Below, one piece after another: positions 1-59,444 of a stretch of DNA of 59,444 bases. Position numbers and translations under genes: made by a program. Numbering within the stretch: position 1 is the first letter of the stretch; every line of letters starts with the position of its first letter. The notes under the pieces are model-generated. The model saw only the letters and a program-made list of their open reading frames with translations. It ran no database searches and had not been told where the DNA came from. Location of the stretch: positions 93,608,774-93,668,217 of the forward strand of contig NC_057718.1 of assembly GCF_004010195.1 (NCBI RefSeq). The letters run 5' to 3'. The stretch is from Chiloscyllium plagiosum (Eukaryota).

Positions 1-450
1 GGCAGTAGGGGTGGCGGAAGTCACTGAGCGTGTGGCATCGGCGATGATGTGAGGGCCGGAAGTGGCTGTGGGAGTGGCCATGATGGGGGCAGAAGTGACA
101 TCATCAATCAGCGTGGGGGTGGTAGCTGCATCAGTCGCATGGCTAATGGCGTTTCCGAGGCCAGGGGATTCTTCTGGAATGTTCGAGGAGCGCTAGTTAT
201 GGAGGAGGGTAGATAAAAGTTTGTTGTACTTACAGTTTTTGATGTTTGAGATGGAATTGAAATACTGTTTGTTGAGAGTATGAATTCTCCTGAGGGTATT
301 GTACAGAGTGGGTCCTTTGCAATTCTGAGAGAGTGTAGCCCTCAGCTGAGGCAGGGCAGACTGTAGAGAGGTTAGGTGCCGGCACATTGCTGCAAGTGTG
401 GAGCGGAGGATCTTGAAGGATAACGGTTGCTGGTGTTTTTGAATCAAAAT
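1..450 (-). mobile_element. Penelope-like element (Neptune-type) N-terminal ORF fragment, runs off the window start
   Basis: ORF 193..447(-) KILRSTLAAMCRHLTSLQSALPQLRATLSQNCKGPTLY..LRRIHTLNKQYFNSISNIKNCKYNKL resembles, from memory, the N-terminal region of shark PLE ORFs; followed by a Thr/Ala/Pro-rich low-complexity stretch. Confidence 0.6.
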
Positions 451-954
451 AGTGTAAAGTAAATAAATCCTTTTTTAATATGATGGAAGCTACATGACAG
501 TCAATTATGATTCCTTCTCAAAGACAGGAAGGTTTTTTTCTTATTTTCCTTGCTCTAGTTCTGAATGAAATGTTTTGTTACCGTTTAATTAATGACATTA
601 TCCCTGATAAAAGGTCCCACTGACAGCCGACGGAAAGTCTTGCACCTCCCAAAGTCTGGATTTCACCACCGGCCTACCCAATTAGGCTTCATTTGATGGA
701 AGACTCAATGTTGGTAAGGTACGTGCTCCCTCACCTGGTTACTCTGGCAGGCCTTCAGTTGAAAATGTCACATGGATCTCTCAAGATTAACCAGAATCCG
801 GTCACCGGAATGAAGCTCAGCCCAGGGTTACCAACTCAGCTGACACCTGACACCGACAACAGTGCAGTACTGAAGTCCAGGAGTTGGACTTGAACTCAGA
901 ACCTTTGTTACTCATGGACATGAGGGCTAGAACTGAGCCACAGCTAACATGCAG

Positions 955-1243
955 TGTTGTGGGGGACATGTGTTCAAATCCCACCATGGCTGATGGTGAA
1001 ATTTGAACTCAACAAAAATCTGGAATTTAATAAAAAGTTAGTATAATGACAACCAATGTTGTAAACTCCCATCTGGTTCACCACTGTTTTCAGGAAAGGA
1101 AATGAAGTGTACTTACCTGAATTGGCGTACATGTGACTCCAACAAGGAAGTTGGGTCTTAGTGGCTTTTTGGGAAATTAGGGATGGGCAATAAATGCTGC
1201 CCTAGTCAGTGACAGTCACATCCCAAGAGTGAATTTTTAAAAA
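955..1243 (+). mobile_element. tRNA-derived SINE (family B), LINE-like 3' tail
   Basis: B-box-like gttcaaatccc, core cccatctggttcac..ggaaaggaaat..acatgtgactcc, tail aattagggatgggcaataaatgctg; homologous to 33215-33536 and 54805-55850. Confidence 0.7.
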
Positions 1244-1519
1244 TGCCATTGTCAAAAGTGAACATGATGTTGTTGAATTGTTGTTAAAACCAACCAGTTC
1301 ACTCCTAGCATGTCAGATAGGTGGTCTTACCTTTCTGCCCTATATGTAACTGTAATCTCAACATGGATGCCTCTGAACTGCCATTTCAGTTGAGCACATG
1401 ATGGTTCAAGAAGGCAACCATCATTCTTTCAAGGCCCTACTGATAGCCCTACTCGGTCCTCACACAGGAGAAGAAATAAGCCACTGACTTACTTCCTTTG
1501 CGCATTGCGGTTCGTGTTT

Positions 1520-1930
1520 ATTCTGCCTATGGCCTTTACCCACATTTCCCCAGTTCAGAAATTGCCAAACACTCCAATAATGTTTCGAATATAGGAAAAG
1601 CTTTGATTTTGCCCACAAATGATGGTAGTCACTGTTATGTCTGTTTCAGTAGTGCTCCTGACAGCTCCCCCGCAACTTGGAGCAGGTTCTAGTATCCTTG
1701 GAAGAGAGTGCACTGAGACCTCACTCTGATACATTTCTGCAAAAGCAGCAGACTTTGAACTCATCTTAGACATTCAGTATTCAGAGGAAACAATGAGTAC
1801 AATGATGTGTAAGCCAAAGAGTGCAAGGCAATTGAAAATGATATTGCATGTACACATGGCAAGCATGTGTTCCATCTCTTTCTCTGCCCACGGATCTCAA
1901 TGATGCCTGCAATATCAAACCAAAGAACCA
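1520..1930 (+). mobile_element. possible highly decayed Gypsy integrase remnant
   Basis: Frameshifted peptides YPHFP/VQKLPNT..PQMMVVT..CFSSA..KAKE weakly resemble the rve core (YSKFPIVRKLPNT..PEIVVSDNGPCFSS..KAKE). Confidence 0.3.
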
Positions 1931-2565
1931 GAAATAGTCTGGCAGCTCACTAGGGTCTGGGTAAGATCCATGTTTAATCTGTGGGTGGAACCACAAAATA
2001 CATTATGAATGCCACTAGACACTTTCCTGTCCACTCAAAATATTTGGGGTACAACATTATTGAGTGGTGTGCACTGTCTCCAAGCCAAAATAATCTATTC
2101 TCTGTGTTAGGCTCTGAGATATGTTTTTATATTCATGTAGAAAACAAGATTTCTTGCTTCCTGCAGTTGATGCAGCAATCCAAAAACAGAATCCTGCTCA
2201 AGAGAATGCGACAGACCAATTGTCATTTGTACTGTAGGCATTATTTTTTTCCTGATTTTTGTTGTATTGCCTCTTTCATTGTGAACACAATGTGGTTATT
2301 ACAAGTGTTCCTGGAAGATATGACTTGATGGAAAAAGACATGCAAATACATCCTGTGCACCTTGGAGTTCACATGTACTTTTCTTTTGCTATTTAAAACA
2401 AACAATAAAGTCAAATGTTCTAGCCTCTTCGATAGGACAGGAGCATGTTTTGCCTTTCTCTAATCACCCAGGCACTATTTCAGAGGGTAGGTAAGAGTCA
2501 ACCACATTATTGCAACTCAGTAATCACACGTAGGCCATACCATGTAAGGATGACTGATTTCCCAT

Positions 2566-2890
2566 GTGTCACGGTAGCTCAGTGGTTAGCATTGTTGCCT
2601 TACAGCGCCAGAGACCTGTGCTCGATTCCAGCCACGAATGACTGTCTGTGTGGAGTTTGCACATTCTCCCTGCATGAGTTTCCTCTGGATGCTCCAGCTA
2701 CCTCCCACAATCCAAAGGTATGCAAGTTAGGTGAATTGGCCATTCTAAATTGCCCATAGTGGTCAGGGATATGTAGGTTAAGTGTATTAGTCATGGGAAA
2801 TGTAGAGTAATTGGGTAGGAGAATGAGTCTGTGTGGAATATTGTTTAGAGGGTCAGTGTGGACTTGTTGGGCCGAATGGCCTCTTTCCAA
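2566..2890 (+). mobile_element. HE1-type V-SINE
   Basis: tRNA-like head (acggtagctcagtggttagc..gctcgattcc), V-domain ctgtgtggagtttgcacattctccc, HER1-like tail ggacttgttgggccgaatggcct. Confidence 0.9.
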
Positions 2891-2895
2891 AATGA

Positions 2896-3160
2896 GTGGT
2901 ATGGTAGCTTAGTGGCTAGCACTGCTGCCTCACAGCCCCAGGGGTCTGGTTTTGACTCAGCCTCAGGAGACTGTCTGTGTGGAGTTTACACATTCTCTCC
3001 GTGATTGTGTGGGTTTCCTCTGAGTGCTCCGGTTTCTCCCACAATCCAAAGATGTGCAGATCAGGAATTGGCCATGGGAAATGTAGAGTAATAGAGTAGG
3101 AGGGTCGATGTGGACTTGTTGGGCCAAATGTCCTGTTTCCACACTGTCGGGATTCTATGA
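2896..3160 (+). mobile_element. HE1-type V-SINE (tandem second copy, internal deletion)
   Basis: Same head, V-domain and tail motifs. Confidence 0.88.
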
Positions 3161-3164
3161 TGGT

Positions 3165-3445
3165 GCATCACACCGCAAACCTGACTGGCAATCTTAAATT
3201 GGTCATCATTGTAATTCTTAGCACACTGTGGATTATTTAGCAATTGCCCAATCTCAAAATCAAATCTAAGGTTGGACATTATATGAGATAGTTGCATACA
3301 ATGAGTACCTTGCTGTTTGCAAATGAATTTCTTGTTTGATTTGATCTGCCAATCTTTATGGTATATGATCAACCTAGCACCACAAAGCCACTGAAGTTCG
3401 TATACCAAATAAATCATTTTTAGGATAGGCAGTACAGAGTCCACT
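3165..3445 (-). mobile_element. PLE GIY-YIG endonuclease fragment
   Basis: ORF 3061..3444(-): VLPILKMIYLVYELQWLCGAR..IGQLLNNPQCAKNYNDDQFKI resembles the PLE GIY-YIG domain (VVYEFQC-CDARYVG..IGQHLL.NP.CA). Confidence 0.7.
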
Positions 3446-3562
3446 TGCCAACCAATCAGTCCTTTCTTCTCATACAGAGTCTTTACATTAGTCTTTCTTG
3501 CAAATTATGCTGATGAGCACAGAAGGAAGCCTCAACAAAATGTATTTTGTTGAGCATATTCC
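3445..3562 (+). mobile_element. PLE terminal segment with degenerate hammerhead core, inverted relative to the adjacent GIY-YIG
   Basis: gctgatgagcac..ggaagc near 3510-3530. Confidence 0.45.
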
Positions 3563-3789
3563 AGATTTATTAATTGAATGAATATCCCACACAGTGCTGT
3601 GCTAGGATTTGAACTAAGGCCCTAGAGTATAAATCTGGACATTTATTCTGGTCACATTAAATTCCACTACTGCCTTACTATGTATCATCATTCTTGGTGT
3701 ACTTTGCCTGCTCAACTAAGGTTATGAAATTCAAATGGATTCTATAAGAAGTTCTACACAACAAGAACAGAATTAGACTCAGCTTGAAG

Positions 3790-3925
3790 TTTTGAAGAAG
3801 TGTCATACTAGACTCGAAATGATAACTGTTTCTTTCTCCGTAGATGCTGCCAGCCCTGCTGAGTTTCTCAATCTTTCCATGTGCTTGTTTCAGGTTTCCA
3901 ACATCCGCAGTATTTAGCCTTTATT
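3790..3925 (+). mobile_element. PLE 3' terminus (hammerhead-bearing, decayed)
   Basis: ttgaagaagtgtcatactagactcgaaatg followed by gatgctgccagccctgctgagtttctc..catccgcagtattt. Confidence 0.7.
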
Positions 3926-4920
3926 AGACTCATCTATAGCACATGTCCAAAGCTGAATGCTTCTTCCCTGCTTTGACCTTGGCTGGTGGGACTTCAGCAT
4001 CAGGATGATAACTAGTGTCAAGCCAAGATTACCAGTTGTGGAAGTGGCTTACTGATTTTACCGCAGGCAAAACTCTATCTGGTCATCTCTGTGTCTCTGA
4101 TCAGTAAAGGCTAAGACTTCAAAGTAATATTATTTATTATATATTAGTAGCAAATACTATTGTACATTGTAATCCTAGATATATCGGACTCTGACTTCTA
4201 GTTACGTGAGATAACTGCTTCGCTGTCTTCTGTGTGTGTTCATATCCATATGCCTTCCAAAGTCTCGATTATTCGAATTCCTCCCACACTGGGGAAAAGG
4301 CAGGAGTTTTGCACTTCTCAGGGAGCCAGTGTGGACACAGTTGGTCAAATAGTCTTTTTCTGTGCCCTAACAACTCCACGATTCTGTAATTCAACACAGC
4401 CTGAGTAACAAACCTGATTCCCTTTCCATTCTTTCCCCTTCAGGATCAACCATTGTCTTTGAAAGCCATTTTTTTTGACATTCATTCCACTTTAGCAGGA
4501 ATCATTTCAGATGTTGTCCTTCCAGAGTGGAGTATCACTAGCTGCAGGTTCAAGACACAAGTTTGGTTTTGTGTTGTTGTCCTTCATGTTCCATTTAACT
4601 AAAACGCAATATACCATGCCCAACATGCTTTTTTATCTGTGTTTTCAGCAACTGTGTTCCTCTTGCCGATGCAAACCCAGGAAGCTACCTTGCTACGAAC
4701 TGTCGGTTATGCAACACTTTAAGAAAAACATGTCAGTTTGGCAAGGCCTTCAAGATCCTGAACCAACCTTGCAATTATGCTATGGAGTTGTTTCTCACTG
4801 AGCATAAATAGCTTAGTGTGGGCAGACTCAGTTATATAGACAGAAGATGGATAAAATGAGATCGGATTATATTGACTGAGGCAAGCGTGTAGAAGATAAT
4901 CTTTCACAATGTTACAGTAA

Positions 4921-5105
4921 GATTAGAGCCTAATATAGAGCCATAGAGATGTACAGCACGGAAGCAGACCCCTCGGTCCAATTCGTCCATGCTGACCAGA
5001 TATGCACCCCAATCTAGGCCCACCTGACAGCACCTGGCCCATATCCCTCCAAACCCTTCGCATACATATACCCATCCAGATGCCTTTTAAATGTTGCAAT
5101 TGCAC
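4921..5105 (-). mobile_element. HER1/CR1 LINE 3' end
   Basis: Reverse complement encodes ATFKRHLDGYM.. plus the 3' UTR shared with HE1 tails. Confidence 0.85.
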
Positions 5106-5964
5106 TATATGTCTCTGAATACTATGTTAAGTTGTAATTAATCTTAATATGCAATCAACAGAATTCTAAAGAAGCCTAATCTTGAAGACAGTTGTCTTCT
5201 TGTTGAACTGTTTGCCTTGAACCCAAACTCTCGGAGGTGGGCTTTAAACTATACAACAAAAGATCCCGAATGACTGATGGTGTCCTCATAGACCTGTAGT
5301 TTCCCTCCATTAAAGTGAAATGGGTAACAAATCCCGGGATGGTGAGAGCAGAAACAAAAATGCATTAGTGATTTGTCACCACTTTTAGCCAAATATTTGG
5401 AGGACACAGAGTACAATAATTCAGCCAATGGTTTGACTGTCCCTCCAGCTTTCAAGTGGGTCATTGGGACCAACTGACTTAATATAGAAAAGATTCATAG
5501 TGAAATTTCAGATACTGATGGAGCCCTGTGGATTAATTCTAGCCTCTTCAGCATCTTCAACTTTTCTTGTTCCACCAGTGGCAGCCATGTTTTTGGTTGA
5601 CTGAGCCCTTACTCTTCAATTCCCACTTCTCAAGCTCTCCACCTCTGTATCTCTTCCTTTAAAATGATCCTTAAAACCTATCCTTTGGACCAAGTTTATG
5701 GTCACCCTGACCCAAAGTCCCCTTGCACTACTAAGTATAAAACACTGTTACAATCGTACTCATATGAAGCACTTTGATTTTGCATTTAACTGCTTAATAG
5801 ATACTTTCTGCAGGGTAAGGGTGTGAAAGAGGTAATGCCTGAAAAAGTGTGAGGAGCACCACTCACTCTGATGATAGTGAGATAGAACATTAGAGAATCA
5901 GAGACTCAAAGAGGAATATCATGGCTTCAAAAGTACTGTCCACTTTTCTGTAAAGCTGTAGCTA

Positions 5965-6165
5965 GCAGGTAATAGTTAGCTCAGCTGGCTGCATGTCTGG
6001 CTTATGATTCACACAGTATGGGTTCAGCTTCTACTCTCATTGACATTACCATGAAGGATTGGTCTTCCTTACTTGTCCACTTGCCTGAGATATTGGGCCC
6101 CTCAGATTAAACCACCACTGGTTCTCTCTCTAATGAGTGGGACTATGGTGCCTTTACTTTTTCTT
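5965..6165 (+). mobile_element. old tRNA-derived SINE (unassigned family)
   Basis: A-box-like gttagctcagctggc, B-box-like gggttcagcttc, tail gggactatggtgcctttactttt. Confidence 0.5.
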
Positions 6166-6199
6166 TTGTATATAGCTCCTTCGCATGTAATAAACTAAT

Positions 6200-6640
6200 A
6201 GTTAAAGAGAAAAGATGGGACAGACTGCTCTTGTTTTCGCTGGAGCTTAGAAGAGTGAAGGGTAACTTGACTGAAGTGAGAAAGATCCTGAATGGTCCTG
6301 ACAAGATAATCGTGGAGACGATGTTTCCTCTCGTGTGAGAGTCCATGACACTGTTTTAAAATGCAGAGCCCCCCACTTTTAGGTCAGAGATGATGCAATT
6401 TTATTTTCTCTCAGAATTTTTCACAACTTTGGAATTCGCTGTCCCAGAAGGCAGTTGAGATGGCATTGTGGTATAATTTTAAGGTAGATATGATGCGGAT
6501 AGATTATTATTAGACAAGTGAATCAAACAGAGTGGAATCTGAAACACAAACAATCAGCCTTGATCTTATTGAAGGATGGAGCAGGCTCGAGGGGCTGAAT
6601 GGCCTACTTCTGTTCCTAATTCTTATGTTTGTATGAATGT
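6200..6640 (+). mobile_element. CR1-clade LINE 3' fragment
   Basis: Decayed LFSLELRRVKGNLTEV.KIL; 3' UTR gagcaggctcgaggggctgaatggcctacttctg. Confidence 0.8.
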
Positions 6641-6689
6641 TCAAACCCATCGTAATCGCTCATAGCCAGAAGAATCAAATATCAATCAC

Positions 6690-7235
6690 AGCACAAACTG
6701 GAGGAACTGGAAGTACTTAACTCTGTGATCTGCCTGTACTGCTCGCAAGACAAAGCTTTTCACTGTGCCTCGGTGCACATGACAATAAATTCAATTCAAT
6801 TCAATTCAACAACATCTCATCTTCAGACTAAACACTCTACAGCCTTCTGGACTTAATATTGAGGTCAACACCTTCAAATTGTGAACTCATTCCTATTCCT
6901 TCCCTTCCTTTCATCTTTACTTGCTACAATCTCTGTCATCATGTCTTTTCTCTCCTACCCCCACTCCAGTAGGACTGTGTGTTCTTTCCAGTCTGGCAGT
7001 CAGACACGCCATTATTCTACCATTCTCACTTTCCAATCACTTAACCTTTTACATCTTTTCTCCCTCAGCACTCTACACCCCGCCGCCACCCCTCCCAGCT
7101 GTAGAATAAATCCTGCCCCCTCCACACTTCAGCTGTAATGAAGAGTCATCTGGACTCGAAACATCAGCTTGGGATCTCCAGTATTTATTGTTTTCGGTAC
7201 AGACTCCAGCATCTGCAGTAATTTGCTCCTACAGT
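6690..7235 (+). mobile_element. PLE 3' end (GIY-YIG C-terminus, UTR, decayed hammerhead), interrupted by a Rex/Babar tail at ~6722-6808
   Basis: KLEE..QHLIFRLNTLQPSGLNIE; taatgaagagtcatctggactcgaaac near 7136; inserted tail cttttcactgtgcctcggtgcacatgacaataaa(ttcaa)n. Confidence 0.75.
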
Positions 7236-8339
7236 ATAGGTGCAAACTGTTCTCCTTATGCAAGCCATACAGGAGAATGGGCATTCTTCAGTCACACACT
7301 TCTGTGGGATCGTTGTTGACTCAACTTTCTCTGTCCCTGTTGCTGATGTTTACAAGGGCAGAGAGATTGAAAGCATAAGGCAGAGCTGTTGAAGTCAAAA
7401 TATTCATGTCATTGATGGTACAAATCTGCTGCCATTTTCAACAGAAGCAATAACACTGATTTGGTATAGAGATAGTACAGGACCTGGGTAAGCTCGGAAG
7501 CTGAGAGCTTGGTGTCAGACACCACGATGATTGACAAAGCAGGGGTTGTTATGTCTCATAAGCTGAATATTTGTGGGTCAACTCAATATTTATGGGTCAA
7601 ATGAAAAATGCCAAAAAAGAAGTTTCCAACGTAAATATTATTGTAACAGCAGTGATATTTCCGGCAAGTTTTGCCACATGAATCCTTGTGAATGAGTGCA
7701 ACTGAAATAGATTGTTGCTAAATGATAGCCTCTGTGTGGTGCAGCAACATTCCTCGCATTCATCTTTTCCTCACATCCTGGTTTGTTCGGGGGTCACCAA
7801 ATCATAGCTTTTGCTGTGATTTTACTGGAGTGGAGACAGGTCCCAAGCCTACCCCAGCCAAGAGGAGGTGTTGAACCTCATGCAGTCGGTGCTTTTCTGG
7901 ATCCACTCTGAGGCCATTCATCCCATCGTGTCTGCATCAGCTGCCTGAGTATTTTACCTCAGCGCCTTATCTTACTTTGCCCCATTTCACGTGGTTTATG
8001 CTGAAGTAATCTTCCAATTTCCCCTTGAAAGCCTCAGCTGAACCTGTCTCCCTCACACTTCCAGGCTCATCAGGAGCTATTAGCCAGGAATGTGTGAGAG
8101 AAACAAGAGTCTTCAGTGTCTTATTGATGACAGAGGCTGCCTGCACAAGGATGGTGTCCTTTCATGTAGGCCTGCCAATCAGATTAGCATCCAGGAGTTT
8201 CCTATTGGCCCTTTGTCCCTACTGTGTCCTTGATGTCCATGATGCTACAGTCCTCCTATTCCATGCAGTCCCTGAGATGACTTTGCTCATATCTCAGCAG
8301 CCCCACGTCACAGTAAATGTTAAAATGACCCTGAAATGG

Positions 8340-8830
8340 CTGAACAGAAATAGGCCATTCAGCCCACAATGCTGTCGCATTCATTCGTATTGGTCAATCT
8401 GACAAACCCCAACACCACTATTATTCCTTATCACAATAACCCTTGATTCCCACGTGTCTCTCTCAGGCTTGAATGTACTTAATAGCACAGTCTTGACAGC
8501 CCTCTGTGGTAAAGAATTCTACAAATCTATTACCTTCTCAGAGACGAAATTCCTCCTGACCTCTTACTGAAAAGTATAACCCCTTGTTCTGAAATTCTGC
8601 CCTAGACACTCGCGCAAGAGGAAACAACCTCTCTGCATCTATCCTGTCATATCCATGAACAATCTTCGAGGTTTCAATAAAGTGGTCCTTCATTCTTCTA
8701 TGTGCCAATGAACATAAGCACAATGCCATAAGCTCAATCTTTCCTTGTATGGCAATTCCTCCACAGCCAGGATCAGCCTCATGAACCTTCCCTGAGTTGC
8801 CTTCAATTCAGCACGTAGTTCCTTAGATAA
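8340..8830 (-). mobile_element. CR1-clade LINE 3' fragment
   Basis: ORF 8538..8729(-) RRMKDHFIETSKIVHGYDRIDAERLFPL. Confidence 0.8.
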
Positions 8831-9788
8831 GGGATGTTGTGAAACCTGAAACGGTTCAGAAAAGATTTACAAGGATCTTGCTAGGATTAGAGCTATAGGA
8901 AGACTTAGGATCCTTACAGTGTGGAAGCAGGTCCTTCGGCCCAACAAGCCCACACTGACCCTCCGAGGAGTATCCCACCCATTCCCCAACACTATATTTA
9001 CCCCGAACTAATAACCAACTCCATGGGCAATTTAGAATGGCCAATTCATCTAACCTACACAACTTTGGATTGTTTTAGGAAACTGGAGTACCTGGAGGAA
9101 ACCCACACAGACACAGAGAGAATGTGCAAACTCCACACAGACAGTCCCCCAAGGTTGGAGTCGAACCCAGGTCCCTGGCACTGTGAGGCAGAAATGATAA
9201 CTACTGAGCCACCATGCCACCCTGAATAAGCTGAGGTTATTTTCCCTGGAGTGTCGGAGGCTGAGGGGTAACCTTATAGAGGTCTATAAAATTATGATGG
9301 ACATGGATAGGGTGTATAGCCAAGATCTTTTGCCCAGGGTAGGGGGAGTCCAAAACTAGAGGTCATTGATTTATGGTGAGAGGGAAGACTTTTTCATGCA
9401 GAGAGTGTTACGTGAATGAAATGAGCTGCCAGAGGAAGTGATGGAGGCTGGTACAATTATAACATTTAAAAGGCATCTGGATGGGTATAAGACTAGGAAG
9501 AGTTTAGTGGGATATGGGCCAAATGCTGGCAAATGGGACTAGATTAATTTAGGACATCTGGTTGGCATGCAGATGGTAAGGGGGAGTACTGTAAAAAGGA
9601 CTTGGGGTGGGGAGATGTAAGAGTAAAGGGAATTCTACCTTTTACTCTGCATGTAGCTACTGAGCATGTGTGATTTAAATTAAGTCATGGTGCGGTCAGA
9701 TCACTTGGAATTGGAGGCTAGGTCTGTTGGCCTGCAAGCAAGATATCCCATCTTACTGTCCTCTACAAATGGTTATGTTCAATTTTCT
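8820..9788 (+). repeat. 969-bp direct duplication, copy 1
   Basis: tccttagataaggg...ttcaattttct matches 10105-11073 apart from about 10 substitutions counted by eye. Confidence 0.97.
8831..9570 (+). mobile_element. HER1/CR1 LINE 3' fragment with antisense HE1 SINE inserted (8905-9222)
   Basis: DVVKPE.VQKRFTR..LFSLECRRLRGNLIEVYKI..NELPEEVMEAGT; the HE1 reverse complement interrupts it. Confidence 0.9.
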
Positions 9789-10106
9789 GAGGAGAAAGTG
9801 AGGACTGCAGATGCTGGAGATCAGAGCTGAAAATGTGTTGCTGGAAAAGCGCAGCAGGTCAGGCAGCATCCAGGGAACAGGAGAAACGACGTTTCCGGCA
9901 TAAGCCCTTCTTCAGGAATGAGGAAAGTTTGTCCAGCAGGCTAAGATAACTTCTCCTGCTGAACACTCTCTGCTCATTCCTGAAGAAGGGCCTGTGCCCG
10001 AAACGTCGAGTCTCCTGTTCCCTAGATGCTGCCTGACCTGCTGTGCTGTTCCAGCAATAAAGTTTCAACTTTGATCTCCAGCATCTGCAGACCTCACTTT
10101 CTCCTC
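9789..10106. mobile_element. fold-back (inverted pair) PLE-terminus insertion with two hammerhead cores
   Basis: Left arm gaggagaaagtgaggactgcagatgctggagatc.. is the reverse complement of right arm ..gatctccagcatctgcagacctcactttctcctc; cores at 9884-9919(-) and 9976-10011(+). Confidence 0.9.
9976..10011 (+). ncRNA. minimal type I hammerhead ribozyme motif (PLE-associated)
   Basis: attc-CTGAAGA-a-gggc-ctgt-gccc-GAAA-cg-TC-gagt: intact core, 4-bp stem II, palindromic ACGU stem III, GUC cleavage triplet. Confidence 0.75.
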
Positions 10107-11073
10107 CTTAGATAAGGGATGTTGTGAAACCTGAAAGGGTTCAGAAAAGATTTACAAGGATCTTGCTAGGATTAGAGCTATAGGAAGACTTAGGATCCTT
10201 ACAGTGTGGAAGCAGGTCCTTCGGCCCAACAAGCCCACACTGACCCTCCGAGGAGTATCCCACCCATTCCCCAACACTATATTTACCCCGAACTAATAAC
10301 CAACTCAATGGGCAATTTAGAATGGCCAATTCATCTAACCTACACAACTTTGGATTGCTTTAGGAAACTGGAGTACCTGGAGGAAACCCACACAGACACA
10401 GAGAGAATGTGCAAACTCCACACAGACAGTCCCCCAAGGTTGGAGTCGAACCCAGGTCCCTGGCACTGTGAGGCAGAAATGATAACTACTGAGCCACCAT
10501 GCCACCCTGAATAAGCTGAGGTTATTTTCCCTGGAGTGTCGGAGGCTGAGGGGTAACCTTATAGAGGTCTATAAAATTATGATGGACATGGATAGGGTGT
10601 ATAGCCAAGATCTTTTACCCAGGGTAGGGGGAGTCCAAAACTAGAGGTCATTGATTTATGGTGAGAGGGAAGACTTTTTCATGCAGAGAGTGTTACATGA
10701 ATGAAATGAGCTGCCAGAGGAAGTGATGGAGGCTGGTACAATTATAACATTTAAAAGGCATCTGGATGGGTATAAGACTAGGAAGAGTTTAGAGGGATAT
10801 GGGCCAAATGCTAGCAAATGGGACTAGATTAATTTAGGACATTTGGTTGGCATGCAGATGGTAAGGGGGAGTACTGTAAAAAGGACTTGGGGTGGGGAGA
10901 TGTAAGAGTAAAGGGAATTCTACCTTTTACTCTGCATGTAGCTACTGAGCATGTGTGATTTAAATTAAGTCATGGTGCGGTCAGATCACTTGGAATTGGA
11001 GGCGAGGTCTGTTGGCCTGCAAGCAAAATATCCCATCTTACTGTCCTCTACAAATGGTTATGTTCAATTTTCT
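10105..11073 (+). repeat. 969-bp direct duplication, copy 2 (HER1 10116-10855, HE1 10190-10507 on minus)
   Basis: Same sequence as 8820-9788; duplicated ORFs 8921..9229 and 10206..10514 have identical translations. Confidence 0.97.
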
Positions 11074-11220
11074 CCCATACAAGTATGTTAACCTCACATT
11101 ACTACACACACCTAGTTGGAAACAAAGGACCTTACTCCTGCCGAGAAGCAGATGGATCAGAAAATCATTATACTTGGTGCACCCAGAGTCACATAAAGAC
11201 TACTGGATGCTGGATCAACC

Positions 11221-11520
11221 TGTGATGATGTAATGGAGCTGCACATCACTGAGTATAAATATCACAGCGTGGACAAAGTTAGAATAATCCAGATTCTGAA
11301 AGACTCCCCTGACCCCATGGACATGAACACACATAGAAGATAGATTGGTCTTTACATAATGCAGTTCTGGATATATCTTTGAGTACCAAGTTCAGTAGTA
11401 TTTTGCATTAATGTATACTAAATACTGTGACTTGGAAGTTGAAGCCAGAAGACAGTCTTGATTTTGTGTCCTCATTGATCAGTTTGTCCGAAACCCCAAC
11501 TCACAATGTGGCATCAACCC
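11221..11520 (+). mobile_element. 5' LTR of an ancient Gypsy element
   Basis: Starts tgtgatgatgtaatggagctgc; collinear with 15021-15093 plus 15996-16221 (tgtgttgatgtcatggagctgc..catgggcatcaac..agaagata..aactcaaagtgtagcatc). Confidence 0.65.
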
Positions 11521-12830
11521 ATACAATAAAAGTTAGTCACACTGTTGGGACTCAGTACCTCAGAAATGATGGCAGCAGCAACGATCAAGAAATTGACCTG
11601 GGATCGTACAAAGAGAAGAATTCAAAAAGTAATTGCTTTTGCAAATTGTCAGACATGTTATTAAATATAAAAGCCATAAAGCTGAGCAGTTGCTATGAAG
11701 AAAATATGTCTGAACAGATAATCTGTTCAGACAAACTGCCAGAGAATTATGTATCTCGAAAAAACTTTATCCTGTGAGTGATAAGAGAACAAGCCTTTTA
11801 AAAAAAAACAATGAGAGCAATAAAAGACCTGTAGTAGCTAAAGGACAAATCTAAATGGAATACCTATGAAGAGGTTGATTACCAGATATTCAACCAGGTT
11901 TGATCCCTTCAGAGAAAAAACAATAAAAGTTTAATTTCCACATTTAAAAAAGTAGAACAAAGAGCTTAAGGCTTCAAACGTGTGCTTCTTAACTATTTAC
12001 TCAGAAGGAAAGTTAATAATTCAGGTACAAGCTCAAAGTAACTCAATTGAGAATGAAAAGAATCAGGAATCAAAATCATGACTACAATTTGATGTAGCAG
12101 AACCTATCAGTTAATTCTATTATTTTGATGGCTTCAATAACAAATTCAAAGCTTTATTCGACAACCAAGAACTTTTATCGATTTAATTTGTCAAAATACA
12201 AAATAATAGATCAAGAAAAAGAGGGCAAATCTGATCATGTGGTGTCAACTTTCATATGAAAATACCTCGGATGCAGATCAAAATGACGTCATTCCAGACA
12301 CCTTTGACACACTCAAAGACAAAAACGCTGTATCTAATTGATTGAAGCTATTTTGAGAAATTTTCATCTGTTGGTCCATTTGAAATCAATTTGGCATTTC
12401 AGAAAAGAAACTTCTTCTTTTATCCTTGTGAAGACACTATATAGGTAACACAGAGCTGAACTTGACATTGAAAACAAGATTTGAATTTATCGAAAATTTA
12501 AACAGCTTTCAGCTTTAGCACTATCGCAATAATCTTTACAACAAAAACAATTGAACAACAAATTTAATCAACTAAGATACCATAACACAACATCGAATGT
12601 AGTAACGTGAGTAGAGACCAAAACTCTAATAATCATCTTCCAAGTTAAGGAAATAATCAACAAATTCAAGTACCTATCAACAAGTAAGCAATACATAAAA
12701 TTCATCTGCATTACTCTTTCAATCACAAAAATTCAAACCATTATATCCATTTGATAAATTGTAAATTGGCAGAACATAGAAATCATAATTCCTCAGATTT
12801 TGAACAGCTTTACATTAGACACCAAATCAA

Positions 12831-13205
12831 ATAGAGTCATTGAGATGTACAGCACTGAAAAACAGAACCTTTGGTCCAACTCGTCTATGCCCACCATATA
12901 TCCTACAGTAATCTAGTCCCATTTGCCAGCATTTGACCTTCCTATTCATGCACCCATCCAGATGCCGCTTAAGTGTTTTAATTGTACCAGCCCCCACCAC
13001 TTCCTCTGGCAGCTCAGTCCTTACACGCACTACCTTCTGTGTGAAAAAGTTGCCCCTCAGGTCCCTTTTAAATCTTTCCCCTCTCACCTTAAATCTATGC
13101 CGTCTAATTTTGGACTCCTCTCCCTTGGGAAAAAGACCTTGGCTATTCACTCTAACCATGCCCCTCATGATTTTATAAACCTCTATAAGTCACCCCTCAG
13201 CCTCT
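12831..13205 (-). mobile_element. HER1/CR1 LINE 3' end inserted in gag
   Basis: ORF 12827..13168(-) RFKVRGERFKRDLRGNFFTQKVVRV.TELPEEVV. Confidence 0.9.
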
Positions 13206-13654
13206 GATCATTCTTCTCAACTACATATGAAGAACAACAGAAATCTGTGTTCAGCCAACAGACCACGAGAAACTTATTATATTTAACAATCTCATAACTG
13301 CTCTTGGTCATTATTTCACATCTCAATCAAATAAGACCCTGGCAAAATCATGCTTCAATAGCAGGTATTTACTCCCAGGAGATTTTGCAAATAGTTTAAT
13401 TAATTCCTGTAAATACCAAACAAACCATTTTATAATGAAAACTTATAAGATCTTATATGCAATAAAATTGCTGTTGGTCTCTTAGATAAGTCAATCACTG
13501 AGTTTCTTCAATCAAACAAGGATTTAACTCTAGAATGAACAGCCCAAATAGCAATGTTTACAGAGTCTAGATAATTATTTAAGAAACTTTGTAAAGAAAA
13601 GGTTCTACTTAAAGCAGAACATTAAACAAAGCATTAAAATCAAAACAAAAAGCT

Positions 13655-13745
13655 GTTCTGATGAAGGGTCACTGGACCCAAAATGTTAATTCTGTTTTCT
13701 CTCCATTGGTGCTGCCAGATTCTAGAGAGCATGCTGGCATTTTGA
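13655..13745 (+). mobile_element. PLE 3' terminus fragment with hammerhead core
   Basis: gttCTGATGAagggtcactggacccaaaatgttaat (GAAA mutated). Confidence 0.65.
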
Positions 13746-13835
13746 AGCATGACAAACCGTTTTGATCACAAAACAATATGCAGCATGTGGCAACATTAAC
13801 ATGAAATCTTAGGCAATTTAATTCTAACAATATCT

Positions 13836-14583
13836 TGTCATAGGTGTGGCTCTAAGGAGCATGTTTTGTCCTGGTTTATTTTAGAGAGAGAGAGACTATG
13901 GGACAAGTGCTGAGCAGTCTGTGAGAGAATAAACAACTTGTGAGGCCTTGGGTTTTCTTTTTAAGTTGGAACAATAGAAGCAGCCTGAGTGGGTCAAGCT
14001 CTAACAGATCCAGGATTTTTAGGTTTAGCTTTCAGCAGTTATTGTTGGGCTCTCAGCAGGGTTGGAAGGCAGTGAATCCCTCCCAGTTGCTATGTATTCT
14101 CTCTCTGAGGTTTCTCTCACAGTTGCCTTTTGATTTCTTTCCTCTTGGATTGGAAAACTGCATGTGAGACAAGTCTGTTTTGAGTTTTTGCCATGGGTAT
14201 GTTTATGAGATGTTACTGTATTGGAACAGTTACTTTTCAATTGTAAAATAATCTATTATTTTGCTCAGTTTTCCAATAGAATTGTTATTCCAGATCCCTC
14301 TTTCTTTTGTTTTATTGTGAATATATTCACATGGAGTCATACAACAAGAAAACAGACCCATCACTCCAACCGGTCCATGCTGACAATAATCCCAAACTAA
14401 ATTAGCCCCACTTGCCTGTTCATATAGTGTTATAATAAATTGTGTTTTGCTTAATGCCAAGTAGTTTGACCAATCAAATCACATCTGGAACACAACACCT
14501 GACATTTACCATTAAAATAAGGAAAAGTTAGGGTCTAGGATATGTCTTAATATATCCTGAAGGGTTTGACCTGGTCCATAACA
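13836..14583 (+). mobile_element. solo LTR (family L1), with a short HER1 tail inserted at ~14330-14420
   Basis: TG..CA ends (tgtcata..ggtccataaca), aataaa; homologous to 16223-16860, 40036-41232 and 40672-41212. Confidence 0.8.
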
Positions 14584-15020
14584 CAATGCATGGTCAGACC
14601 ATTTCATTTCTTCCAAGGGGAATTAGCAGTAGTACACGTGGATAGTAATAGAACAGAAGAGGTATAACCACCTTGTAATTCTTATACAGCCTTGCAGTTA
14701 CCTCACTACAAGTTCCTTCAGCCAGTTTGAATGAGATTCTGATTTATTGGAAGCCAGCAGAAAACAAGCAAAATCACCAATTTTATCTCAAGTGTTTCTC
14801 TACCTTATCATAAACTTTCCTGATCTATCAATCAAAACAGATTAATCAAGCCAAAAACTTGGGGAAGGGTTGAAAATATAAGGAAAAAAGTGCAGCAAAT
14901 GGCTTTAAAAGAAGTAATCATGAACCATCATTTGTTAATGTACATAACTGTTACTTTGTGATTAACACAGAGGATAAACATTTGGGGATGAATAAGGGCT
15001 TCAGGACCCCAGTGCATTTT
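14584..15020 (+). mobile_element. Gypsy integrase C-terminal / 3' UTR remnant with purine tract
   Basis: Lies between gag and the 3' LTR; acttggggaaggg purine tract at ~14857-14869. Confidence 0.4.
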
Positions 15021-16221
15021 TGTGTTGATGTCATGGAGCTGCAATCACTGAGCATAAATAACACTGTGTGGGAGGAGTTTGAATAACTGAGATATAGAGT
15101 CATAGAAATCTACAGCATGGAAACAAACCCTTTGGTCCAACCCGTCCATGCCGACCAGATATCCCAACACAATCTAGACCCACCTGCCAGCAGCTGGCCC
15201 ATATCGTTCCAAACCCTTCCTATTCATATACCCATCCAAATGCCTCTTAAATGTTGCAATTGTACCAGCCTCCACCACATCCTCTGGCAGCTCATTCCAT
15301 ACACGTACCACCCTCTGCGTGAAAAAGTTGCCCCTTAGGTCTCTTTTATATCTTTCCCCTCTCACCCTAAACCTATGCCCTCTAGTTCTGGACTCTCCGA
15401 CCCCAGGGAAAAGACTTTGTCTATTTATCCTATCCATGCCCCACATAATTTTGTAAACTTCTGTAAGATCAGCCCTCAGTCTCCAACACTCCAGGGAAAA
15501 CAGCCCCAGCCTTTTCAGCCTCTCCCTGTAGCTCAGATCCTCCAACCCTGGCAACATCCTTGTAAATCTTTTCTGAACCCTTTCAGGTTTCACAACATCT
15601 TTCCAATAGGAAGGAGACCAGAATTGCACGCAATATTCCAACAGTGGCCTAACCAATGTCTTGTACAAACGCAACATGACCTCCCAATTCCTGTACTCAA
15701 TACTCTGACCAATAAAGGAAAGCATTCTTCACTATCCTATCTACATGCAACTCCACTTTCAAGGAGCTATGAACCTGCACTCCAAGGTCTCTTTGTTCAG
15801 CAGCACTCCCTAGGACCTTTCCATTAAGTGTATGAGTCCTGCTGAGATTTGCTTTCCCAAAATGCAGCACCTCGCATTTATCTGAATTAAACTCCATCTG
15901 CCACTTCTCAGCCCATTGGCCCAACTGGTCCAGATCCTGTTGTAATCTGAGGTAACCCTTTTCGCTGTCCACTACACCTCCAATTTTGGTGTCATCTGTG
16001 GAAGGCTCATATGAGCACATGGGCATCAACTACAAAGAAGATAAATTAGTTCTTACCAAATGTAATGGGAAGATCAGAGGCTGTATCATGCACAACAGCA
16101 TTTAATATCAATGTATAACATATTATTACTTGAAAGTCTAAGCTTAAGATGGTTCTTGGCTTTTTCATCACCCTGACAATTCTATCTTCAAATCAAACTC
16201 AAAGTGTAGCATCGAACCACA
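15021..16221 (+). mobile_element. 3' LTR of the ancient Gypsy element, split by a HER1 insertion
   Basis: Homologous to 11221-11520 on both sides of the 15094-15998 insertion. Confidence 0.65.
15094..15998 (-). mobile_element. HER1/CR1 LINE RT C-terminal half plus 3' UTR
   Basis: ORFs 15697..16029 and 15174..15725(-): DDTKIGGVVDSE..WAEKWQMEFNSDKC..LYKTLVRPLLEYCVQFWSP..WNELPEDVV. Confidence 0.95.
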
Positions 16222-16222
16222 T

Positions 16223-16860
16223 TGTTATGGACCAGAGAAAAACTCTTAAATACATATATTACAAAGATAGCCTGGATCTTAACATTTCCTTATTTTAAAG
16301 ATAAGTGCAGGGCATGCATTCCAGATGCAATTTGATTTATCAAAATACTCAATTTTAAGCCAAACACACTTTACTTTTACACTAAAATTAAAATACAAAT
16401 GAAATAAAATAGAAGAAAAGAACTGGCTTCACTGAAACTCTATCAAAATGCTTAGCAAAATAATGTATATAAAATAATATAACTATAACTAATTAACTGT
16501 TCCAATATAGTAACATCCCATAAACACTCCCTTGACAAAGGCGAATTCAGTAAAATAGATTATCTCACATGCAATTCTAGCAGCAGGATGTGTACTCCCA
16601 ACTTATAACTGTAACAGAAAGTGGAAAAGAAGCTTCAAGATCCCAGCAACAGCTGAAAGCTAAAACTAAATATCCTGGCTCTGTGGGAGCTTGACCCCAC
16701 CCATGCAGGCTGCTTCTATTGTTCCAACTTTAAAAAACCCCAAGAACTCACAAGCTGTTTAGTTTATTAACTTTGAGCAGACTGCTTTTCCCCTCTGTCT
16801 CAACCTTCCTTCACAAAAAAGAGAACAAAGCACACCTCTTAATGCTATGGTACCATGACA
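16223..16860 (-). mobile_element. solo LTR (family L1)
   Basis: tgttatggacc...ccatgaca, reverse complement of the 13836-14583 family; flanks acat/atat. Confidence 0.8.
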
Positions 16861-17280
16861 ATATAATAAAAGGCTCAGTATCCAAAATTTGCAATAAAGT
16901 TTTAAATGGTCAATGCAATAAATTGTCATCATACTGGAATAGCCCACTGAACCATCAGAAAAGCAGACAGACACAAAGTTACTGATTATTACAGGATCAT
17001 AGAATCATTAAGTATTGTAGAATGGAAAGAGGTCGTTCAGCCCATTGAATGTACATCAGTTGTCAAACAGCAGCCTTTTCCCACCATTATTATGGATCTT
17101 ACCTGATCCAAGTAACTCAAGAAACAGGTGTAAAGAAATTTGAGGCTTTCTGGCAAAATTTGTTACAAACCAGTGGCAAATGATCTTCATTCATTTCTTT
17201 TCCTACACTTAGGTTTACATTTGGATATTGCAGTGACTAGACTTGTTCCACCTGGTGCACAAAATGGTTCATTGTCTTTT

Positions 17281-17622
17281 GGCGGAAAGGCTTCCAACAT
17301 CATCAAAGACCACCCCCACCCCGGTAATGTTCTCTTCCAACCTCTTCCATCAGGCAGAGGATAAGAAGCTTGCGCACATTCACCAATAGTTTCAAGAACA
17401 GCTTCTTCCCGGCTGTTGTTAGACTGCTGAATGGACCTCTCTAACTTCAAATCATGTTCAGCATCCTTTGTGTACCTTCTGTGCAGCTGCAACTATATGT
17501 GCCTCACTCTCTCAAAGCACCCTATGATCTGCACGTCCTTGTTTGCTATGATCTGCCTGTATTGCTCGCAAAACAAAACATCTCACTGTATTTAGGTACA
17601 TGTGACTACAATAAACTAAATC
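17281..17622 (+). mobile_element. Rex1/Babar-type LINE 3' end
   Basis: KASNIIKDHPHPGNVLFQPLPSGR..TNSFKNSFFPAVVRLLN plus tail tcactgtatttaggtacatgtgactacaataaa. Confidence 0.8.
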
Positions 17623-18631
17623 AAGCATGTCAGACCTATATCTTCTTGGCTATGTTGCACTCTGGCTTAATTCAAGGTGCCTCAACCAGGCACTATATCA
17701 GAATGCCCATTTAACCTCTATGGCTATGTGATATTGTACCCTCAGGGCACACTAATCACTGATGCACATGTAGTTCACTTACTTCTCTGCTGATAATGAG
17801 GCTTTGGCGGGCAACAAGAGCAAAAGCAGCAGCCAAATGAGTGAACGTTCCTGCCTTCAGGAATGCACTGTGCAGTCACTATGGAGCCACAAAAATCACA
17901 TTTACCGCTCCGGTCTGGAGTTTATCTTTTCCTTTCGGCAATTTTCCCCTTCTGCTGTCATCATTAGAGTTAAGAATTTGATGAATGTCTGCAGAGCGAC
18001 AGCAAATTGATTATTTTACAGCGTTCATTCACAGCGCTGCTATTGATTCCTCAGGAAGGAGAAAGGTGCACAGCCCTCGGTGAATGAGGGAGACTCTGAG
18101 GTGAAGAGGTGCTTGGCAGAGGAAATTGCGTTTTACTGAGAGAGGGCCAAAGCTGCAATCCTGTTTGTCTTCAGGAGCCAATAAAAATGTTCAGTCGAGC
18201 CAATATTTGCCACATTTGCCCTCTTCAGACAATGATATCTTTTAACCCACAATCTTTTATTCCTCTGCGAAAAAGGGATGACTTGTAACTGCTCATTCAC
18301 TTATTTAGACTGAGTGGAGCCCAGTTGACTTTTGACCTCGATATCAAACAATCCATTTATTTTGCTTCTTGCATACTTTGACATCAGCCAAGGTACTCAG
18401 GTCTGTTGCAAAAACCAAGCGTCTGCCCATGAGATGGCAAGAGAAAATCAGATGACTGTTTGTTTGAAGCAGAAATTTGGCAGATACTTGATAAGTATTG
18501 AGGGTACGGCTGGCATCATGTAATCATTACTCACTGTTTGACCTAATCTCGTGATTTGTTTTCCCTGCGCTGTCCTTCTTCCTGGTGTTTCAGTGAAGGA
18601 AGTAAGGGTTTGTGTGTTTTTGCTGTTGCAA

Positions 18632-18855
18632 AGTTAAAAATCACACAACACCAGGTTATAGTCCAACAGTTTTAATTGGAAGCACACTAGCTTTCGGAGC
18701 GACGTTCCTTCATCAGGTGAAGGAGCGTCGCTCCGAAAGCTAGTATGCTTCCAATTAAACCTGTTGGACTATAACCTGGTGTTGTGTGATTTTTAACATT
18801 GTACACCCCAGTCCAACACCGGCATCTCCAAATCATGACTACTATCGACACCACA
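18632..18855. mobile_element. fold-back Neptune-type PLE terminus insertion, 13-bp TSD
   Basis: aaaaatcacacaacaccaggttatagtccaacag..ctttcggagcgacg inverted against cgtcgctccgaaag..ctgttggactataacctggtgttgtgtgattttt; TSD tttgctgttgcaa at 18619-18631 and 18856-18868. Confidence 0.88.
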
Positions 18856-19231
18856 TTTGCTGTTGCAAGTATTGCAGAAATGACAAAATAACCCAATTTT
18901 AACAGGAATGTGATAATCTCCACAGCAGTGGTGTCTGAGGCAGGTGGCTCCCAACTCAGATACACAGAACATTCAAGAGTGTTTGCATTCCTATAGCGAT
19001 TTTCAGATTCCCCAAATCATTAATGTAGAAAGTGTGGCCACTATTTGTTTTAAAGGCAAACAAGGGAAACAATTCCTACAAAGCAAATTCCCACAAAGAA
19101 CCGAGGGGATACATAACCAACTGATCTATTTTAGTTGAGAAGTCAATGTTGACAGTACAGAACTAAGTGCCTGTCTGTTGGTGCAGAAGGATGCTTTACA
19201 GCCATGAGAAACAGCAGAGAGGGTTACATCT

Positions 19232-19452
19232 CCAAAAATAAACACATTGACCTGGACCCAATATATCAACCACTGCAATGAACAACTAGACCCAGCAACC
19301 AAAGGCAGAGGGAACAAACCAATATAAAAACCAACCGACACAGTACAGCAACACTTCACAGGAGGCTCCACAGCACCGAGGATGGCACTTAGGAAGGGGT
19401 TGAAACATCTGCAAACCAAATTCCCAGCTCGGCAAACATACCTACAACAACT
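19232..19452 (+). mobile_element. Poseidon-type PLE 3' end
   Basis: INKHIDLDPIYQPL as in the 28863 ORF; degenerate hammerhead caccgaggatggcac..gttgaaacatc. Confidence 0.7.
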
Positions 19453-19594
19453 GTAAACGGTACCCAAGCGATTAAGCTTGACAGAAACTTTAAGTCTCTC
19501 ATTGCAAAGTAAAGGAGATAAGTGGACTTCTCACACTCAGAACTGAGGGTTCCATTAGTCCAAGAATCACATTCACAGGCTGGACGTTCTTGCT

Positions 19595-19980
19595 TAATGT
19601 GGCAAAATGAAAGAGCTGGTCATTGACCTCAGGAAGCGGAGTGAAGGACACGCCCCTGTCTGTATCAATGGTGCTGAGGTGGAGATGGTCGACAGCGACA
19701 AGTTCCTAGGAGTGATGATCACCAACAACCTGACCTGGTCTACCCACGTTGATGTGATGGTCAAGAAAGCCCAACCATGTTTCTACTTCCTCAGGAGACT
19801 AAGGAAATTCGGCATGTCCATAAAGACTCTTACCAATTTTTAGAGATGCACCATAGTAGGCATTCTATCCAGATGCAACACAGCTCAGTATGGCAACTGC
19901 TCTGCCCAGGAGCATAACAAACTACTGAGAGTCCATCATGAGACATAACCTTCCATCCATTGACTCAACCTATACTTGTC
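19595..19980 (+). mobile_element. Rex1/Babar-type LINE RT C-terminal fragment
   Basis: ORF 19607..19843 KELVIDLRK..VEMVDSDKFLGVMITNNLTWSTHVD..KKAQPCFYFLRRLRKFGMS. Confidence 0.85.
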
Positions 19981-20084
19981 GTTGTAGAAATTGCTTGAGA
20001 GAATCCAAGATGGTCAGATTGTCATACATAGGGGTCATCATTCTTCAGCAACTCACTTAGCTGAGATACCTTTTCTATGCTGCT

Positions 20085-20527
20085 CGGGTTGGAGGGTTGG
20101 AGCTAAAGGGAGAGGTTGAATAGGCTAGGGTTATTTTACTGAAGTGTTAGATGCTGAGGGGTGACCTTATAGAGGTTTATAAAATCATGAGTGGCATGGA
20201 TAGGGTAAATAGACAAAGTCTTTTCCCTGGGATGGGCAAGTCCAGAACTAGAGGACATAGGTTTAGTGTAAGAGGGGAAATATATGCAAGGGGCCTGGGG
20301 GGTAACTTTTTTATGCAGAGGGCGTTTATGGAATGAGCTGCCAGAGGAAGTGGTGGAGGCTGATACAATTACATTTGAAAGGCATCTGGATGGGTATATG
20401 AATACGAAGGGTTTGGAGGGAAATGTGCCAAGTGCTGGCAAATGGGATTAGGTTTCCTTAGGACATCTGATCAGCATGGACAAGTTGGACCGAAGGGTCT
20501 GCTTCTATGCTGTACATCTCTATGAAT
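20085..20527 (+). mobile_element. HER1/CR1 LINE 3' end
   Basis: LRGDLIEVYKIMSGMDRVNRQSLFPG. Confidence 0.9.
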
Positions 20528-20799
20528 CAGGAATATAGAGTGAGAGGACACTAAAAAATCTGAGGCAATATCACAGATCATCCTTATCCTGTGGAGTCGG
20601 CCTTTACTTGAAGATCTTCGAACTTAGCTGGATTGGGACGGACTCCATGGATGGAGTAAGTGGACTTCTAAAATGTTGTCCAGTGGATATTGACCGAACA
20701 CTTCAGGCTGTTAAATACTAAACCATATTGTTGTACTGCTGCCATCTATCAGTGAATCTTATGATCAGTCTCTGCCTCATGATCAGTCTCTGATCATGG

Positions 20800-20940
20800 C
20801 CTTTATTCCTGATGAATGGCTTTTGCCCGAAACCTCGAATTTACTGCTCCTTGGATGCTGCCTGAACTGCTGTGCTTTTCCAGCACCACTCTACTCCAGA
20901 ATCTGGTTTCCAGCATCTGCAGTCATTGCTTTTACCACCT
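20800..20940 (+). mobile_element. PLE 3' terminus insertion with hammerhead core
   Basis: attcCTGATGAatggcttttgcccGAAAcctcgaat; flanked by atgatcagtctctgatcatg / atgattagtctctaaccatg. Confidence 0.8.
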
Positions 20941-22299
20941 TTTATGATTAGTCTCTAACCATGATACCACCAACTGTGTAAACAATACCCAGTACTTTTT
21001 CAATAATTCTAGCCATGTGCTGCAGGAATAGATTTTGTTCTCTTCATAGATGAAATAGTTACTGTCAGAAACAGTATTACCCAAAATGGCATTTTAAGTG
21101 TTGTGAGCTCCTGGATTCTTCTGCTCAATGGAAACAGCAGGCACATTTTTCATCTAGTTAGAAAAGACTCTGGAAAATTTAGCTCTTCAATCTTTTGTCA
21201 TTCATATTTTATGTGGGAACTGTTTGATTAAAACGTACAGGTGCCTTGGATCTGGGTACGCTCTTTCTTTGAACCACTTGTAATGCTGCTACACCAATCT
21301 GTGTGATATTCTACCTTCTGAATTATACCATTTTGTTCCATCCCATTCAGTTCTTTTCAATGCATCTCCTCAATGTGTACATGTCACTTCCATGGAGGAC
21401 AGTAAATAGAGTTGTATCATCCTTAAAGCGCAATACTGCAGCACCCTTAAAATTGCTGATCCTCTTGAATCGGTTTGGGTACAGGTGTTTGAAATCATTG
21501 ACTGATTCAATTGTATCTTGCACGATCTGTTGCAACCCAATGAGTGTGGTTCGAATCTCATGAGTAGAGACTGCATCAAGATCTGCACATACTGATAGCC
21601 CTGCCGCTACTGGACCACTGGTATCTACCAGATAGAAAATTTCAGAATGCCAAGATGAGTTTGAGTATTGGCACTGTAGTGTGAATCTGCCAATGCAGGA
21701 AATTGGTAATTCATTACACACTGTGAGATGGTGTCTCATATGTTGTACCAGGAAGCACCACTTACTGCGATACTTTTCTTTCAGGAAACAAGGTGTTAAT
21801 TTGTTATTGTCAGTTCCTTTGTTGCTTTTAGTTTTGTTTTAAAGAATCTCTTCAATGTGAAAGCAAGACATTTGGCTCATCAAAGGCTCATCATTGGATG
21901 TATTGTCCCATATAAAGTACAGGAAAATGTTTATTTCTTTCACTGGTTTTGCTTTCCTCCCTTTTTATTTATTCTTTTTTTTTGGTCGCTGTTTCTCTGC
22001 TTTTGTTGCTGCATCTTTGCTTGTCATGGACTCTAAAAAGTGTTGATTTGAATGCTTGTAGCTTTATGATTTCTGGCTTGTCGGGTACAGTTGCAGATTT
22101 CTGTCTGCATGTATCATTTGTGCCAAGTAAGGTGTGGTGATAGCTTTCTTCTATTTTAGTGATAACTTGAAGAAAGAAAATGGTGATACAAACTATGATC
22201 TGGACACAGGTAACTCTTCATAATGTGGAAACCAACTTTTCTAATTTTATTTTAGCTGTATTTTGTATTTAATATTTAGTATGGTCTCAATGGTCGCAG

Positions 22300-22612
22300 T
22301 GGCACTGTGGCTCAGTGGTTAGCATTGCTGCCTCAAAACATCAGGTTCAATTCCAGCCTCGGGCAACTGTCTGTGTGGAGCTTGCACATACTCCCTGTGT
22401 CTGTGTGGGTTATCTCCGGGTGCTCTGGTTTCCACCCACAGGCCAAACATGTGCAGGTTAGGTGAATTGCCCATGGTGTTCAGATATGTGTCGGCCAGGT
22501 ACATTAATCTTGGGAAATGTAGGGGAATGGGTCTGCGTGGGATTCTCTTTCAGAGGGTCGGTGTGGACTTGTTGGACCAAATGACATGTTTCCCCACTGT
22601 AGGGAATCTATG
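22300..22612 (+). mobile_element. HE1-type V-SINE
   Basis: Head, V-domain and tail motifs. Confidence 0.88.
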
Positions 22613-23188
22613 TATTTTCTTTCAGGAGAGCTCTATAGTGATGTTATGAGGATCATTGAACTGCCATTTCTCTTCAAAATCAGATCCACAGACTCTGGTT
22701 TCTTTTAAAGAGGGAGAGACAGAGAACCCACTAGCTGAGGTCTGTAGCCTTTGTGTTTGATTGTGTTGTAATTTCAACCTTTTTAAAACACTTTTAACTG
22801 AAGCGATCCTAGAATGTGACTGTACTTTGAAGGAAATTAGATTTTGACTTAAAGCGAATTAGCACTGATGTCTGGTTGGTCAATAGCCCACCTACAGAAC
22901 TGTACGTTTATATGTATTCACAGAAGTTGATGCAATTGGTTGTCTGTTCAACAGATGTTTACATCAGTATGGAATTATCACATTCATTGTCGCATAAATG
23001 TCTGGGCTGGCAGGAGGCTTTTGAGTTACAACAGAAGATATGTTTCTAGTAGTGGGTCATTCTTTAAGCTCCAAGTTAAAATGGAGAATGCAATCTTTTT
23101 ACCCTTAGGTAACATGCTGTAATACAATGATGATCATGAGCATGTATCCTAAAGGTATACTAACATACAGTGTCTCTTAAAGGTATAC

Positions 23189-23491
23189 TTGCATGGTGGG
23201 TCAGTGGTTAGCACTACTGCCTCACAGTGCCAGGGACCCAGGTTCGATTCCAGCCTCGGGCGACTCCTCTGTGGAGTTTGCGCATTCTCCCCGTGTCTGT
23301 GTGGGTGTGCTCTGGTTTCCTCCCACGGTCCAAAGATGTGCAGGTTAGGTCGATTAGCTGTGCTGAATTGCCCCCATAGTGTTAGTTGCATTAGTCAGAG
23401 GGGAATGGGTCTAAGTGGGTTACTCTCTGAGGGTCAGTGTGGACTTGTTGGGCCGAAGGGCCTGTTTTTACACTGTAGGGAATCTAATCTA
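23189..23491 (+). mobile_element. HE1-type V-SINE
   Basis: Head, V-domain, tail ending aatctaatct. Confidence 0.9.
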
Positions 23492-23721
23492 ATATACTGC
23501 CCATAAGTCAGAACACAATAATGACCAGCTGAGCGGGTAGATGGGACAGCGATTGAAAGTCTGCTCTGAGAGATAGTGCTGCAATGAAGCATGTTCAATT
23601 TCTGACATGGCACTCAAAGCTAAGGACCTTCTAACTGAGAGTTGAGAGTGCAGTTAACTGACCCTCAACTGCTCGTGGCTGCCAAGGCTGTGCAGTTCAG
23701 AAAATGAAGTTAAAGATTCAA

Positions 23722-23901
23722 AGTTATAAATCACACAACAACAGGTTCATTTGGAAGCACTAGCTTTCGGAGTGCTGCTTTTTCATGAGGTGGTTGCACT
23801 CTGGAAGCTAGTGCTTCTTAATAAACCTGGTCGACTATAAGCTGGTGTTATGTGATTTTTAACTTTGTACATCCCAGTCCAACACCAGCATTTCTAAATC
23901 A
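23722..23901. mobile_element. fold-back Neptune-type PLE terminus insertion, 12-bp TSD
   Basis: Inverted arms around gaagcactagc / gctagtgcttc; TSD ttaaagattcaa at 23710-23721 and 23902-23913. Confidence 0.82.
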
Positions 23902-25072
23902 TTAAAGATTCAACACATCTCATTTGATTAACTTTCTTCAATGATACTTAGAAGCTTCAATTCGTGCATTTCTTTGCTGATAAAAATTTATTGTAATTAA
24001 AAATTCTTTAAAATCCTTCTGAGGCTGATGTTGCTTTTCTGTAAAAAGGAAAGAAACTCGAACAAAAAGCATTTTTCTTCCCCTCTAAGAAGGAGTTACC
24101 TCGAAGCTAGTGCTGATGCATGTGTGTCTATTATACAATGATGGTTTTTGAGCAATTTCTTAGAATGAATAAACATTCTAATCTAAGATCCAAAAACAAA
24201 TGCACAGTTATTAAAGTTGCAAATAACACGTTCACTTTAAATGAACCAAAATTACCTTGGGGAGGTAACTAATCTCAATGTTCTATTGTCATTAATACAT
24301 TACACAATCATATCCATTTATAATTTTGAAGTCAACCTTTCCAGCAATTCTATTATTGCTATCATACATGCATGCAGCTAAATTCTCTCCAAATCCCACG
24401 GGGAAGGAATATTTACCATCGCCAAAGAAAGTATGTACAGGCTAAATAAGTCAACATTGTCTGCAACCGACATGGGGGTAAGGATTCCATTTGATGTAAA
24501 TCAAGAGAAATTAGAAGTCTAATTATTTTTGTCTGGTTAAAGTAGCACCAACCCTTTGAGAAGTCATTAATCTTAATGGTACCCATTCTCAAGAGTCAAC
24601 CGATCAGATTGTATGAGGAGGCTTCGGTTTTGATAATAAAGGACAAATTGAGACTTTAATGTTTCTACTTTAACCATTGTTTTCCCAGCTTCCCTTAAAC
24701 TTTGAGAATTCACTGCAGGAATAAGGGATACAAGTTAATTTGGGGAGTAGGGAGGATTGAGTGAAGTGGAACTAATGAACTGGAAAGTGATAGAGGCGTA
24801 AAATAAGTTACCACTGAAAGAGGCATGAGTAATTCAAGTCTGATTAGAGCTACATTGTCAAAAGGCAGGCAAATACTTGTCTGTGGAAGAGATAAGCTTA
24901 TAATTGGGCTTATCCATGTTTCAAACTGAAATTTATCAATAATTTATGTATATATTAATAAAATATAAACTGTCACTTCACAAAGTGATAAATCGGTCAA
25001 AAAGGAATGAGGCAATGAAAGAAAAAACAGATTTAGTGCATGTTAGTGTATCACGGTCCTGCTCACGCAAGC

Positions 25073-25304
25073 TGAATTAACTCCACAGATGCTGGTATCC
25101 CGTTACCAAGTCACCATTTATTTACATGTGGAGAGCCCTTGACACTGATCCAGCTCCCTCAGAACCAGCTCTCAGAGTGAACAGAACTCCTGACACTCCT
25201 GTTCCTATCTGTCATCCAAGGCTTCTTGATTGGACCAGGTTAACAGCCCCAATCAGGGAACTCCAATTCTATGACTTGGCTGACCTTGTTACAATCATGC
25301 TACA
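25073..25304 (-). mobile_element. solo LTR (family L2, 232 bp)
   Basis: Minus strand starts tgtagc and ends gagttaattca; contains CCAAT boxes and gtaaataaa. Confidence 0.7.
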
Positions 25305-26017
25305 AGCGAACAGAACATTTTAGTTTAGGACATGCACAGAACATCCACAGTGTTCTCTCTACATTCTCAGCATGGACCTTATTCAAACCCTCAGAAAAGC
25401 ATAATTACTTCACTATGCTGAAATTACTTTCTTACCTTGCTAAAACCATTCATTCCTAGGCATGTCTGTATGATCCTGCTATGACTGACTGAGTAGGACT
25501 CAACTCGTGCTATAGGCTTCTGCCCAGTCAGAAACAGTTTGGGAATTAGCTAATCTCATTTTACACAGGATGCTTAGAATCAAAGGAAACTTTTATCCTG
25601 TCACTCTAGGCTAGATATAAGCCTTTTTCCCAGATATAAAAGCCAGGCATCTGACTTGCTGCACCACCTTCAGATGTCTGTATAGATAATGTCGGATATA
25701 TTTCTGCATAAAGACAACTTATTTGTTGAATGTCAAAGTGTAATTGTGCCATGAAAAGCTTACTTTTTGTGCCTTGAAGGTTCCCAACATGGATCAAGGA
25801 TTCCCACTTAAACTGTAAAGCACCGCATCCCGATACTGCGTGGCTTCAGTATTTCAATTCTACTTCAAATATCAGAAAGCGAGTGTGTTTTAAATCTTTT
25901 TCCATTTCAATTGATATAAAATGCTTCATTTATGCAACAACTCTTCTGCAGATGCTAGGACAAAATAACTCGATGGGGAGAGTGAAATGAATAAAATGAA
26001 GTGCCCTGTAGTGTGAA

Positions 26018-26070
26018 GATTTTTGTTTCCAATAATGGATTTTGTTTCCAATAATGGGTTTTGTTCCTAT
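26018..26070. repeat. short tandem repeat (~19-bp unit, ~2.5 copies)
   Basis: gattttgtttccaataatg repeated. Confidence 0.8.
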
Positions 26071-28681
26071 TTAGATGATTTTCCTGTGGATGCATACAGT
26101 TTCATTTCCACTGGCTAATTTTTTTTTGGATCCTGCCTTTGACTGCCACCTCGTTAACACACTCCTTCACATCTGGTTGATTAATGCCAGATCTGAAAGA
26201 TTTTTTAAAAGCAACATTCAAGCCGTTGGTAAACCTTGGATGAATGGCTGAGAGTGTTGGGATGAACGATTTATGGGCTGGAAGCAACTCCAGTCTGGTA
26301 AGGAAGCAGCTCATTGGGATTTTCCTCACAAATCTATTGCAAAAACCCATTCTCCCCATCCTTATGCACAGGAACAGATGGCAGGAAACAGTTTACATGT
26401 GCCAAACAGAAAGTCCCCCAAACTAAAACAAAAAACAGATTCTTGCTCCTTAACAAAAAAATGTTGTGTGTGGCTGTAACCTCTGAAGAACATGGTCTTT
26501 CATTTTTAACATAAATAGCTATTTAGCATGCCTGGAATCTTTGCCTTTAAAACCCTGCATTTCTATCAGTCCATATTTGAATTTTCAATACCGTCCAACC
26601 ACTCTCTTTGCAAAAAGTTATGTTATCCAACTGAATCGTCAAATTCACCTGAAATCATCCAACAATCATAATCTGAATACTGAACAGTATTTATTTTGAG
26701 AATAAAGATGGAAATTTAGGTCGAGATTTAGTGGGAAAAAAAATTGCTTGTCTTGCATACATGAACATCTTTTGAAAATACTAAATGCAGAAGAACCTGA
26801 TTATGATGCATCTTGAAACAAAGAAACAAAGATTTAAGGTTTGCATTCGACAGAGGAGAAGAGTAAGCTTACAAAGCAAGAGGAAAGAGTACCATTGCAG
26901 GGCAGCTATGTGTGTAATTATATCCAGAATGGAACAGGAAAGGACATGATACATAAACATAGAAAAACATAATCACAAAGGAATGAGGATAAGCGAGCTG
27001 GAATAGACTAGAAAAGGAATTGAGAAGCAAAGACAGTTCAGGAACAATGGTGGATATTTAAGAAAATAGTTCATAGCTACACAGAAAAGAAACATTCCAT
27101 TGTGGAAGGAGGATTCTAGGAAGGGGGTCAGCCAATAACAGTTAACCAGGGAAGTTAAGCATGGCATTGAATTGAATGAAAAAAACAAATATGCAGCAAA
27201 AATTAGTGAAAAGTCATAAGATTGGTAAAGCTTTAAAAACCAACAAACAATAACCAAAATCTGGGAGAAGACAAACTTTGAAAGGAAACTTACAAGTAAT
27301 ATCAAGACAGACAGCAAGAACTTCTGTGCACATAGAAAAAGGAAAAGAGAAGCTAAGATGAACATAGATCCCTTAGAGAATAAAACTGGGGAATTAATAA
27401 TAGGAACAAGGATATGGCAGAGGAGTTGAATAAATACTATACATCAGTCTTCAAAGTAGAATACTCTAACGGCATTTCAAAATTACTAAATAATCAAGGG
27501 TAAATGTAGGAGGTGAAATAAATACAGAAGCTATCAACAGAGAAAAGTTCTAGACAAACTAGTGAGGCTAAAGACCAATAGATTCTCTGGACATGATGGA
27601 GTACATGCTAAGATATTAAAGGAAGTAGGCGCAGAGATAATGGATGCACTGGTAGTAATCTCCAGGAATCATGAGATTATGGGAAAATCCCAGAGGATTT
27701 GAAAACTAATATAGTATACCTTGATTTAATAGGTGAAGGAGAAAAAGATTAGGTAATATTGGCAGTTAGTGCACTGTCAGTTATTGGGAAAATGTTGGAG
27801 TCTATTATAAAGGGTGTAATAGCAGAGTGTTTAGAAATATGTAATTAGATCAAGCAGAGCCAGCATGGCTTCATGAAGGGGAAATCATATCTGACAAATT
27901 TACTAGAATTCTTTGAATAGGATAGATAAAGGGGAAGCAGTGGATGTACTATGTTTGGATTTTCAGAAAATGTTTGCTAAGTTACCAGATATTAGGCTAC
28001 TGAATCTAATATGGAACCCATGCAGCTGGAGACAGCATGTTGTCATGGATAGAGCAAAAGGTGAAATACTGCTTATGTTGGAAATCAGAAACTAGCACAG
28101 AGAATGCTGGAGAAACTCAGCAAGTCTGTTATGACCTATGGAGAGAGAAATACAGTTAATGCTTTAAATCCAGTCGACTGTTCCCTCAAACTGGAAGGAC
28201 TGATGGACAGAGGACTGGCTAACTAATAGAAGACATATTTGGGATGGGGGGGGAGCATTTCAGTATGTTTGCCTGTAACTAATGCAGTGCCATAGAGATT
28301 GTGCTGTGGCCACAATTATTTACAATGTACATCCATGGCCTGGATAAAGAAAGTGAAGGCACCTATAGCCTAGCTTGTGAATGACACCAAAATAGGTGCA
28401 AGGCACCTGACGAAGATGACGTAAAAAGTCTTCAGAGAGACATGGTCAATTTAAGTGTGTGGGCAAAAATTTGGTAAATGGAATACGATGTCAAAAAGAT
28501 GACAAAAGGTACTTTGTCAGGAGGAATTGAGGAGCTGAGTTTCATTTGAATGGAGTAAGACTGCAGAAAGAGACAGCTGGGAGGGATTTGGGAGTCCACA
28601 TGCAATGATCACATAAAGCTAGTATCTAATTTCAGTGGGTAATAGAGAAGACAAATTGAATGTTGGCCTTTATTTCATAAG

Positions 28682-28757
28682 CTGAAAATGTGTTGCTGGA
28701 AAAGCGCAGCAACACATTTTTGGCTCTGATCTCCAGCATCTGCAGTCCTCACTTTCT
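28682..28757. mobile_element. 76-bp mini fold-back PLE terminus, 15-bp TSD
   Basis: aaaatgtgttgctg..cagcaacacatttt hairpin; TSD cctttatttcataag at 28667-28681 and 28758-28772. Confidence 0.85.
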
Positions 28758-28807
28758 CCTTTATTTCATAAGGAATGGAGTAAAAATGCAGAGAGGTGTT
28801 GCCAAAA

Positions 28808-29448
28808 CCAAACACAGCCAGAAACCCTAACCACCTTACCATACATCAAAGAAGTTTCAGAAATGACAGCCAGACTACTAAGACCCCTCGGAATCCTAGT
28901 AGCACACAAACCCACCAACACTCTCAAACAAAAACTAACAAACTTAAAAGACCCAGTACAACCCATGGACAAAACCAATGTCATCTACACAATTCCATGC
29001 AAGGACTGCCACAACCACTGCGTAGGACAAACAGGAAGAAAGTTAGCCACCAGGATACACAAACACCAGCTGGCCACAAAAAAGCACGACCCTCTCTCCC
29101 TCATAGCCCTACACACGAAGGAAAAAAACCATTTCGACTGGGACAACACATCTATCCTGGGACAGGCTAAGCAAAGACATGCCAGAGAATTCCTAGAGGC
29201 CTGGCACTCCAACCACAACGCCATAAACAAGCACATAGATCTAGATGCCATCTATCAACCCCTCAGAAAACGAACAGGAAATGACATCACCACAAACCCC
29301 AGGAACCCCATCCAGGACAAACATATAAATAGAAAGCAGGAGACAACAGCTTCGCTTCACTTGGAGGCCGCCACTGATGATGTTACCTAGCCAGGTAATG
29401 AAACGTCTGGATATCAAACCTACAGCTCAGCGAGCCAACCTACACCCT
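28808..29448 (+). mobile_element. Poseidon-type PLE 3' fragment: GIY-YIG endonuclease plus hammerhead terminus
   Basis: ORF 28863..29390 NVIYTIPCKDCHNHCVGQTGRKLATRIHKH..HFDWDNTSIL..REFLEAWHS. Confidence 0.92.
29371..29410 (+). ncRNA. minimal hammerhead ribozyme motif
   Basis: cca-CTGATGA-t-gttacc-tagcca-ggtaat-GAAA-cg-TC-tgg. Confidence 0.7.
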
Positions 29449-30829
29449 AAAACTATACAGTCAGACTACAGCTGGAATACTATGAGCAGTTTTGGGCCGT
29501 AATCTAAAGAAAGGCATATTGACATTTGAGGCAGAGAAGGCTAATATGAGATACAACTGGATTGCCTTATGAGGAGAGGCTGAGTCTGTTAGGCCTATAC
29601 TCACTGGAAGTCATAAGACTGAGAGGTGACCTTACAGAAGCATCCAAAATTCTTAGGGGATGATAGGGTAAATCGAGAAAGTTTGCTTTCCCTTTTGGAA
29701 TAATCTAGGACCAAGGGGCATAACTGTAAAATAAGTAGTCTCATATTTGAGACACAGATGATGAGGAACTTCCTCTCTCAGAGGGGAGTGAATCTGTGGA
29801 ATTCTTTATCATAGAGGGCTATCAAAGTTGTGCCATTAAGTATATTTAAGGCTGAGACAGACGGATTTTTAATCTTTAAGGGAATTATGGTGATGGGGAA
29901 AGAGGTAGAAAGTAGTGTTGAGGGATGTCAGATCCATCATGATCTCATTGAATGATGGAGTCGACCTGATGCGCTGAATGGCTTATTTCTGCTATTACCT
30001 CAATCATGTGGAACATGGGTAAATTTTCTCAGGTGTATAATGATGAGAAACATTCTGTCACTCCAGCCCTGATCCTGTACATCAATTATCCCAAGGGTTT
30101 TGAAGGGCAGAAGTAGTTAGCCTACTTTGTAGATGAAGGTTCAAGTCCCACCAGAGTAGTGTCTGAACAGTTTGACTAAAATAATCAGTAATTATATGGC
30201 AAATTTAGTTAGAAATGTCAGCACTCTTTGGTAACTTTTGTACCAGCATTTTTTCTACACTAACTTAGTTAATCTACTGTGTGGAACCTCAGCCTTTGCA
30301 TTATATGATGTTGCTGAGTTGCAGTGGGATCGATCACATTGATGGTGTCACAGCTGCTACAAGGAACTGTTCCACAGTCTAATGTGCAAATCAACAGTAA
30401 TTTAATATGAGACTTCAAATGCAATATTTAATTTCCTATTTTGCATTTAACAATTTACATGGTGTGACGTAGTTTATAACATTATATTGGAAGGTTGCAT
30501 ACGTTTTCCAGCATGGAAAATTATATCAAGACATCATTCAATGAGAGCCATGAAGAGATTCTAAAATTCACAAAAACATTTTTTGGCTGTATTATTTTAG
30601 TGTTGTGCATGAGAGGAAAGTAACTCTTGCAACCTTACTATGAAGGGTTTCTGTAGGAAACGCAAATGATAATATTTCAGATAATATTTGGCAAAATAGC
30701 AAAACACTGGAAATTCTTCATTATTAGGAGATCCCTCTGACGTGTAACACTATACAGAAACAGCTAGGCATCTGTCTCTATTTGAAATGATAATTAATTT
30801 GAGGCAATGTCACTCTGCTCAATAGAACT

Positions 30830-31172
30830 GATTTCCAACTGATTTAGCAACTCAAAGCTGGGCACCCATGATTTGGCATGGCCATCAGCGACAGCAGAAT
30901 TGTTTTCAATGACAATCTGTAACCTCAGAGCACAGCACATCCCCCAATTAACCTCTGCCATCAAACCATGGGATCAACCCTGGCTCAAAGTTGAGTGCAG
31001 GAGGGCATGCCAAATCATGCACCTTCCTGACTTGGAAATATGTCACCATAGCTTCACTATCACTAGATCAAACTCCTTCCCCAACGGTGCTGTGTATTTA
31101 TCCATATGGACAACAGAGGTCCAATGCACCAGCTCACCACCATCTTCTCTAGATCAATTAGGATGGACAGAA
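30830..31172 (+). mobile_element. fragments of a second LINE family (shares its 3' tail with SINE family B)
   Basis: IKPWDQPWLKVECRRAC; tail ctcaccaccatctt..caattaggatgg. Confidence 0.65.
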
Positions 31173-31444
31173 TGCAAGAAGGCCATTTGGCCCATACTGG
31201 ATAGTTGAAAGATCTATCTAATACTCCCACCCATACTCCAAGTTTTCCTTTCCAAATTGCATCCGATTTGCTGTTGAAAGTTGCTATTGAATCTGTATCC
31301 CAAGTCATACCACCTTATTGTACAAAACAAAATCATGTCCTCAGAAGCCCTCCAACTCTTTTCCCATTTCTTTAAAAAAAAAATGAAAAGCTGCCCACTT
31401 TCTTCTTGGTGTTTGAAGGACTTGGTTTCCTGCAAATTGATAAA

Positions 31445-32655
31445 TAGAGTAATATAACACAGAAACAGACCCTTGGGTCTGACTCATCCATGCTGACCAG
31501 AATCCCAATCTGACATAGTCTCATTTTGAATCATAGAGTCATAGAGATGTACAACTTGGAAATAGATCTGTCATTCCAACTCATCTATGCCAATCAGATA
31601 TCCTAAATTAATCTAGTCCCATTTGCCAGCATCTGGCCCATATCTCTCTAAAGCCCTCCTATTCATATAGCCATCCAGATGCCTTATAAATGTTATAATT
31701 ATACCAGCCTCCACCACTTCCTTTGGCAGCTCATTCCATATACACACCACCCTCTGTGTGAAAAAGTTGCCTCTTAGGTTCTTTTTAAATCTTTGTCCTC
31801 TCACTTTAAACCTATGTCCTCTAATTTTGGACTCGCCAACCCTGGGGAAAAGACCTTGTCTTTTTACCCTATCCATGCCCCTCATGATTTTATAAACCTC
31901 TAAAAGGTCACCCATCAGCCTCCGACGCTCCAGCGAAAATAGCCCCAGCCGATTCAGCTTCTCCCTTCTTTGTTGTCCTCTACACCTCCAATTTTAGTGT
32001 CATTTGTAAACTTACTAACCATTCTTCCTATTTTCACATCTAAATCATTAATGTAAACGACGAAAATCAACATATTCCCGCATTTGGCCCATTACCCTCT
32101 GAATCCTTCCAACACATTTACCCAACAAGATGCCTTTTAAATGCTGCAACTATACCATCCTCCACCACTTCCTCTGGCAGCTCATTCCATACACGCACCA
32201 CCACCTGTGTGAAAATGTTATCCCACAGATCCTTTTAAAATCTTTCCCCCCTCACCTGAAACCCATGCTCTCTAGTTTTCAATTCCCCCCCTCCTGGAAA
32301 AAGACTTTGGCTATTCACCCTACCCATGCCCCTCATGATTTTATAAACTTCTATGAGGTCATCCCTCAGTCTTTGATGTTCCAGGGAAAAAAGCCTCAGC
32401 CAATTCGGTTTCTCCCTATAACTCAAATTCTCTCGTCCCTGCAACATCTTTCCTGGACCTATTAAAATGTAACAAAATCCTTCTTATAGAAGGGCGACCA
32501 GAATTGTTCATGGTATTCCAAAGGTGGCCTCACCAATGTCCTGTACAGCCACAACATGACATCTCAACTCCTGTATTCAATACATTGACCAATGAAGGCA
32601 AGTGTCAAATGTCTTCTTCATCACCCTGTCTACCTGTGACTCCACCTTCAAGAGT
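31445..32655 (-). mobile_element. cluster of nested HER1/CR1 3' fragments
   Basis: ORFs 31613..31915 and 32235..32447(-) with LIEVYKIMRGMDRV; stacked tail repeats. Confidence 0.88.
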
Positions 32656-32815
32656 GCCAACATAAAAGTAAATAATTGGTTGTAGTGTTTTGAGATATGT
32701 GGGTGTCACACAAGGCATAATATCAATGCAAACCCATATTTTGTCACCAGATATCAAAGTAGCTTGTCATGCAGATTTTTAAACATTTATAGAGGAGATG
32801 GCATCAAAGATTAAT

Positions 32816-33125
32816 GGGCGGCACGGTGGCACAGTGGTTAGCACTGCTGCCTCACAGCTCCAGAGACCCGGGTTCAATTCCTGCCTCAGGCAGCTGACTG
32901 TGTGGAGTTTGCACGTTCTCCCCGTGTCTGCGCGGGTTTCCTCCGGCTGCACCGGTTTCCTCCCACATTCCAAAGATGTGCAGGCCAGGTGAATTGGCCA
33001 TGCTAAATTGTCCGTAGTGTTAGGTAAGGGGTAAATGTAGGGGTATGGGTGGGTTGCGCTTCGGCAGGTCGGTATGGACTTGTTGGGCCAAAGGGCCTGT
33101 TTCCACTGTGTAATGTAATCTAATC
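32816..33125 (+). mobile_element. HE1-type V-SINE (young, CpG-rich)
   Basis: gggcggcacggtggcacagtggttagc..; CpGs retained; followed by an A-run. Confidence 0.93.
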
Positions 33126-33214
33126 AAAAAAAAAAAAAATTTTCTCCATGGAGGAATACGGTGTCAGATGGCTTCCAAAGCGGCATAAAGAGCTTCCTTT
33201 TGGAAAGGGGAAGG

Positions 33215-33536
33215 CAACGGCCCAGTGGGACTGTTCATCCAAAGACCCAGGTAATGCTCTGGGGACCTGGGTTCAAATCCTGCCATGGCAGACGGTGGAA
33301 TTTGAATAGAATAAAAAGAACCTATGATTAAGAGTCTAATGGCCATGAATCCATTGCTGATTGTCAGGAAAATCCCATTTGGTTCATTAATACCCTTTAG
33401 AGAAGGAAACTGCCATCCTTACCTGGTCTGGCCTATACATGACTCCAGACCTACAGCAATGTAGCTGACTCTTAAGGATGGGCAATAACTGCTGGTCCAG
33501 CCAGCGATGCCCTCATCCCGCAAGTGAACTTAAAAA
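33215..33536 (+). mobile_element. tRNA-derived SINE family B
   Basis: gggttcaaatcctgccatggcag..ggaaactgccatccttacctggtctggcc..ggatgggcaataac. Confidence 0.75.
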
Positions 33537-33598
33537 TGAATATCCTGCAAATACTTCAATTCAGGATTGAGTTACTTCAGACCCTAGAAGCTTATAAG

Positions 33599-33920
33599 TG
33601 GGCGGCACGGTGGCACAGTGGTTAGCACTGCTGCCTCACAGCGCCAGAGACCCAGGTTCAATTCCCGCCTCAGGCGACCGACTGTGTGGAGTTTGCACAT
33701 TCTCCCCGTGTCTGCGTGGGTTTCCTCCGGGTGCTCCGGTTTCCTCCCACACTCCAAAAATGTGCAGGTTAGGTGAATTGGCCACGCTAAATTGCCTGTA
33801 GTGTTAGGTGCAGGGGTAAATGTAGGGGAATGGGTCTGGGTGGGTGCGCTTCGGCGGGTCGGTGTGGACTTGTTGGGCCGAAGGGCCTGTTTCCACACTG
33901 TAAGTAATCTAATCTAATCT
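33599..33920 (+). mobile_element. HE1-type V-SINE (young, full length)
   Basis: Full head, V-domain and tail with (aatct)n; flanked by cttata / cttatt. Confidence 0.93.
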
Positions 33921-35607
33921 TATTCTCATACACGAGAGCCATCCGCCAGAACAGCTTTCTTTGTATCATGAACAGTTTTAGATAAATGTAGTTCAGAGCA
34001 CTTCTGTTTGTTTATTGTGGTCTGAAAATAACCAAGAGTCAGGTGCAAGTTTCTCATCAATTTGATATCCCTCTGATGTTTCTAAGAAAGAAGATGGTTT
34101 TCAACTCCATTGGAAAAACTCATCACGTCAGGAATGGTGCAAAGCAAAACCACTGTCAACAATGATAAAAGGAACTGAAAAGCCCAACAACAATTGCAAA
34201 GTATTCTCCTTTCAAATGCCAGTCATCCTTCAGTTGCCCAGATTGGCAAACATCAGTCAGAGTTCCAGTGCCTGATTAAGAGCCAGTGACCCCTGCACAA
34301 AGTAGGTGTTGTCTTGGAATCAAAGTGGGATCAGATGTCATGTACCCCACTGTCAAAACGCCATGGTTCATAATGAATAACAAGAACTTTGAGAAAACTA
34401 CAAGACATTGCATCACAACTGCTGAACTGGCGCCAAGCAAGAGGTCACCAGCTACAGTAGAGGACGGGCCTGGGAGGGGTGGTTGGGTGGGTGTATGCAT
34501 GGTGAGGGAAAGAAAATTGGCAAGGAGAGAGAATTTTGAAAAAATGAAATAAGGCTTCAGCTCTTCAGATGTGTAAAATATTGGTACCACAGCTTCTCCA
34601 AAATATTCAGTGTTCCAGACCAAAGCAATTGGCTATAATCCATTTCTATCCACATAAATACAATACTCCACAGATTACAAAAATATTCCATGGTAGTATT
34701 CCAAGGAATACAATTTATCCTTTACAAAAATCTTTACCGCAAACCCTGAACAATAAACACTGAAACTGCAGAAATTTAATGTAAGTTAGACTCAAATGTG
34801 TAACATCAAACATTTTACATTGAATTAAACAAAGTGTTAAGTATTGCAGACTCCTTATGCATAGCATGTGATGGATGAATAGAGTAGAATAAATAAATCA
34901 ATTTTGAAAAACATTTGGAAATACTAACAGTTTTTGGAGATTTCTTGAAAACCTGACATTTACTTTTGTGGTAAACTGGACCAGAAAGTATTTTCAATCT
35001 TCTGGATATGTTCAGTGTCCTTCTCACTCTCCCATGTATTTTCTCTGTCTATATAGCACAGCTCTGTATCCAGAAACAGAGGTTTGTAAAGAGCTGTCCC
35101 AATTTACAACTCCTAACCTGCTTGACCTTGAATACAACAATGGCATATTTGACCGAAATTTCAAGCATACTAGACTTTGAAAAATGTTTGAGTCAGTGCA
35201 GATATTCCCAGCCTATGAAAAACATCTTTTTTCCATTGTCTTTTGGCACATAATGCCAACTCATTGGCTTCTGGGTTACACCTACTGCCCCATCGGATGT
35301 TAATGCCATCTTTTGTGTATATTATATAACCCTAGGAATAACATATTAAATTGAAATGGCAACAGCAGGCTCAGAAAGTGGTATTTCTGCCCTCAGATTC
35401 TCAGTGCCGCTGTCCCTGATGGAGTATTTCATTTTCTCATGCCTCTGCAAAGCCCCTTGGGATATATTATTGGATTCATGGTGCTATATAAGTCGTTGTT
35501 GTAGCTTCTTAGATTTTACAATGTTCCTCCTTGCAGGCAGCAAATATCTCCAAATTTCTCTGTTTTATGATATTCTTCTTATTGATGGGAGAAGAATTCC
35601 TCATGAA

Positions 35608-35785
35608 TTTTTTTTTTCCAAACCTTCATGGGAAGTGGGCATTGCTAGCTGGGCCAGTATTTACTGGTCCATTCCTGGTCTCCATCGAGGGAGGTGGTGG
35701 TGAGCTGCCTTCTTGAACTGCTGCAGTCCATGTGCTTTAGGTAGAGCAGCAATGGCCTTAGGGACGGAGTTCCTGGATTTTGACT
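35608..35785 (-). mobile_element. 3' end of the second LINE family
   Basis: ORF 35661..35873(-) SKSRNSVP..HGLQQFKKAAHHHL followed by the family-B-type tail. Confidence 0.7.
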
Positions 35786-36189
35786 GGAAGCCAGCGTGGG
35801 GAGGTGAGGCCCGGACCTGAGGTGAGGCCTGGAGTTTCGAAGCCCGGAGTGGTCTGGAGACTTGGCCCTGCACAGATTGGGGTGGGAGAACTGTAATTGG
35901 AGTTCTTCCTTTTTATCCTTCTGCTGATTTTTTTTCTATTTTATACCAAATACTTAAGTATGTGTACCTCGGTATCTTGTACCTACGATGGCGCCATAAG
36001 TGACAACATCACAAACCTATCATGACACTCAATCAACTGCAGGTATCAATAAAGCTAAGTCAATTCAATTCAGTTATGTGGAAACACTGAAATTCTATGA
36101 TTTCGAGAAATTAATGCAGAATTGTGTCCAACTGTTGTTTTCTAAAGAAATTTGGAGGTAAATATAATTATGTTAGACAAATACAGTCA

Positions 36190-36405
36190 AATAGGAGCAA
36201 GTTACTGCAGATGCTGGAATCTGTCCTACAAACAAAAAAATGATGGAATTCACAGTGGGTCAGGTAACATTCATGGAGAGAGAGAGCAAGCTAACGTTTC
36301 GAGTCCAGATGGCTCTTCTAGACTCGAAGAGTTGCTCTCTCTCCAAACATGCCGCCTGACCCGCTGTGATTCTCAGCATTCTTTGTTCCCACCATTCTTT
36401 GTTTT
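36190..36405. mobile_element. fold-back PLE terminus insertion
   Basis: Arms cacagtgggtcagg..gagagag..ttcgagtc / gactcgaa..ctctctc..cctgacccgctgtg; flanks caaatacagtca / caaatatagtca. Confidence 0.72.
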
Positions 36406-37203
36406 CAAATATAGTCAGGGATTTCTAAATTATTGCTCATGACTGTGTCGAACGGGAGCTAGGTTGTTAGGTATTTTTATTCCTCACCATCGTCTCAATT
36501 TACAAGAATCAGCTGATAATGACTTGTCATGGTGTGTTGTGATAAGATTTGCATGGACCTTTGAGAGGGATATGCTGCATAATGCTACCCACTTCAGCAG
36601 GACCTGATGTTTTAGTCCCACGACCTGTTAGTCTTGAGCAGCCGTAATAGAGTTCAGATGTATTCAACTTAGCTGCGAGTGAACACTAACCATGTAAAGT
36701 CTACAAATAAAGAGCTCACATTATTGTTTTGTTGATTCTCATGTATAATTACTGTGTTTACAACAAAAACAAACAGAACATAACAATGAGGGCCTTAGTA
36801 ATTGATGAAATTAACATTTTGTCTCTCCAAACAATTAGAAAAATATTTTTTAATTAAAATGACTTTATTCTTTCATCAGCAATCCAGGTTCAAAATGCAT
36901 GAAATTCAAACAACTTGGGGCAAAGCGTGGGACCATAAATAATGTATCCAAATCAATGTTGATTTCTTTAATATACATTCAAAGGAATGCAAAAGTGCAA
37001 AACATAAAGAGCTTTTAAAACTGTGTTTTTATCATGAACAATCACACACTTACAATTAAGGAAATGGCAACTTCAATACAGCGTGAGGAAAGTCTGGAGG
37101 GATAGTAGGGAAGACTCAGTGGGAAGAGAAATAGAAAGAAATGATAAAAGGTAGATTGAGAGAAGAATAAAGAGGCAGAAATGAACATTTTTAACAATGT
37201 GCT

Positions 37204-37276
37204 GGCTCTATAGCTTAATAGTTAGAGCACCAGTCTTGTAAACCAGTGGTTGTGTGTTCAACTTTCACTGGGGCCT
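37204..37276 (+). pseudogene. tRNA-Thr(TGT) pseudogene or tRNA-derived element head
   Basis: ggctctatagcttaatagttagagcaccagtctTGTaaaccagtggttgtgtgttcaactttcactggggcct aligns with vertebrate tRNA-Thr-TGT; anticodon stem, D-loop GG and B-box are mutated. Confidence 0.8.
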
Positions 37277-37592
37277 GTGAATGGCGTGCATCAATTTCTA
37301 TGATTGCAAGGCAACACCATAAAGACCTTTTGGAAACCTTCAAGTATAAACTAAAACTGTCTGGTTTGAGGTGCCCACACTGTATGATGTCATTGCAGAC
37401 TTCAGGACTTAATGGGCTATTCTTCCTTCTGTTTAATTTGGGTTTTATGGAGTCTTCGACCATAATATCTCTTTATCTTGCCCCTCTCTAGAATTGTATC
37501 TAATCCCTTTTGTGAAATCTCTCACATTGGTCACTTCAGTGATCATCCTGAAGAATTTGTCACAAAGTTCACTGGGATAACTCACTGTCACT

Positions 37593-39600
37593 TCATAAGA
37601 TCATGAGAACAAGGAGCAGGAATGGGCCATTCGAGCTTGCTCTGCCATTTAATAAGATCATGGCTGATCTTTTCATGGATTCACCTCCACTTGCCCATCC
37701 TCTCACCGTAATCCTTAATTCCCTTACTTTTCGAAAAAAATCCATCTTGGTTTTACAACCATTTAATGAGGAAGACTTAACTACTTCACTGGGCTGGGAA
37801 TTCCAGAGATTCACAACCCTCTGGGTGAAGAAGTTCCTTCTCAATTCAGTCCTAAATCTGTTCTCCTTAATTTTGAGGCTATGCCCTCTTATCCTAGTTT
37901 CACCTATCAGTGGAAACATCCTCTCTAGGTCCATCATAATTTTATATGTTTCTATAAAATCCCCCCTCATTCTTCTAAATTCCAATGAATATAATCCCAG
38001 GCTACACAGTCTCTCCTTTTAAGCCAACCCCCTCAGCTCCGGAATCAATGTAATGAACCTCCTCTGCACCCCCCTCCAGTGCCAGTACATCCTTTCTCAA
38101 GTAAAGAGACCAAAACTGCACGCAGTACTCCAGGTGTGGCCTCACCAGCATCCTGTACAGCTGCAACATAACCTCCCTGCTTTTAAACTCAATCCCTTTA
38201 GCAATGAAGGACAAAATTCCATTTGCCTTCATAATTACCTGTTGTACCTGCAGACCAACCTTCTGTGATTAATGCAAAAGGATACCCAGGTCCCTCTGCA
38301 TAGCAGCATACAGCAATTTCTTGCCATTCAAGTAATAGTCCTTTTCACTGTCCCTCCTCCCAAAATGGATGACTTCACATTTATTAACATTGTCAGACCT
38401 TTGCCCACTCATTTAAACTATCTATGTCCCTTTGCAAAGTTTCCCAGTCCTCCGCACACTTTGCTCTGCTACTCATCTTAGCGTTATCTGCAAATGTTGA
38501 CACACTACATGTGGTCCCCAACACGAAATCATCGATGTAAATTGTGAACAATTGTGGTCCTAACACTGATCCTTGAGGCTCACCACTAGTCACTGAGTGC
38601 CAACCAGAAAAGCACTCCTTTATCCCCACTCTTTGCTTCCTGTTAGTTAACCAATCCTCTATCCATGCTAATATATTACCCATAATGCCTCACATTTTCA
38701 TCTTATATAGCAGCCTTTTGCAATGGCACTTTGTCGAAGGCCTTTTGGAAATCTAGATATGCATCTACTGGGTCCCCATTGTCCACCAGGTTCATAATGT
38801 CTTCATAGAAGTCCAAAAGATTTGATAAGCATGACCTGCCCTTCATGAACCCTTGCTGTGTCTGTCTAGTGGGACAATTTCTATCTAGATGCCTTGCTAT
38901 TTTTTTCCTTGATAATAGACTTAAGCATTTCCCCCACTACAGACGTTAAGTTAACTGGTCTATTATTCTCCATTTTTTGTCTACTTCCCTTTTTAATTAG
39001 TGGCGAAACATTTGCTGTTTTCCAATCTGCTGGAACTGCCCCTGAGTCCAGCGAATTTAGGAAAATTACCACAAATACATTTCCTATTTCTCCCGCCATC
39101 TTTTTTAGTACCCTGGGATGTATTCCATCAGGGCCAGGAGACTTGTCTACCCTTAGCTCCATTCACTTGCCCAACACTACCTGTTTCCTGATAATGATTG
39201 TTTCCAGGACCTCACCTACCGTCATCTCCTTGTTAATTACTGACCTGTTATTTGTGTCCTTCACTGTGAAGATTCTCACAAAACACCTATTCAATGCCGT
39301 GGCCATTTCCTCAAAACCCATTACTAAATCCCCCTTCTCATCCTCTAAACAACCAATTCTTTTTTGTTTTATATATTTATAGTAACTTTTGATATCTGTC
39401 TTTATATTCTGAGCTAGTTTTTCTCTCATAATCTATCTTACTTTTCTTTGTAGCTCTTTTTGTGGCTTTCTATTGACCTTTAAAGTGTTCTCAGTCTTCT
39501 AGTTTCTTGCTGGTCTTGGCCACTTTGTATACCTTCTCTTTCAATTTGAAAGCCTCCTCGTTGCCTTAAACACCCAGGGCAGAGTACCCCTTTTCCTACC
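37593..39600 (-). mobile_element. CR1-clade LINE ORF2 (RT), ~2-kb 3' fragment
   Basis: KSPGPDGIHPRVLK..DWKTANVSPLIKKG; VTSGEPQGSVLGPQLFTIYIDD..FADN; LVRPHLEYCVQFWS. Confidence 0.95.
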
Positions 39601-40035
39601 TCAACGCACTACCGTATTCCCTGGCCAACATCTCTGTCTTAGGCTTGCTGCGGTGCTCCAATGAAGCTTAGCGCAAGCTGGAAGAACAGCATCTCATTTT
39701 CTGTTTGGGAACTCTGCAACCTTCTGGACTCAATATTGAGTTGAACAACTTTAGGCTTCGCCCATGCCCTTATACCAGTCCCCACAAACCAGGCCCTGCT
39801 ATCACACAGTCTGCTGTTGCACACCACCAATCATTAGCCAATAATTGTCTATTGATAGTTATTCATTCTCCCAAGTAGACTAACAGAAGGCTAGGAAAAC
39901 ACAGCAAGCCAAGCAGCATCAGGAAGTGGAGAAGTCAATGTTTCGGGTATATCCCTTTTTATCCATTCTCCTAGGCTGATTGTTATCCACTACTTTGTGT
40001 GTCCAACTATTCTTCTCTCTCTCTGGAATCTATTT

Positions 40036-41232
40036 TGTTATAAACCAGACCAGAGACCCCCTCAAAATTTGTTAAGAAGGTAGCCTAGAATCTAACTTTT
40101 TTCTTATTTTAAAGGTAGGTGTGAAATGCACATCCTAGATGTGATGCAATTGGTCAAACTATTTGATGTTAAGAAAAATGCAATTTAGTTAAACACTATA
40201 GTTAAAATACAAACAAATGAAAGCGATATTTAGAGTAACTTAACTATTGGAAAACTTTACCGAAGGATTGACACAGTATCTATTAATAATTAACTGTTCC
40301 AGTATAATAACATCCCACAAACACAACCCTTGGCAAAAAGGTAAATTCAGACACAAATTCTTACATGCAGTTCTCCAATCAATGAGGAAACAACATCAAG
40401 AGAGATTTCAGGGAAAGTAACAGCTAGGTATCATTTACTGAAGCTTCCAAATCTTCTGGAACCCCAAACAGTTTTTGTCTACTCCAACTAAAAAAAAACT
40501 ACCAAGTTTGATCTGTGAGAACTGGCTACACCCTTTCCACTGTTACAACTGCTTTAAGAAAAACCTGAAGGCCTCCTAAGTTATTTATTAAGCTATTTCC
40601 AGTAGCCAGCTCGATACTTCTGCCTTTACAATGTCTCTTCAAAAGCCCTGGAGGAAATAATCTTTACAAAGTGTGATGATGCTGTCACTTTAAAAAGGTT
40701 ATTTTGTCCTTGAGATTTTTGCTTGAGAGGTCATAAAAGCACAGGTGCTGAATGTCTACTTTTACAATGGCAAGGGAGTGGCCAGTTCTCCCAGTTCAGG
40801 TTAATTCCTGTTTGGTTTAGTTGTAACATTGAGAAGCTTCTGCAGTGCAAAAAGGTTCCATGCGTCAGCAGATGATTCTTGACTGACTTCTCTCTCTGAA
40901 ATCTCTCCTGCCTGTAACAGCCTGTGTTTGAATTTACCTTGTGCCAAGGGATGTACTTATGGGATGTTATGGAAATTGGAACAGCTCCTTAGTTAAGTTG
41001 CGGTATCGAGTTGGTTAAGTTTTCCAATAGTTAAGTTATTCTAAATTCTGTTTTCTTTTCTTCGTGCTTCAATGGTAGTGTTCAATAAATTCTGTTTTGC
41101 TTAAAGCTGAGTGGTTTGACCAGCTGCAGCACACCTGGAATATCCACCTCACCTTAGGGTCTGGGCTATCTCCTTAAAGTATTTTGAAAGGGGTCTGGCC
41201 TGGTCCATAACAAAAGTGACAGCATTGTCACC
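40036..41232 (-). mobile_element. solo LTR (family L1), outer copy
   Basis: tgttataaaccagacc...[inner LTR]...aaagtgacagcattgtcac; probable attt TSD. Confidence 0.78.
40672..41212 (+). mobile_element. solo LTR (family L1), inner copy, opposite orientation
   Basis: tgtgatgatgctgtcac...ggtccataaca with 4-bp TSD aaag (40668-40671 and 41213-41216). Confidence 0.82.
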
Positions 41233-41489
41233 ATTTCCACCTATTGTTTACTCCTTACTCTCTCCCCCATTCTGTCTCCTGCATAAAAAAAACAACTTTT
41301 TTCCTAGCTACTATTGGTTCTGAGGAAGAGTCACTGAACCCGAAATGTTAACCCTGATTTCCATCTCCGGCTGCTGCTAGACCTGCCGATCCTTTTCCAG
41401 CAATGTCTGCCTTTGTTTCTGATCTCCAGCATCCACAGTTCTTCCAATTTCTGTTCACTGGAATAAGCATTCACCTGACGTAGGAAGAG

Positions 41490-41832
41490 GACTGGATAGG
41501 TTAAACACAGATAAGATGTTCCTGATGACTGGCGAGTCCAGAACCAGGGGTCACAGTCTAAGGATATGGGGGTAGACCATTTTGGACTGCACTGAGGAGA
41601 AATTTCTTCCCCCAGGGAGTGATGGAATTCTTTGCCGCAAAACGTAGACAAAAAATTATAAATATTTTCAAAAAGGAGTTGCTTATATTTCTTCGAATGA
41701 AACAGATCAAAGCTTATGGGGAGAAAGCATGAAGAGGGTACTGAGTTGGATGTCAGCTGTGATCTTATTCAATGGTGGAACAGCCTGGAAGGGCTGAATG
41801 GCCTCCTCTTGTTCCTAGACTTTATATCTCTA
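41490..41832 (+). mobile_element. CR1-clade LINE 3' fragment
   Basis: gagtccagaaccaggggtcacagtctaagg; 3' UTR gggctgaatggcctcctcttg. Confidence 0.75.
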
Positions 41833-42180
41833 TAAGTACTTTAGGGGAAGGGGGTCTGGCACTAAAGGAGTGTTATTAGATTGGCCATCATTTTGGGAAG
41901 AGTCAGTCCCATTGTAGTTAATTGTATGAAGTATCAGATACAGTGTATAAAGGACAGATGATCTAAAAACAGATGTATGTTGTCATCTTATAACAATCTA
42001 TAACAATTCTGTTCTCCACTTAAACTTTGGTAAAGTTATTCCTTTCCAATTTTAGTAATTTTTGAATCATACACCCCATCTTCCTTAAGAAAAGAATACT
42101 TCTGTTACCGCAGAAAACTCCAAAGCAGATTTTGGCAAAGGGAAATTAGACTCATTACACTTGAAACAACCATGCTTCAA

Positions 42181-42494
42181 GATTAGATTCCCTACAGTGT
42201 GGATACAGGCCCTTTGGCCCAACCAGTCCACAGCGACCCTTCAAAGAGTAACCCAGCCAGACCCATTTCTCTCTGACTAATTGACTTAACACTATGGGCA
42301 ACTTAGCATGGCCAATTCTCCTGACTTGTACATCTTTGGACTGTGGGAGGAAACCGGAGCACCTGGAGGAAACCCACACAGATACTGGGAGAATGTGTAA
42401 ACTCCACACAGACAGTTGCCCGAGGCTGGAATCGAACCTGGGACCCTGGTGCTGTGAGGCAGCAGTGCTAACCACTGAACCACTGTGCCGCCCC
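42181..42494 (-). mobile_element. HE1-type V-SINE
   Basis: Reverse complement of the full head, V-domain and tail. Confidence 0.92.
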
Positions 42495-42831
42495 TGGATT
42501 CATCAATTACCTTCAACTCTGCCATTATAAAGTTTATTTGTCCTTCTTGATTTCAAAAGAATTCTGTTTAAAATGTAAATCTTCCCAAACTTTACATGAA
42601 GGAACTCCTCATCAGCTTTTGCCTTTTCTGCCATATATTTCTGTTGCTTTCTTAAAATGTTTGTCAATACAATGTATACTGACTCCAACTTGCAGTTACA
42701 GGGAAGAGTACGTGGAATGACATTAATGCAGAGTTGGAAAGCCAATGATTGTAGAGGTATTGTTTGAGTGATTTATAGGTTTGTTGTATTACTTGGCTTC
42801 TATCAATGCAAATTGACTTCAGCACAGGGTT

Positions 42832-43046
42832 GCAAATGTGTTGCTGGAAAAGCGCAGCACGTCAGACAGCATCCAAGGAACAGGAGAATCGACGTTTCGA
42901 GCATAAACCCTTCTTCAGGAATCCATTTCGGCTTATGCCCGAAACGTCGATTCTCCTGTTCCTTGGATGCTGCCTGACCTGTTGCGCTTTTCCAGTAACA
43001 CATTTTCAGCTATGATCTCCAGCATCTGCAGTCCTCACTTTCTCCT
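42832..43046. mobile_element. fold-back PLE terminus insertion, 15-bp TSD
   Basis: Inverted arms; TSD cttcagcacagggtt at 42817-42831 and 43047-43061. Confidence 0.9.
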
Positions 43047-43188
43047 CTTCAGCACAGGGTTCCAAATTTAGCTGGTAGCCCTCTTACTGCTGAGCTCGCA
43101 AGTCGTAGGTACGTGTCCATTTCTAGAAATCAAATAGATCAAGTGAAAGTCAGCCCAACTGGACAAAGAGAGTGAAATAATTGCTGAA

Positions 43189-43497
43189 GGTACTCATAGG
43201 GAGGACCTCAACTGGGACCTTGGGTTCATGTCACACTACAGGTGACCACAATTGCACTATACACACACACAGACACTCCTACACACACACTCACACTCCC
43301 ACACTCACATGTGCACCCTCTCTAAGACTTAGCCCCCTTTACATTCACACACACATATACATTCTCTCACAGACACTCACAACCACCCACCCCAGACATA
43401 TATACACACACACATACTCCCACACTCTCACATGCACTCTCTCACAGACTTAGACCCCTATACAGTCTCACAGACACACATATACATTCTCTCCCAC

Positions 43498-43536
<39 letters not shown>

Positions 43537-44060
43537 CCACATGCACAAATACACATATACGTTTATGGAGTGAATTTGTACTTGCAGAGTTACATTGTAC
43601 TTTGCTCAAAAACTGCATGAATCCTTGTAAGACTCTGTTCACTCATTTTTTTAGATTAGAATCAGTCTGAACATTATGGCACAGACAACAGCACACAGGG
43701 GGCTAACACCTTCAACACATTATCTAGGCTGACGCCAGTTGTTAAATTTAACCTGAGAATGTAACTTTTAAAAAAGGTTTTGTGATTTACATATGAAAGA
43801 AATGAAACTAACATGGTCATTCTAACAGATGAGAGACTTAACAAACAATCAAGGTATGTTTCAATGTATAATTTCAACTACATCACACTGTAAACGTTTG
43901 CTGTAAATTCGGTGTCTTACAATTGTGTCCTCCACAACCACCTGATGAAGGAGCAGCGCTCCGAAAGCTTGTGGTTCCAATTAAACCTGTTGGACTATAA
44001 CCTGGTGTTGAGTGATTTTTAACTTTGTACACCCCAGTCCAACATCGGCATCTCCAAATC
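43189..44060 (+). mobile_element. Neptune-type PLE 3' end (ORF C-terminus, CA-rich UTR, hammerhead), 12-bp TSD
   Basis: ..EDLNWDLGFMSHYR*; (CA)n at ~43499-43532; TSD ataattgctgaa at 43177-43188 and 44061-44072. Confidence 0.88.
43936..43976 (+). ncRNA. minimal hammerhead ribozyme motif
   Basis: aaccac-CTGATGA-a-ggagc-agc-gctcc-GAAA-gc-TT-gtggtt: 6-bp stem I, 5-bp stem II, palindromic AGCU stem III. Confidence 0.78.
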
Positions 44061-44124
44061 ATAATTGCTGAAATGATTGTAGAATTTGTGTTATTTTGAG
44101 AAGGAACAGGGTGGTTAGCCACAA

Positions 44125-44662
44125 GATCATGAGACATGGAGCAGAGATTAGGCCATTCAGCCCATCGAGTCTGCTCTGCCGTTCAGTCATGGCAGATGAG
44201 TTTTTCAACGCCATTTTCCAGCTTTTTTTCACATAACTGTGATCCCCTTGGCAATCAAGTGCTTATCTATTTCTGTTTTGAATATACTCAATGACCTGTT
44301 CCCCACAGTTTTCCATAGCAATGAATTCCACAAAATCACCACTCTCTGGCTGAAGGAGTATCCTCCTTATCTCTGTTCTAAAGGGTCTTCCCTTTATACT
44401 AAGGCGAAGCCCTTGGGTCCTTGTCTCAATGGAAACATCTTGCCAATCTCTGCCCTATCCAGGTCATTCAAAATTCTGCGAGTTTCAATCAGATCCCCCC
44501 TCATCCTTCTAAACCCCATTGAGTATTGTCCCAGAGTCCTCAAACCTTCCTCATATGTTAAGCCTTTCATTCCTGAGAACATTCTTGTGAACCTCCTCTG
44601 GACCCGCTCCAGGGTCAGGACAACCTTCCTGAGGTACGGGGCCCAAAACTGTGCACAATACT
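44125..44662 (-). mobile_element. CR1-clade LINE 3' fragment
   Basis: ORF 44394..44582(-) GLTYEEGLRTLGQYSMGFRRMRGDLIET. Confidence 0.88.
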
Positions 44663-44752
44663 TGATGCCTGAGCCAACATTCAGCCCTTAGTCAACACCA
44701 CAAAAATGGATTCATGTTTGTTGCGGGGGCTTGCTGTGCTCAACTTGATGGA

Positions 44753-44957
44753 AGTGGGTACTGCAGATGCTGGAGATCAGAGTCAAGATTAGAGTGGTGC
44801 TGGAAAGCGAGGCAGGTCAGGCAGCATTCGAGGAGCAGGAAAATCGACGTTTCAGACGTTTCCTGATGAAGGGCTCCTGCCCAAAATGTTGATTTTCCTG
44901 CTCCTCGGACGCTGCCTGACCTGCCGTGCTTTTCCAGCACCACTCTAACGTTGACTC
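44753..44957. mobile_element. fold-back PLE terminus insertion
   Basis: gagtcaagattagagtggtgctggaaa.. inverted against ..tttccagcaccactctaacgttgactc; core CTGATGAagggctcctgccc. Confidence 0.82.
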
Positions 44958-44999
44958 TACTGCATTTTCTACTACACTTCAAAAATACATGCTACAACG

Positions 45000-45514
45000 T
45001 GCGCAATTCAGGTCTCCTTCCTATCAGAAAGATACTGTGAAACTTGAAAGGGTTCAGTAAAGATTTATACGGATGTCACCAGGTTTGGAGGTTTTGAGCT
45101 ACAGGGAGAGGTTGAATTGGCTGGGGCTGTTTTCCCTGGAGTGGCAGAGGCTGAGGGGTGACCTCATATAGGTTTATAAAATCATGAGGGGCATGGATAG
45201 GGTAAATAGACAAAGTCTTTTCCCTGGGATCGGGGAGTCCAGAACTAAAGGGCATAGGTTTAGGATAAGAGGGGAAATATACGAAAGGGGCCTAGGGGGT
45301 AACTTCTTTTACACAGGGGGTGGTACGTGTATGGAATGAGCTGCCAGAGGAAGTGGTGGAGGTTGGTAAAACTGCAACATCTAAAAGGCATCTGTATGGT
45401 TATATGAATAGGAAGGGTTTAGAGGGATCGGGACCAAGTGCTGGCAAATGGGACTAGTTCAGGTTTGGATATCTGTTCAGCATGTTCCTGTGCTGTACAT
45501 CTTTATGACTCTAT
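45000..45514 (+). mobile_element. HER1/CR1 LINE 3' end
   Basis: VKLERVQ.RFIRM..LFSLEWQRLRGDL..WNELPEEVVE plus tail. Confidence 0.9.
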
Positions 45515-45904
45515 GCTTTGGGACATCCAGTAGCCATGAAAGGTACTATATAAATGCAAATGTTCTTTTCACGTGCTGGGAGAGAACTAGTTTTTTTTTA
45601 CATTTATTCATGCAGACGGACTAGGCCAGTAGTTATTACCCATTTCTAATTGCCCTTGAGAAGGTGGTGAGTGGCCTTCGCATACAGCTGTCCTGCCTTT
45701 GAGTCAGGTACACCTATACCATTGGGCAGCCAGAGGTAAGTAGTTACTGCAGGATTCCCAGCCTCTGGCCTGTTCTGTTAGTGACAGTACTTGCACGGCT
45801 GGCTGAAGGTATATGCAATGACACCCACGGTTATAATATGAATTATTAGATTGATATTCCTGAGAGTGGAAGGGAAGCCCTGGGCTATCACATAAAGGCA
45901 GATT

Positions 45905-46300
45905 ACTGTCGAAAGGCATGGTGCTGGAAAGGTACAGCCAGTCAGGCAGCATCTGAGGAGAAGGAGAATCGATGTTTCAGGCATGAGCTCTTCATCAGGA
46001 ATGTGGGGGTTGCCCAAGGGAACTGAGAGATAAATGGGAGGGGGGTGAGGCTGGGTGGGTGGAGGGCAGCAGGGAATGCAATAGGTAGAAGAAGGTGGGG
46101 TGGGGTGATGGTGATAGTTCAGAGCAGAGGATGGAGTGGATAGGTGGAAGGAAGATGGACAGGTCGGACAGTTCAAGAGGGCAGTGCCAAGTTGGAGGGG
46201 GAAGGGGGAAGGGAAATGAGGAAACTGGTGAAACCCACATTGATGCAGTGTGGTTGGAGGGTCCCAATGCGGAAGATGAGGCATTCTTCCTCCAGGCATT
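45905..46300 (-). mobile_element. PLE 3' end (GIY-YIG C-terminus plus hammerhead terminus)
   Basis: Minus strand LEEECLIFRIGTLQPHCINVGFTSF; attcCTGATGAagagctcatgcctGAAAcatcgat. Confidence 0.82.
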
Positions 46301-47289
46301 TCCTACGGTGGAATTACTCTGGATTACTGCCATGTTCTAGCTTCAGTGAGGAGGAGGAGGAGGACACGACACTAGGGTTATGTTGGTTGGATCTGAAATT
46401 GGCTCCTACATGGGGCATTAATGAGCCGCCCAGTTCCATTCCCAGGTCAGCCCACTCCTGGGTAATCAGCCCAGAGCTAGGACAGCACACGGGAGCTGAC
46501 CCAGTTTCCTAACCCCATGTTCCCCGCTTCACCCCCACCCAGCCTTCTGATGTCACCTCTACTCCTCTGCTAAAATTCTACCCTTTATCTGAGGAAGGCC
46601 CCAGACAAAACACACCAAGCCCTGCAGATACAGTCATTAAAAGCCTTGATACATTTTGTCAAGTGGCCCTCATTGGCCACTGATCAGCTGGAAAGCCTTC
46701 TCTCACACAGTAACCATTCAAAACATGATGCACTGTGGGTTTGGAATGTTCATCGAGAACCTCCATGGCTGTCTTGCACAAGTAGTCACATATTGTAACT
46801 ACAGTGTCAGATCTACCTAACTTGGGAGATGGGGCTGCCAGATACATTTAATCTATTACCTCAGACAGAAAGACATCTGTGGTTGAGCCCACAATTCCTC
46901 TGAATTTCCACATCTTTGTGTAGTGATCTGTGATGGAGAGACTTCCTTTGAGAAACCCATTTTGCCTGTAATGGAAAGTGTTGTGTATGTTACACACCTT
47001 GGAGCTGTTTAGCAACGATACCAGTTTCTCGGTGCTCAACAGGTTTACTTACAAGCTTTTCAAAATATCTCCATCAAACAAAATACCTGCTCCCTGCACA
47101 TCCCAACTCCAGCAACCAGCAGCTTCTGCGGGGTCAAATGACTTGCTCTGAGTCCACACCCAGGCTTAACCAATCAAGAGAGCAAAGATCAATAACCAGA
47201 CTCTCATCATCAAACACCGAACAATTCAACACAAGAGGCTTTGTAGGTGCATTTAAGATTCCTCAAAAAACAGCATTAGCGATCTTAAG

Positions 47290-47552
47290 AGCAAACAGAT
47301 ACAAAAGCTTAAACACAGACCAACAGATTCAAGAACAGCTTCTTCCCCGCTGTTATTAGATTGCTGAATGGGCCTTTCAAATTTTAAATATAATGTTGGT
47401 TTTCCTTTTTGTGGACTTTCTCTGCAGCCATTTCATTGTATTTCTCACTCTGTTCCATTACCCTTATGCAGTTCGTATGGTATGATCTGCAAGCAAAACA
47501 AAACTTTTCACTGTACCCAGGTACATGTAACAATAATAAATCAAACCAAACA
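47290..47552 (+). mobile_element. Rex1/Babar-type LINE 3' end
   Basis: RYKSLNT..RFKNSFFPAVIRLLN plus tail cttttcactgtacccaggtacatgtaacaataataaa. Confidence 0.78.
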
Positions 47553-48199
47553 AAAAGGCAGGAAGCTGACAGAAAATAGTGCATAGTGCCAAAATTACCT
47601 CAGCATTTTATATTTTATTTCATTACCTGTCTCTTGTTTCTTTTTTCTGTGTGGTTTTCCCCTTTGTTTTGCCTTTTGACTCGAGGCAAAATAAAAAAAC
47701 TGCAGTGAGTAGTTCCAAATTTTTCACTTTCTGCGATATTAAATCTTTGCACCAGCGAATCAGGAACTGGAAACTAGGGAATGGCAATGGCTGAAATGGC
47801 TTCCTCCTTTGCTATTGGTTCCACGATTCCAGAACACTCCTTTTTTTCCCTAAGGCAAGCAGCTTGACAGAATTATCATTCTCAGCAGTGGACCTCTGTT
47901 CCCTCAGTGAGTGCTTTTAAATACCTAAATGTGTTTAGGAGTTTGGAAGGAATTATTGGTATTAATAGAGAGAGAGAGGTTTCCTGCTGGTGCACGTGCC
48001 TCAAGAGGGGTCAGGAGAGCCCTCATTCTAAGTGGCCTCCAAGCTGCTTCAGAAGATTTGATTTGATCAGTTTAAATTTAAGACTGAGTTTTTTTAAATT
48101 CTGTTAGTTAAGGGCATTCAGAATCGGGACACAGACCAGTTACCACCTCATCGATGAACAGTAGGAGCCTAATACCCTTCTCTTGTCCTGATTGCTATG

Positions 48200-48590
48200 C
48201 GGTGCTGAGGGGTGACCTTTCAGAGGTTTATAAAATCATGAAGGGCATGGATGGGATAAATAGACAAAGCCTTTTCCCTGGGCTGGGGGAGTCCAGAACT
48301 AGAAGACATAGGTTTCCGGTGAGAGGGAAAGATATAAAAGAGACCTAATGGGTAACTTTTTCATGCAGAGGGTGGTACGTGTATGGAATGAGCTGCCAGA
48401 GGAAGTGGTGGAGGCTGGTACAATTACAGCATTTAAAAGGCATCTGGATCGATATATGAATAGGAAGGGTTTAGAGGGATATGGGGCGGCTGCTGGCAAG
48501 TGGGAATAGATTAGGTTGGGGTATCTGGTCAGCATGGACGAGTTGGAACTGCAAAGTCTGTTTCCGTGTTGTACATCTCTATGACTCTAT
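48200..48590 (+). mobile_element. HER1/CR1 LINE 3' end
   Basis: LRGDLSEVYKIMKGMDGINRQSLFPG. Confidence 0.9.
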
Positions 48591-48749
48591 TTAACCAAGT
48601 TTCTAACTTTTCCAACAACTAGAGAACCCTCTATGGATTTTGCAATAGGCATCCAAGCTTTGGAATTCCCTCCTTGCGTCTCTTCTCCTCAGCACCTCAG
48701 CAATGCCAATTTAAGACTGAGATAGGGAGGAATTTCTTCTGCTGGAGGG

Positions 48750-49075
48750 AAGCATGGTGGCTCAGTAGTTAGCATTGCTGCCTCACAGTGCCAGGGACCT
48801 GGGTTCAATTCCAGCCTCGGGTAACTGTCTGTGTCGAGTTTGCACATCCTCCCCGTGTCTGTGTGGGTTTCCTCCGGGTGCTCTGGTTTCCTCCCACAGT
48901 CCAAAGATGTGCAGGCCAGGGTGGATTGGGCATGTTAAATTGCCCATCGTGTCCAGGGTCTTGTAGGCTGGGTGAATTTGGAAATGGTGGGTCTATGTGC
49001 GATGCTCTTCAAAGGGTCAGTGAGAAATCAATGGGTGGAATGGTCTGCTTCCACACTGTAGGAGTTCTATGATTG
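48750..49075 (+). mobile_element. HE1-type V-SINE (variant tail)
   Basis: Head and V-domain motifs. Confidence 0.87.
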
Positions 49076-50087
49076 TCGGTCAGAGAGCTGTGGAGGCAGA
49101 GCCCTTGTGTAGATTTAAGGCTGCAGTAGATGGATAGATTCCTGATCATGAGCAGAATCAAGGGCTATGGGGAAGTTGCAGGGAAATAGACATGAGGAAT
49201 GTCATAGAATCATAGAGATGTACAGCATGGAAACAGACCCTTCTGTCCAACTCGTCTATGTCACCAGATATCCTAAATTAATCTCTAAACCATTCCTATT
49301 CATATACCTATCCAGATGCATTTTAAATGTTGTAATTGTACCAGCCTCCACCACTTCTGCTGGCAGTTCCTTCCACACATGCACTGCCCTCTGTGTGGAA
49401 ACATTGCCCCTTCACTCCCTTTTATATCTTTCCCATCTCATTCTAAACCTATGCCCTTTAGTTCAGATCAACTGAGATCCTGTTGAATGGTAGAACAGGC
49501 TCAAGGGGCAGAATGGTTCATATTTCCGTTGTCTTATGGTCTTTCTTCTTTTAGGATATCCCTTGGTCACCAAGCTTTAGGTCTTCTGACCTTATGCCTC
49601 CTCGTGTGACTGGGTGTCCTTTTTGATTCATAACTTGCCTCTGCTGTATTTGAGTCATTTTGTTATGTCAGCAGTGTTTTATAATTATATTATTTTGTTC
49701 TTGTTAGGTATGTAGAAAATAACATTTACTTCATGTTTGCTGCAACAAATTGTAAAGATTTTGTTGTCTTTTTCATTTCTTCTGGTGTCCAGAACTAGAG
49801 GGCATTGGTTTAAGGTGAGAGGTTAAAGATTTAAAAGGGACCGAAGGCGCAACTTTTTCACACAGATGGTGATGCGTGTATGGAATCAATGGCCAGAGGA
49901 AGTGGTGAAGGCTGGCACAATTACAACACTTGAAAGGCATCTGGAAAAGTATATGAATAGGAAGGGTTTAGAAGGATATAGGCATAGTGCTGGCAAATGG
50001 GACTGGATTAATTTAGGATATCTGGCCAGCATGGACAAGTTGGACTGAAGGGTCTGTTTCTGTGTTGCATATCTCTATGACTCTATG
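49075..50087. mobile_element. CR1/HER1 3' fragments (49075-49545 +, nested 49203-49465 -, 49785-50087 +)
   Basis: WNQWPEEVVKAGTITTLERHLEKYM and tail motifs. Confidence 0.82.
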
Positions 50088-50243
50088 GGCTGAAATTGTA
50101 AAGAACTGTTTTGAAAACCAAGGATTGTTGAGGGATTATAACACTTTTCAAAAGCAAGTAACCTATCACTCATTGTAAGCACTGTTTACACAGCTACAGC
50201 AGTAGTGGAAGAAGGTGAGAAGGTTACAGATGAGCTGGTGCCT

Positions 50244-50288
50244 GGGGGTGTTGGGGGGTGCCTGGGGGGGGGGGGGGGGGGGCAGGGC
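50244..50288 (+). repeat. G-run cluster (G-quadruplex-forming potential)
   Basis: ggggg tgtt gggggg tgcct followed by a long G homopolymer and caggg. Confidence 0.6.
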
Positions 50289-50419
50289 AATGATCCAAAT
50301 GGAGGTTTGGCTGGCAACAAGTAGCTGATTGGTCTGTGGGCCTTGTGACCAATTGTTCACGATTAAAGCCTCCTTCCTGCCAACAGCGAGGTGATTGGCT
50401 CCCAGGTTGCTGAACAACT

Positions 50420-51315
50420 CAGTAGGCTATTGTACAAAATGCGAAGGAATGGGATTGTGGGAGATATAGCAGTTTGGATCAGTAATTGGCTTGCTGAAAG
50501 AAGACAGAGGGTGGTGGTTGATGGGAAATGTTCATCCTGGAGTCCAGTTACCAGTGGTGTANNNNNNNNNNNNNNNNNNNNNNNNNNNNNNNNNNNNNNN
50601 NNNNNNNNNNNNNNNNNNNNNNNNNNNNNNNNNNNNNNNNNNNNNNNNNNNNNNNNNNNNNNNNNNNNNNNNNNNNNNNNNNNNNNNNNNNNNNNNNNNN
50701 NNNNNNNNNNNNNNNNNNNNNNNNNNNNNNNNNNNNNNNNNNNNNNNNNNNNNNNNNNNNNNNNNNNNNNNNNNNNNNNNNNNNNNNNNNNNNNNNNNNN
50801 NNNNNNNNNNNNNNNNNNNNNNNNNNNNNNNNNNNNNNNNNNNNNNNNNNNNNNNNNNNNNNNNNNNNNNNNNNNNNNNNNNNNNNNNNNNNNNNNNNNN
50901 NNNNNNNNNNNNNNNNNNNNNNNNNNNNNNNNNNNNNNNNNNNNNNNNNNNNNNNNNATAGAGACATATAAGATAATCAGAGGGTTAGATAGGGTGGACA
51001 GGGAGAGCCTTTTTCCAAGAATGGTGACAGTGAGCACGAGGGGGCATAGCTTTAAATTGAGGGGTGATAGGTATAGGACAGATGTCAGAGGTAGTTTCTT
51101 TACTCAGAGAGTAGTAAGGGTATGGAATGCTTTGCCTGCAACAGTAGTAGATTCGCCAACTTTAAGTACATTTAAATCGTCATTGGACAAGCATATGGAC
51201 GTACATGGAATAGTGTAGGTTAGATGGGCTTCAGATTAGTATAACAGGTTGACACAACATCGAGGGCCGAAGGGCCTGTACTGCGCTGTAATGTTCTACG
51301 TTCTATGTTCTATGC
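50420..51315 (+). mobile_element. young CR1-clade LINE RT fragment spanning the assembly gap
   Basis: WISNWLAERRQRVVVDG..VTSGV [gap] IETYKIIRGLDRVDRESLFP..WNALPATVV; (ttctatg)n tail. Confidence 0.9.
50562..50957. other. assembly gap (396 N)
   Basis: Run of n. Confidence 1.
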
Positions 51316-51644
51316 GTCCAAATGTTTTGGCAGGAATTATTGAACCTTGAGAGGAGAAGGAGCAGACTTTGCTGTCCAGTAATAGAAAAGTCTCAAACCT
51401 GAAGATCGCTACTTTTTCTTTCCTTCTCTCAGCAGCTACTGCAAGCTGCTAAACAGTAAACCAGGGATTTGTGTGAACCCCATCCCCTCGCACCTGCTAC
51501 AAACAAGTGTAAGCATCCGCACAAAGAAAACTGAGAACCTATGTTCTGAAAAGCTCAAGAATCGTCTCAGCAAACCCTGTGAACACGGGCCACTGAACTG
51601 TTTTCCCTATGTTTGTCTCCACTCATAAGAGCCATATTTTATCT

Positions 51645-51966
51645 GTGCGTTTCTATGTTTGCGTGTGTGCGTATGCTTCGTATGTTTGCGTGCGTATGTC
51701 TGTGAGAGTGTGTGTACGTTTGCGTGTGTGGATGTTACATTTGTGTGTATATATGTCTCACATTTGTGTGTGTGTGTAAGTTATATTTCTGTGTATGTCT
51801 GAGAGTGTCTATTTGCTTCTGTATGTGTGTCTATGTTTGTGTGTATGTGTCACATGTTTGTATGTGTGTCTTATGTTTGTTTGTGTGTATCTACAAACTT
51901 GTGTGTATGTGGCTACGCTTGTGTGTGTCTTACATTTGCCTGTGTGTGTGTGTGAGAGAGAGAGAA
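51645..51966. repeat. degenerate (TG)n/(GA)n low-complexity tract, possibly inside an old LTR
   Basis: TG-rich sequence giving the spurious VCVC ORFs. Confidence 0.85.
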
Positions 51967-52149
51967 GGAGGAATTTATAAGCAGATTTGAGGTTTAAACA
52001 ATGGGTTAAATGCCATTTTTTCGTAATTATATACCTGCTGCTTGAATCTATTTACTTGCAATGAATCTTGTTAAAGCATGAACCAGGTTCCTGTACTTAT
52101 GTCAACCTGAGTCCAACAGGCAGGTAAATTGTGGAATTCTGTACACTGC

Positions 52150-52500
52150 CAATTGCTACAACTATGTCAGATTTCATCTTGGCCTCAACTCCACTTTCTT
52201 GCCCAGTCTCCCAACTGTGCAAACCAATACTCATTAACACTACATCTGGGGGAGTGAACTGTACAAATTCAAAACCTTTTGAGAGAAATAATTTCTCCTC
52301 ATCTCGCTTTATATATACTATGCCTTACCCTAAAACTATGACTTGTTATTCTAGATTTACCCACATGAGGAACCTTCCTTTCTACGTCAACTTTGTTAGT
52401 CCTCTTTAGCGTCTTGTGTACCTCAATTAGATTTCCTCTCATTCTCCGAGACTCCAGTGAGTATAGGCCTAATCTGCTCAACCTCTGTTCATAAGACAGT
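52150..52500 (-). mobile_element. CR1-clade LINE 3' fragment
   Basis: ORF 52299..52481(-) LGLYSLESRRMRGNLIEVHKTL. Confidence 0.8.
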
Positions 52501-53068
52501 GCTGTGAGTAAAACCTGCTACACACAGAGAAACAAGACACCTCTGCATTGTTCTGTGGCCTATAAAATGCAACAGACAAGAGTCGGTGAGAGGAGAGCTT
52601 CTACCTGTTTTTTGGTAGGATAGACTTGCTTTTCCTAAGCCGCTGTGCATTCAAATGGCTCTTAACTCATGATGAATAGTCGTGGAAAAAATGCAGACCT
52701 CCTTTTCACTATCAAGATGTACAGGGAAGTGTCTAATTCTGCATGAAAACGTGTTGTTGAAACAGTAAGAATGGAAACGTAAGTGAAAGCAGTGATCTGT
52801 GTGTGAGGTCTCAGGGAAAAAAAAACAGAAGGGTCTGGGTCAAACCCATCCAGGGTATATTGCAGCCAATAAAAGTCTGACATCAAATCGGCTGAAGGTT
52901 GAGCTCCCACTCTCCACCATTATTCCTGGCACTCAATTAAGATAAATCTCGTTTTAAGCATGTAAAGTTTTCCCAGCCAGCAAGTTCCACTGTTTTTAGA
53001 ACATCCTTTTCATAACCATTTTTGGCTCCAATGACCAGAAGTTCAGCTGCACTGAATAACACAGGCCA

Positions 53069-53088
53069 TTACTGCCCTCTACTGCTAG
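53069..53088 (-). promoter_or_regulatory. candidate CTCF site
   Basis: Minus strand tagcagtagagggcagtaa versus consensus CCASYAGRKGGCRS, in non-repeat sequence. Confidence 0.4.
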
Positions 53089-53854
53089 AGATCTGTATCT
53101 ACACCGTGATGAAGAAATGTGAATTCTCTTCGTCTATAGGAGTGTGTTCGGTTTGCCAATGATCTACTCACTTTTAATTATAACACACAGTTGAAACTGA
53201 ACTAATGAATGATATAAAGGTGAATGGCATACATCCATGAAGGCCTGACTTTACAATCTTTTACATTTCGTGCAAATATTATGAATGTTTAATACAGTGT
53301 CTACATTGTTCCGATCCGAGACTTTTCAGGTATTTGATATTGAAATGATTGAAATGGTCTGACATTGGTTATAAATCTCAATGCTTCTGTAAATATAGTG
53401 TGAAATATTTTCTCTGTGATCAAGGTCCCATGGTAATGTGCTGCTCCACTTGATGTTTGAAAGAATCGTACTTTGATTTTGCAAACCACTCCACCATAGA
53501 GTATTCAAAGTCAATCATTTCTCTTTTTTTCAAAAAAATCTTGCACAGGAAAGGAATTGCTTCTGACCATAAGCCAGGACTAAATACCATTAGCTGACAG
53601 CACAGACTGAGTTATCATGTCAGTAATGGATAATGATGCTTTAAACATCTGTCAAGAGGTATAGACCAAGGAAGGACTGATGTTTCAATTTAGTTCTAAA
53701 TGGGTTAAAATTGGTGCTAGTCTTAGCTGAAAAATCATGTCAAGCCTTACTTAACTCTCCCCCAGCTTAAATTGATTTTGAGTAATTATTCACAAGTCTG
53801 TGTACTTAACTTGGGTAATTTGAAAGTAAAGTCCAAGTGGCAGCAGAGGGAGAT

Positions 53855-54355
53855 GGTATAGAAAACACAAAGTGCTGAAAAATACTCAGCAGGTCTGGCA
53901 GCATCTGCTGAGAGAAAAACAGAGTGAATGTTTCAAGACTAACTTGACTCTTCTCCAGAACAGGTTCTGGATATGAAATGTTTTAGACTCCCTACAGTGT
54001 GGAAACAGGCCCTTTGGCCCAACAAGTCCATACCAATCCTCTGAGAAATAACCCACCCCCCCTCTGACTAATGCACTTAGCACTATGGACTATTTAGCCT
54101 GGCCATTCACCTGACCTGCACATCTTTGGAATGTGGGAGGAAACCAGAGCACCTGGAGGAAATCCACACAGACACAGGGAGAATGTGCAAACTCCACACA
54201 GACAGTCACCCAAGGCTAGACCCTGACGTAGGAGTGCTAACCACTGAGCCACCACATTAACCCTGTTTCTTGCTCCACAGATGCTGACAGACCCTATTGG
54301 ATTTCTCCAGCATTTTCTATTTGCAGATTTCCCACATCCGCAGTGCTTTGCTTTA
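53855..54355. mobile_element. inverted pair of PLE termini with an HE1 SINE (53980-54255, minus) between the arms
   Basis: Left: tactcagcaggtctggcagcatctg..gtttcaagac..cttctccagaac; right: ttaaccctgtttct..cagatgctgacagacc..catccgcagtgctttg. Confidence 0.7.
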
Positions 54356-54660
54356 TAAGATAGCTTGCAAGTTGTGCTTAGCAAAATGAAAATGCTTAAA
54401 ACCAAAGGGCAGGGGGCGGGGAGGGGGATAAAGATTCAGAGCATTTATAGATGCTAAGAGCCAGCAGCAGCTTCATTGCAAGGCTAAAGAAGTGATGGGG
54501 AAAACAGCAAAAACTTGCTTTTATCTTGAGCCTCTACGAAATAAAATGCTCTGGGACGACTGAAGGAGGAGTCAGAAATGTGTGCAACTGTCCACAGACA
54601 CATGGTGAAGGAGTTCTGCTGTTGAGGTGGTTCTGGGTAAGGCGGTGGACTGTCTCTGGG

Positions 54661-54687
54661 CTTCTCTCTCTCTCTCTCTCTCTCTCT
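54661..54687. repeat. (CT)n microsatellite
   Basis: ctctctct run. Confidence 0.9.
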
Positions 54688-54804
54688 GGCACCATCCCCA
54701 TTGGTCAGAATTGTAACATTTTCACAGGGAAGTGAAGGCAATTCTTAGATACAGTTTATTGCCACTGCTGTCTTTATGCCAGATAATGCATAGGAATTAG
54801 AGAA

Positions 54805-55850
54805 GGCGATGGCCTTGCGATATTATTGCTGGAACACTGATCCAGACACCCAGGTAATGTTCTGGGGACCTGGGTTGAAATCCTATCACAGTAGGTGATG
54901 GGATTTGAATTCAATAGAAATCATTCTCCTTGAAGTGTCAAAGACTGAGGGGTGACCTTACACAGGTTCATACAATCATTAGGGGCATGAATGAGGTGAA
55001 CAGACATGGTCTTTTTCCCGGGGTTGGGGGAGTCCAAAACGAGAGGGTGTAAGTTTAAGGTGAAAGGGGAAAGATTTAAAAGGGACCTAAGAGGCAACTT
55101 TTTCATGCAGAGGGTATGGAATGACCTGCCAGAGGAAGTAGTGGAAGATGGTACAATTATAACATTATTTTAGATTAGATTCCCTACAGTGTGTAAACAG
55201 GCCCTTCGGCCTAACAAGTCTACACTGACCCTCCGAAGAGTAACCCATCCAGACCCATTTCCCTCTGACTAATACACCTAACACTATGGGCAATTTAGCA
55301 TGGCCAATTCACCTGACCTGCACATCTTTGGACTGTGGGAGGAAACCGGAGCACCCAGAGGAAACCCACACAGACACAGAGAGAATTTGCAAACTCCACA
55401 CAGACAGTCACCCAAAATTGGAATCAAACATGGGTCTCTGGCGCTGTGAGGCAGCAGTGCTAACCACTGAGCCACCGTGCCAGTCAAAAGGGATCTGGAT
55501 AGGTACATGAATAGGAAGGGTTTAGAAGGATACAGGCTAAGTGCTGGCAAATGGGACTAGATTTATTTAGGATATCTGGTTGGCATGGACACGTTGGACT
55601 GAAGGGACTGTTTCCATGCTGTACATGTCTCTGACTCTATGACTCTAAGTGTTTACTGATGTCTATGAAGCTTTTGTCAGGAAAAGCCCTCTAGCTTCAC
55701 TAATGTCCTTTCAGGAAGGAAGCTTCCACCCTTCCTGATCTGATCGACGTGTGACTCCAGACACTTAACTTCCCTCTGGGCAATTAGGGATGGGCAACAA
55801 ATGCTGTCCTAGTTAGTGAAGCCCTCATCCTGTGAATGATTTTTTGTTCA
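54805..55850 (+). mobile_element. SINE family B split by HER1 (54925-55648 +), itself split by HE1 (55170-55482 -)
   Basis: Head ccagacacccaggtaatgttctggggacctgggttgaaatcc; body and tail resume at ~55650 with ttcactaatgtcc..caattagggatgggcaacaaatgctg. Confidence 0.82.
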
Positions 55851-56719
55851 ACTAAGAGCAGAATTACACCATTTGGTCCATTGAATCTGCAAGGTCCTGC
55901 ACAGATCTATACTACTTGGTGGTTTCCAGGTATTTTCCTCATCAATCTGTTCAGAGATGCTGTGACACAGCTCAGGTGTCGGTAGAACTTGAAGGCTCCA
56001 GTCTCAGAGGTAGGGACACTGTCATTTCTGCACAAGAGTCCTGGAAAGGAGTGATGGCAGTGTCCGCATGCTTGACTTTGTAAGCGTTGTTGAATCTGAA
56101 GCCTAGCCTTTGAGCTCCAATAGATTTTCTCATTGTTTTCTTTGGAGTGGTATTGTCAGGGAATGAAAAGAGATGGGCAGCGAGCAGAAAGGTGCAGTCG
56201 AAACCCAAGGCCAGCCACAATCAACATAAACAATGGAGCAAGCTTAATAGATAATACGGTCTATTGCTGCTCCCATTTCTCATATTCTTTGTGCATAATC
56301 AGTGCTGACAGAAACAAAAGTCTAGAAGTACGTGGAGCAAAATTTCCACTTGCCTGTGGGTATACTTTCTATCTTATGTCAGATCCAGAGCCAATGGATG
56401 TGCAGAATATGAGAAGGTGACAATCTTAGGAGAGGACAGGTGGGAGGGGTTTTGTAGACACAGCACACCCAGTGCTGCATACTTCCATTTATTACAAATG
56501 TTCCAGTCGTATGACAAATGGGGTTTATAATTTGAAGGTAAGACTCTGTACAGGGAACTGAGAGGCTTTCTAGAAACACCTGATGTGCTGCTTTGATTTT
56601 TGCAAAGATGATCTGGGATTATACATCACATTATGTCTTGTGGTGTACTGTGACAGACAGCAGACTGACATATCCCCATTAAAGATATGTATACATTATA
56701 ACATAGGCTGTCCATGCCA

Positions 56720-57400
56720 GTCATCTCTGCTACTAAATGCGTGACCTGTAATTCTGAGATTATGCCCTCTGGTCCAAGACTCTCCCACAGGAAACAACAT
56801 CTCCTGTCTAACTCTCCACCAATTCTGTGTGTTTAAATAAGGTCGTCTCTCACCCTTCTTTATTCCCAGAGTACAGGCACAATCTACCCAGCTTCCCCTC
56901 ATAACAAAATCCCTCCATATCTGTGATCGACTGCGTGCACCTTGGCTGCACTGCCTCCATGTCAATACATTTTTCCTTAGATAATGGACCCAAAACTATT
57001 TGTAGTATCCAGCTGTGAGCTGAATAGTGCCTTGTATAGTTTGCAAAACCTCCTTACTTTTAGGTTCCATTCCCTTTGAAATAAAGGCCAACATTCCGAC
57101 TGCCTTCCCTATGACCTGCTGACCTTGCCTGTCAGTGTTTTGTGATTCATGGGCGAAGGGTCCCTCTGTTTTGTAGCTTTCTGTAGTCTTTCACCATTTT
57201 CTCCTCTTTTCTTCCTGCCAAAGTGCATAACCTCATGCTTCCCACATTACAGTCCATCTGCCAAGTTTTTGCCCACTCGCTTAATCTGTTTATATCCCTC
57301 TGTAGCTTCTTTGTATCATCCTTACTGCTTGCCTTGACATCTATTTTTGTGACATCCGCAAACTTGGTTTCAGTACATTCACTTTCATCACCTGAGTCAC
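56720..57400 (-). mobile_element. CR1-clade LINE RT fragment
   Basis: ORF 57147..57446(-) KFADVTKI..LQRDINRLSEWAKTWQM. Confidence 0.85.
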
Positions 57401-57499
57401 ACTGTTTTTCTGGCTCAGATTGAGTGTGTAAGAGGGCAGAGTGCAACTAGGGCTGTGACAGGACTGACAGCGTGATTGGAGTGTTTCAGACCTGGAGGT

Positions 57500-58068
57500 A
57501 GAGAGTCATGGAGCTGTACAGCATGGAAACAGACCCTTCAGTCCAACTTGTCCATGCTAACGAGGTGACCTAAATTAATCTAGTCACATTTGCCAGCACT
57601 TGGCCCATATCCCTCTAAACTCTTCCTATTCAAATGGGAGAAAGTGAGGTCTGCAGATGCTGGAGATCAGAGCTGAAAATGTGTTGCTGGAAAAGCGCAG
57701 CAGGTCAGGCAGCATCCAGGGAACAGGAGAATCGACGTTTCGGGCAAAAGCCCTTCCTATTCAAATGCCCATCCATTGGCCTTTTAAATGCTGTAATTGT
57801 ACCAGCTTCCACCACTTCCTCTGGCAGCTCATTCCATGTACGCACCACCCTCTGTGTGAAATGGTTCCCCTTTAAGTTCCTTTTAAATCTTTCCCCTCTC
57901 ACCCTAAACCAATGCCCCTAGTTTTGGATTTGCCCACCCCTGGAAAAAGACCTTGTCTATTTGCCCTATCCATGCCCCTCATGATTTTATAAACCTCTAT
58001 AAGGCCTCAGTCTCCGACGCACCAGGGAAAAAAGCCCTAGCCTATTTAGCCTCTCCCTGTAGCTCAAA
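57500..58068 (-). mobile_element. HER1/CR1 LINE 3' end
   Basis: RGERFKRNLKGNHFTQRVVRTWNELPEEVVEAGT. Confidence 0.9.
57637..57752 (-). mobile_element. 116-bp PLE terminus insertion, 15-bp TSD, truncated inside the hammerhead
   Basis: TSD cttcctattcaaatg at 57622-57636 and 57753-57767. Confidence 0.9.
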
Positions 58069-58351
58069 TGGGAGCAGATTTTCTTTTAAATTCTTTTGAA
58101 GGGCATCACTGACTGGGCCAGCATTTCATGCTCATCCCTAGCTGGCCTTGAGAAGCTGGCAGTGACCTTTAGGACACAATACCTGTTTTAAGAAGTCTGT
58201 AGAAGGCTGACCTCGAAAAGTTGGATGTCATGTTCATGAGGAGATAGACAGATTTAAAAGGACTGGAGATGTCGACTAACATGGGGTATCTGGGAGCATT
58301 GTTGGGTGGTAAGGAATTTACTGGGAATATGATCAAGAAGACTTGAAGGTA

Positions 58352-58555
58352 GGCCCCATCTTCCATCTTGGGACCCTCCAATCACACGGCATCAACGCCG
58401 ATTTCACCAGTTTCCTCATCTCCCCTCCCCCCACCTCATCCCAGCTCCAACCCTCCAACTCGGCATCTCTTGAACTGTCCTACTTGTGTTGACTCTCTTG
58501 TTCCTTGGATGCTGCCTGACCTCCTGTGCTTTTCCAGCACCCCACTTTTCGACTC
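58352..58555 (+). mobile_element. PLE 3' fragment
   Basis: IFHLGTLQSHGINADFTSF followed by ggatgctgcctgacctcctgtgcttttccagcac. Confidence 0.78.
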
Positions 58556-59254
58556 ATTGGAATCCAAATTGGCAGGGGGTTTGTGAAACTGGAGCTGTGG
58601 CTTATGCGTCTAACACTTGTTTCAGTCACTTGTCCTTGGCACCTATTGAGGAGCACTAACCAATAGAATAGGCATTGCATATCTGGCACATACATGGGAC
58701 CTGTTTCCCGTCTGTAAAAATGCATGCAGTGAGATCCTGTTTTCAACTTTCACTGCAGTAATGTAGGCTTGCTGATTAATGTCTCAAGATCAGGTCCGAG
58801 CTGGTCATCTGCAGTTGTGCCAAGATATGTGTGGAAGATGGTAAACCCAGTGAAACTTCACCCTTAGCTTAACGGTCAAGAAACAGATCTTGGGGCCATT
58901 AATCCAACCATTACAAATCACATCTATAACATACAGAGTTCCACTAGGCCTCTCATATTAGTGGCCTTCAGTCACCTCCAGTCATGTTTTAATTCACAAA
59001 ACAATATCTGGGTGATTGACCTATCTCTTGGTTTATTGGAGATAAATGACTTTCAATTTGTACTTTGCCTTAAAATTAAGCTCACATGTTTGTGACCTTC
59101 TTGTGTACCGAAAGCCAATGGGTTTCTGCCGAACTTGTTTTTGGGTCAGATGTTTTGCCACAAAAAAACTTGTGAGGAAGCAAAATCTCTACATCTTGTT
59201 AAAACTCAGTTCACTGTGGAAAGGATGATTGAGCCCAAACGTCTGGCTGTTGAC

Positions 59255-59444
59255 TGTTAAATTTGAAAAGTGTGGCGCTGCATAAAGTACAACAGCTCAG
59301 GCAACATCTGAGGAGCAGGAGAATTGATGGTTCAGGCATAAGCCCATCATCAGGAATGTGGAGGGAGGGGGTAAAGGGACTGAGAAATAAATAGGTGGGT
59401 GGGGGTGGGGCTGAGGTCAACGTAGCTGGGCAGGCGATAGGTGG
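59255..59444 (-). mobile_element. PLE 3' terminus, runs off the window end
   Basis: Minus strand attcCTGATGAtgggcttatgcctgaacc; same family as 45905-46300. Confidence 0.78.

Follow-up and report, generated by a model that had tools for sequence, protein, structure and literature searches.

Introduction

The closest described systems are found among the EN+ Penelope-like elements (PLEs), for which a unit of head-to-head truncated termini with a tail is reported as the standard architecture, the tail often being present at one end only (PMC3846280, PMC8557442, PMC11167929). The origin of these inverted termini is debated, as a self-priming origin was proposed from one body of work (PMC3846280), while priming on both strands was reported in vitro with a purified PLE protein from the anole, which nicks and extends both strands with no target homology (PMC11167929). 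According to the same report, the anole protein has two internal start sites, which delimit the tail, and in vitro the start site is the same between strands. Comparable junctions are described for other retroelements. When L1 insertions are concurrent, one of the two reciprocal bridges is reported to carry both poly(A) tails and the other neither, and inverted pairs joined at their 5′ ends are reported too (bioRxiv 10.1101/2024.08.27.596794, PMC13526784, PMC11702581). A target-site duplication (TSD) of 126 bp is cited for R9 (PMC9977147).

Here we describe a single locus in a window of 59,444 nt (the whole stretch of Chiloscyllium plagiosum DNA that was analysed) where a double-tailed pair of PLE 3′ ends lies between two 969-bp copies of mostly old repeat DNA. 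The comparison of this locus with related insertions in the same window suggests that two concurrent insertions may have exchanged partner ends.

Results

A 969-bp direct duplication flanks the insert

Copy A, a duplicated host segment (8820–9788, plus strand), and copy B (10105–11073, plus strand) are direct copies of 969 bp each, which in a pairwise comparison of the assembly sequence differ by 10 substitutions and no indels, and the match between them breaks off abruptly at either end. A preliminary description of this DNA had given equal-length direct copies with about 10 substitutions, and both statements proved exact. The pair is the sole repeat in the window that is at least 93% identical and longer than 120 bp. 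The divergence of the two copies is 1.0% (95% CI 0.5–1.9%), the substitutions are evenly distributed (KS p = 0.6) and six of the ten are transitions. Derived bases are found in both copies, two in A and five in B with three unpolarised, one of the seven polarised sites being polarised weakly. Copy A contains old interspersed repeats at 8833–8892 and 8900–9575, while its remaining ~210 bp are single-copy in the window, and no host gene was identified. No N gap is present at the duplication, as the only run of Ns in the window (50562–50957) is 40 kb away. This 396-N gap lies within a LINE-like reading frame and marks the assembly as scaffolded. Elsewhere, positions 37204–37276 hold a solitary tRNA-Thr(TGT)-like sequence, which is either a gene or a pseudogene.

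The direct repeat adjoins the insert at both ends, as a true TSD would. The spacer between the copies had been described as a 318-bp inverted pair of PLE termini; the inverted pair is present, but the spacer measures 316 bp (9789–10104), the other 2 nt (TC) being common to the end of the right arm and the start of copy B.

The insert consists of two tailed arms from two templates

The insert is a head-to-head pair of PLE 3′ ends whose arms, at 9789–9945 and 9950–10106, are 87% complementary. Sequence comparison delimits the left arm as a tailed PLE 3′ end on the minus strand (9789–9949, with the arm proper reaching 9945) and the right arm as the corresponding tailed end from a divergent variant, on the plus strand (9950–10106), with its last 2 nt common to copy B. 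The 5′ ends of both arms meet at a central join (9946–9949), where 4 nt lie between the arms and microhomology of 0–4 nt is possible. The insert folds as a hairpin (z = −24.5), has no ORF, and is a stub with no coding capacity. Both arms reach the distal terminus of the family, stopping within 2 nt of the ends of three sibling insertions, which bears out the earlier statement that the 3′ ends face outward and abut the breakpoints.

The left arm is 95–97% identical to the common young lineage of the window (copies at 57637, 43047, and 28760), while the right arm is 85–91% identical to the same copies. Between the two arms 21 of 152 sites differ (13.8%), far more than the 10 of 969 that differ between the flanking copies (Fisher p = 2e-12). 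Measured against the young copies, the arms are unequally changed, with 2 differences in the left and 12 in the right (p = 0.013). Differences between the arms span their whole length, and among the 20 innermost aligned sites there are 7. No arm is present at the start of copy A or at the end of copy B, and hence neither arm can be older than the split of A and B, barring a precise deletion. With arms that are 13.8% different but flanks that are only 1.0% different, most of the arm difference would therefore have been present already in the templates. It is the flank clock that carries this argument, since the arms of sibling fold-backs differ too and arm divergence alone is non-diagnostic. 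The comparison thus supports the view that the arms were copied from two different templates, even should the duplication be an assembly artefact, and the differences at diagnostic sites quoted in the preliminary description were all found.

The right arm probably represents a separate PLE lineage, as judged from this single copy, which is the one occurrence of the variant in the window. No further copy came to light: the tail motif and the breakpoint motif had 0 matches in the metagenome, viral, and prokaryote contigs scanned, and a search with the open antisense frame of the variant gave no match except three unrelated repeat proteins. The possibility that the right arm is an old decayed copy is disfavoured by its retention of three hammerhead CpGs and of the pairings. 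The idea that an old fold-back was in place before the duplication was rejected, as the left arm has only two private changes and neither copy carries a second arm. With the second lineage represented by one copy, the locus combines distinct templates, a primed 3′ end at each breakpoint, and joined 5′ ends, the features of a bridge made from two elements.

Hammerhead motifs

A scan with a general hammerhead core pattern predicted a minimal hammerhead motif in each arm, pointing outward in both. The right-arm motif (9975–10016, plus strand) is intact, with 4/4 pairs in stem II, G-C closing, and 4 pairs in stem I, while that of the left arm (9879–9920, minus strand) is damaged at two sites: stem I is broken, and the closing pair of stem II is G.G. 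The hammerhead expected of an EN+ PLE pLTR is therefore present at the motif level, intact on one side and damaged on the other, and the term double hammerhead used earlier is right for one arm and overstated for the pair. No match to the arm hammerheads was obtained in Rfam at the gathering score, and folding of the monomer formed no hammerhead structure.

Sibling fold-backs in the same window

The arm family is represented by ~10 further stubs in the window. Exact flanking repeats of 12–15 bp were found at five of the nine sibling stubs tested and none at the other four, so the TSDs of this length that had been ascribed to the siblings apply to just over half of those tested. All five sibling fold-backs examined have an unpaired extension of 29–58 nt on one side only, the tail-less end lying ~35–40 nt inside the tailed end, and their tailed ends show only 0–3 nt of homology at the junction. 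The arms of these fold-backs differ at 6/76, 3/80, 8/54, 8/74, and 2/19 sites (4–15%). The locus under study has the general EN+ PLE architecture of head-to-head inverted 5′-truncated copies with an optional tail of 30–40 nt. In place of the one-arm tail and 12–15 bp TSD of an ordinary fold-back, however, it has tails on both arms and a 969-bp flanking repeat. The duplication and the insert are thus confirmed as real in the assembly and distinct from the siblings.

Elsewhere in the window, a remnant of a PLE-type ORF (C-terminal part, 28785–29387) is 59–69% identical to the best carpet-shark proteins. These proteins are RT-bearing, and weak GIY-YIG hits, below the cut-off, were seen in two of the three that were scanned. 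The remnant ends in a different terminus from that of the arm family, and its link to the arms is indirect. At ~30 bp upstream of the remnant is a young fold-back of 76 bp, flanked by a 15-bp TSD (28680–29390).

Several other features of the siblings were observed. The fold-back at 42832–43046 has an exact 15-bp TSD and arms that differ at 6/76 sites, and all six differences have C on the element sense strand in one arm (5 C/T and 1 C/G). Across the four TSD-bearing siblings the arms differ at 19/229 sites and the TSDs, which were found by exact match, at 0, a contrast that could come from ascertainment or from a strand bias in the mutation of fold-back arms. The one-tailed fold-back layout recurs in a second family of PLE-like termini (18629–18855, 23722–23901, and 43939–44062), with TSDs of 12–13 bp at two of its three copies. 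An older PLE stub is preceded on its 5′ side by about three repeats of a short unit (20757–20797) and followed on its 3′ side by a degenerate copy of that unit, an arrangement that looks like a stuttered TSD. The independent tailed-end sites at 57622–57767 and 11062–11083 have the identical 5 nt just past the inferred nick (n = 2), possibly through an endonuclease preference. A pyrimidine-A step is found 3–4 nt past the inferred nick at 5/5 tailed ends, an observation made post hoc and given no weight.

Discussion

A proposed origin by cross-joined insertions

The 969-bp tandem duplication is best explained, with a probability of roughly 0.45, by the cross-joining of two PLE insertions that were under way at the same time, on sister chromatids or on homologues, which would make it the product of an unequal exchange and not a true TSD. 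In an ordinary event, as it would proceed in this window, the strands are cut 12–15 bp apart and prime one tailed and one tail-less cDNA. One such event at 9788 would leave a left piece capped by a tailed cDNA, while another, located at 8820 of the other chromatid, would leave a right piece that opens with a tailed cDNA. End-joining of the cDNA 3′ ends would then give the observed order of left flank, A, arm, arm, B, and right flank, and the reciprocal product would be a ~940-bp deletion bridged by two tail-less arms. The breakpoints are placed as they would be if the top strand had been nicked at 9788|9789 and the bottom strand at 8819|8820. Two target-primed events ~1 kb apart on opposite strands had been proposed before, and the two outward primed 3′ ends and the nick geometry agree with that proposal; its other element, a TSD generated on a single duplex, fits the two tailed arms less well than cross-joining does. 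The preference for cross-joining over a single-duplex TSD follows from the tails, which are present on both arms here but on only one arm of the siblings. A single PLE dimer could perhaps also yield two tailed arms, by analogy with the anole protein, whose start site is alike on both strands in vitro, and two simultaneous insertions no more than 1 kb apart would a priori be rare.

Joining between sister chromatids has the same final sequence as a long TSD formed on one duplex, in which single nicks on opposite strands 969 bp apart would prime two PLE cDNAs that are joined, with the interval duplicated by strand displacement or by a passing fork. The nick geometry matches such an event exactly, Dualen-4b insertions are reported to give TSD-like duplications with a median of 900 bp (PMC9977147), and extension of both strands is described for a PLE protein (PMC11167929). 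This origin is nevertheless unlikely, given that the stagger of the siblings is tight (12–15 bp at 5/9 stubs), that each complex must halt after a single nick, and that unwinding of ~1 kb is required; were a fork to do the unwinding, the model would merge into cross-joining. The duplication might instead have been created during assembly, if an insertion at 9788 in one allele and another at 8820 in the other were stitched together by the assembler or a gap filler. A divergence of 1% with no indels is compatible with alleles, the gap elsewhere in the window indicates a scaffolded assembly, and false duplicates are reported to be linked sometimes through wrongly filled gaps. The junctions are not confirmed by the public runs: of the 24 listed, eight contained at least half of the sampled words and the best contained 0.67 of 266, values that cannot separate a filled from an empty allele because the empty-site allele itself might carry 0.76–0.81. 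False duplicates are, however, reported to be most often separated by a gap, and there is none at the locus. An artefact would moreover require that two insertions no more than 1 kb apart be polymorphic and correctly oriented, an assembler would find no long overlap to exploit at the central join (among the 20 innermost sites, 7 differ), and the differences between A and B are substitutions only, with derived bases in both copies. Stitched alleles are on this evidence an improbable source of the locus.

Two further routes would involve a local copying error or an exchange between finished insertions. In the first, a single insertion would have occurred at the right-hand site, and a local switch of template would then have copied the 969 bp upstream once more; this would account for a 7-nt match to the end of the element tail at the junction of the B end with the right flank (rough chance 0.7%, post hoc). 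Part of this match may come from target preference, because the sibling at 57637 has the identical 5 nt past its inferred nick, and 0–3 nt of homology is enough for the tailed ends of siblings. A template switch also implies a stagger of at most 5 bp, unlike the siblings, and a switch precisely at the tail end, and it is regarded as quite improbable. The second is unequal crossing-over, an established process, in which fold-back insertions already completed on different homologues would undergo homologous recombination and produce the same overall arrangement. A crossover within an arm would, however, make the inner parts of the arms alike, whereas 7 of the innermost 20 sites differ, and this route is very improbable. 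Cross-joining of two concurrent insertions therefore remains the preferred reading.

It is a doubtful but testable extension that an exchange of partner ends between concurrent PLE insertions takes place regularly in the germline of sharks, giving inherited kilobase duplications with double-tailed fold-backs and reciprocal deletions with tail-less ones, where the flank would date the event and the arms would come from two separate RNAs with no self-priming. If recurrent, such events would mean that PLEs generate inherited duplications and deletions of kilobase size in vertebrates rich in these elements, as L1 generates rearrangements in tumours. For the debate on inverted termini, a 969-bp duplication provides a clock that is beyond the reach of a 15-bp TSD, and here this clock points to two templates. 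The evidence comes from one locus at which mostly old repeats were duplicated.

Comparison with known systems

Close analogues of the locus exist in other retroelements, while the PLE version is without precedent in the literature found: a search of mainly open-access sources (including PMC9516828 and PMC12016303) located no account of a PLE flanked by a duplication of kilobase length or of PLE arms copied from two templates. The insert resembles an EN+ PLE unit with an inverted pLTR, as described, in its head-to-head truncated termini, hammerhead motif, 30–40 nt tail, and outward 3′ ends, and differs in that both arms are tailed and come from two templates. The flanking duplication is 969 bp here, compared with 9–10 bp reported for rotifer EN+ PLEs and 12–15 bp for the siblings in the window. 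The self-priming origin proposed for inverted termini (PMC3846280) fits poorly here because the two arms are so different.

As in Dualen-4b_cRei, a direct duplication of ~900 bp lies on either side of the retroelement insert. Dualen-4b_cRei, however, is a LINE that has two endonucleases and makes long duplications recurrently, and two-template fold-back inserts are not among the features described for it in the account consulted (PMC9977147). A retro-insert at the junction of a tandem duplication, with joining of sisters invoked, is also reported for L1 sister-chromatid bridging, in that case from one L1 event and a pre-existing break, over 22.6 Mb in a tumour (PMC7058536). The locus is also like the bridges ascribed to synchronous L1 retrotransposition, which are reported to have 5′-joined cDNA pieces, a primed 3′ end at each breakpoint, and often little or no homology at the join (bioRxiv 10.1101/2024.08.27.596794, PMC13526784, PMC11702581); the bioRxiv study includes 14 bridges of a duplication-like kind. 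The L1 bridges are somatic or from cell lines, and the two-tailed examples in the accounts consulted are translocations and a Mb inversion, whereas the bridge proposed here is formed by PLEs, underlies a 1-kb tandem duplication, and was presumably inherited.
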